Below, one piece after another: positions 1 to 50,145 of a DNA stretch of 50,145 nt. Origin of the DNA: an uncultured Candidatus Saccharibacteria bacterium. GTDB taxonomy: Bacteria; Patescibacteriota; Minisyncoccia; Phycocordibacterales; UBA918. The number at the start of each line of letters is the position of its first letter. Within the stretch, counting starts at the first letter, position 1. The stretch covers positions 89,764 through 139,908 of the forward strand of contig CAZSZB010000003.1 of assembly GCA_964611205.1 (NCBI GenBank), in the 5' to 3' direction. Position numbers and translations under genes: made by a program. Under the pieces are notes generated by a model. That model was not told the origin of the DNA, ran no database searches, and saw nothing but the letters and a program-made list of their open reading frames with translations.

Positions 1-8
1 ATTAAAAC

Positions 9-1700
9 ATGACAAATCGTACAGAACCATGGTACTGGCTAAATGAAAATAGTCGTGCTTTCTTAGAAAGAGGTTACACCCTAAAGGATCAGTCTCCAGA
101 AGAAAGGGTTCGTCAGATAGCGGACTTTGCTGAGAAGCTTTTAGGAGAGGAAGGTTACGCAGATAAACTCTACGACTATATGTCTCGGGGATGGATATCA
201 TTGTCCACGCCAGTTTGGGCGAACTTTGGTTTATCACGCGGATTGCCGATTAGCTGCTTCGGTTCATATATGTCTGATGATATGTCCAGTATTTTGTATA
301 CTCACGCCGAAACCGGCATGATGAGCAAGTATGGTGGTGGGACATCCGGTTATTTCGGGGCTTTGCGACCGCGGGGAGCTGAGATTACTAATAACGGAAC
401 TTCTAATGGTCCAGTGCATTTTATGCAAATGTTCGAGACACTTATTCAGGTAGTTTCGCAAGGTAAAGTTCGACGCGGATCATTCGCACCATACTTACCG
501 CTAGAACATCCAGATATTGAAGACTTCCTAGAGATTGGTACGGAAGGTAACCAGATCCAAAACATGACCCATGGAGTGACTGTCGGCGATGACTGGTTGC
601 AGTCAATGATAGATGGTGATGATAAGAAACGAGCAATTTGGGCTAAGGTTATTCAGCGTCGTGGTGAGATGGGTTACCCTTACGTTTTGTTCAGTGATAA
701 TGCCAACAATAACACCGTTGATGTTTATAAAGATAAGAAGCTAAAAATTTACGCTTCGAATCTTTGCTCTGAGATTATGCTCCCCTCCAAAGAGGACTGG
801 TCATTTGTTTGTTGTTTGTCATCTTTGAATTTATTACATTACGATGAGTGGAAAGATACTGATTTGGTAGAAGTAATGATTAAGCTCTTAGATGCCGTAA
901 TGACAGATTTTTGTGACCGTTTAGAATCTTTGCGTGACTCTGAGGATGAGGCTGATAAGCAAGCTTTCTACTTTATGGAAAGAGCTTACAATTTTGCCAA
1001 GGAAAACCGAGCTTTAGGATTAGGAGTTCTAGGTTGGCACTCACTCTTACAAAGCAAGAAACTTCCTTTTGAAAGTATGGAAGCCGGCAAGTTAAATGTT
1101 GAGATTTGGAAAGGTATCAGAGAGAAAGCTGAAGCAGCTTCTCGAGCGTTGGCTGAAAAGTTTGGTGAACCAGCTATCCTGAAAGGGTATGGTCGTCGCA
1201 ATACCACTCTTTTGGCTGTAGCCCCAACTACTTCTTCGGCTTTTATTCTCGGTCAAGTGTCACAGTCTATAGAACCAGTGTGGAGTAACTGTTACGTGAA
1301 AGACGTTGCTAAACTAAAAGTTACCATCAAGAATCCATTCCTCTTAGAGCTTTTGGAAGAGAAAGGTAAGAATGATCGTGAGACTTGGAACAGCATTAGG
1401 GACTACGATGGCTCAGTCCAGCATTTAGATTTTCTCTCTGATGAAGAAAAAGATGTTTTCCGAACTTTTGCTGAGTTAGATCAAGCTGTGGTAATTGAGC
1501 AAGCAGCAGTTCGTCAACGTTATATTGATCAAGGACAATCTCTTAATATCATGGTTCCGCCGAGTGTGTCACCGAAAGAAATAAATGAATTATATTTATT
1601 AGCGTGGCGGAAGGGGGTAAAGGCTTTGTATTATCAACACAGTATGAATGCTGCTCAAGCTTTAACGCGACAAAAGATTTGTGTATCTTGTGAAGCTTAA
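9..1700 (+). CDS. nrdA: Ribonucleoside-diphosphate reductase class I alpha subunit (no N-terminal ATP cone)
   Basis: GLPISCF, SNLCSEI (radical-transfer Cys), VAPTTSS, DQGQSLN, LYYQ tyrosine pair, C-terminal CVSC redox pair; 563 aa. Confidence 0.95.
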   Translation: MTNRTEPWYWLNENSRAFLERGYTLKDQSPEERVRQIADFAEKLLGEEGYADKLYDYMSRGWISLSTPVWANFGLSRGLPISCFGSYMSDDMSSILYTHAETGMMSKYGGGTSGYFGALRPRGAEITNNGTSNGPVHFMQMFETLIQVVSQGKVRRGSFAPYLPLEHPDIEDFLEIGTEGNQIQNMTHGVTVGDDWLQSMIDGDDKKRAIWAKVIQRRGEMGYPYVLFSDNANNNTVDVYKDKKLKIYASNLCSEIMLPSKEDWSFVCCLSSLNLLHYDEWKDTDLVEVMIKLLDAVMTDFCDRLESLRDSEDEADKQAFYFMERAYNFAKENRALGLGVLGWHSLLQSKKLPFESMEAGKLNVEIWKGIREKAEAASRALAEKFGEPAILKGYGRRNTTLLAVAPTTSSAFILGQVSQSIEPVWSNCYVKDVAKLKVTIKNPFLLELLEEKGKNDRETWNSIRDYDGSVQHLDFLSDEEKDVFRTFAELDQAVVIEQAAVRQRYIDQGQSLNIMVPPSVSPKEINELYLLAWRKGVKALYYQHSMNAAQALTRQKICVSCEA

Positions 1701-1723
1701 TACTTAACTTAATTAAGAATTCT

Positions 1724-2110
1724 ATGGAACTTTCAAATGAAATGGTGGAAACCATAAAAAATGCAGAGCAACTAGCTATCGCCTCCAATGGTGAGGATGG
1801 AATAAATATAGCGCCTCTATCGTCAGTCCATACTGAAGATGGACTGATAATGCTCTATGATTTCTTTATGGATAAAACAGCTCAGAATGTTAAGCAAAAT
1901 CCAGAAGTTGCTTTGGCTGTCTGGATTGGTATGGCAGGTATACAAATAAAAGGAAAAGTAAGTTATCAAACAGAAGGAGATATATTTACTAGTCGAGAGG
2001 CTTGGGCAAAAGTAAAATTCCCTGACCGTATCTTGAAAGGAGTGTTGGTCCTAACTCCAGAGGTTGTCTATGATTTAACTCCTAGTAACGCAGGTGCTAG
2101 ATTAGCTTAG
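1724..2110 (+). CDS. Pyridoxamine 5'-phosphate oxidase-like FMN-binding split-barrel protein
   Basis: 128 aa; pattern AIAS..G.NIAP, DFFMDKTAQNVKQNPEVAL, GIQIKG typical of this fold. Confidence 0.75.
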   Translation: MELSNEMVETIKNAEQLAIASNGEDGINIAPLSSVHTEDGLIMLYDFFMDKTAQNVKQNPEVALAVWIGMAGIQIKGKVSYQTEGDIFTSREAWAKVKFPDRILKGVLVLTPEVVYDLTPSNAGARLA

Positions 2111-2127
2111 GTAATGAGAATAGGTTG

Positions 2128-2173
2128 TGCTGGTAATCAAAAACACCCTTCGGGGTGTTTTTGATTACCAGCA
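2128..2173. terminator. Perfect 21-bp hairpin with cUUCGg loop, probable (bidirectional) intrinsic terminator
   Basis: tgctggtaatcaaaaacaccc-ttcg-gggtgtttttgattaccagca. Confidence 0.7.
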
Positions 2174-2199
2174 GAGATTATTTTTGTTAGAATTAAAGG

Positions 2200-3120
2200 A
2201 TGCGTTTCGGCTATTTTATATCTTTGACAACGGTAGTTATCTTTACGGCCGGCTATTTTTATTTCTTGACCCTAGGTATTTGTCCTACTCCTTTACCATA
2301 CAGGGTTGGAGAGATAGATGAACGCTTCGATATTACAGAAGCTAAGGCAAAAGCAGTAGCTATTAGTGCTGAAGAGGTATGGGAGAAAACTCTTGGACGA
2401 GACTTATTTGTTTACGATGAAGCTGCAGACTTCACTATCAACTTTATTTTCGATGATAGGCAAGCTTTAACCGATGCCGAATCAAGTTTTAAAGATCGTT
2501 TAGATACAGTCGAGAATGTTAACCAGGGTATTATTGGAAAATATAACAGTCTAGTTTCTGAGTATGAAGAGCTGAAGACAGCTTATGAAGCTGACGTTGT
2601 TGCTTACGAAGGAAAACTAGATAGCTATAATCAAAAAGTACAACAATACAACGAAAATGGTGGTGCTCCGCCAAAGGAATACGAACAGTTGCAGCAAGAG
2701 AAAAGAGATCTAGATAAAGAACAGAGATCTCTAAACTCGATGGTTAAACGTCTTGAAAGCTTAGCGGCAGAGATTAATGATTTAAGTAACCAAGGTAACC
2801 AATTAATAGATACTTATAATAAGGGGGTAGATACTTACAATAAAGCCTTTGGTGAACCACGAGAATTTACACAGGGTGATTATCAAGGTAAGTTCATCAA
2901 TATCTATACATTTGTAAATGAAGCTGAATTACAATTAGTACTAGCTCACGAGCTGGGACATGCTTTGAGTCTCGGACACGTTGCTGGTCCAGAATCGATT
3001 ATGTATTATTTGATTGGGAAACAACCGACCCCTTTAGAACCATCGGAGGCCGATATTGCTGAATTTGTAGCAGTTTGTGAAGCACCCTGGTGGGTAACTT
3101 GGAAAAATTTGTTGTTTTGA
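2200..3120 (+). CDS. Membrane-anchored matrixin-family (M10-like) zinc metalloprotease with coiled-coil insert
   Basis: N-terminal TM helix, HELGHALSLGH zinc motif, SIM Met-turn, long heptad-rich central region. Confidence 0.8.
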   Translation: MRFGYFISLTTVVIFTAGYFYFLTLGICPTPLPYRVGEIDERFDITEAKAKAVAISAEEVWEKTLGRDLFVYDEAADFTINFIFDDRQALTDAESSFKDRLDTVENVNQGIIGKYNSLVSEYEELKTAYEADVVAYEGKLDSYNQKVQQYNENGGAPPKEYEQLQQEKRDLDKEQRSLNSMVKRLESLAAEINDLSNQGNQLIDTYNKGVDTYNKAFGEPREFTQGDYQGKFINIYTFVNEAELQLVLAHELGHALSLGHVAGPESIMYYLIGKQPTPLEPSEADIAEFVAVCEAPWWVTWKNLLF

Positions 3121-3168
3121 AATCGATTGATAAGTTATAATAAGAAAAATTAAATTAAATAAAATTAT

Positions 3169-3972
3169 ATGGAAACTCTATTTTCTTTTCGTTATATGCG
3201 AATATTAGTAGCTGTCCTCTTAGGGATGGTTATCTTGGCTGTTGCTGCGATAGCCGCGCAGGCCTTTAATCTGATAAAAGAAGACCCTTATCATGCCACT
3301 ATCAATGTCGAGGGGGTCTCCAAGGTAATGGTGGTGCCGGACATAGGAGTATTTACTTTTTCTGTTGAAACAGAAAATATGGAGGTGGCTAAAGCTCAAG
3401 AAGAGTCTGGAGAGAAGATTAATGCTATTATGGCTTTTCTAAAATCTGAGGGTAACGTGGAAGAGAAGGATATTAAAACCACTGGCTACAATACCTATCC
3501 TCGGTATGAATACGAGACTGCTAGATTGTGTATCCAAGGAGATTGTAATCGAGAGCGAGTACTCAAAGGGTATGTGGTGAGTCAATCCGTTGAGGTAAGA
3601 GTGCGAGATACTAAAAAAGCGGGCGAATTAATCGCTGGAGTGGGAAATCTGGGAGCTACGAATTTAAGTGGATTGTCCTTTACGATTGATGATTTAGAGG
3701 GTAAGAAAGAGGAAGCTAGACTGTTGGCTGTAGAGGATGCTCGAGAGAAAGCTAAGCGTTTGGCTAAGGAACTAGATGTTCGCTTGGGTGATATTGTTAG
3801 TTTCAATGATAACGACGGAGGTTATCCAAGACCAATGTACAACGAGAAGCAAGCATTGATGATGGATTCTGTCGTCGGGGGAGCAGTGGAAGAAATTTCT
3901 TATGCTCCTGAAATTTCGGTGGGTGAGAATGAGATTGTTGCTCGAGTAACCATTACTTATAAACTTAAATAA
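3169..3972 (+). CDS. SIMPL/DUF541 domain periplasmic protein
   Basis: N-terminal TM, TINVEG...VVPD, IKTTGY..YP.Y, AVEDAREKAKRLAKELDVRLG, V.ARVTITY. Confidence 0.85.
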   Translation: METLFSFRYMRILVAVLLGMVILAVAAIAAQAFNLIKEDPYHATINVEGVSKVMVVPDIGVFTFSVETENMEVAKAQEESGEKINAIMAFLKSEGNVEEKDIKTTGYNTYPRYEYETARLCIQGDCNRERVLKGYVVSQSVEVRVRDTKKAGELIAGVGNLGATNLSGLSFTIDDLEGKKEEARLLAVEDAREKAKRLAKELDVRLGDIVSFNDNDGGYPRPMYNEKQALMMDSVVGGAVEEISYAPEISVGENEIVARVTITYKLK

Positions 3973-3989
3973 GTAATAAAGGAAAAATG

Positions 3990-4025
3990 AAGCAAGCAGG
4001 CGGCCAATTGGCCGCCTGCTTGCTT
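3990..4025. terminator. 36-bp perfect palindrome followed by T-tract
   Basis: aagcaagcaggcggccaattggccgcctgcttgctt then tttt. Confidence 0.7.
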
Positions 4026-4166
4026 TTTTACCAAAGAGGAGTACAATTTGCACCAATAAAGACCACCCGCCAGGGTGTTTTTTAAATCCAAAAACAAACG
4101 AAACATACTAGTAGTAATATTGCATTGTTTTGTTTACAATAAGTTTAATTAAATTAATATTTTATT

Positions 4167-4352
4167 ATGAGTCGATTAAGTAATTATTTCCGCGATACTG
4201 TAGCTGAAATGAAGCATGTGTCATGGCCAACCAAACACCAAGCTTTGGTTTACACTATCTTGGTAGTAGTGATCTGTGCCTTTGTAGCAGTGTTTTTAGG
4301 GGCGTTTGACTTCGTTTTTACCACTCTACTAAACCAAGTTGTCGGTTTTTAA
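4167..4352 (+). CDS. secE: Preprotein translocase subunit SecE
   Basis: EMKHVSWPT motif, single TM, directly upstream of nusG. Confidence 0.93.
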   Translation: MSRLSNYFRDTVAEMKHVSWPTKHQALVYTILVVVICAFVAVFLGAFDFVFTTLLNQVVGF

Positions 4353-4364
4353 AGTAACAATATT

Positions 4365-4928
4365 ATGAGTGAAGAAAAAACAATCAACAAACAACAATCT
4401 GGCGGTGGCCGCAACTGGTATGCTATTCATACTTATTCTGGCTATGAGAACGCGGTAGCTCGTAACCTAAAGCAAAGAATTGAGTCTTTAAATATGCAAG
4501 ACCAGATATTTGACGTGGTCGTTCCAACTGAGAAGAAAATTCGTGTTAAAGGAGGTAAGCGAGTAACAGAGGAAGAGCGTATATATCCTGGATATGTATT
4601 GGTAGATATGATCGTGAACGATGAGAGTTGGTATGTAGTTCGTAATACCCCACGGGTAACTGGTTTTGTTGGTAGTGGTACTCAGCCAGTACCATTGTCA
4701 GAAAGTGAGTACAAAGCACTAATGAGAATTATGGAAGACGAAACTCCAAAACATAAAGTTGATTTGGTAGTTGGAGATTTGGTTATTATAAACGACGGGC
4801 CTTTTAAGGAGTTAGAAGGTAAGGTTGGGGAAGTCGATGAAGCTAGTGGAAAGGTAAAAGTTTTAGTTTCTATGTTTGGTCGTGAGACACCAGTAGAATT
4901 AGACTTTTTACAAATTAAAAAAATATAA
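4365..4928 (+). CDS. nusG: Transcription termination/antitermination factor NusG
   Basis: WYAIHTYSGYE, YPGYVLV, VRNTPRVTGFVG, KOW domain, MFGRETPVELDF. Confidence 0.97.
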   Translation: MSEEKTINKQQSGGGRNWYAIHTYSGYENAVARNLKQRIESLNMQDQIFDVVVPTEKKIRVKGGKRVTEEERIYPGYVLVDMIVNDESWYVVRNTPRVTGFVGSGTQPVPLSESEYKALMRIMEDETPKHKVDLVVGDLVIINDGPFKELEGKVGEVDEASGKVKVLVSMFGRETPVELDFLQIKKI

Positions 4929-4944
4929 ATCTTTATATAAGGTT

Positions 4945-4978
4945 TAAGAAAAAAGACCCTACTGGGTCTTTTTTCTTA
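4945..4978. terminator. Intrinsic terminator after nusG
   Basis: taagaaaaaagaccc-tact-gggtcttttttctta. Confidence 0.8.
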
Positions 4979-5018
4979 TCCTTCTTAAAGTGACTTAGGT
5001 TTTCAACTTTAGTATCTT

Positions 5019-5414
5019 ATGAGTTTGCGTTATAGTATCGCCGGGTTTGTTCTATGTGGAAAATACTGTGTTGTCCTATGTCGTAGAAAAAAGGAGGTAA
5101 GGTTGGTTGCTTACAGAGAAGTAAAGAGAATGCTCAAGACTGGCCAAAGTGAAGTAACTATCATAAGTGGTCCAGATAAGTCAGGTCTGCAGAGGGGTCT
5201 GTTTTCCGGCACGATAGTGACTTTCGTCTTGGGAGATGATTGTCATTCGCAAATCACTGCCAAACTTCGCAGCATTAGTTGCCATGACGATAATCTCCAA
5301 AGCTGGACAGTTATTGGAAAAATCGTCGAAGGTGATTATTCAGGCAGTAATTTTGAAGCTGACCTCCGAATAACTCTAGAAGATGGTGTGTGTGGCAGAT
5401 TCAGACATCTGTAA
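5019..5414 (+). CDS. Hypothetical protein (orphan-like; start uncertain)
   Basis: 131-aa ORF fills the nusG-rplK gap and is followed by a GC hairpin (5443-5468); no recognised motif. Confidence 0.5.
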   Translation: MSLRYSIAGFVLCGKYCVVLCRRKKEVRLVAYREVKRMLKTGQSEVTIISGPDKSGLQRGLFSGTIVTFVLGDDCHSQITAKLRSISCHDDNLQSWTVIGKIVEGDYSGSNFEADLRITLEDGVCGRFRHL

Positions 5415-5602
5415 CCAGCAGATAATGGTGGACAAGCGGGCGGCGTCCGGGTTTTTAACCCGGGCGTTTTCATATTTTATTAATAATTAGATATTCTCTT
5501 GCCAAAATCACTATTATTAGGTACTCTAGCGGGGCTTCTATTGAAATTGACTGTCTATGGAACGGTTGATTTGACTAATAAATTTAAAGTAAAAATTAAA
5601 AC

Positions 5603-6025
5603 ATGGCAAAAGCTATATTGAAGAAAATTAAAGTTCAGGCTATTGGAGGTAAAGCAACTCCAGCTCCACCTTTGGGACCAGTACTAGGTCAGGCAGGAGT
5701 TAATATCGGTGAATTTGTTAACCAATTCAACGAGCAAACTCGTGAGCGAATGGGTGAGGTAGTACCAACAGTTATTACTGTTTACGATGATCGCTCTTTT
5801 ACATTTGAGTGTAAAACTACACCAGCTGCTCGAATGATTTTGAAAGCTATTGGTAAAGATAAGGGTTCAGCTAAGCCAAGTGTTTCTAAAGCGGGAGAAA
5901 TTACTAAAGCTCAAATTCGCGAGATTTCTGAGGCTAAAATGGCAGACTTAAATGCTACGACTCTAGAACAAGCCGATAGGATTATCGAAGGAACCGCCCG
6001 CAGCATGGGTATAGAAGTAGTCTAA
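5603..6025 (+). CDS. rplK: 50S ribosomal protein L11
   Basis: [31 protein letters not shown]. Confidence 0.97.
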
Positions 6026-6225
6026 ACTACTTCTATAAAGCTTTTGTGATATATTCTGAGCTTAGCGAAAGAATATATCCAAAAGGTGTACAGTCCCTGT
6101 AAGGGATTGAAGTAGTCTAAACTACTTCTATAAAGCTTTTGTGATATATTCTGAGCTTAGCGAAAGAATATATCCAAAAGGTGTACAGTCCCTGTAAGGG
6201 ATCGAAGTGGTTTAAACCACTTCGA
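6014..6225. repeat. Two identical 94-bp hairpin-rich units (period 95) plus a variant third head
   Basis: 6014-6107 = 6109-6202; third head tcgaagtggtttaaaccacttcga (6202-6225) is a perfect palindrome. Confidence 0.92.
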
Positions 6226-6285
6226 TGAAGGTTACCTAAGATTTTAAAGAATGAAGTAGCGACTCTAAATTCTGAGAAAGTGAGC

Positions 6286-6325
6286 TAAATAAAAATACTC
6301 CAGTTGACTGGAGTATTTTTATTTA
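6286..6325. terminator. Hairpin terminator at the folA 3' end
   Basis: taaataaaaatactccag-ttga-ctggagtatttttattta, overlaps the folA stop. Confidence 0.7.
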
Positions 6326-6858
6326 CGTTCATAATCTACCCACTGATATTTCAACCCATTACATTCTTGAGGAGGATGTTCTTTCACTTTTACAAAGTCG
6401 TTTTCAAACGCAGGGAAGTGTGTATCACCCTCTTTGTCATCAAAATAATAAGTAAGATAAAGTTTGTTTGTGTATGGCAGCATTTGTTCATAAATATTTT
6501 GACCACCGCCAATATGAATTTCAGTTGGTTTTTCTACTTCTGCGAGCCTAATAGCTTCAGCTAAGTTATTAGCAACTTTGACATCTTCAAAATAGAAATC
6601 AGGATCACTTGTTACTACTATATTAGTTCTTGCAGGTAGCGGTTTACCTAAAATATCTACAATAGATGAAAAAGTTTTACGACCCATAATGACCGGGTGA
6701 CCGATAGTAAGAGATTTGAATCTTTTCAAGTCTTCTGGTACGTGCCAGAGTAGTTTATTAGCTCTACCGATAGCTTTATTTCTGTATCCCATAGCAGCGA
6801 CTATCACAATTGGGACGTTTGTTTCAGGTATTTCTAGCATATTCTGATTATGACACAA
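6319..6858 (-). CDS. folA: Dihydrofolate reductase (true start probably 6840, MLEIP)
   Basis: AIGRANKLLWHVPEDLKRFK, VIMGRKT, KPLPARTNIVVT, IGGG.NIY, EGDTHFP. Confidence 0.95.
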   Translation of the reverse strand: MCHNQNMLEIPETNVPIVIVAAMGYRNKAIGRANKLLWHVPEDLKRFKSLTIGHPVIMGRKTFSSIVDILGKPLPARTNIVVTSDPDFYFEDVKVANNLAEAIRLAEVEKPTEIHIGGGQNIYEQMLPYTNKLYLTYYFDDKEGDTHFPAFENDFVKVKEHPPQECNGLKYQWVDYERK

Positions 6859-6933
6859 ACTTACATAGGAGTCATTTTTGCTGTCTTTGCGATGAAGGTT
6901 ATAATAGATAAGCTTATTAAATTATTTCTTATT

Positions 6934-7608
6934 ATGGCACATTACGAAGTTGAAATTAAAAGTCTTTTAGGTGATAAAGAAAAAGCCATCAACCTAAAGT
7001 CCAAGATGTGTGAGATAGATCCGACTTGCGCTTGTGTGTCTACTAACAAGCAACTCAATCACTATTTCCACGCAGGAGATGTGGCCGTTCTTTACCAAAA
7101 AACCGAACACTTATTTACGGCTACAGAAAAAACGAATTTCAAAAAACTTATTGAGAAAGGTAATGATTTTTCTGTCCGTACTAGGCAAAAAGATGACGAG
7201 GTTCTTTTAGTAGTTAAGGCGTCAATGGACGACGGTACCAGTGAAAACACCGTTAAACGAATGGAGTTTGAAGAACCAGTGGACATAAGTTTATATGAGT
7301 TAGATGCTTTAGTTCTGGAAGCCGGCTATCAGTATCAGGCTAAATGGTCACGCGAACGCGAAGAGTATACTTATAAGGGAGCAAATGTTTGTTTTGATAG
7401 AAATGCTGGCTATGGTTATTTAGCTGAGTTTGAAAAAATTGTCGAAGACGAAAAATTGATTGATGACGCTCGTAATGAAATCGAAGAGATGATGAACGAA
7501 CTCGGGGTAGATGAGTTGTCACAAGAACGGCTAGCCCGGATGTTTGATTTTTATAATCAAAATTGGCCTGATTATTATGGCACCGATAAAACTTTTATTA
7601 TTGATTAA
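6934..7608 (+). CDS. CYTH/triphosphate-tunnel metalloenzyme family protein (start reassigned to ATG 6934)
   Basis: N-terminal YEVEIK (ExExK), VRTR, LVVK, KRMEFE, KWSREREEY, GYLAEFE. Confidence 0.78.
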   Translation: MAHYEVEIKSLLGDKEKAINLKSKMCEIDPTCACVSTNKQLNHYFHAGDVAVLYQKTEHLFTATEKTNFKKLIEKGNDFSVRTRQKDDEVLLVVKASMDDGTSENTVKRMEFEEPVDISLYELDALVLEAGYQYQAKWSREREEYTYKGANVCFDRNAGYGYLAEFEKIVEDEKLIDDARNEIEEMMNELGVDELSQERLARMFDFYNQNWPDYYGTDKTFIID

Positions 7609-7620
7609 TTATTTTAAAAT

Positions 7621-8214
7621 ATGTTTCTTTCTGATATAGATATTCACGCAGCAGTTAAAAATGGTGAAATTACCCTAGAACCGTTTGATACCAAACGTTT
7701 ACAGCCAGCTACTTATGATATTCGTTTAGGTAATTCTTTTATTATTAATGACGCACATTCCACTAAAGCCATCGATCCAGTAAAAGGTATTTTTCCTAAC
7801 ACTCAGACTCTTCATATAGATGACGGAGAGGAGTTTGTGCTACATCCAGGAGTTAGTATTCTTGGTTATTCCAAAGAAAGGTTTGGTTCCGATAGTTATT
7901 TAATAGAGGTTAATGGTAAATCATCGCTCGCTCGTATTGGTCTTATTGTCCATAACTCAGCCAGTATCGTTAATCCTGGTCATTATCTCAATATTGCTCT
8001 GGAATTATGTAATCTTAACAATGTCCCGATTGTGCTCAGACCTGGTATGGAGATAGCACAACTAACATTCTCTACTCTTTCTTCACACACTAAAAAAAGT
8101 TACAAACAAACAGGACGTTATCATCAGAATAACTTCCTTGGTTATGTACCTCCGAAGACCGGACCATTAGCTAAGAAAAAAGTAGCGAAGAAAAAGGCGG
8201 TAAGGAAGAAATAG
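7621..8214 (+). CDS. dcd: dCTP deaminase
   Basis: MFLSD.DI, LQPATYDIRLG, GKSSLARIGL, NPG, LELCN, PGMEIAQL, GRY. Confidence 0.92.
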   Translation: MFLSDIDIHAAVKNGEITLEPFDTKRLQPATYDIRLGNSFIINDAHSTKAIDPVKGIFPNTQTLHIDDGEEFVLHPGVSILGYSKERFGSDSYLIEVNGKSSLARIGLIVHNSASIVNPGHYLNIALELCNLNNVPIVLRPGMEIAQLTFSTLSSHTKKSYKQTGRYHQNNFLGYVPPKTGPLAKKKVAKKKAVRKK

Positions 8215-8335
8215 TCAAAGTCTAGTCCTGCCAATTTAGAAAGCAGGAGCTAGTTGAGGATTTTGTCACAGTTTATAAACCAGAATTACGAGCACCACTC
8301 ACAAATCTATTACGAATTATAATTATCATAAAAAT

Positions 8336-9352
8336 ATGTCAGAGAAAAAACACCCAGAGTACCAATATTTAGATTTGTGTCAGGATATCTTAGATAATGG
8401 AGCTGACAAAGAACTCTTTTTTAACGACGTTGTCTTAGAGGAATATAAAAAAAGAGGTGAGACGGTACCCTTCATCCGCTCTGTTTTTGGTCGTCAAATT
8501 CGTTTCGATTTGTCTGCTGGATTTCCGCTTTTGACTACGAAAAAAACATTTTGGCGAGGAATCACGACTGAGCTACTGTGGTTTCTATCCGGTAGTTCAA
8601 ATATAAAGCCTTTGATTGATCAAAATAATCATATTTGGGATGAGTGGGCCTGGAAAATGTACCATATGTGGGCGTTGGATAATGCTCCAGAAGAAGATAT
8701 GACTCAGGAAGAGTTTGTGGCAAAACTTTCAGAGTTACCAGAAGACGATCCTTTCGTTCAAAAATGGGGTAATCTGATTACTATTTATGGTCGCATGTGG
8801 CGGCGTTGGCCAGCCAAAGATGGACGTGAGATTGACCAGCTGGCTTGGGTTATTGAAGGTTTAAAAACCAATCCACATCGTAAGTCTTATGTCGTTAACG
8901 CTTGGAACCCAGATTTTATTTACGCCATGGCTTCCGAAGGACAAAAGTCACAAGTCCCACCATTTTGTCATACGATGTTTCAGTTCCAGGTCGCCGGCGG
9001 TAAATTAAATTTAGGTCTTTACCAACGTAGTGCTGATTTGTTCTTGGGGGTGCCGTTCAATATTGCTAGCTATGCTTTGCTGCTAGAGATGGTCTCACAG
9101 GTGGTAGATATTCCAGCTGGCGAATTTGTACATTCTTTTGGTGATGTACATATTTACTCTAATCATTTTGATCAAGTTAAAGAACAGCTAAAGCGAGAAC
9201 CGTTACCGTTTCCGAAGTTAAAATTGAATCCTGAGATTAAAGCAATAGATGATTTTACTTTAGAAGATATTACTTTAGAGGATTACGAATCACACCCTTC
9301 ACTTAAAGCCGAGATTGCCAATATTGGTGGTTTTGAAGAAAAAAAGAAATAA
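8336..9352 (+). CDS. thyA: Thymidylate synthase
   Basis: FPLLTTKK, ELLWFL, IWDEWA, YGRMWR, NAWNP, PPFCH, YQRSADLFLGVPFNIASY, GDVHIY.NH. Confidence 0.96.
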   Translation: MSEKKHPEYQYLDLCQDILDNGADKELFFNDVVLEEYKKRGETVPFIRSVFGRQIRFDLSAGFPLLTTKKTFWRGITTELLWFLSGSSNIKPLIDQNNHIWDEWAWKMYHMWALDNAPEEDMTQEEFVAKLSELPEDDPFVQKWGNLITIYGRMWRRWPAKDGREIDQLAWVIEGLKTNPHRKSYVVNAWNPDFIYAMASEGQKSQVPPFCHTMFQFQVAGGKLNLGLYQRSADLFLGVPFNIASYALLLEMVSQVVDIPAGEFVHSFGDVHIYSNHFDQVKEQLKREPLPFPKLKLNPEIKAIDDFTLEDITLEDYESHPSLKAEIANIGGFEEKKK

Positions 9353-9443
9353 ATAACAACATGCTACAATTAGAAAAATATAATTTTATTATGATCTAAC
9401 TTTCTCCCAAAACTATTTTATTAGGTTTTTAATTGTTTTAAAC

Positions 9444-10709
9444 ATGAGTCAATACGAATATATCAAGGATCAAGATGAGGAAGTTTATCGAACTATTATG
9501 GGAGAGGAGAGAAGGGAGGCGCTTGGCATTGAGCTCATTCCAAGTGAAAATTACGTATCACGAGCTGTCCTAGAGGCCAACGGTTCAGTGTTAACCAACA
9601 AATATTCTGAAGGTTACCCAGGTCGTCGTTACTATGGTGGACAAGAGTATACTGACGCGATAGAAAGCATTGCTATTGAAAGAGCAAAGAAATTATTTGG
9701 TTGTAAATTTGCTAACGTGCAACCATTATCCGGAGCACCAGCTAACGTGGCTATGTATTTTGCTCTCTTGGAACCGGGTGACACTGTACTCGGGATGCAC
9801 TTAGAACATGGTGGACACTTAACCCATGGTCATCCAACCACCAATATCAACAAGGTGTTCAATTTTGTACGTTACAAAATGAAGGATGTGGAGACTGGTG
9901 AAATTGACTATGATGAGCTTAGAGAAATTGCTTTGGAACATAAACCAAAGATTATTTTAGCTGGTTTTTCTGCTTACTCACGTGAGCTTGATTATCAGAA
10001 GTTTGTTGATATTGCTAAAGAAGTAGGAGCCATTACTGTGGCAGATATGGCGCATATTGCGGGCTTGATTGCTGGGCAAGCGGTAAAAAATCCTTTTGCT
10101 TACGGTTTTGATGTAATTACCACTACTACTCATAAAACCCTACGCGGTCCTCGCGGGGGAATGATTTTAGTACGAGAAAGTGAAGAGATAGCTAAGAAGA
10201 TTGATAAGTCTGTCTTTCCTGGGCTTCAAGGAGGGCCACATATGAACAATATCGCAGCTAAAGCAATTGCTTTTGGAGAAGCTTTGCAGCCAGCTTTCAA
10301 AGTCTATTGTCAACAAATACTTAAGAATGCTAAAGCAATGGAGAAAGTTTTTGCTGACGCTGGAGTTAGAATGATTGGTGGCGGTACAAGTAATCACCTA
10401 ATTCTGGCCGACGTGAGTGGCCTAGGTATTACCGGCAAAGAAGCCGAAACTGTTTTGGATGAAGTAGGTATTACTCTTAATAAGAACATGATTCCCGATG
10501 AACCACGTTCAGCTATGGATCCTTCGGGTATCAGGTTTGGTACACCAGCTATGACCACAAGAGGTATGAAAGAAACCGAAGCAGCTCGAATCGCTGAGAT
10601 TATGATTGATACTCTAAAGAATAAAGATGATGATAATAAAAAAGGTTCTTATAAAGCAGAAATAGAAAGTCTTTGTAATCAATTTCCAGTACCAGATAAG
10701 TTTGTTTAG
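9444..10709 (+). CDS. glyA: Serine hydroxymethyltransferase
   Basis: ELIPSENY, NKYSEGYPGRRYYGG, TTTTHKTLRGPRGG (PLP Lys), FPGLQGGP. Confidence 0.97.
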   Translation: MSQYEYIKDQDEEVYRTIMGEERREALGIELIPSENYVSRAVLEANGSVLTNKYSEGYPGRRYYGGQEYTDAIESIAIERAKKLFGCKFANVQPLSGAPANVAMYFALLEPGDTVLGMHLEHGGHLTHGHPTTNINKVFNFVRYKMKDVETGEIDYDELREIALEHKPKIILAGFSAYSRELDYQKFVDIAKEVGAITVADMAHIAGLIAGQAVKNPFAYGFDVITTTTHKTLRGPRGGMILVRESEEIAKKIDKSVFPGLQGGPHMNNIAAKAIAFGEALQPAFKVYCQQILKNAKAMEKVFADAGVRMIGGGTSNHLILADVSGLGITGKEAETVLDEVGITLNKNMIPDEPRSAMDPSGIRFGTPAMTTRGMKETEAARIAEIMIDTLKNKDDDNKKGSYKAEIESLCNQFPVPDKFV

Positions 10710-10825
10710 GCTAAAGTCTTAGTAACAAATAATGGATTAGAATATATGAGTAGAGGCCACCATCGCATCTACTCATTTTTCTTTTCTAACTTAATCGCGT
10801 TAGAATGATTGGAACCTACTAAGCT

Positions 10826-11929
10826 ATGGAAAAACTCAAATTAAAATCATCAGTTAAAGCGCAAAAAACTGTTGCTAAAGCCAAGCGTCACTGGATGACG
10901 ATAGCCTTTTTGCTAGGTTTCTTGGTTGATAATTTGACTTTAAATCGGGTTGACCAAGTGTTCGATAACATCATACTCTTTTTCTATGTATCACTGGCAA
11001 TGACCTCCATGCTCCTTATGTATGCTGCCATGGCTGACAAGCTAGGCGAAAATTTTGCTTTAAAAACTAGAAAATATGCCCCTTTACTAATCCAGTATTC
11101 TTTTGGTGGTTTGCTATCAGGCATGTTGATATTCTATGGTCGTAGTGGTGACTGGACTCAGAGTTGGCCTTTTATGGTATTAATCCTGGTCGCTATTTAT
11201 GGTAATGAAACTATTAGTGATCGTGCCTCACGACTTTTGTATAACCTAGCCATTCTTTTCATCGGTTTGTTTTCCTATGTTGTGTTGGTAGTGCCAGTCT
11301 TAACAGGACATATGGGAGCTTGGATATTTGTTGGAAGCGGGGTATTGGCTTTAATTATAATGTCCGTCTTTATAAGGATATTGACCGCCATCATTCCTAA
11401 CTATATGGAAATGCAGATGAAGACAGTTATTTTCAGTATGGGAATTATCTTTGTTGGTTTTAATACTCTGTACTTTACCAATATCATACCCCCAATCCCG
11501 TTGTCACTTAAAGATATTGGTATTTATCATAGTGTTGTCCGTTTTGAAAACGGTGACTACCAACTCAAATATGAAGAAGGGCACTGGTGGCAATTCTATA
11601 AAGATTCTGATTATGTCTTCCATCCAAAACCGGGCGATAATGTATTTTGTTTTGCAAAAGTTTTTGCTCCCGCTCGACTAAAAACCGACATCTATCATGT
11701 TTGGGAGAAAAAAAATAAAGATGGCAAATGGGAGAGACAAGCCAAACTCTCATATTACATAGCTGGCGGCCGAGCGGATGGTTATCGAGGTTATACTTTG
11801 ATTCAGAATTTCTCTGATGGTAAGTGGCGGTGTTCTGTAGAGACTGCTCGTGGACAGGCTCTTGGGAAGGAAACTTTCATCATCGATTCGACAGAGAAAC
11901 CAGCTCCCCTCGTGACAATTATTGAATAA
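10826..11929 (+). CDS. Multi-pass membrane protein with C-terminal DUF2914-like soluble domain
   Basis: About 8 hydrophobic segments, then FAPARL.TDIYHVW, GGR.DGYRGY, GKWRCSVET. Confidence 0.7.
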   Translation: MEKLKLKSSVKAQKTVAKAKRHWMTIAFLLGFLVDNLTLNRVDQVFDNIILFFYVSLAMTSMLLMYAAMADKLGENFALKTRKYAPLLIQYSFGGLLSGMLIFYGRSGDWTQSWPFMVLILVAIYGNETISDRASRLLYNLAILFIGLFSYVVLVVPVLTGHMGAWIFVGSGVLALIIMSVFIRILTAIIPNYMEMQMKTVIFSMGIIFVGFNTLYFTNIIPPIPLSLKDIGIYHSVVRFENGDYQLKYEEGHWWQFYKDSDYVFHPKPGDNVFCFAKVFAPARLKTDIYHVWEKKNKDGKWERQAKLSYYIAGGRADGYRGYTLIQNFSDGKWRCSVETARGQALGKETFIIDSTEKPAPLVTIIE

Positions 11930-11946
11930 TTAGTTATCTTAACCTC

Positions 11947-13638
11947 ATGCAAGAAACTATCCGACAAGCCGTAAATCAAGTCTTAAAAGAGCTAAATATC
12001 GAAGCAGCTGATTTTGTAGTGGAGCATCCTGCCGATTTAACTCACGGTGATTATTCTTGTAATGTGGCGATGGTAGTGGCTAAGTCACTCGGCAAAAACC
12101 CACGTGAGTTAGCAGATGAGATAAGTGATCTACTAGAGAATAAAATAAACCAAGTTGAGAAAGTAACAATCGCTGGACCTGGTTTTATAAATTTTCATCT
12201 CAAGGCTGATTTTTTCAAAGAAAAAATCAGCCAAGCAATTGAAGCAAAGAGTGATTGGGGTAAAAATAAAATTCTCCTAGGCAAGAAATATCTTGTTGAA
12301 TACACAGATCCAAACCCTTTTAAAGAATTTCATATTGGTCATCTTTTTACTAACTCTGTTGGAGAGTCTATTTCTCGCTTGGTAGAGTTTTCAGGAGCCG
12401 ATACCAAACGTCTTTGTTATCAAGGAGATGTTGGTCTTCATGTAGCTCACGCTATTTTTGGTTTACAACAATTAGGTCTAACCGCGGCCGATGATTTTAC
12501 TGTCCAGGATCTAGGTAAGGCTTATGCTCTTGGAGCTACCGCCTACAAAGAAGGCGATGAAGAGGTGGTAGCAAAGATAAAAGATTTGAATAAAAAATTG
12601 TATGAACGTACTGACGAGGAATTAAATAAACTTTACGATAAAGGCAGGCAGATATCTCTTGATTATTTTGAGACTATTTATGAAACTATCGGTACTAAGT
12701 TTGACGAATATTTCTTTGAAAGTGAAGCTGGTCCTAAAGGAAAGGATTTGGTGTTAACTCATCCCGATATTTTTATTGATAGTGCTGGAGCCAAGGTCTT
12801 TCTAGGAGAAGATTTTGGTCTTCATACTAGAGTGTTTCTTAATTCAGAAGGTTTACCTACCTACGAAGCTAAAGAGTTAGCTTTGGCTAAAATGAAAGAA
12901 GATCGTCTAGGTGATTATGATTATTCCATCGTAGTGACATCTAATGAAGTAACTGAATATTTTAAAGTTCTTAAAAAAGCGATGAGTTTTGTTTACCCCC
13001 AGATAGAAATAAAAACTGAACATATTGGTCACGGGAACGTCAGACTAGCTACTGGAAAAATGTCCTCTCGTACGGGAGATATTGTCACTGCTCTAGATTT
13101 CATAAAAGAAATTGCCCAAGCTGCGGAAGAGAAAATGTCAGCATCAGCGCCAGAATTTAAGGCAGATAAGGAATTGACCGAGAGTATCGCTCTCGGGGCC
13201 ATTAAATATGCAACTCTTAAAGGTAGTATTTACCAAGATGCGGTATTTGATAAGACCAAAGCCCTGTCTTTTGAAGGTGCTTCTGGTCCTTATTTACAAT
13301 ACACTCACGCTCGTATTGTTTCGGTTCTAAAAAAGGCAAAAGCAGCCGGGATAGAAATCAGTCTAGAGAAGAAACCAGAAGTTCCTTACGAGGTAGAAAA
13401 GATACTTTACCGTTTTGAGGAGGTGATTGAGGAAGCGATGAGAGAAAGGATGCCACACAAAGTCGCTCAGTTCCTTACTGACTTAGCAGGAGAATTTAAT
13501 ACTTTTTATGCTCACGAAAAGATAGCTGATTCAACTGATGAATTCGCTCCTTACAAAGCCGCTGTTGCTGAAGCCGTAGCTAACACTCTTAAGAATGGCT
13601 TATGGGTCCTGGGAATTACTGCTCCCGAACAAATGTAG
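11947..13638 (+). CDS. argS: Arginine--tRNA ligase
   Basis: HGDYSCN, GPGFINF, PNPFKEFHIGH, KMSSRTG, FEGASGPYLQYTHAR. Confidence 0.96.
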   Translation: MQETIRQAVNQVLKELNIEAADFVVEHPADLTHGDYSCNVAMVVAKSLGKNPRELADEISDLLENKINQVEKVTIAGPGFINFHLKADFFKEKISQAIEAKSDWGKNKILLGKKYLVEYTDPNPFKEFHIGHLFTNSVGESISRLVEFSGADTKRLCYQGDVGLHVAHAIFGLQQLGLTAADDFTVQDLGKAYALGATAYKEGDEEVVAKIKDLNKKLYERTDEELNKLYDKGRQISLDYFETIYETIGTKFDEYFFESEAGPKGKDLVLTHPDIFIDSAGAKVFLGEDFGLHTRVFLNSEGLPTYEAKELALAKMKEDRLGDYDYSIVVTSNEVTEYFKVLKKAMSFVYPQIEIKTEHIGHGNVRLATGKMSSRTGDIVTALDFIKEIAQAAEEKMSASAPEFKADKELTESIALGAIKYATLKGSIYQDAVFDKTKALSFEGASGPYLQYTHARIVSVLKKAKAAGIEISLEKKPEVPYEVEKILYRFEEVIEEAMRERMPHKVAQFLTDLAGEFNTFYAHEKIADSTDEFAPYKAAVAEAVANTLKNGLWVLGITAPEQM

Positions 13639-13764
13639 TTTTATCGATAAGGTTTAAAGACTGATTACAGATATGGCTTTGCAAAGTCATCTTTCGTGTT
13701 ATTATGCGCTGTACGTGTCTGATATACACCTTTAACAGTAATGTCTGATATACATTCTTAGTTT

Positions 13765-16700
13765 ATGAATAAAGAAAATAAAGCCACTTTGGCGACAGAA
13801 AAAAGTGAAGTAGCATTGCGTGAAGAATCCGTAAAAGCCTTTTGGGAGGAACACGATATTTTTAAAAAAAGTTTAGAGACACCGGCCGGTAATAAACCTG
13901 TGGGTGATTTTGTTTTTTATGATGGACCACCTTTTGCAACTGGTCTACCACACTATGGTCATATTCTAGCCAGCACAGTAAAAGATGCGGTACCTCGGTT
14001 TTGGACTATGCAGGGGTATAAAGTACGCCGTCAGTGGGGTTGGGATTGTCATGGCTTGCCGGTAGAAAATCTTATAGAAAAGAAACTAGGCCTAGCTACC
14101 AAAAGAGATATTGAAGAGTATGGAATTAAGAATTTCAATGAGCAGGCTCGCAGTACAGTGATGGAGTATGCTGATGAATGGAAGGTGACTATTCCTCGGC
14201 TGGGTCGTTGGGCTGATATGGAAGATGATTATAAGACAATGGATTCCAGTTATACCGAAAGTGTCTGGTGGGTTTTTTCGGAGTTGAACAAAAAAGGTTT
14301 GGTGTTTGAAGGCTTTAAAAGTATGCACCTTTGCCCTCGTTGCGGTACTACTCTCTCTAACTTTGAGGTAAACCTGGGTTATAAAGATATCAAAGATATC
14401 GCTGTCTTTGTGACCCTTCCTTTTACAGAAACTATCTTAGCCAAAGATGAACCGCAAACATCTCTATTGGTTTGGACCACTACCCCTTGGACATTGCCGG
14501 GGAATATGGCTGCTGCCGTTCATCAAGACTATAATTACGCCGTGGTAGAAATGACCGGAGAGGAAGCGATTCCGGCTAAACGATTCTTACTGGCAAAAGA
14601 TAGAGTAGAAAACGTTTTTGGTGAAGTTGAATATAAAGTGGTGGGTGAAGTAAAGGGTTCTGATTTAGTAGGTAAAAAATATGAGCCACCATTTGATACT
14701 TGGTCAAAGCAACAGTTTGAAGGTAAAGAAAATGCCTGGCAAGTTTATCACGCTGATTATGTTGAGTTGGGCGAGACAGGAACCGGTGCTGTTCATTTAG
14801 CTCCAGCCTACGGCGAGGAAGATATGCAACTAGCAAAAGAGAATGGGGTACCAATCGTACACCATGTTGACGAGAGTGGGCACTTTAAAGATTTTGTCGA
14901 AGGTTTTGGTTGTCAGTTAGTGAAGCCAAAGGATGATGATGAAGCTGGTGTTAATCATAAAGATGCCGATATTGAGGTTCTTAAAAAGCTCCAGGAAAAA
15001 GACCGCTTATTTAAAAAAGAAAATATTGCTCATAGTTACCCGCACTGCTGGCGTTGTGACACCCCGCTACTTAATTACGCTACCACTTCGTGGTTTGTCG
15101 ATGTGCCAAGTATCAAAGATAAGTTGGTAGCAGAAAATGATAAAATCCACTGGGTTCCAGAATATGTTGGGACTAATCGTTTTGGTAGATGGCTAGAAGG
15201 AGCTCGAGACTGGGCAGTATCAAGACAGCGTTACTGGGGCGCTCCGTTACCGATTTGGCAAAATCCAGAAACCAAAGAATATAAAATATTTGGTTCTCTT
15301 GAAGATTTGCAAGCACACACTCCCAAGAACGGTAATAGTTATTTGCTAATGCGGCACGGAGAAAGTGATAGCAATCTAACTGGAACAATTAGTAGTAAAA
15401 AAACTGACAAAAATCACTTAACAGCTGAGGGAATATCTCAAACAGAGGCAGCTTCTGAGGCACTACCAAAAGATATTGATGTCATCATTCATTCAGGATT
15501 TGCTCGCACGAAAGAAACAGCTGAAATTATCAGCAAAAAGTATCCCGAAGCTCAAATCATAGAGGATGACCGAATTAGAGAGCTGGATTTGGCGGATGAT
15601 TTTGCTGGCAAAATCTGGGATGAATACAATAACCAGTTTGCTACTTGGTCTGATCGATATACGGAAGAATTGCCAGGTAGTGAGAATCGTCGCGATGTGC
15701 AGATTAGAATGGGGCAATTCATAGAAGCGATAGATAAGGAGTATAAAGATAAAAAAATCTTATTAATTGGTCATGCTGGACCATTCTTTGCCCTAGAATC
15801 TGTTGTGCGAGGACTGAACATCAAAGCCGCCAAAAAATTCTTTGAGCAACCAAATGCATATTTAAAAAATGCTGAGATACGAGAGTTGGAATATCTACCA
15901 ATACCACATAATGATAATTATGAACTAGATTTCCACCGACCTTATATAGATGACTTCTTAGTTTATGATGAGTCTGGTACCAAATTAGAAAGGATACCTG
16001 ACGTTTTTGATTGTTGGTTCGAGTCGGGTTCTATGCCTTACGGACAATATCATTACCCATTTGAAAACAAGGAAGAGTTTGAACAAAAATTATACCCAGC
16101 CAACTTTATTGCTGAAGGACTTGATCAAACCCGAGGTTGGTTCTACTCATTAATAGTATTAGGGACTGCTCTTTTTGGTAAAAGTCCATACCAAAATGTG
16201 ATGGTCAACGGTTTAATAATGGCGGAGGATGGTAAGAAGCTCAGTAAAAAACTACAGAACTACTCAGAGCCACTACAACTAGCTAATCAGGTTGGGGCAG
16301 ATTCGATGCGTTTTTACCTACTCTCTTCACCAGTAGTCAGAGCTGAAGATATTAGTTTTTCAGATAAGGAAGTAATGGATTTGCAGCGGAAAAATATTGG
16401 ACGTCTCCATAATGTTCTTACTATGTATCAAACTTATGCTGACGAAAAAGTATCTGAAACGGCTACTTCGCCACAAGTATTAGATAGGTGGATTGTAGCC
16501 AGGTTGAATGAAACGGTAGCTGAGATAACTACTAGTTATAAAAATTACGAATTAGATAAAGCTACTAGACCAATTACAGACTTGATAGATGATTTATCGG
16601 TTTGGTATTTGCGCCGTAGTCGTGATCGTTTGAAAGGTCTAGATATTAAAGATAAAGAATTAGCACTTGGTACTCTGCGGTTGGTGCTGAAAAAACTATC

Positions 16701-17304
16701 TCTAGTAATGGCTCCCGCAATGCCATTTTATGCAGAATATCTTTTCCAAGCTGTGAAAACAGAAGATGATCAGGAGAGTGTTCACTTGATGAAATGGCCT
16801 GATGTTAACGAAGTGGATAAAGAAGTTCTGGCCACCATGACGGCAGTACGTGAGGTGGTGAAAGCTGCTTTAGAAGTGAGAGCAAAGTCTGGAGTGAAGA
16901 CCAGGCAACCCCTGGGTGTCTTACGAGTGCAAGGAGAAGCTTTTGACTCAGCTTATATTCCACTTTTAGAAGAAGAGGTGAATGTGAAAGAGGTAAATTT
17001 TGTAGCAGACTTAGATGAAAAAGTAGAGCTTGATTTAACTATAACTCCAGAATTACAAGCTGAAGGCGATGTTCGAGAATTTGTTCGCGCTATTCAGGAG
17101 TTGCGTAAAGAAGCCGGTTTGCAACCGAGCGATCGAATCATTCTAAATGTTCAGACTGCTACTGCTGGAGAGGCTGTTCTCAAACAGTATATGGATGATA
17201 TTACTCAGACTGTTGGAGCTAATGAAATCAAGTTCACAAGCGTCACCGGTGAAGAAATCAAAGCGGGCACACACTCCTTTGTGGTCCAGATGGAAAAAAA
17301 GTAA
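13765..17304 (+). CDS. ileS: Isoleucine--tRNA ligase (type 2) with inserted histidine-phosphatase domain
   Basis: FYDGPPFATGLPHYGH, GWDCHGLPVE, WTTTPWTLP, SRQRYWG, DCWFESGSMP, AEGLDQTRGWF, KLSKK; RHGES...GHAG insert at about 15331-15900. Confidence 0.95.
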   Translation: MNKENKATLATEKSEVALREESVKAFWEEHDIFKKSLETPAGNKPVGDFVFYDGPPFATGLPHYGHILASTVKDAVPRFWTMQGYKVRRQWGWDCHGLPVENLIEKKLGLATKRDIEEYGIKNFNEQARSTVMEYADEWKVTIPRLGRWADMEDDYKTMDSSYTESVWWVFSELNKKGLVFEGFKSMHLCPRCGTTLSNFEVNLGYKDIKDIAVFVTLPFTETILAKDEPQTSLLVWTTTPWTLPGNMAAAVHQDYNYAVVEMTGEEAIPAKRFLLAKDRVENVFGEVEYKVVGEVKGSDLVGKKYEPPFDTWSKQQFEGKENAWQVYHADYVELGETGTGAVHLAPAYGEEDMQLAKENGVPIVHHVDESGHFKDFVEGFGCQLVKPKDDDEAGVNHKDADIEVLKKLQEKDRLFKKENIAHSYPHCWRCDTPLLNYATTSWFVDVPSIKDKLVAENDKIHWVPEYVGTNRFGRWLEGARDWAVSRQRYWGAPLPIWQNPETKEYKIFGSLEDLQAHTPKNGNSYLLMRHGESDSNLTGTISSKKTDKNHLTAEGISQTEAASEALPKDIDVIIHSGFARTKETAEIISKKYPEAQIIEDDRIRELDLADDFAGKIWDEYNNQFATWSDRYTEELPGSENRRDVQIRMGQFIEAIDKEYKDKKILLIGHAGPFFALESVVRGLNIKAAKKFFEQPNAYLKNAEIRELEYLPIPHNDNYELDFHRPYIDDFLVYDESGTKLERIPDVFDCWFESGSMPYGQYHYPFENKEEFEQKLYPANFIAEGLDQTRGWFYSLIVLGTALFGKSPYQNVMVNGLIMAEDGKKLSKKLQNYSEPLQLANQVGADSMRFYLLSSPVVRAEDISFSDKEVMDLQRKNIGRLHNVLTMYQTYADEKVSETATSPQVLDRWIVARLNETVAEITTSYKNYELDKATRPITDLIDDLSVWYLRRSRDRLKGLDIKDKELALGTLRLVLKKLSLVMAPAMPFYAEYLFQAVKTEDDQESVHLMKWPDVNEVDKEVLATMTAVREVVKAALEVRAKSGVKTRQPLGVLRVQGEAFDSAYIPLLEEEVNVKEVNFVADLDEKVELDLTITPELQAEGDVREFVRAIQELRKEAGLQPSDRIILNVQTATAGEAVLKQYMDDITQTVGANEIKFTSVTGEEIKAGTHSFVVQMEKK

Positions 17305-17316
17305 GTTAAGTTATAC

Positions 17317-17898
17317 TTGATTAGTATGGCTTATCAGACATATATAACCGAGGCTATAGTTTGTGGTAGTAAAGATTACCAGACCTCTGATCGTTCCTTC
17401 CTGCTGTTTACCGAAGAGGCTGGTATGTTATGGGCGACAGCTAGAAGTGTTAGAGTGGAGAAGTCTAAGCAGCGCTATGCTTTGCAAGATTTTTCCATTA
17501 TCAGAGTTTCTCTAATAAAAGGTAAGTCTGGTTGGCGGATTGGTAGTGTAGAGGCTATCAGTAATCCCTTTATGGAGGCACAGACTCGTAGTGCCCGCGC
17601 TAGTATTCAAAAGACAATCAAGATGATGCGCCGTTTTCTCCACGGTACTGAGCCATATCCACTAATATATAGAGACGCAGTAATGGCCCTATCATGTCTG
17701 GAGGTGGCAGAAGGTAGGGATGTAATAGATTTATCTGATCTCTTTGCTCTTCGTATGTTATATAATTTAGGTTATATAGCGCTCGATGATTCATTTAAAG
17801 AGATTATTACCAGCCAGGATCCTTGGTCGATATATATATCATTGCCACCATTAGCGCATCAGACGATAGAGAAAGCTGTCATGGCCAGCCACCTATAG
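17317..17898 (+). CDS. recO: DNA repair protein RecO (N-terminal OB domain, short form; start possibly 17326)
   Basis: TEAIVCG, LFTEEAGMLWATARSVR.EKSK pattern of the RecO N-terminus. Confidence 0.7.
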   Translation: MISMAYQTYITEAIVCGSKDYQTSDRSFLLFTEEAGMLWATARSVRVEKSKQRYALQDFSIIRVSLIKGKSGWRIGSVEAISNPFMEAQTRSARASIQKTIKMMRRFLHGTEPYPLIYRDAVMALSCLEVAEGRDVIDLSDLFALRMLYNLGYIALDDSFKEIITSQDPWSIYISLPPLAHQTIEKAVMASHL

Positions 17899-17965
17899 AT
17901 AACACTGGTTCGCTTATCAGTTGAAATTAATACCATCATGCTATACTGATTTTTAGACATAAATT

Positions 17966-19909
17966 ATGGGAATCAAAAATCAAAAAAGTTTAGATAGTTT
18001 AAAAAAACGCCTATACGAGCGAGGTCAGCAAGATATTAAGCCTAAAAATTTTGAATTAGAAGATAATTCAAAAACAGTGACTTCACAATGGAAGACACCT
18101 CCTCAGCCGTTACAAAAACCTGTTGCTAAACAACCGGTTTATTCTGATGATAGCGAATCCCATATTAGTAGTTCTGAATTAACTATGAAAAAGAAAAAGA
18201 CATATCGGGCAAAATTAGTGATGCTGGGACTGGCGGTCCTGGTTTTCTCTATTGGAGTAGCTAGTGTTTTAACATTAAGCGGCAATAATACTATTTCCGG
18301 AAAAAATATCGCTATTGCAATAACTGGTCCATTAACAGTTGGTGGAGGTGAGGTGATTCCTCTACAGGTTGGTATCACCAACAACAATACCGTAGCCATA
18401 AATTCAGCTACCCTGATCGTTGAATATCCGTCTGGTACGCAATCGGTAGCAGATAACGCCGGAGATTTGCACATCGAACGTCTGCAATTAGATACCATTA
18501 AAGGCGGAGAAACCTTGAATATACCATTACGAGCTATAGTCTACGGAGAAGAAAATGAAGAAAAGGAGGTTAAGGTATCAATTGAGTATCGCGTGGAAGG
18601 TTCCAATGCTGTTTTCTTTAAGGAAGCTGAATCATTGTTCTTTAAAATTAGCTCCTCACCAATTTCTTTAAAAGTTGACAATGAAGTTAGGATTTCTTCC
18701 GGTCAAGAGACAGAAATGTCTTTTACAATAACTTCAAATTCACCAACTAATTTGTCGGGTCTGTTAGTTAAGGCTGAGTATCCCAGAGGGTTTGATTTTA
18801 GCAAAGCTGAACCAGCCCCCGATTATGCCCAGAATATGTGGTTGATTAAAAATTTAAAACCAGAATCATCTAAAACTTTTACTATCAAAGGAGTGATAGA
18901 TGGCAACGAGGGGGAGAATACAGCTATTAATATTTTAGTGGGAGTACCCAGCGAATCCAAACCTCAAGAGCTCACCTCGGTCTTCGTTTCTGACAAAGCA
19001 AATTTTCAGATCGAGAGGCCTTTTTTTGATATAGACATGAAGATAGATGGGCAAAGTAGTAATGATGTTTCAGTTGAGCCCGGTAGTAATTTTGGAGTAA
19101 CAATCGAAGCTTTAAATATGTTGGACTACACTTTATATGATACTTCAGTCAAGGTTTTTCTTTCTGGCAACGCGGTTGCAGGGGCTGATATAAATGTTGA
19201 TAACGGATTTTACAATTCTGCCAATAATACAATTACCTGGGAGGTGGGGAGTCAAAGTTCTTTGGAACAAACTTTGCCTGGCAATAAAGCCAAAGTTAGT
19301 TTTTCTGTAAAACCTGATACAAAGGTAACTAAGACCCCACAAATAAATATCGACGTGCAAGTCCAATCCAAACGAGTTTCAGCTGACCGAGTAGCAGAAA
19401 AATTAGAAAGTACTGACAGTGCGGTAGTTAGAGTAGTCAGTACGCCGAAGATAGCGGCCGATGTTATTTACAATAAGGGTGCTTTTATTGATGTTGGACC
19501 AATTCCACCAAGAGCAGAGGAGGAAACTACATATACGTTGTCATATATGCTGACCAGTGGTTCTAACAGCATCACCAACTCTACAGTTACCGCTAATCTT
19601 CCTAGTTATGTAAAGTGGCTTGATCAGACTTCTGGTAGCGGTGAAGTAGAATTTAATCCTATAAATCGTACCCTTACTTGGAACCCGGGCAATGTAGCAG
19701 CCAACGCATCTGTTTTTGTCTCATTCCAAGTAGGCTTAACCCCTAGTAAATCCCAGATTGGCAATACCTTAACTCTGTTAGATAAGCAAACCTTAAAAGC
19801 GACTGATCTTTTTACTAATCAAGTAGTACGAGATGAGCACACTGCCTTAACTACTGAATTGAGCCGAGAGACTGGCTATCCGTCTGGTAATGGACGGGTA
19901 ACAGAGTAA
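17966..19909 (+). CDS. Large single-TM extracellular protein with repeated beta-sandwich (Ig/DUF11-like) modules
   Basis: Basic N-terminus, one TM helix, repeated Y/LP.G...W....L.P patterns; family not firmly assigned. Confidence 0.6.
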   Translation: MGIKNQKSLDSLKKRLYERGQQDIKPKNFELEDNSKTVTSQWKTPPQPLQKPVAKQPVYSDDSESHISSSELTMKKKKTYRAKLVMLGLAVLVFSIGVASVLTLSGNNTISGKNIAIAITGPLTVGGGEVIPLQVGITNNNTVAINSATLIVEYPSGTQSVADNAGDLHIERLQLDTIKGGETLNIPLRAIVYGEENEEKEVKVSIEYRVEGSNAVFFKEAESLFFKISSSPISLKVDNEVRISSGQETEMSFTITSNSPTNLSGLLVKAEYPRGFDFSKAEPAPDYAQNMWLIKNLKPESSKTFTIKGVIDGNEGENTAINILVGVPSESKPQELTSVFVSDKANFQIERPFFDIDMKIDGQSSNDVSVEPGSNFGVTIEALNMLDYTLYDTSVKVFLSGNAVAGADINVDNGFYNSANNTITWEVGSQSSLEQTLPGNKAKVSFSVKPDTKVTKTPQINIDVQVQSKRVSADRVAEKLESTDSAVVRVVSTPKIAADVIYNKGAFIDVGPIPPRAEEETTYTLSYMLTSGSNSITNSTVTANLPSYVKWLDQTSGSGEVEFNPINRTLTWNPGNVAANASVFVSFQVGLTPSKSQIGNTLTLLDKQTLKATDLFTNQVVRDEHTALTTELSRETGYPSGNGRVTE

Positions 19910-19958
19910 TTTGACTACTGTTCTGCTATTTCCTACTCTGTGATATTGTAATCTCATT

Positions 19959-29386: not shown

Positions 29387-29414
29387 CAAACTAATCAGTT
29401 AATGTAATAAAATT

Positions 29415-29858
29415 ATGTATCTTAACAAAGCAATGATCTACGGTAATTTAACCAGAGATCCAGAAATGAAAGCCCTGCCAAGCGGAATGAATGTAACTTC
29501 ATTTTCGTTAGCTACTAATCGTGTCTATAAAGATCGCGATGGTAAACAGCAAGAACAAGCTGACTATCACAATATTGTTGTGTTTGGTCGTCAAGCAGAG
29601 ACTGTCAACCAATATTTGAAGAAAGGTAGTGGTGCTTTTATAGAGGGTCGTCTACAAACTCGGTCTTGGGAAAAAGATGGAGTCAAACAATATCGTACTG
29701 AGATTGTTGCTGATCGGGTACAATTTGGACCACGCAGTGGAGGGGATGGAGGGTCTGCCAGTAACAATAATGCTGCCACAGGTTCTAATGATGAAAAGGC
29801 TCCAGAACCACCACAATATCCAGAGGAGGATATTAATCCAGAGGATATTCCATTCTAA
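29415..29858 (+). CDS. ssb: Single-stranded DNA-binding protein
   Basis: LNKAMIYGNLTRDPE, IEGRLQTRSW, C-terminal DIPF. Confidence 0.97.
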   Translation: MYLNKAMIYGNLTRDPEMKALPSGMNVTSFSLATNRVYKDRDGKQQEQADYHNIVVFGRQAETVNQYLKKGSGAFIEGRLQTRSWEKDGVKQYRTEIVADRVQFGPRSGGDGGSASNNNAATGSNDEKAPEPPQYPEEDINPEDIPF

Positions 29859-29886
29859 AGAATGATTCAGAAACTTAAATTAAATT

Positions 29887-30087
29887 ATGACAACCGAACA
29901 AACAAAAAAACAAACTCTCAATCATATTGATTACAAAAATATCACTAAATTGAAAGCTCATGTTAATCCACACGCACGAATGATGAATCGTCGTCGTACT
30001 GGTTTTACTGCTAAACAACAGCGTGATTTTGCACGAGCTATTAAGCGGGCTCGCTTTATGGCTCTAATGCCTTTCGTCTCTTACTAG
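29887..30087 (+). CDS. rpsR: 30S ribosomal protein S18 (no Zn-binding Cys)
   Basis: IDYKN, RRRTG..AKQQR..ARAIKRARFMALMPF. Confidence 0.95.
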   Translation: MTTEQTKKQTLNHIDYKNITKLKAHVNPHARMMNRRRTGFTAKQQRDFARAIKRARFMALMPFVSY

Positions 30088-30107
30088 TAAGAGTGCGTTT
30101 TTGTTAA

Positions 30108-30148
30108 GAAAACAGCTGGACAACCTGTAGGGTTGTCCAGCTGTTTTC
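30108..30148. terminator. Terminator after rpsR
   Basis: gaaaacagctggacaacc-tgtag-ggttgtccagctgttttc. Confidence 0.8.
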
Positions 30149-30200
30149 AATTGACAATCCTCACCGATACTGCTTTACTGTAATTAGAAAGGGGACTGCT

Positions 30201-30392
30201 ATGCAAGACTTGTTCCGACCGTTGCTTTTGACCTTACCGGCCAGCGTTTGGTTGGTGGTCAAAACCTACCAAGTAACAGGTAGTTGGTTTTTGGCCAGCC
30301 TAGCCTACCCATTTGGTGGAGCCATCGCTCTTCTGTTCTTTTCCATTCTCCTCAACTGGTGGTTACCAGCTGCAGGCGACAAGTTCAAGTAA
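30201..30392 (+). CDS. Small hydrophobic hypothetical protein
   Basis: 63 aa, two hydrophobic segments, AAAGGGG RBS-like element upstream. Confidence 0.5.
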   Translation: MQDLFRPLLLTLPASVWLVVKTYQVTGSWFLASLAYPFGGAIALLFFSILLNWWLPAAGDKFK

Positions 30393-30414
30393 GAGCAAGA
30401 CCGAGAATTAAGAA

Positions 30415-30447
30415 CAATCAAGGCGGCCCTGTGGGCCGCCTTGATTG
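30415..30447. terminator. Bidirectional terminator between the small ORF and efp
   Basis: caatcaaggcggccc-tgt-gggccgccttgattg. Confidence 0.75.
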
Positions 30448-30468
30448 AAAAAACGATAACTTGGTCTT

Positions 30469-31044
30469 TTATATTTTAGAAACTCGTTCTGAATATGTAC
30501 CTTGCTCGGTATTTACAGCGATGATGTCTCCTTGATTGATAAACTGAGGTACTTGTATTAAGTAGCCGGTTTCCAAGGTCACTTCTTTTGTGGCGTTCGA
30601 ACTAGTATTACCTTTAACAGCATCGCTAGCCTCCTTCACTTTAAGTTCCACCTTGATTGGTGTGATAATGCTCATTATCTCATCATTGAAGATGACTGCT
30701 TCCACTAAGGAATTACCAACCACGAAGTTGCTTAAATGTCCTACTATTTCTTCGCTTAGACTAAAGCGGGCACTTGGATTATCTGGTTCACAAAACCAGT
30801 GTTCTCCACGATTTTCATATAAATACTTTACGTCTCGCTTTTCTATCTGTGCTTCCTCCAGGACATCTGATTGGTGAAAAGTTCGATCAACTACTCCACC
30901 AGTTCGTAGGTTCTTCATCTTAACGTTATTGCTGGCTTTTTGTCGGTCTTTCTTTGAGATGGAGCTAGATAATACTAAATACGGATCTCCGTCCATAATG
31001 ACAGTTTTTTTAACGGTTAGCTCATTGTATTGTAATTTTGCCAC
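30469..31044 (-). CDS. efp: Elongation factor P
   Basis: DGDPY, KMKNLRTG, VKGNTSS.ATKEVTLETG..IQVPQFINQGD. Confidence 0.93.
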   Translation of the reverse strand: MAKLQYNELTVKKTVIMDGDPYLVLSSSISKKDRQKASNNVKMKNLRTGGVVDRTFHQSDVLEEAQIEKRDVKYLYENRGEHWFCEPDNPSARFSLSEEIVGHLSNFVVGNSLVEAVIFNDEIMSIITPIKVELKVKEASDAVKGNTSSNATKEVTLETGYLIQVPQFINQGDIIAVNTEQGTYSERVSKI

Positions 31045-31087
31045 GTTAGATTTTTCTTATGAATTAATGAATTAGAAAATCTTACGT

Positions 31088-31165
31088 CCAGCCTTATTTC
31101 GAGTGAGAGATGTTCTCGATATCGAATAATTTTTAACACTAATCAGTAACAAGAAATAAGGCTGG
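31088..31165 (-). repeat. 13-bp inverted-repeat hairpin in the efp leader (diverged CCCAGC-family candidate)
   Basis: ccagccttatttc / gaaataaggctgg; minus strand reads ACCCAGC...TTTC like copy A. Confidence 0.5.
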
Positions 31166-31208
31166 GTAAAACTTAACGACATAGTTTATACCATAAATCA
31201 CACCGTAA

Positions 31209-31856
31209 ATGCAAAGCGATGTAACTTCACAGCCTTATTATCGGTGCTATTATAAGACCATGTTAGGTTTAACTACTACTGACAAAGCGAGGGATTTATC
31301 GGATGAAGAAATCTTAGTTCGCTCACAAAAAGAACCTTGGATATTCACGGTTTTGCTAGAGCGTTACCAAGACGCCTTTATTCGCAAAGCACTTAGTGTG
31401 TTACATAATCAACTCGATGCTGAAGAAGTGGTACAAGACACTTTTACTAAGATCTATATCAACGCTGGCAAATTCAAACCCCAAGAAGATGCCAAGTTCA
31501 GTTCTTGGGCTTATCGTATTTTAATGAACACTGCTTTCACCAGATACCAAAAAAATTCTAAACATAAAGAGCGTTTCCAAAATATCGATCCAAATTTCGA
31601 GCAGTTGATAGGAGGGAAGGAGAATCATATTGGTTTTATGGAAAAAAGGGACGCCGTTGAACGCGTGTTAAAGCGCCTACCTGATCACTTTGTTTATGTA
31701 TTACGATTACATTATATTGAACGCTGGAGTCAGCAAGATATAGCAGAGAAAACCGGTGAGTCTACTGGCACTATAAAAACCCGAGTCCATCGAGCTAAAA
31801 AAGCTTTCCGCAAAGCATCAGGTGACGATGAGATTGAGTTTTTATTATCGGAATAG
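31209..31856 (+). CDS. ECF-type RNA polymerase sigma-70 factor (start may be 31260)
   Basis: DAEEVVQDTFTKIY, FSSWAYRI (region 2); LRLHY..WSQQDIAE..G.STGTIKTRVHRAK (region 4). Confidence 0.9.
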   Translation: MQSDVTSQPYYRCYYKTMLGLTTTDKARDLSDEEILVRSQKEPWIFTVLLERYQDAFIRKALSVLHNQLDAEEVVQDTFTKIYINAGKFKPQEDAKFSSWAYRILMNTAFTRYQKNSKHKERFQNIDPNFEQLIGGKENHIGFMEKRDAVERVLKRLPDHFVYVLRLHYIERWSQQDIAEKTGESTGTIKTRVHRAKKAFRKASGDDEIEFLLSE

Positions 31857-31912
31857 ATTTATCTGTAACTTATCTGGTATTGCATTAGTAATAAATAATA
31901 AGAGTAATCCAT

Positions 31913-32257
31913 GTGTATATGAATTCATCAATCCAAATTAGCAAACAAATAATGAGAAGGGTTTATTTCGCCTATACAGCTAGTATTTTAGCTAGTCCTC
32001 TGACTCTTTACTTGGCTATTTTTTTTGTCTCGTTAACAGTATTCACCAATATGGTTTTTGTGGCCAAGGTAATAGAAAATATACTAGCAGTTTCCGTTAA
32101 GGATGCTCCAACTTATATTTGGCAGACATTAGTCAACGGGGAAACTGTCACCTTACTAGCTTTGGGAGCAATGGTTTTTACCGCCTTATCTATTCATTGG
32201 CGTATTCGTGGATTATTTACTACCAGAGACTTACACTCCCAAACTCAGACTATTTAA
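31913..32257 (+). CDS. Small two-TM membrane protein, possible anti-sigma partner
   Basis: Directly downstream of the ECF sigma gene; two hydrophobic segments. Confidence 0.55.
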   Translation: MYMNSSIQISKQIMRRVYFAYTASILASPLTLYLAIFFVSLTVFTNMVFVAKVIENILAVSVKDAPTYIWQTLVNGETVTLLALGAMVFTALSIHWRIRGLFTTRDLHSQTQTI

Positions 32258-32269
32258 TATTTATTTAGC

Positions 32270-33376
32270 TTATCCAGCCTCCTCCTTCATTGCTTTTCTG
32301 ATATTTTTGAGGATTTCGTTAGTTAGTTTTTTGTCGTTTTTCAAGGTTGTCCGCGCAGCGTCATAGCCTCTACCTAATTTAACAACAGTAGACTCGTCGC
32401 CGCCTGGGGGAGTGTAAGAGTAGCTGGCTCCCGCCTTTGCGACCATTTTGAACTTTTCACCAAGAGCCAATAATTCTCCTTCACGGCTAATACCTTCACC
32501 ATAAATCAAATCAAACTCAGTCGTTCTAAAAGGAGCGGCAACTTTATTCTTGACCACCTTGACGCGGTGCCGACCACCAACTACTTCGTCACCTTTTTTA
32601 ATCTGAGCAATACGACGGATATCGAGACGAACAGAAGTATAGAATTTTAGAGCTTTACCACCAGGTGTAGTTTCTGGGTTACCAAACATAACCCCAATCT
32701 GCATTCTGATTTGGTTAATGAAGATAATAGAAGTTTTACCCTTACCAACAATAGATGTAAGTTTACGCAAGGCTTGACTCATCAAACGTGCTTGTTTACC
32801 TACGTGGTGGGCTCCCATCTCACCTTCAATCTCGTCTTTAGGAGTCAAAGCGGCCACTGAGTCGACGACAATAATATCGATTTTGCCACTACGTACGAGT
32901 GATTCGACGATTTCTAAGGCTTGTTCACCAGTATCTGGTTGTGAGATAAGTAGTTCGTCTAGTTTAACGCCAATATTTCTAGCATATTCCGGATCCATAG
33001 CGTGTTCCGCATCGATAAAAGCACAGATACCGCCAGCTTTTTGAGCTTCGGCTATGGCGTGTAATGATAGGGTGGTCTTACCAGATGATTCCGGTCCGTA
33101 GATTTCGATAATTCGTCCACGAGGAAAGCCACCGACTCCTAGAGCATCATCAAGCCCAATAGAGCCAGTAGATATTGAATCTACTTCTACGTGTCGGGTT
33201 TCGTCCAAGGTCATGATGGCATCATCGCCGAATTTTGTTTTTATACTACGTAGAGTTTCAGAAATATCTGCTCGGTCATTTTCTTTTTTCTCAGCTGTTA
33301 CAGCCTCTGTTTTCGCAGCAGTTTTTTTAGTAGCAGCTTTGGCAGCTTTCTTCACAGTCGCTTTTTTTGTAGACAT
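32270..33376 (-). CDS. recA: Recombinase RecA
   Basis: [47 protein letters not shown]. Confidence 0.98.
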
Positions 33377-33396
33377 AATATAATGGTTAGTAATTT

Positions 33397-33759
33397 TTAA
33401 TTTGGCTTATAGACAAAGGTACGGGAAAGGGTAATTGTGCGGCCATAACGATCGATACCTTTGATAGTGGTTATAGTATAGCCGTTTTCTAGTACTAATA
33501 CCTCCTTGAAATACCCATTTTTATCGGTATAAATTTCTCGATCATTAAGAGTTATCTTGACTATATTCTTTGCTCGTCCTTCTAGAGTAATTGTCCTCTC
33601 TGATTGTACTCGGTTTGGTTCAATAGTTAACTCTAAAACCGGACCAATCAAGATAAAGCGAGCTTGGAACAAAACGTACCCCACAAAAACTAGTAGGAAT
33701 AACCCAATAATGGAGTACTTGAAAATGTCTCTAAATGTAATATTAGAACCCATTCGCAT
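33397..33759 (-). CDS. Small membrane-anchored protein with Ig-like beta domain
   Basis: TM helix then ITLEG.A.N...ITLN.REI...KNGYF.E.L.LENG; start overlaps the ftsK stop (TAATG). Confidence 0.65.
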
Positions 33760-35995
33760 TATCTTGATTCTATCATTTCGTCATCTTCTTCCGGAATTTG
33801 ATCTTCATTATCTGATACATCGCCTTGCGGTAGGATTTCCCGTGGCCGAGACCCCTCTTGTTGACCAATAACACCTCGCTCTTCGAGGATATCCATCAAG
33901 CGTGCCGCTCGGGAGTAACCAATACGTAGCTTGCGTTGCAAGTAGGAAGTAGAAGCTTTGCCAGCTTCTATCACAGCTCGTTTTGCTTCACCGTAGAGAT
34001 CATCGTCTTCATCCTCATCAGTTACTGCGCTAAAGAAAGCATCAGGATTATTTTCTTCATCTGTATCAAACGAAATAGCGTCTAGTTCGTGTGCCGCAGC
34101 CTGATTTTTCAGATATTCGACTACTTTCTTTAGCTCATCTTCAGATATGAAGGCAGACTGTAGACGAATAGGTTTTGATAGTTCGCCAGATAGGAACAAC
34201 ATATCTCCCGCTCCCAGTAGTTTCTCGGCTCCAACTTGGTCAAGGATGGTACGAGAGTCGATCTGTGAGGCCACCTGGAGCGCTAGGCGTGACGGAATGT
34301 TAGCTTTGATGGTACCAGTGATTACGTTAACCGATGGTCTCTGGGTTGCTAATACCAGGTGAATACCTACCGCCCGACTCATTTGTGCCAACCGCACAAT
34401 CGAAGCTTCGAGTTCTCGCGGGAACGCTTGCATAATGTCGGCCAACTCATCCATAACAATCACAATGTACGGCATCGCTTCTGGCAAACCATCGGCTTCT
34501 TCCTCAGGGGGCCTTTGCGGACAAACTCTTCTTTAGCCGGCCGGTAAATGTTTTCATGATACGAACCAATGTCGCGAACTTTTTCGGTCTGTAATATATC
34601 GTATCTTCTTTCCATTTCCTTGGTAGCCCATTTTAGAGCCATCAATGTCTTCTTGGCGTCGGTAATGACCGGAGTTAAGAGGTGTGGAATATCATTGTAA
34701 AGAGTCAGTTCCACTCGCTTTGGGTCAACCATGATAAACCGTAGTTGTTCTGGTGAGTTGCGGAAAAGTAGAGAAGTAACTAGTGCATGAATCATAACTG
34801 ACTTACCAGAACCAGTAGTACCAGCGATGAGGCAGTGCGGCATCTTAGCTACGTTAGCGAAGTGTGGCTTGCCTGTGATGTCTTTCCCAAGAGCTACCTG
34901 TAGTGGCTTAGGAGAATCAGTATATTCAATAGAATTAAGGAGGGAAGCCAAACCAATCATAGCCTTAGCAGTGTTAGGCACCTCTATACCCACGAGTGAC
35001 TTACCTGGGATTGGAGCTTCAATACGGATTGGTGAGGCAGCCAAAGCTAACTCCAGGTTATTCTGCAAACCAACGATTCTAGAAATTCGCACCCCTTCAG
35101 CAGGTTTTAGCGAGTAGCGGGTGACAGTTGGTCCAATGGCTACCTCATCCATTTCTACATCGATATTAAAGTTTTTCAGAGTGCGCTTAATGATGTTGGC
35201 GTTTGCCTTAACGTCACCCACCTTTGCTTTACCCTTATCTTTTTGCAGCAGAGACAATGGTGGCGGAGCATAAGGTCCTTCAAAGTTTGAGACAGCGAAC
35301 TCTCCCTTTTTATCTAATGCAGATTTTCCATCACTTATCCGCAACGCTCTTTTCTTTTTAGTTTCTTTATTTTCTACCGCATCTTCTTGTTCGTAACCAT
35401 CTTCCTCAGAGTCACCAATATCATCCGGTACGTTCATCTTCTGTAGTTCTTCCACCCCCAGGTCATCTTCCTCTTTTTTCTCCTTGCGTTTAAAGAATTT
35501 CAATAAATGCAGACCAGTGTCAAAGGTCAAGAAGACACCAATTAGCAGTACTGCTGCTAGAGCTACTCCAGTTGCGAGATTACCCATTAGGTAAGTCAAA
35601 GGGGTGTATAGTGCCCAACCAATCCAGCCACCGAAACTAACCTCGTATAGAGAAAAGAAACCAAGCAGAGATAAAAACAGGATAGTGATGCCAATTATTT
35701 TCGACATACTAACCTCGTCGTTCTCTTTTGGATTCATCATGGCGTACACATAAAAAGCACACAGTACAGGAGCGAGATATTTACCACCACCAAATAGTTG
35801 ATCCAAAGCTACGTGGGTCCAAGAGCCAATCATACCGGCCAAGTCAGCTAGCGAAAGCCCAACGAACACTCCCAGCAACACAAAGCCCACCGCTGCGATT
35901 GCTTGCTTGGTGTGAGGAGAGAGGTCTTCGAAAAAAGGTTTACTCTGCTGTCGGTTATTTTTTACGGTTATTTTTTTCTTTTTCTTCCGCGCCAT
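33759..35995 (-). CDS. ftsK: DNA translocase FtsK/SpoIIIE split by a 1-bp frameshift into 34460-35995 and 33759-34487
   Basis: N-terminal TMs, PHCLIAGTTGSGKS, DPKRVEL in the first ORF; PYIVIVMDELAD, HLVLATQRPS, LLGAGDML and gamma domain (ASTSYLQRKLRIGYSRAARL) in the second; frames join at a C5 run. Confidence 0.9.
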
Positions 35996-36227
35996 ATATA
36001 TAGTGTAACTGTTTGAGATAAATAAATTCTAGTAAGTGTATGAATAATATCACGTCCGGAGCCTGTTATTCACAATTTTAGTTAACCTACCGGATTTTAG
36101 ATAGTCTTTGGTCATTAGATTAGAAGGTACCAAAAGGTCCAAAAACCCTTGTATTTCAAAGACATTAGGTATATAGTACAAAGACAGTGTCCGATATAAA
36201 AATAGGGACAGTCTATAAGACAGATAT

Positions 36228-36929
36228 ATGAATACAAAGGACAATATTCTAAACGACAGTAGCTTTCAAAAGCTGCTTCACAATGATAACTATTATCAAC
36301 ATATTTTTAAAAAGACAGAAAAAATAGTGTCGGTTGTCTTCTATATTATCAATAATATAGACTTTGATAAAAAGTCAGAGACACAGATTAGTAACCTCGC
36401 TTCTAAAGCTCACCTTACTCACGAGCATGCTCTTCGGACACTGGAAGCTCGCCAATCATCAGCTAAAGAAATTCTTGAACAGTTTGCTCAAGCCTTGATT
36501 GGTCTAGATAGTACTCTACGGGTCGCTTCAGCGATGAGTCTGATCTCCTCTGACGTCTTGACGGTAGTGGTTAATGAAATCGATGCTGTCTTAAGAGGAA
36601 TCAATTCCTACATAGGTACCGACTCGTTTAGTTTTGCTGGTTCAACAGACGCAACAGTCACCCCTGCCAAGTCTAAGCCGGCGGCTGTTACCAGTAGTGC
36701 TTCCACTGGTCCAAAAACAGACAGCGTTGCTAAAAGTACTGCCGCCGATCGCAGACAGCGAATCATAACTATCTTAGAAGCGAAAGGTGAGGCTACTATC
36801 AAAGACATTTCTGAAATAATCACCGACTGTAGTGAAAAGACAATCCAACGTGAATTAAATACCTTGATAGAGGACAATCAGGTTAAAAGACAAGGTGAAA
36901 GACGTTGGTCTAGATATTCTTTATTCTAG
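36228..36929 (+). CDS. Hypothetical protein with C-terminal DeoR-like winged HTH
   Basis: RRQRIITIL..KGEATIKDI...SEKTIQRELNTL...GERRWSRY. Confidence 0.7.
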   Translation: MNTKDNILNDSSFQKLLHNDNYYQHIFKKTEKIVSVVFYIINNIDFDKKSETQISNLASKAHLTHEHALRTLEARQSSAKEILEQFAQALIGLDSTLRVASAMSLISSDVLTVVVNEIDAVLRGINSYIGTDSFSFAGSTDATVTPAKSKPAAVTSSASTGPKTDSVAKSTAADRRQRIITILEAKGEATIKDISEIITDCSEKTIQRELNTLIEDNQVKRQGERRWSRYSLF

Positions 36930-37729
36930 AACCTACTTGTTGGTTTGTTCTTTACAATAAAATTAAATTAATTTGTCTCATATAGTTTATAAAAGACAGT
37001 TAGTTACTTTTATCAAAGCCATAAGATCGTCTTGATTGTGTCCGTTTTGTTTCAAACGCGCCCAACCAAGACGACCTAAGTACCTTAACTTGCTTTTCAC
37101 CAAATATATTGCTTATTGGTATAAAGTCTAGTAAGAAAAGTGTTACTCAGTCGTCATAAAGAGCAGATCGTAAGTAGGATTTTATTTGGCTTGCAGTTAC
37201 CATTTTCGGTTGACTTATAAAGCTTAAACACGTATCCTCGTACGAATCGCTACAGATTTTATATAGTAGTTTCTCTACTATCCACAACGTTGTTGAGGAG
37301 AGTAGCAGCAAGACGCTATACTGTAGCAGTGTCCATCTTTGGCACGCTTTTTTTCTAAAGACTAAAAGTGTCAGAAAAGATGGGATGTTGTGTACTTTGA
37401 TAACGAGAAAAGATTCTCTACATAACAACCAACCAAATAATAAAGCGTTTTAATGACGCTCTATAAGTATTATATTTCTGCTTGACTTATTCCCGTCCTG
37501 ACCGCTCCTCAGATATTCAGACTTGACTCACAGCTAACCTATATATGTGTCGAATTAAAAGCGGTTGTTCATTTTAATTTATTAAAATCATGAATGACTT
37601 CTTAATGTATATAGGCTTAGTGATATACGTAAACAAAATTTTGTTTTGTTTGCGAATATGAATTAATTCATATTATTAGTATTAGTAATAACGGGTAGTA
37701 ATTACCTCATTACAAATTTAAAAAAAGTT

Positions 37730-39736
37730 ATGACTTTAACAAACAAAGTTGTTGCAAAGCTAGCAGTAGCATTTGTAGCAACATCAATGATGTTCTTCTC
37801 TGTTGCTCCTGCACAGGCGCAAACAGTTGCAGAACTACAGGCTCTGATCGACAGCCTAATGGCTCAGATCAATAGTCTAAGCTCACAAATCAGTGGAGGT
37901 TCATCTTCTACTGTATGTCCTTACACATGGTCACGTTCCCTATCTTCAGGGTCAACAGGAGCAGATGTAATGGCTCTTCAGAAGTTCCTAAACGGTTCTG
38001 CTGATACACAAGTTGCCGCCGCTGGTGCCGCTGGTTCAGCTGGTATGGAAACTTCTTACTACGGTCCTGCTACAGCAGCAGCGGTATCTAACTTCCAAGT
38101 TAAGTACCGAACAGAAATTCTGTCACCAGTTGGTTTAGTAAACCCTACAGGTTACTTTGGTCCATCATCAATGGCTAAAGCTAACTCACTATGTGTTACT
38201 ACAGGAACAGGAACAGGTTCAACAGGAACAGGTTCTGACGCTCTACAAGGTGGAGCAGGTTACATCGACGAAGCTAACTTCATCAGTTCTCTAAACAACG
38301 AAGAAGTTGGTGAGGGAACAGAAGATGTTGAAGTAATGGGACTAGGAGTAGTTGCAGAAAACTCTGACATCGCTCTTACAGCTATCAAAGTTACTTTTGA
38401 CATCGATGAAGGAACCGACAAGAATAATTCTTCTCGTCTAAACAAGTTTGCTGACGAGGTATCTCTCTGGCTTGATGGTAAAGAAATCGCTCGCGCTGAC
38501 GCAAGTGACTTTACAAAGAACAAGACAGGAGTTTACTACAACACATTTTCACTTAGCTCAGGTGCTGTCATTCGTGACGGTGATATGGGTGACCTAGTAG
38601 TTGCTGTTTCTGGTCTTCGAAACCTAGACTCAAACGACGCTGGAGAAGAGTGGGGAGTTCGTATCGACAGTGTTCGTTTCAAGGACGCTCAAGGTGCAAC
38701 AATCCAAACTACTGAAGGTGATATGGGTACATACCGAATCTTCAGTTTCGTTAGCTTCGCTACCGCTACTGACCTAGGTCTACGTGTCCGTTCAGGTGAT
38801 ACAGCTATCAACACAGCTCGAACTATCGAAGTATCAGCTACAGCTCGAACAAACGAGGTAGAAATTCTATCTTTCGAAGTCGAAGCTGAAGGTGGTTCTG
38901 ACTTGAATCTAGATGAGTTGGTAGTAGTTGCTTCAACAACAAACACCACCATTGATAAAGTTGTTTCAACAGCTTACCTCTACATGGATGGTAAAAAAGT
39001 TGGTTCTGAAAGCATCACAACATCAACTTCTACAATCGTTTTCGACGATCTAAATCTAGATCTTGATGCCGGAGACAAATACGACTTCGTCGTTAAAGTT
39101 GACTTCTTGAAGGCAACTAGCCCATTTGTTTCAGGTACTAAAATCGATGCAAAGGTTGAGTCTAGCGATGTTAAGAACACATGGGTAGTCGAAGACGAGA
39201 AGGGCGATAATCTAGTTACTACAGACCGTTCAGGTTCTGCTACAGCTGACGCTCACACTCTTGTTACTGCTGGTGTCAACATTGCTCTTGGTAACACAAG
39301 CGCTGTTGAAATCGTAGATGCAAACAACACAGCTGGAAACTACGGTAAGTTCACAATGGAAGTTAAAGTAACATCTATTGGTGACACTATCTACGTTAAA
39401 GAAACAGCTGCTTCAACAACAGTTGCTTCAACAACAGCTGGTCTATCCTACGTATTTGAAGACACAGCTGGTAACCAAATCAACACGGCTTCAAGTACTT
39501 CTGGATCATTCGCTCTTAAGAGTGGTGGTACAGTTGATGGTTCTTCAATCCGAATTGATGAGGGGCAAACAGCTACCTTCGAATTCGTTGGTACTTATGA
39601 CCCAACAGCTGCTGGACAGTTGCGTGCTCGTGTAGTCGGTGTCGGCTTTGGTACAACCAATGCTGGTACTGGTTCATCACAGACCGCTACTCCAGAGAAC
39701 AGCTACCGTTCTGGAAACGTGTACATCAACAACTAG
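37730..39736 (+). CDS. Secreted peptidoglycan-binding, S-layer-like surface protein
   Basis: Signal peptide (AQA), RSLSSGSTGADVMALQKFLN...YYGPATAAAVSNFQ PG-binding domain, Thr/Ser/Gly-rich beta repeats. Confidence 0.75.
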   Translation: MTLTNKVVAKLAVAFVATSMMFFSVAPAQAQTVAELQALIDSLMAQINSLSSQISGGSSSTVCPYTWSRSLSSGSTGADVMALQKFLNGSADTQVAAAGAAGSAGMETSYYGPATAAAVSNFQVKYRTEILSPVGLVNPTGYFGPSSMAKANSLCVTTGTGTGSTGTGSDALQGGAGYIDEANFISSLNNEEVGEGTEDVEVMGLGVVAENSDIALTAIKVTFDIDEGTDKNNSSRLNKFADEVSLWLDGKEIARADASDFTKNKTGVYYNTFSLSSGAVIRDGDMGDLVVAVSGLRNLDSNDAGEEWGVRIDSVRFKDAQGATIQTTEGDMGTYRIFSFVSFATATDLGLRVRSGDTAINTARTIEVSATARTNEVEILSFEVEAEGGSDLNLDELVVVASTTNTTIDKVVSTAYLYMDGKKVGSESITTSTSTIVFDDLNLDLDAGDKYDFVVKVDFLKATSPFVSGTKIDAKVESSDVKNTWVVEDEKGDNLVTTDRSGSATADAHTLVTAGVNIALGNTSAVEIVDANNTAGNYGKFTMEVKVTSIGDTIYVKETAASTTVASTTAGLSYVFEDTAGNQINTASSTSGSFALKSGGTVDGSSIRIDEGQTATFEFVGTYDPTAAGQLRARVVGVGFGTTNAGTGSSQTATPENSYRSGNVYINN

Positions 39737-39861
39737 TCCTCGTTTGACTTAACTTAGCTTGTCTAAGTTAAACCAACCCGGTCTAATTGCCTGATGGCAA
39801 AGATCTAGAAGGTAGAGCTAAAAGCTAGAAATAGCTAAAGCTAAAAACTGAGCCTCGGCTC

Positions 39862-39897
39862 AAACAAAAAAGCCCCCTTTGCGGGGCTTTTTTGTTT
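39862..39897. terminator. Terminator after the surface-protein gene
   Basis: aaacaaaaaagcccc...ggggcttttttgttt. Confidence 0.8.
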
Positions 39898-39904
39898 CCT
39901 AATT

Positions 39905-39993
39905 TATCCCTTAGTCTGACTAAGGGATACACACATATACAAAAGCGCAGAGATAAACACCCTTTACCTATCCCTTAGTCTGACTAAGGTATA
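39905..39993. repeat. Two REP-like palindromes upstream of the RAYT gene
   Basis: tatcccttagtctgactaaggg at 39905 and tatcccttagtctgactaaggt at 39969. Confidence 0.85.
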
Positions 39994-40001
39994 ATAATGG
40001 A

Positions 40002-40694
40002 ATGAGAGTTGAGCAGTATACAGTAGGATCATATTTACACATTATTAAAAGAGGAGCCCGCGGTGGTCTAATAGTGCGAGATGAGGCTGATCACTATCGT
40101 TTTTTACGCACGTTGTATTTGTTGAATGATAAGAGTTTTAACCCAGACTGGAAATCTTCCAATTTGGTTGGACTTTTCTCTAGACCTAAGCATTGGGAAG
40201 AACGCAGACCAATCGTAGATATTCTGGCCTACACTCTCATACCCAATCATTTCCATTTGATTCTACGTGAAATAGAAGATGGAGGAGTTAGTCTTTTTAT
40301 GAAACGGCTTGGACAAAGTATGACTAACCATGCAAATGAGAAATATGAGGAAAAAGGGAGTTTGTTTCAAGGTGCCTATCGCTCACGCACAATTGAAAGC
40401 GATGAGTATTTTCGGTACGTAGCAGCGTATGTAATGGTTAAAAACACTTTTGAATTATATCCAGACGGAGGACTAGATGAGGGTGTTAACAATTTTGAAA
40501 AAGTTTGGGATTGGGCAGCTAAATATAAGTTTTCTAGCTTAGGTGATTATACGGAATATCGTGATAGCTCACCTATTCTAACCCCTGGTTTATTAGGGGA
40601 AATATTTTCTAGCTCAGCTGACTTTAAGGTGTTTGCTAAGGATATGATACTGGGTAGGACTCCGCAGCTCGTTTCTCCAAAGGATTTAGAATAA
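40002..40694 (+). mobile_element. REP-associated tyrosine transposase (RAYT/TnpA-REP, HUH Y1 family)
   Basis: HIIKRG, LIPNHFHLIL (HUH), GSLFQGAY, catalytic-Tyr region AAYV, YKFSSLGDY; flanked by four palindromes. Confidence 0.85.
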
Positions 40695-40698
40695 TTTT

Positions 40699-40796
40699 TA
40701 CCTTAGTCTGACTAAGGTATTATTTTAAACTCATAAAATAAACACTATTTTTACATCTATCATACCTAATTATTCCTTAGTCAGACTAAGGGATAC
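40699..40796. repeat. Two REP-like palindromes downstream of the RAYT gene (second inverted)
   Basis: taccttagtctgactaaggta at 40699 and tccttagtcagactaagggatac at 40774. Confidence 0.85.
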
Positions 40797-40865
40797 AAAA
40801 ATGAATAATAAAAAGTTTATTTGTTATACTTAATGTAAGATTCATTAAGATCTGTTTATTTTTAT

Positions 40866-40970
40866 ATGAAATTATTTAATCGAAGTTTTTATCGTTTTTT
40901 ATTCAGCTTCATCTCAATAGTGGCCGGTACTTTGATAGTCATCCTGTTGATAGGTAATTTTGTTAAATAA
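40866..40970 (+). CDS. Possible 34-aa single-TM small protein (not in the ORF track)
   Basis: MKLFNRSFYRFLFSFISIVAGTLIVILLIGNFVK*, followed by a 20-bp hairpin. Confidence 0.35.
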   Translation: MKLFNRSFYRFLFSFISIVAGTLIVILLIGNFVK

Positions 40971-40980
40971 TTATTAATTT

Positions 40981-41022
40981 GAAAATGAAGGACCTGTTCA
41001 TCTGAACAGGTCCTTCATTTTC
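40981..41022. terminator. Perfect 20-bp hairpin
   Basis: gaaaatgaaggacctgttca-tc-tgaacaggtccttcattttc. Confidence 0.6.
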
Positions 41023-41078
41023 AGAGTGGGGGATAACTGGAGTTAGTTTGGGTTGTTTTTCTGATAATCTAAGGTTTA

Positions 41079-43709
41079 ATGTTAAAAAATAAAATTCTGG
41101 GTATTGTTGGTTTTTTATTTATAATTTTATTCTTTTCAACTTCTCCAACTTTCGGTCAGAGTATGCCGGATTTTCCGACAGCCGATGAGTTTGATGTCCA
41201 GTTAATATCATTTGATACAGTGCTAGATACTAGTGACTGTTTACCGGAAGATGATCCTGATTATTGTGGTTATTTTGATCAAGCTAATATTGAAAGGAAG
41301 AATTTTAAGAATGGGGATACAGTTACTCTGAATTTGACTAAACTTGCTGAATTAAGAGTGTCAGGTGCTGAACCTCCTGATCTTGGTTGTGACTACTTTA
41401 GTTATCATGATGGAGGGGAGTTATATAAAATCAGTCCTGAAACTGGTGAAAGAATAGTTGTAATGCGTGATGAGCAAGATTTCTTCGGTGGTATTATTTG
41501 GCCCGGACCTGGTGTTTATGAATTTGATGTTCAATTTCAATGTGCAAATTTGGTCCAGAGACCATCCTGGTATGAAAATATATTAGCTTTGCTCAAAACG
41601 AAAGTGGCTTTTGCTCAATCTTTTCCAGAATTACCGCCAATCGCCACCATCAGATTTACCGTAACTGATGCTAATGAAATATCTGAGCCGGATTGTTGTT
41701 CGTCTGTCTTATTCTTGCCGGGAATTATGAGTAGTCAACTGTACGAAGACGAACAAAAACGCTGGGAACCATCTGGAGAGGGTGATATAGGGCGGCTCTA
41801 TCTAGACGAGAGTGGCAAGACTATTAATAATATTGCTGTCGGTGATGTTATTGAAGAATTTTCTATTACCAGTACAGCCCTGGATTTAAACTTATATAAA
41901 ACTTTCTTAACTGAATTAGCAGACAAAAAAACCGCTGGAATTATTGGTGATTATAATGCTTATGCCTACGATTGGCGGTTATCTTTACCCGATGTGATTG
42001 CCGGTGGGGAGTTGGCAAATACGCTTCGCGAACTTGCTCAGAGTTCGAAAACTGGCAAAGTCACTATTGTAGCTCATAGTAATGGTGGTTTGTTAGCAAA
42101 AGAGTTGGTCAATGAGGTCGGAGGCGAAGCCTCCGACCTCATTGATCAGATAGTTTTTGTTGGTGTCCCACAACTAGGTACACCACAAGCTATCGGTGCT
42201 TTACTTCACGGCTATGATACAGGTCTGCCTTTTAATTGGTTGACTTTTTTGATGTCTCCCGAAAGAGCGAGGGATTTTTCGTATAATTCTCCGATGTCCT
42301 ACAATTTACTTCCACACCAAGATTATTTTGATAATTCTGGGGTAAGCATCAGTACACCGCTGATTACTTTTGACGACGGCGAAGCCACTCAACCATTTAG
42401 AGATTTCTATGGTTCAGAAATAGATAATATCTCTGAATTGCAACGTTTTCTAAAAGGAGAGGAAGGGAGAGTAGCTCCTGCCTATGATGATCTGGACAAC
42501 CCTACCGTGGTTAACGGGAACCTTTTACAAAATAGTAATAATCAAATAACCAATAACATAGATTCTACGTGGCAGGCTCCAGCCGGTGTAAAAATCTACC
42601 AAATTGCCGGAGTAGGCGAACAGACGCTGGCTGGTATCCAGTACAAGGAAATCGAGTTCTGTCAAAAACCATCAAAAATTCTCGGTTCTCTATACTGCAA
42701 AGAAAAGGGACAAACTTTAAGTTATTCTCCAGTTCGGACTTTGGCCGGTGATGAAACAGTTATAGAACCAAGTGCGGTAGCAATACCAGAGTCTCAGGAG
42801 GTGGAAAGGTGGTGGGTTAACTTAGAAAAATATAACGATGATAACCTTAATCGTGGACACAAAAATCTTTTAGAAATAAAAGATATCAGGGATTTCATTT
42901 TTGCTAATGTTATTAGTACCTCAACTGATTATTCTTTTGATTACCTTAGTGATACAGAGCCTGGTCTGAATACACCTGGCTACCTCACTGCTACACTTCA
43001 TTCACCCTTAGCTCTTTCCTATAAAGAAAGCGATGGTACTTTGATTAATGAACAAAATCCGAAAGGTAGGGAAGCTCATTATTCACGATATGGTGAAGTA
43101 CAGCTTTTGGATATATTTGGCGGTAACACTGGATCAATCCAAATGACGGGCGAAGCGACCGGTTCCTTCACCTTAGAATTAGAAGAGCAGAACTCATCAG
43201 GAGCTACTTCTTTCGTTACCTACTCAGCCATCCCGTCTAGCACGAGTACGCTAGCTAGTATCGCAGTGGCAGGTAATTCCGTACAAAACACTGGTCCTTT
43301 AAAGGTAGATTATGAGGGTGATGGTATAGATGACCTGACTTTGGAACCTAAACCAGGTGAAATAATATCTGTTCCGACTGGGTCAGAAGAAGTGATAGAA
43401 TTGAGTTTGTCTGAACTAGTCATTGTTTTGAGGAATTATATAGAAGAAAATATATCCAACAGATATATAAAAATCTATCTTCTAAGAAATTTAAAGATTC
43501 TAGAAAAAATTGACCAGCAGCCGAATAATATCAAAACAAAATACTATTCTTATTTTTTCAATAATTCTGACCTATACAAACAGATTGCTCTAAGGCAGAT
43601 AAAGAATATTGAGGGGATACTTGACCACTATCAAAAATGGAAAATACTTGAAGATACTACAGTCAGTGAAATTAAATCTCAATTAGAGAAAATAAAAAAT
43701 AAACTATGA
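41079..43709 (+). CDS. Large secreted alpha/beta-hydrolase (LCAT/lipase-like)
   Basis: Signal peptide; VLFLPGIMSS oxyanion motif, YDWR, IVAHSNGG nucleophile elbow, GVPQLGTP. Confidence 0.75.
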   Translation: MLKNKILGIVGFLFIILFFSTSPTFGQSMPDFPTADEFDVQLISFDTVLDTSDCLPEDDPDYCGYFDQANIERKNFKNGDTVTLNLTKLAELRVSGAEPPDLGCDYFSYHDGGELYKISPETGERIVVMRDEQDFFGGIIWPGPGVYEFDVQFQCANLVQRPSWYENILALLKTKVAFAQSFPELPPIATIRFTVTDANEISEPDCCSSVLFLPGIMSSQLYEDEQKRWEPSGEGDIGRLYLDESGKTINNIAVGDVIEEFSITSTALDLNLYKTFLTELADKKTAGIIGDYNAYAYDWRLSLPDVIAGGELANTLRELAQSSKTGKVTIVAHSNGGLLAKELVNEVGGEASDLIDQIVFVGVPQLGTPQAIGALLHGYDTGLPFNWLTFLMSPERARDFSYNSPMSYNLLPHQDYFDNSGVSISTPLITFDDGEATQPFRDFYGSEIDNISELQRFLKGEEGRVAPAYDDLDNPTVVNGNLLQNSNNQITNNIDSTWQAPAGVKIYQIAGVGEQTLAGIQYKEIEFCQKPSKILGSLYCKEKGQTLSYSPVRTLAGDETVIEPSAVAIPESQEVERWWVNLEKYNDDNLNRGHKNLLEIKDIRDFIFANVISTSTDYSFDYLSDTEPGLNTPGYLTATLHSPLALSYKESDGTLINEQNPKGREAHYSRYGEVQLLDIFGGNTGSIQMTGEATGSFTLELEEQNSSGATSFVTYSAIPSSTSTLASIAVAGNSVQNTGPLKVDYEGDGIDDLTLEPKPGEIISVPTGSEEVIELSLSELVIVLRNYIEENISNRYIKIYLLRNLKILEKIDQQPNNIKTKYYSYFFNNSDLYKQIALRQIKNIEGILDHYQKWKILEDTTVSEIKSQLEKIKNKL

Positions 43710-44128
43710 AATATATAAATAAACTAACATTTGTAACTATCTCAATTATCTCACTGATTGTTGCCTTACTAATGACAGAAGAATTAGGCTTTTGCAGAAA
43801 TGTCCTAGGTTTAAATACCGGGTGTTTTATCCCTGCAAAAGATAGTGTGGAAATGGTCTTCATATCATTTACAATTCTTACGTTACCAATATCTTTGTTA
43901 ACCCTCCCCCTAAAACCAGCGGTCTTCGACGCTTGGAAGAGGTACGCTATCTGGTCTATACCGGTGATTTTGATATTAGTAGCTTGGATTGAAACAGTTG
44001 GAGAAGGTGGTGGTTTGCCTGGTCAGTTCCATCCGGGCTATCTCTTTTACCCAATTTTCTTTTTTATACATTTCACTATCTCCTTAATCATAATCATCCG
44101 TGTCTGGTTGAAAACAAGGCGAGTTTAA
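43706..44128 (+). CDS. Four-TM hypothetical membrane protein overlapping the hydrolase stop (ATGA)
   Basis: 140 aa, hydrophobic segments, Cys pair in the first loop. Confidence 0.6.
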   Translation: MKYINKLTFVTISIISLIVALLMTEELGFCRNVLGLNTGCFIPAKDSVEMVFISFTILTLPISLLTLPLKPAVFDAWKRYAIWSIPVILILVAWIETVGEGGGLPGQFHPGYLFYPIFFFIHFTISLIIIIRVWLKTRRV

Positions 44129-44225
44129 TTACCACTAATTCAAATATTCAAATATAAGTAGTTTTGAAAACGGTTGTATACTTTACTTTTCCCTTGTGCT
44201 TGTTATAGTAGCGGGCAACAGGCTC

Positions 44226-44345
44226 ATGACAGTTGGTGGTGTTTCGTAAAGGATTCATCTCAAAGAAGCAATTGCTTCGCCAGCCGAGGTCCAGCTAAGC
44301 TAATTTAGTATGGAAGGTCGAGCCCGTCAGGGGCATTTTTTATGT
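44226..44345 (+). promoter_or_regulatory. L10 ribosomal leader (autoregulatory RNA)
   Basis: GACAGTTGG (44228) ... CCAGCCGAGG (44280) resembles the GACNGYAGG...CCUNCCGAGG L10-leader core; gccc/gggc plus T-tract just upstream of rplJ. Confidence 0.65.
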
Positions 44346-44384
44346 CTCGGGGTCTGTTAAATATTATTGTAATCAATATTTACA

Positions 44385-44873
44385 ATGGCAATTACTAAAG
44401 AAAAGAAACAAGAAATTCTCACAAAACTAGAGGGAATCAAAAAAGACTCTGACTCGATTGTTTTTGTTAATTTCAAAACAATGACTGGTAACGACATTAC
44501 TGCAATGCGAGCAAAGCTACGAGATGAAGGAGTAGGTTACTTCGTAGCCAAGAAAACTTTGATTGCCCGAGCTTTTGCAGGGGAATTTGAAGGAGACGTA
44601 CCAGAACTTGAAGGTGAGATAGCTGTAGCTTATAGCAATGATGCAATTGCTCCAGCACAAAATATCAAAGCTTTCATGGGTCAGTTTAAAGACAAAATAA
44701 TCATCGCGGGAGGAGTCTTCCAAGGTGTTTATAAAAATAAGGAAGAGATGACAGAGATCGCATCTATTCCAGCTTTACCAGTATTGCGTGGTATGTTCGT
44801 TAATGTTATCAATTCACCAATCCAGGGACTGGTTTTAGGACTGAACGCTATTGCCGAAAAGAAAGCATCATAA
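44385..44873 (+). CDS. rplJ: 50S ribosomal protein L10
   Basis: MRAKLRDEG..YFVAKKTL, LEGEIAVAYS, IASIPALPVLRGMFVNVINSPI. Confidence 0.95.
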   Translation: MAITKEKKQEILTKLEGIKKDSDSIVFVNFKTMTGNDITAMRAKLRDEGVGYFVAKKTLIARAFAGEFEGDVPELEGEIAVAYSNDAIAPAQNIKAFMGQFKDKIIIAGGVFQGVYKNKEEMTEIASIPALPVLRGMFVNVINSPIQGLVLGLNAIAEKKAS

Positions 44874-45112
44874 TACCCAACCTGCTTTGTTGGAACTGCA
44901 ATTTCATCGGTCACGGTAGGTAACTACCGCTTCCTCAGAAATTTTGTTCCGCCTCGCATCTCGGGCATTCTGAAACTTTCTTATCCGTTCTCCGAGCATT
45001 AAAATCGGTTTTGCGGATAAAATAAGAAAGTAGTACGAGCACCATTCTGAAGCTTTCTTATGATTATACAGAATGGGCAATATCTTATATACAAACTAAA
45101 AATTAAAATATT

Positions 45113-45631
45113 ATGAGTGATGAAAAAGATACAGTGGTAGCAGCAGAAGAAACAACAGTTGAAGAAACTGCAGCTCCAGAAGTAGTAGTAGAAGAAGTGA
45201 AGGAAGAGGCCATTCCAGAAGCAGCAGAAGAAAAAGCTACAGATATAGATGAAACAGTAGAAGTACCAGAACAATTCAAGAAGCTTGTAGAGCAGGTTGA
45301 AACCATGACTGTACTTGAGCTACATGAATTAGTTAAAGTACTTGAAAAGCGATTTGGTGTATCAGCTTCTGCGGTAGCAGTAGCTGGTCCAGCAGCTGCC
45401 GGTGATGCTGGTGATGAACAATCAGAATTTACTGTGGTGTTAGCTGATGCTGGTGCACAGAAAATCGCTGTCATCAAAGCTGTTAAAGAAGTATGTGGTC
45501 TGGGACTTAAAGAGGCTAAGGAGTTAGTTGATGGAGCTCCAGCGGATGTTAAGACTGGATTGAAGAAAGAAGATGCCGAAGCTCTAAAGGCTAAACTAGA
45601 AGAGGCTGGAGCTAAGGTAGAACTTAAATAG
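45113..45631 (+). CDS. rplL: 50S ribosomal protein L7/L12 with about 50-aa acidic N-terminal extension
   Basis: [59 protein letters not shown]. Confidence 0.95.
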
Positions 45632-45792
45632 TTTTAAGTTCTACCAAGCTCCAGGGGCGGAGCCATGTTTTCAATTTTTTTCCTAGAATTGAAAACAGGC
45701 GAGCCGAGGTCGCGAGTACTTAGTGCTCGCAACTAGCGAAGCTAGTGAGAACACTTAGTAACTTGCGACGAAGCTAAGGTAGAACTTAAATA
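45610..45792. repeat. Hairpin module bracketed by 21-bp direct repeats of the rplL 3' end
   Basis: agctaaggtagaacttaaata at 45610 and 45772; inverted copy at 45634-45654; module shared with 28506-28556 and 28381-28436. Confidence 0.85.
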
Positions 45793-45800
45793 ATCCACTA

Positions 45801-45840
45801 TAAACAAAAAAACCAGACAAATGTCTGGTTTTTTTGTTTA
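45801..45840. terminator. Terminator after the rplL module
   Basis: taaacaaaaaaaccagaca-aa-tgtctggtttttttgttta. Confidence 0.75.
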
Positions 45841-45913
45841 CAACACCCCCTTATTTTTCTGTCCAGACCAAAGAAAATTTTACTATGATATACTCTCAAG
45901 CACGATTGAAATT

Positions 45914-46540
45914 ATGGCATCTGATCCACTAGAAATTCTGTTTGGTAACCAGGCACGCGTTAAATTATTGCGTTTCTTTCTCTTTAATCCTTCCACAGAT
46001 TTTACCTTTGACGAGATTAGTCGCCGTGCCCGTTTGGTGCGACGAACAGCTAGGACAGAAATGAATGCTCTAGAAAGGGCTGGTGTCATTAAGAAGAAAC
46101 AAATTTATCAACAACTAGAAGATAAAGATAAAAAAGTACGAGTACATGGTTACTCTTTGAATAAAAAATTTCCTGAACTCCAAGCGTTACAAACTTTCCT
46201 TTTCGAGACTGCTCCTATCAACGGCAAGACAGTATTAAAACATTTGCGAAATGCTGGACCAGTAGACTTTGTTTGTTTATCAGGAGTGTTTGTCCGTGAC
46301 TTTGAACAACGTCTGGATCTTTTGATAGCTATGAAAAAGATGTCAGATAAAAAAATCGAGAATGCTATCCGAACATTAGAGTCAGAGCTCGGAATGGAAA
46401 TTCGTTTTGCTGCTTTTTCAAGTGAAGATTTAGTTTACCGAGTAGGGATGTATGACAAACTTACCCGTGATGTATTCGATTATCCGCACCAAATAATTGT
46501 TGACCGGATTGCTATTAAAGATGAGCTACCGAGACGGTAA
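45914..46540 (+). CDS. N-terminal HTH plus degenerate nucleotidyltransferase-like domain protein (start reassigned to ATG 45914)
   Basis: LFG..ARVKLLRFFL.NP...F...EI.RR...TARTEMNALERAG (wHTH); LSGVF...DLLI; upstream ATG 45821 lies inside a terminator hairpin. Confidence 0.6.
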   Translation: MASDPLEILFGNQARVKLLRFFLFNPSTDFTFDEISRRARLVRRTARTEMNALERAGVIKKKQIYQQLEDKDKKVRVHGYSLNKKFPELQALQTFLFETAPINGKTVLKHLRNAGPVDFVCLSGVFVRDFEQRLDLLIAMKKMSDKKIENAIRTLESELGMEIRFAAFSSEDLVYRVGMYDKLTRDVFDYPHQIIVDRIAIKDELPRR

Positions 46541-46550
46541 AAGGGAAGAA

Positions 46551-46587
46551 AAAAGGACCGGAAGAGCGAAGCTCTTCCGGTCCTTTT
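46551..46587. terminator. Terminator hairpin with GCGAAGC loop
   Basis: aaaaggaccggaagagc-gaa-gctcttccggtcctttt. Confidence 0.75.
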
Positions 46588-46650
46588 CTCACCTTTTTCA
46601 AACAAACAATCAATTTTCTAAATTAGAAGTAAATACCCAACAGTAGATAC

Positions 46651-46678
46651 TTGCATTATTTTTTGACATCTGTATAAT
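46651..46678 (+). promoter_or_regulatory. Putative promoter for the 23S rRNA gene
   Basis: TTGCAT-16nt-TATAAT. Confidence 0.45.
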
Positions 46679-47354
46679 ACCGGTCATTATCTATGAGTAT
46701 CACTTTAATTAAATCGTAGCGGAGCGAAATCGTCTTGCGATTTTGAGCCGCGTCAAGCGGTTTTTTTAAGGCCAAAAACTCATGAGGGTAATGCAGTTTC
46801 TTTGAAAACTTATCGGTCAATTTTGAAATAAATTGATACGATATGCATATCCTTTAGAGACCCCGCAACAGGATTGGGGTCTCGAGAAGTCCTAGTGTGG
46901 AATCGACGCCCACTAGGCAGGTTCGTATTGCTCCGTTACTCGTGATCGCAATACGAACATCAGGTAGTTTGTCGGGATTAGATCCCAATAGGGTCATATC
47001 GACCCGGGTCTTTTCGTCCCCGGCAAACAATCAAACAAAATGTTGTATCCTTCAAAAGATACAACAAACACACACAGTCTTCGCAGGTATGCGAAGACGA
47101 CACTCAAACAAAAATGTACAGCGGTGTACAGCATTCCTTGCAGGAATGTAAGGGTGTATGGTGGATGCCTAGGTTATAGGAAGCGATGAAAGACGTGGAA
47201 TGGCTGCGATAAGTTTCGGCGAGGTGCCAACCAACCTTCGACCCGGAAATTTCTGAATGGGGAAACCCCACAAGCGTAGGCTTGTGACCCTATGTATGTA
47301 GGGAGCACACCCAGGGAAGTGAAACATCTCAGTACCTGGAGGAATAGAAAGCAA

Positions 47355-47432
47355 TAAACGGAACTTTCTTTCTGATCGGATTTGTTGTGGTAGTACACAA
47401 TAAGCCATTACGGTCAGGAAGAAGGTTCTTGC
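47355..47432 (+). other. About 78-nt hairpin expansion/IVS in 23S domain I
   Basis: Replaces about 4 nt between AAAGCAA and GATTCCC; arms gaactttctttctgatcg / cggtcaggaagaaggttc. Confidence 0.7.
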
Positions 47433-47443
47433 GATTCCCTGAA

Positions 47444-47475
<32 letters not shown>

Positions 47476-47701
47476 GTACGTGTTTACATGTGCGGGGTTG
47501 TAGGACAAAGTCTGCATTTAGTTGCGGAGAGTTACAAAACGTAAGGATAGCAAAAGTAGCTGGGAAGCTACACCCTAGTGGGTAATAGTCCCGTATGCGA
47601 AATTTTTACGACTCTCTTGATTTTGCTCCTGAGTAGTTCGAGACATGAATGGCTCGAATGAATCTGCCGGTACTGACCGGTAAGGCTAAATATTCCTATA
47701 A

Positions 47702-47746
<45 letters not shown>

Positions 47747-48307
47747 GGAGAGGGGAGTGAAATAGATCTGAAACCATACACTTACAAGGAGTCACGGCCC
47801 TGCGGGGTTGTGGCGTGCCTATTGAAGAATGAGCCGGCGAGTGTACCTTTATCCTTTGTCTAAGTGGTAACCCCACGCAGGCACAGTGAAAGCGAGCGTT
47901 AAAAGCGCGAATATAGGGTAGGGGTACGACCCGAAGCGGGATGAGCTTGCCATGAGCAGGGTGAAGCGAAAGTAAAATTTCGTGGAGGCCCGAACCGGTT
48001 GACCGTACAAAATCATCGGATGACTTGTGGTAAGGAGTGAAAAGCTTATCGAATTCCGTAATAGCTGGTTCTCTCCGAAACAGCTTTAGGGTTGGCGTCG
48101 AGTGGTCCCAACGGGGGTAGAGCACTGGAAAGAGTAAACAGGGGGAAACCTCGTTACTCTTATCAAACTCCGAATACCGTTTGGTTATAGCTCGGCAGTT
48201 AGACTATGGGGGAGAAGCTCCATTGGTCGAAAGGGAAACAGCCCAGATCGCCAGTTAAGGTCCCTAAATATATGCTCAGTGCAACTTGAGGAGGTGAGGA
48301 TTCACCA

Positions 48308-48342
<35 letters not shown>

Positions 48343-48973
48343 TAAAGATAGCGTAACAGCTCACTGGTCGAGAGTCCTTGCGCCGAAGATGATCGGGGCT
48401 CAAGCATATTACCGAAACTGCGGATTCGTACTTCTTTCGGGAAGTACGAGTGGTAGGAGAGCGTTCTATTCTGCGATGAAGCCAAGGGGTGACCCACGGT
48501 GGAGCGTATAGAAGTGAGAATGCCGGCACAAGTAACCGCAAGGAGGGTGAGACCCCCTCCCGCCGAAATACCGAGGTTTCCTGGGCGATGGTGATCAGCC
48601 CAGGGTTAGTCGGTCCTAAGCCGATCCCGAACGGGGGAGGCGATGGATAGCAGGTTAATATTCCTGCACACAGTATTCGTTCCGATGGAGGGACGGAGCG
48701 TTGTACTCAAAGCATCTTATTGGATTGGTGCTGGAGGGCTGAGGAGGTTATCTAGGTAAATCCGGATAACAATACTCCGAGGTCAGTCTGAATGTGAGCA
48801 TACGTGCAAGCAAATTTGGGGAGCACGCTTCCGAGAAAAACTTCTAAGGTAGTACGCGTACTGTTCCGTACCTAAACCGACACAGGTGGTAAGGTCGAGA
48901 AGACCAAGGCGAACGAGTGAGAGGTCCTTAAGGAACTCGGCAAAAAAGCGGCCGTAACTTCGGGATAAGGCCT

Positions 48974-49080
48974 GCCCAGCTCTACTTTTGCAAGTGGAGT
49001 GTCAATTTCACAATGTACTTAAACTAAGTGTTTGAGAACGGTGAATTGTTGATATTCAAAATGCAAAAGTAGGGCTGGGC
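48974..49080 (+). other. 107-nt helix-63 expansion/IVS (CCCAGC family copy B)
   Basis: gcccagctctacttttgca / tgcaaaagtagggctgggc, 19 bp with one G.U. Confidence 0.75.
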
Positions 49081-49272
49081 CGCAGCGAAAGATTTCCTGG
49101 CGACTGTTTAACAAAAACATAGCTCCCTGCGAACTCGTAAGAGGATGTATAGGGGGTGACGCCTGACCAATGCCGGAAGGTTAAATACGGGGGGTGATAT
49201 GAACTTCGGTTTGTATTGCTGGACTGTATAAGCCCCGGTCAATGTCAGCGATAACTATAATCGTTCTAAGGT

Positions 49273-49578
49273 AGAGCGCATTTGCTTCGGTAAGTACGCT
49301 CTACGGACTGGAACGATTATAGATTAAACAGACCCAGCCATAGTTACCTTGTTTTGTAGAAATACTTAACATAGTCCATACCTAGCCAACGAGAGACCAA
49401 ATGCTAGGCACCCCGCCCCACTTTTGTCCATACGGACATTAGTGGGAAGGCTTCATATTTTTTAGAAATATTATCTTATGAAAATAAGTGTAATAGTTAC
49501 AAAAGTGGAGCTGGGTGAAGATAGAGTCCTATTGTGCACACATGATTAAGGTTCATGTAGCAAAAGAAGGAAAGATAG
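49273..49578 (+). ncRNA. 306-nt ORF-less intron/insertion in 23S rRNA at E. coli position 1931/1932, group-I-like
   Basis: Exons CTAAGGT | AGCGTATTTCCTTGTCGGG rejoin conserved rRNA; 5' exon ends in U, insert ends in G; AAGATAGAGTCC (49518) resembles J8/7-P7. Confidence 0.75.
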
Positions 49579-50145
49579 AGCGTATTTCCTTGTCGGGTAA
49601 GTTCCGACGTGCACGAATGGCGTAACGACCGGGAAACTGTCTCAAGGACCTGCTCGGTGAAAATACAATCCCGGTAAAGATGCCGGGTACCTGCAGTTAG
49701 ACGAAAAGACCCCAGGAGCTTTACTGTAGCTTCGTATTGGGGCTATTGAATTCATGCGTAGTATAGTGGGGAGACTTTGAAGCGGGCTTTCGGGTACCGT
49801 GGAGTCGTCAGTGAAATACCCATCTTGTTTTTGGTAGTCTCTAACCTGGTAGGAAAAACCTATCAGGAACAGTGCGTGGCAGGCAGTTTTAGTGGGGCGC
49901 TACCCTCCTAAAGAGTAACGGAGGGGTACCAAGGTCAACTAGGCGCGAATGGAAACCGTGCCGATAGTGTAATGGCAAAAGTTGGCTTGACTGTAAGGCG
50001 TAGGTGCCAAGCAGACACGAAAGTGGGTCATAGTGAACCGATGGTGCGCTTTAGATGCGGCCGGAGATTACCCGATAAAAGTTACCCTGGGGATAACAGG
50101 CTAGTCGTGCCCAAGCGTCCATAGCGACGGCACGGTTCGGCACCT

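Follow-up and report, generated by a model that had tools for sequence, protein, structure and literature searches.

A folded, gene-less cassette behind rplL in a Patescibacteria genome probably belongs to a family that replaces the ends of conserved genes

The rplL gene end, its two copies and the folded core

The window, meaning here the whole 50,145-nucleotide stretch of DNA that was analysed, carries the L7/L12 gene rplL on its forward strand at 45113-45631 (Pfam PF00542 and PF16320, from the open reading frame list), with a TAG stop codon at 45629-45631. The original prediction had described the end of this gene as copied once inverted and once directly around a hairpin module, and both copies are present, on the same strand. 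The working gene end, X1 (CTGGAGCTAAGGTAGAACTTAAATAG, 45606-45631), is delimited by its pairing with an antisense copy, X' (45633-45654), a near-perfect complement that ends in CCAG. X' pairs with 45606-45628 at 22 of 23 positions, with one 1-nt bulge and one mismatch, forming a stem whose 4-nt loop contains the rplL stop codon. The CCAG end extends 2-4 nt to the left of the duplicated segment, and the bulge is located at the Lys codon and is conserved in units that have no terminator of their own. Such terminator-less units in five hosts (L001, L002, L020, L044 and L068) display a common signature, CTTAAATAG directly followed by TTTTAAG, as in the window. The direct copy, X2 (45772-45793, AKVELK followed by TAA), appears to be the displaced former end of rplL: the repeat AGCTAAGGTAGAACTTAAATA at 45610-45630 recurs at 45772-45792 with 21 of 21 positions identical, for which the chance is about 4e-11 for an exact 21-nt repeat inside 200 nt, and the next base changes TAG to TAA, giving a fossil stop codon at 45791-45793. 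X1 and X2 of the window differ only in TAG/TAA and at the edge, a near-identity that points to recent arrival from a close relative. X1 probably arrived together with the cassette.

Between X' and X2 lies a core composed of two parts. Part 1 (45655-45708), defined by its fold and covariation, comprises the P1 stems GGC/GCC and GCC/GGC, which flank a conserved GGA/GA internal loop (45656-45664 with 45698-45705) and enclose hairpin P2 (45666-45697, loop UUUUUUCCUAG). By inspection, the GGA/GA loop measures 3 by 2 nt, a size that does not suit a K-turn. Part 2, P3 (45709-45770), is a long irregular hairpin with conserved G.U pairs that runs from TCGCGAG through an ACTTAGT quasi-palindrome to CTTGCGAC. 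The P2 loop motif, UUCCUAG or YGGGRG, recurs across targets and genomes (45679-45689 in the window), and so does the quasi-palindromic ACUUAGU/ACUUAGU duplex of P3, with its central U.U (45717-45765). These recurrent single-stranded or mismatched motifs look like putative factor-binding sites. In total, the cassette occupies 160 nt between the rplL stop codon and the resident terminator, has a folded core of about 115 nt, and contains no open reading frame. Folding of 45600-45840 yielded -113 kcal/mol, compared with -55 +/- 4 kcal/mol in shuffled sequences (z = -14).

The resident terminator, an intrinsic-terminator-like hairpin at 45802-45839 on the forward strand, now lies 3' of the cassette, and a hairpin holds the homologous position in the empty alleles of three relatives (L007, L064 and L072). 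It is the only terminator-like hairpin of the locus. The X1:X' stem does not qualify as one, being followed by GGGGCGGAG rather than by a U-tract, and none is found between the rplL stop codon and X2, from which co-transcription of the unit with rplL is predicted. Where a terminator does precede X', transcription of the unit would depend on read-through. An exact look-up of the RplL protein returned one other assembly only, with an identical locus, and a metagenome scan for the rplL locus yielded no variant from the same species, the best match being 88% identical. An independent Logan assembly, of run SRR8449813, contains an identical stretch of 341 nt, which may share its sample or reads with the present assembly. 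Two features of the neighbourhood were also recorded. An 876-aa LCAT-like alpha/beta hydrolase and a 140-aa open reading frame with no Pfam match lie directly upstream of rplJ-rplL (41079-44128), and rplK (5603-6025) is located 38 kb away from rplJ-rplL, the usual rplKAJL cluster being split.

A family of structured units at conserved gene ends

To describe the distribution of the core, we built a covariance model, R1, from 14 rplL cores. Among the rplL loci, R1 detected units at 16 of the 50 from genomes and at 16 of the remaining 42, and all 40 matches were co-oriented with the gene (36 behind rplL in the 92 loci, 4 in the rplB tract of the window and in its own cassette). The genome from which the window derives contains about 18 R1 copies, mostly 3' of tRNA and tmRNA genes. 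Of 61 related genomes, 55 gave matches; the median for the genus is 11. In this genome, 14 of the 36 tRNA and tmRNA genes are followed, at +130 to +180, by a 14-33-nt copy of their own 3' end, with the same spacing as at rplL; controls gave none. The cores are closely related across targets: P1-P2 of the rplL unit is 92% identical to the unit at 28505-28557 in the rplB tract, a 205-nt core bounded by 5-nt microhomologies is 94% identical between rplB and tRNA-Lys, and P3 matches units from other families, behind tRNA-Val, Ile, Tyr and Trp, at 81-92% identity. An Rfam search at gathering and permissive thresholds returned no family at threshold, and only sub-threshold hairpin look-alikes up to E = 10. 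The units thus appear to form a widespread and apparently undescribed family of gene-less, highly structured Patescibacteria cassettes, found at the 3' ends of genes that are both conserved and highly expressed (tRNA, tmRNA, rplL, rplK and rplB). Each unit measures 100-200 nt. It begins with X1, a copy of the last 17-50 nt of the gene, followed in some cases by a terminator, then by the antisense X', which forms a stem with X1, and by a core in which two or three hairpins are conserved. X is 9-50 nt long and differs in length between unit lineages, no junction sequence is conserved, and target-matched X' and X2 are found at about 25 different targets.

The pattern is rare among protein genes. 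An exact-match scan of the 664 protein-gene ends of the genome, a genome-wide search that the original prediction had proposed, detected an inverted plus a direct copy only at rplL (direct 21 nt, inverted 13 nt) and rplK (12 and 12 nt), with no direct match of at least 16 nt in internal control segments; rplB was missed by exact matching, as its pattern involves indels. At the rplK end (6008-6230, forward strand), two 95-nt units with another core type, module A ending in ACAG-stem-UGUAA-stem, separate three synonymous copies of GIEVV plus stop (6008-6025, 6103-6120 and 6198-6215), each with its own complement. The order of gene end, inverted copy, module and repeated gene end that had been proposed for rplK is therefore found there, and the two units are 98% identical in tandem. 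The rplB end (28147-28735, forward strand) holds about three stacked units. Its predicted stop-spanning inverted repeat is a real stem at 28161-28205, the antisense segment is bipartite (28186-28205 and 28229-28242), and R1 matches lie at 28243-28437, 28505-28584 and 28647-28702. A fossil end at 28440-28460 reads QRQKIS plus stop with five codons replaced by synonymous ones, AGT by TCT among them. A second, more distant variant at about 28705-28731, (T)ATKIKKR plus stop, lies just before the resident terminator. At rpsR, which had been listed with rplB, the perfect 16-nt palindrome CTCTTACTAGTAAGAG (30078-30093) does span the stop codon, and an ordinary terminator follows; module and direct copy are absent. 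Standing alone in this way, the palindrome is near chance level, and it is possibly a remnant or a product of chance.

Two further arrangements were noticed outside the window, on contig C1 of the same genome. At 32910-33270, an RNase HII-like gene has three copies of its 5' end; both upstream starts are interrupted after GAAGTCGG by a module consisting of an GUGAGAAAG hairpin and ACAG-stem-UGUAA-stem, and the differences between the starts are again of the synonymous type. This locus looks like a mirror-image, 5'-end version of the gene-end cassettes. At 83788-84200, a different repeat, 171 nt long, lies behind tRNA-Asn in about 2.5 tandem units; each begins with the last 4 nt of tRNA-Asn and its 12-nt trailer, and a large serine recombinase gene is located 1.5 kb further on.

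The core bears marks of selection on one strand. In an alignment fitted to the model, 96% of the helix cells are paired and 12 of 14 pairs display double changes. Two measures do not depend on the model: G.U outnumbers A.C by 30 to 3, and folding each strand separately favours the sense strand over its complement in 20 of 22 cases, by an average of 7.8 kcal/mol. In the genome of the window, units follow the direction of the gene in every case, and are divided 9 with and 9 against with respect to GC skew. Sense-strand selection together with this gene-following polarity points to transcribed RNA. Use of the hairpin as DNA on the lagging-strand template is disfavoured, since polarity tracks the gene and not GC skew.

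Empty sites, displaced ends and how the units may have spread

We compared the rplL loci of 50 related genomes and 42 further distinct metagenome or GTDB loci, all from Patescibacteria/Paceibacteria relatives. Many are empty sites, where the gene end abuts a terminator and a conserved downstream block that aligns with the sequence after X2, and the occupied loci contain one to three units. Three empty sites from congeneric genomes and metagenome relatives (L007, L064 and L072) share the flanks of the window locus, where X2 adjoins the same resident terminator and downstream block. At rplK, L105 has an insert and both L110 and L114 are empty sites. The empty alleles that the original prediction had called for are thus present between species at both genes, with the gene end next to the same terminator, and, as in an attL/attR-type layout, direct repeats of the gene end flank the insert and leave the gene intact. 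The rplL cassette is an insertion. Stacking is illustrated by L040, which equals L037 with one extra gene-proximal unit; the 50-nt fossil end of L040 corresponds to the working end of L037 (49/50). Between these two loci the last 52 nt of the gene are 25% diverged and the preceding 120 nt 7.5%, the highest ratio of 19 comparable pairs, an argument for a breakpoint that is weakened by the generally about twofold divergence of the last 51 nt of rplL. Across rplL of 37 congeners (loci L001-L040), these last 51 nt are about twice as diverged in nucleotide sequence as the preceding 120 nt (median ratio 2.1, 19 pairs), and the peptide is highly conserved. This raised divergence may be a trace of repeated end replacement.

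Empty sites, stacked units and the presence of the same core at many gene ends agree with the original proposal that the gene terminus is used by some mechanism other than ordinary terminator evolution. The opposite reading, in which a long 3' UTR or terminator evolved locally by slippage and tandem duplication and nothing moved, could invoke the 98% identical tandem duplication at rplK and the slippage-prone nature of hairpin-rich DNA. It is scarcely credible in view of the empty sites with conserved flanks in relatives, the recurrence of one core at unrelated genes and in other families, the lack of a U-tract after the X1:X' hairpin, and displaced ends that are foreign alleles.

The nature of the displaced ends was assessed from codon positions, X2 being chosen by nucleotide identity alone (at least 14/18). 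In 24 rplL pairs, X1 and X2 differ at codon positions 1/2/3 in 10/3/56 cases, with 51 synonymous and 8 non-synonymous codons, where 22% synonymous would be expected at random (p ~2e-16). Six rplK pairs, including the three GIEVV copies of the window, gave 1/2/15, with 15 codons synonymous and 2 not. Pooled, 71 of 87 differences fall at third positions, and 66 codons are synonymous versus 10 non-synonymous. This third-position bias indicates that the downstream copies are former working ends of another allele and were not made at insertion, so that each copy was once the working end of the gene, the two in different lineages. In agreement, X2 is closer than X1 to the ends of empty relatives (L028 vs L025; L105 vs L110 and L114). 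The synonymous differences, the empty relatives and the L040/L037 pair all assign the gene-proximal repeat to the element and the distal one to the resident gene, as at attL and attR. X' fits the upstream X in 21 of 23 units, displaced older units included, and fits the downstream copy better in one (L057). This match to the upstream end, together with the stacking, defines the unit as new gene end, optional terminator, X' and core, the newest unit lying nearest the gene.

From these data, we consider it probable that the 160 nt behind rplL are the newest, and here the only, unit of a family of gene-end-replacing cassettes, spread by exchange with imported DNA and with a core kept as RNA. What the compared loci show is that two gene ends that already existed were exchanged, at or close to the left-hand edge of the repeat, and that units became stacked in consequence. 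Of the mechanisms offered by the original prediction, att-like recombination is favoured, since displaced ends differ almost only synonymously; HUH strand transfer finds no support in the distribution of the RAYT-like Y1 gene (rho 0.12 with cassette number) or in the gene-following polarity, and neither template switching nor target duplication during insertion would produce such differences. Att-like or homologous exchange is thus supported. The incoming gene-end copy takes over as the working end and leaves the resident end, X2, stranded beside the old terminator; each new entry pushes older units further downstream, which gives a layout like the attL/attR of an island that targets 3' ends. 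The exchange partner would be a pre-existing allele of another lineage. The simplest route would be recombination of imported DNA, with the conserved gene as left arm and, as right arm, either the portable stranded gene-end copy or an edge set by the X:X' stem, an enzyme encoded by the element playing no part. The core would be retained because it works as RNA, as a sense-read 3' extension of the gene transcript, as in the E. coli tRNA-linked repeats. Recombination of imported DNA is favoured because no enzyme is tied to the cassettes. Plain recombination does not account for the role of X', nor for how X' and X2 matched to each of the ~25 targets first came about.

The main rival to recombination of imported DNA is a dedicated, nucleic-acid-guided integration, which we hold to be rather unlikely. 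Here a folded single strand would be excised or copied, the X:X' stem would display a replica of the target with X' as a programmable guide, a host enzyme acting in trans would join it at the base of the stem, and a unit would be retargeted through X and X'. Such a mechanism would account for the constant position of X', always 2-4 nt past the left edge of the duplicated segment, which places the junction at the base of the stem. It would also account for the covariation of X1 and X' between hosts (L028 vs L029 and L039; E/N/T codon variants in L001, L002, L020 and L044), for the Lys-codon bulge kept by terminator-less units, and for the same cores at many targets within the genome and across families, such as the 205 nt of rplB and tRNA-Lys (94%) and P3 (92%). 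Against it, gene conversion from one cassette to another is a second possible source of shared cores, as the 5-nt microhomologies bounding the 205 nt allow, X varies from 9 to 50 nt with no conserved junction sequence, and no candidate enzyme emerged: there is no reverse transcriptase, a single Xer-like recombinase, and serine recombinases without matching repeats. A stronger version of this idea, in which the cassettes are a protein-gene-free, retargetable mobile element, X' being a programmable guide, the stem base fixing the joining point, and a folded RNA or single strand of 100-200 nt homing to conserved gene ends with host enzymes only, seems distinctly unlikely. Were it true, a by-product would be the repeated replacement of the last codons of core genes, and if X' proves to be a guide, the system would be a new, very small, programmable means of insertion. 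A copy made at insertion itself, by a staggered transposase-like cut, HUH single-strand transfer or replication template switching that duplicates the local gene end in inverted and direct form, is, in our judgement, very unlikely. In its favour, the window's X1 and X2 are identical over 21 nt, serial template switches can yield an arrangement of X, inverted X, insert and X, the window encodes a RAYT-like Y1 transposase (40002-40694), and some such event must once have made each target-specific unit. However, a neutral local copy decays at all codon positions, giving a synonymous share of about 36% or less instead of the 86% observed; X2 and X1 differ almost only synonymously. Moreover, the window's X' is an imperfect complement of X1 whose bulge recurs in units of other hosts, the number of cassettes bears no relation to the presence of RAYT, which 16 of 42 cassette-rich genomes lack, and polarity is independent of the replication strand. 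We conclude that copying at insertion is disfavoured as the mode of spread; it may account for the first origin of each target-specific unit.

The search for an enzyme covered the whole genome. The reverse transcriptase domain PF00078, expected of a retroelement such as a group II intron, DGR or retron, is absent from this 99.6% complete, 716-kb genome. No integrase lies in the cassette, whose 160 nt hold no open reading frame, or can be assigned to it, the serine and tyrosine recombinases of the genome having no link with it. These recombinases comprise one Xer-like tyrosine enzyme and two large and one partial serine enzymes; the large serine recombinases lie beside tRNA-Asn and tRNA-Ser, and no direct or inverted copies of those tRNA ends were detected within 8-10 kb. 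The 230-aa open reading frame at 40002-40694, 5 kb from the rplL cassette, scores 27 bits against the IS200-like Y1 transposase family, a value above the cut-off. REP-like hairpins, TA(T/C)CCTTAGTC(T/A)GACTAAGG, flank it in two pairs (39888-40812), a RAYT-type arrangement. The REP hairpin CCTTAGTCTGACTAAGG has 10 copies in the genome, none of them in cassettes, and its sequence differs from the cassette family. RAYT-like homologues occur in 35 of 61 related genomes, and their presence correlates with cassette number at rho 0.12 over the 61 genomes. The gene and its REP hairpins are themselves real, and their unrelated distribution gives no support to a RAYT or HUH link to the cassettes.

Relation to known systems

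Patescibacteria genomes are tiny and streamlined, yet retain dozens of such folded units, none with a gene of its own, at the ends of the genes they conserve best. By swapping a protein-gene end for a foreign, synonymous copy, the units would open a hidden channel of recombination on core translation genes, and the codon position of differences between working and stranded ends offers a simple test that distinguishes allele exchange from copying at insertion.

Several known elements share part of this design. Integrative islands and prophages that enter the 3' ends of tRNA, tmRNA or protein genes carry a replacement end and displace the old one, and are known as integrase-less remnants and in tandem accretions. 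The cassettes resemble them in the replaced end, the flanking direct repeats, the empty sites and the position of the newest insert next to the gene, but differ in being 100-200 nt long without gene or integrase, in their variable repeat length, in the inverted copy of the site, and in serving many targets with one core family. Integron attC sites and Xer-exploiting elements such as the CTX phage use a folded single strand, an imperfect hairpin with bulges that imitates a double-stranded site. A folded strand with conserved bulges, strand-specific structure and stacked cassettes are common to both, whereas the present hairpin imitates the local gene end rather than a fixed attI or dif, and its orientation follows transcription. 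Features of an integron were likewise not observed: no IntI was found, the single tyrosine recombinase being Xer-like, the arrays lie at gene ends, and they show no replication-strand bias (9 with, 9 against).

REP/BIME elements with their RAYT, and IS200/IS605, are likewise mosaic, hairpin-rich, extragenic and located at gene 3' ends, and the REP stem motif CTTAGT resembles the ACTTAGT of P3. To our knowledge, REPs contain no copy of the neighbouring gene's end. Neither a hairpin shared with REP/BIME nor co-occurrence with RAYT was observed. A MITE would have terminal repeats of its own; the corresponding segments here (X' and X2) differ at each locus and match the local gene, and the duplication spans 9-50 nt. 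Mobile introns use internal guides, through EBS/IBS pairing in group II and P1 in group I. Like them, the cassettes start just after the target segment and contain an internal stretch complementary to the target; unlike them, they have no ribozyme core and no reverse transcriptase, and the target is duplicated. Intron-like splicing to X2, which could have explained the preserved reading frame of X2, is ruled out, since orthologous fossil ends decay (a deletion in L029, a scrambled sequence in L037) and splicing to them is thus not maintained.

The tRNA-linked repeats of E. coli have gone unexplained since 1978. These TLRs (tyrT/tyrV, and rrA/rrB/rrF behind 5S rRNA) repeat at their 3' end the last 18-19 bp of the upstream gene; they are non-coding, lie between a first and a second terminator, are transcribed by read-through and are sometimes in tandem, and their origin and function are largely unknown (PMC8144298). 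They are the nearest described elements, sharing with the cassettes a layout in which the 3' end of the unit repeats the end of the upstream gene. This repeat is present at rplL as the 21-nt copy at 45772-45792, and at 14 of the 36 tRNA and tmRNA genes. The rplL unit follows a protein gene instead of a tRNA or rRNA operon, other members do follow tRNA or tmRNA genes, and no homology in sequence or structure was detected, no Rfam family reaching threshold. The genome encodes no CsrA, the protein partner of RrA, RrB and RrF. Beyond the TLR plan, the cassettes have a modular core that is conserved, an antisense version of the gene end, protein-coding targets, and displaced copies that represent other alleles. 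The family thus looks like a far richer counterpart of the TLRs, whose origin may become testable through it.

Follow-up and report, generated by a model that had tools for sequence, protein, structure and literature searches.

The 23S rRNA gene at the end of the window, i.e. the whole 50,145-nt stretch of DNA analysed here, is interrupted by a 306-nt insert that holds the P3/P7/P8/J8-7/P9.0 core of a group I intron and lacks the P4-P6 domain. Sequence comparisons indicate that compact, P4-P6-less introns of this kind form a widespread family at L1931 in Patescibacteria (CPR), and that this family is a derived branch of the ordinary L1931 group I introns. For two relatives, L218 and L186, exact exon ligation occurs in vivo. 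The insert is probably a functional, endonuclease-free and compact descendant of an L1931 group I intron, which has retained the active site and would owe its stability to clamps on the exons, to its 5' domain or to a protein.

Anatomy of the insert and its host gene

According to the Rfam alignment of bacterial LSU rRNA, an insertion of around 309 nt separates CUAAGGU from AGCG. Counting from the conserved H69 sequence, we take its position to be directly 3' of U1931 in E. coli numbering. The site and the boundaries, with U as the last base of the 5' exon and G as the last base of the intron, agree in coordinates and sequence with those given in an earlier, sequence-only reading of this DNA. 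The boundary was set by intron-less rRNAs and by the RNA joints of relatives, and is unambiguous where the introns of the relatives begin with other bases. Based on exon identity (91.9 %), the closest sequence is that of a MAG labelled Candidatus Saccharibacteria (L076), and the sequence was found in landfill, leachate, wastewater and biofilm metagenomes. The features discussed in the following are:

47138-50145, + strand: 23S rRNA gene hosting the intron (Rfam RF02541, 1964.9 bits, model positions 1-2526); the gene leaves the window at its end
26072-26174, strand unassigned: intergenic copy of the P8 palindromic repeat
48973-49081, + strand: copy of the P8 palindromic repeat at the tip of what is presumably 23S helix 63, numbered by comparison with the E. 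coli sequence
49255-49268, + strand: exon strand of helix X, i.e. the loop and 3' strand of helix 69 and two more bases; pairs with 49309-49322
49269-49272, + strand: end of the 5' exon, AGGU, which would pair with the putative guide as P1; U49272 is the last base before the 5' splice site
49273-49578, + strand: intron, 306 nt; the 5' exon ends with U49272 and the last intron base is G49578
49273-49302, + strand: hairpin A, starting at intron base +1, with a C(UUCG)G tip; the conserved A49303 (and C49304) come next
49305-49308, + strand: 5' strand of helix B, GGAC; pairs with GUCC at 49374-49377
49309-49322, + strand: intron side of helix X, which clamps helix 69 of the exon; 99.4 % paired
49343-49350, + strand: putative internal guide sequence GUUACCUU; P10 part 49343-45 with AGC at 49579-81, P1 part 49346-50 with AAGGU
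49351-49370, + strand: hairpin C (P2-like), GAAA loop at 49359-62
49374-49377, + strand: 3' strand of helix B, GUCC; pairs with 49305-49308
49381-49408, + strand: P3 (49381-86 with 49403-08), enclosing J3/7 (49387-92) and the 5' strand of P7 (49393-97)
49409-49517, + strand: P8, extended by about 80 nt by the palindromic repeat
49518-49529, + strand: J8/7 AAGAUAGA and the 3' strand of P7, GUCC; fits the Rfam consensus gAAGAUAUAGUC
49530-49532, + strand: 5' strand of P9.0, UAU; pairs with AUA at 49575-77, directly 5' of the terminal G
49533-49566, + strand: P9 region, with a hairpin (49540-45 with 49553-58) read from the sequence
49567-49573, + strand: intron strand of the 3' clamp, AAGGAAA; pairs with UUUCCUU of the 3' exon at 49585-91
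49578, + strand: terminal (omega) G; the 3' splice site follows it
49579-49591, + strand: 3' exon bases predicted to pair with the intron, i.e. AGC (P10) and UUUCCUU (clamp)

With the Rfam group I model, the window copy reaches 33.1 bits (E value 1e-6 on 551 nt) against a gathering score of 50, and thus stays below the level of a standard group I intron. The model aligns GAGAGACCAAAUG as the 5' strand of P7 and P3', the long stem as P8, and AAGAUAGAGUCC as J8/7 and P7', so that the R-like segment, long stem and following sequence noted earlier are all present in that order. The absence of P4-P6, which had also been noted, was borne out: 81 model positions, corresponding to P4-P6, are deleted with 1 nt of sequence opposite, the interior of P3 amounts to only 16 nt, and CAACGA (49387-92) is all that lies between P3 and P7. 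This gap between the 5' strands of P3 and P7 measures 5-6 nt in every family member. Within the remaining 47 kb of the window (1-47300), a search for group I-like pieces gave no additional match, and a P4-P6 domain encoded there in trans was rejected. The scan of 49273-49578 gave no ORF longer than 36 aa, in agreement with the earlier statement that a homing endonuclease is missing.

In one respect the core is more regular than previously read. Instead of a P7 with two mismatches, the sequence can be read as 4 bp and a bulged A, i.e. G49393-C49529, bulged A49394, G49395-C49528, A49396-U49527 and C49397-G49526, a register that we take to be that of the Tetrahymena intron. The P7 of the window intron is therefore predicted to have the canonical geometry of a guanosine site.

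The long stem was correctly recognized as P8 containing a repeat hairpin. The repeat element is palindromic and about 100 nt long, and its ends, CACCCAGCYCCACTTT...AAAGTGGRGCTGGGTG, recur at 26072-26174 and 48973-49081. It extends the distance from P3' to J8/7 to 114 nt in the window copy, compared with 23-44 nt in 87 relatives; the pattern used for the metagenome search left out long P8s, and the insertion may therefore be less unusual than it appears. Hairpin C of the window copy contains two U·U mismatches. The loop of the P9 hairpin, UUAAGGU, is a copy of the 5' exon end, and one subfamily has NAAGG-type loops.

Two other types of element were tried and rejected. The heptamer TAGAGCG (49272-78 and 49576-82) could be taken as the target-site duplication of a transposon; it is found only where hairpin A copies the 3' exon, and the introns of other members start with UUGG, UCAG, ACCG, etc. 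A bulge-helix-bulge intron was likewise not supported.

Covariation, putative guide sequence and exon clamps

The L1931 inserts of CPR bacteria, whose collection for covariation analysis had been proposed in the sequence-only reading, yielded 88 distinct sequences, which were aligned together with 30 nt of flanking exon per side. Over these 88 sequences, a model of 61 pairs is 95.2 % paired, compared with 82.5 % in shuffles and around 40 % with the partners slid, and its covariation score of 0.371 (0.146 when shuffled) was reached by 0 of 500 shuffles. Helix X, hairpins A and C, P3, P8 and the 3' clamp were also recovered by RNAalifold without an input model.

Changes on both sides were seen at 10 of the 13 pairs of hairpin A (the first pair being AU in 30, CG in 17, UA in 15 and UG in 12 sequences), at all seven counted pairs of hairpin C with its GNRA loop, and at all three pairs of P9.0, which is 100 % paired and lies beside the invariant terminal G. 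This G is present in 88 of 88 aligned sequences, and the RNA joints of the relatives fall exactly there. Five of the six pairs of P3 (99 % paired) and four of the five at the base of P8 covary. Helix B is 97 % paired, with a both-side change at one of its four pairs, and its last pair is CG in 51 and UA in 30 sequences. P7 is 100 % paired and invariant across the family, although the invariance of J8/7 and of the P7 3' strand is partly by construction, since both search patterns required them. The pairings of P1, P10 and P7 give no covariation signal because the exons and P7 are invariant. The bases directly 3' of hairpin A read AC in 54, A in 29, UA in 4 and C in 3 of 90 sequences. Taken as a whole, the intron shows purifying selection and covariation across more than 80 distinct sequences.

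Among the single-stranded stretches, AGYUACCUU, directly 5' of hairpin C, shows the highest conservation. Its GYUACCUU part (49343-50) is complementary to the ligated junction AAGGU/AGC, with five pairs to the 5' exon and three to the 3' exon, and is 98.7 % paired in the 88 sequences, in which the exons are invariant; under the same condition, the complementarity of AGGU (49269-49272) to ACCU (49346-49349) corresponds to 98-100 % pairing. The Y, i.e. U in 72 and C in 16 sequences, stands opposite an invariant G of the 3' exon, and a guide-like site arises by chance in 1.5 % of shuffled introns. Within this guide the predicted partner of U1931 is A49346, which gives U-A in all 88 sequences. The likewise conserved A49303, 3' of hairpin A, is the other possible partner, and G·U is absent either way. 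The replacement of G·U by U-A at the 5' splice site was already part of the sequence-only reading, which had located P1 in the hairpin gtagagcg/cgctctac across the splice site. That hairpin is real and does place an A opposite U1931; as to P1, it is probably an extension beside it, as GUUACCUU is position-for-position homologous to the guide CGUU-G-CCU of P4-P6-containing relatives (L005 type). The guide, P9.0 (49530-32 with 49575-77) and the 3' clamp (49567-73 with 49585-91) go beyond what had been noted earlier.

Several other pairings were examined and discarded. GCCAUAG (49339-45) as a guide with G·U needs an A·A mismatch and is not conserved in the divergent L205, L163 and L095. Pairing of AUAGUUA to the loop of helix 69 would turn the change between U and C at 49344 into A·C mismatches with an invariant exon, whereas this change fits the 3' exon as G·U/G-C. 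The 3' strand of hairpin A does not serve as a general P10: it is complementary over 12 nt in the window copy, but a complementary run of at least 9 occurs in only 29 of 88 members. The mean complementary run between hairpin A and the 3' exon is 7.6, compared with 4.6 in shuffled sequences, and a P10 of this kind is a subfamily feature. CUAAG of the exon and UAUGG of the intron were dismissed as the strands of an 11-nt GAAA receptor, since they are not opposite each other in the model.

Upstream of the guide, the intron pairs with helix 69. The exact 12-nt complement between intron 49311-49322 and exon 49255-49266, which the sequence-only reading had pointed out, was confirmed as the core of helix X (12 bp); of 20000 shuffled introns, only 12 contain a complement of this length to the final 30 bases of the exon. 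RNAalifold lengthens this helix by U49267 with G/A49310 (UG in 61 and UA in 27 sequences) and by A49268 with U49309, whereby the last 18 exon bases would all be paired to the intron. Helix X and helix B cross and thus make up a pseudoknot. The intron strand carries 35 A-to-G changes, all opposite U, while the exon strand is almost invariant; where the exon has C at the position of 49265 (L163, L168 and L205), the intron has G, i.e. a compensation from U-A to C-G, which may be a single evolutionary event. These changes support a genuine pairing between exon and intron. On the other side of the junction, the 3' clamp is 97.6 % paired, with a both-side change at one of seven pairs (AU in 54 and UA in 28 sequences) and 25 other changes leading to G·U.

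Extent of the family and relationship to canonical L1931 introns

GTDB genomes were scanned with the pattern AGATANAGTC, 40-70 nt, GTCGGGTAAGTTCCGAC, which matched at least 119 loci, most of them ordinary group I introns at L1931 (or neighbouring positions) in many phyla. At least 13 short members of 197-249 nt align with the window copy over the whole length, and their MAGs are labelled as Saccharibacteria, Paceibacteria, Nomurabacteria and Kaiserbacteria, with L077 labelled only as 'bacterium'. Metagenomes were scanned with a core pattern independent of the exons, resulting in at least 120 loci, of which at least 105 are full-length L1931 members of 186-262 nt; two members of 415 nt carry an extra hairpin. 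All family members listed are located at L1931 in CPR-type 23S genes. Their elements follow a common order, i.e. hairpin A, A, GGAC, the helix 69 complement, AGYUACCUU, a GNRA hairpin, GUCC, P3 enclosing only J3/7 and P7, P8, J8/7, P9.0 and the 3' exon clamp. In both alignments the window copy possesses each of these elements in register and, apart from the P8 insertion, departs from the family consensus at only one column of at least 90 % conservation (49323).

In CPR bacteria, L1931 corresponds to site 23IS7, which is known to harbour group I introns with LAGLIDADG genes such as the I-ShaI intron, and a P4-P6-less architecture was not described in the survey of CPR rRNA insertions (PMC11270868). 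The compact introns share with the canonical introns of this site, which occur in bacterial and organellar 23S rRNA, the order P1-P2-P3-P7-P3'-P8-J8/7-P7'-P9.0-P9, the sequences of J8/7 and P7, the terminal G and a predicted guide spanning the junction. In contrast, canonical L1931 introns possess P4-P6 and the splice-site G·U, frequently along with a GAAA L9 loop and an endonuclease gene; the compact introns have none of these, i.e. a U-A pair and no GNRA L9 loop, and show a new 3' exon clamp. Three ordinary L1931 introns that are likewise short and endonuclease-free (L091, L017 and L097) score 72.7-92.6 bits and pass the Rfam threshold, whereas five other compact members tested gave no group I intron at the gathering threshold.

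Larger relatives are the introns of L005 (a Falkowbacteria MAG), L024 and L111, which are 745-750 nt long and interrupt CPR-type exons at the same site. Like the compact introns, they possess hairpin A, helix B and the clamp on helix 69, i.e. hairpin A followed by A, GGACUGG and GACGAUUAUGG, with around 30 nt nearly identical to L168. An E-value search with Rfam aligns a P4-P6 domain in this type, and P8 contains a LAGLIDADG_1 gene (97 bits). At the gathering threshold, L005 and L111 give no intron match, presumably because of the ORF in P8. Their guide, CGUU-G-CCU, has the wobble G where the compact AGYU-A-CCUU has A, corresponding to a G to A change at the wobble partner; furthermore, the GAAA L9 loop is present and the 3' clamp absent.

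Since the L005 type shares the 5' domain and yet keeps P4-P6, G·U and the LAGLIDADG gene, the compact form is the derived one. It lost P4-P6, the endonuclease gene, the wobble pair and the L9 tetraloop, and gained the clamp on the 3' exon. In canonical group I introns, recognition of the wobble pair falls to J4/5 of P4-P6, and L9 docks into P5. As the helix 69 clamp is older than the loss of P4-P6, it is not in itself the replacement for this domain. The description of the insert as a minimal or degenerate group-I-like ribozyme in the sequence-only reading is broadly right, while its alternative suggestion of a new intron type does not, given the derivation from L1931 group I introns.

Splicing, probable mechanism and significance

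Evidence for splicing comes from assembled RNA contigs of relatives. In a wastewater metatranscriptome, a 655-nt contig (depth 43.1) of L218 skips exactly the 220-nt intron (634-853) and matches 332 + 266 nt (598 nt) of exon without a mismatch, with the joint placed within a 2-nt ambiguity. The inside of the intron formed a separate contig (645-830, depth 18.4), and no contig crossed either junction. In two further runs this piece was again separate, at a depth below that of the exon contigs. In L186, where the intron occupies 2533-2753, a contig of 263 nt (depth 18.6) has 2532 followed exactly by 2754, and an intron contig covers 2552-2722 (depth 30.3), contig depth being a poor measure of abundance. 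The ligated exons of these relatives represent the spliced product that the sequence-only reading depended on. Formally, such contigs could also derive from an intron-less second rRNA allele or from DNA carry-over. The intron contigs, however, end inside the intron, where precursor or DNA would run into the exons, and therefore suggest a free and fairly stable excised intron.

For the organism of the window, no RNA was found; runs X25, X49, X50, X58, X60 and X61 contained only conserved exon words or two DNA-like 151-nt pieces. In X49, the exons of a relative were ligated in one contig (depth 12.2) and a fragment of a related intron was present (depth 3.4), the two possibly being from different organisms. 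Joints of 49272 to 49579 in DNA runs were discarded as coming from other bacteria without the intron. We infer that the window copy is spliced as in its relatives.

The same contigs bear on the fate of the insert in the mature rRNA. It is very improbable that it is kept in 23S rRNA as an expansion, as has been reported for the L1931 intron of Simkania negevensis, considering that the exons of L218 and L186 are ligated, that their introns appear solely as separate contigs ending short of the junctions, and that helix X would hold helix 69 unfolded in such an rRNA. Even less credible is an intervening sequence excised by RNase III from a 23S rRNA that stays fragmented and unligated, or an inactive gene copy. 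Short intervening sequences are present at other sites of CPR 23S genes (PMC11270868), the insert does possess long stems, and both kinds of element consist of extra sequence in the 23S gene that is absent from mature rRNA. However, RNase III intervening sequences are situated at helix tips, are removed without ligation and have no ribozyme-like core, whereas the L1931 insert separates helix 69 from the helix that follows and is flanked by well-conserved exons (Rfam 1965 bits). In addition, the RNA contigs of the relatives are continuous across the joined exons, and the intron is subject to purifying selection and covariation over more than 80 distinct sequences.

The conserved parts of the intron are those needed for group I chemistry, and splicing therefore probably uses the retained active site. 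According to the mechanism that we favour, group I chemistry would take place in the P3-P7-P8 core. The guide (49343-50) would pair with the end of the 5' exon as P1, with U-A instead of G·U, and with AGC at the start of the 3' exon as P10, while P7 with its bulged A would offer the guanosine site, to which P9.0 would bring the terminal G49578. The exons would be held by helix X, built on the loop and 3' strand of helix 69 (12-14 bp), and by the 3' clamp (UUUCCUU, 7 bp). These clamps, together with hairpin A, helix B and the GAAA-capped hairpin C, probably replace the scaffolding otherwise provided by P4-P6, and a protein or assembly cofactor might contribute in addition. Helix 69 would be unable to form with the intron present, and would fold only after excision.

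It is less likely, albeit to be taken seriously, that the insert is a catalytically dead relic of a group I intron, whose removal and exon ligation would depend on a host protein or a trans-acting factor, as has been proposed for the short introns of lichen rDNA. The missing P4-P6 and G·U as well as the subthreshold Rfam score would fit such a relic, and the abundance of excised intron RNA in the RNA libraries is expected of a stable RNP just as of a well-folded RNA. On the other hand, the best-conserved parts are precisely the P7 guanosine site, J8/7, the terminal G with its covarying P9.0, and P1/P10, and no candidate gene for a cofactor was identified; if a cofactor merely stabilizes the fold, this explanation overlaps with the one that we prefer. 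To our knowledge, the degenerate group I introns of lichens have kept the P4-P6 core. They resemble the compact family in being shortened group I introns (233 nt on average) that are precisely removed in vivo and do not self-splice in vitro (PMC8527467), leaving self-splicing doubtful, but they are eukaryotic and nuclear, occupy other sites and are not known to have exon clamps.

Returning to the preferred reading, i.e. a functional intron with a retained active site, the question arises of how far it could act alone. We only tentatively consider that the family represents a natural, protein-independent ribozyme of around 190-220 nt, which would perform group I chemistry without P4-P6 or G·U by using helices built with the exons (helix 69 and 1938-1944) as a scaffold. 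The Azoarcus tRNA-Ile intron of about 205 nt is usually cited as the smallest self-splicing group I intron. It is similar in size to the compact introns and has a GAAA-capped P2 beside P1; unlike them, it possesses P4-P6 and G·U and resides in a tRNA anticodon loop, and the smallest compact members have 186 nt. In the work of Ikawa et al. from 2000, the Tetrahymena ribozyme without P4-P6 reportedly retains some activity, which speaks against a catalytically dead relic. Such laboratory deletions resemble the compact family in combining a P3-P9 domain and a substrate helix in the absence of the P4-P6 scaffold; however, their activity is weak, whereas the compact family is natural, widespread, under selection and equipped with extra exon-binding helices.

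Both P3-P7 and P5-P4-P6 have been called universally conserved, the latter as the scaffold of the catalytic domain (PMC6257700). In the literature outside most subscription journals, we found no description of a natural group I intron without P4-P6. Likewise, the G·U pair is treated as a hallmark of the group I 5' splice site, from which the compact family departs. A large natural family that lacks both and is nevertheless exactly removed therefore indicates to what extent the group I fold may be reduced, and the evolutionary series from the L005 type with P4-P6 to the compact type offers a route to what replaces the scaffold. Introns of this kind may also be of use as smaller splicing or circularizing ribozymes. 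For Patescibacteria, the family accounts for CPR rRNA insertions that are missed by the curated Rfam threshold, and thus bears on the annotation and reconstruction of their rRNA genes. Finally, helix 69 and the 3' exon strand would both be tied up until the intron is spliced out, which points to a connection of this step with assembly of the 50S subunit.

Excised intron RNA and variation within the compact family

Two family members with exactly ligated exons, L218 and L186, yielded excised intron RNA (positions 645-830 and 2552-2722, respectively) in the wastewater metatranscriptomes (runs X50-X52 and X60). Its contig depth was 0.4 to 1.6 times that of the flanking rRNA exons, which may reflect either an unusual stability of the excised introns or their sparing by rRNA depletion.

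In one subfamily, comprising about half of the family, the P9 loop (49546-49552 in the window) reads (U)UAAGG(U/C) and thereby copies the end of the 5' exon; this loop could pair with the guide sequence (49343-49350, complementary to the ligated junction) in place of the exon. Two identical members of 415 nt (L124 and L172) each carry an insertion of ~190 nt with long complementary ends at intron positions of about 50-240, directly 3' of the helix X strand, which pairs with the helix 69 exon. At this position, an optional short hairpin occurs in about ten further members.

Second introns and host labels

Eight sequences (L158, L216, L207, L130, L154, L160, L166 and L195) harbour a second 23S intron a few bases downstream of the compact one, with an intervening exon of about 13 or 22-24 bases. 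In the readable cases, i.e. L158 and L216, this second intron has a normal P4 (GCUAUAUGCGGG). Compact and canonical group I introns are therefore found together in the same gene, separated by very short exons. The contigs of two of the larger relatives with P4-P6 (L024 and L111) are labelled 'uncultured Gammaproteobacteria', yet both show a CPR-type helix 69 (GCGAUAACUAUAAUCGUCC) and a CPR-type intron, and are probably misbinned or mislabelled.

The 23S gene, its leader and other features of the window

Close to its 5' end, the 23S gene contains a further extra stretch (47343-47425) with complementary arms (GGAACUUUCUUUCUGAUCGG ... ACGGUCAGGAAGAAGGUUC), which may be an RNase III-type intervening sequence or an expansion. 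The leader (46850-47137) forms a series of short near-perfect hairpins, e.g. 46921-46958 and 47041-47066. Since no 16S rRNA or tRNA gene was found in the 47 kb upstream of the 23S gene, the rRNA genes seem to be unlinked.

Elsewhere, the product of 13765-17304 (1179 aa) is a class I aminoacyl-tRNA synthetase whose residues 527-703 form an inserted histidine phosphatase domain (His_Phos_1, 94 bits). In Rfam, 39761-39896 gave a weak sraL match (35.3 bits, below the threshold of 39), overlapped on the opposite strand by a weak Thr_leader match; this is probably merely a structured intergenic region.

A palindromic repeat element

Three copies of one family of palindromic elements of ~100 nt are present in the window:

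26072-26174, intergenic copy
48973-49081, copy forming the tip of 23S helix 63
49409-49517, copy in the P8 loop of the intron

Their ends of 16-19 nt are conserved (CACCCAGCYCCACTTT...AAAGTGGRGCTGGGTG), while the interiors are AT-rich and variable. The element resembles a small mobile hairpin for which the tips of RNA helices are tolerated, or targeted, sites.
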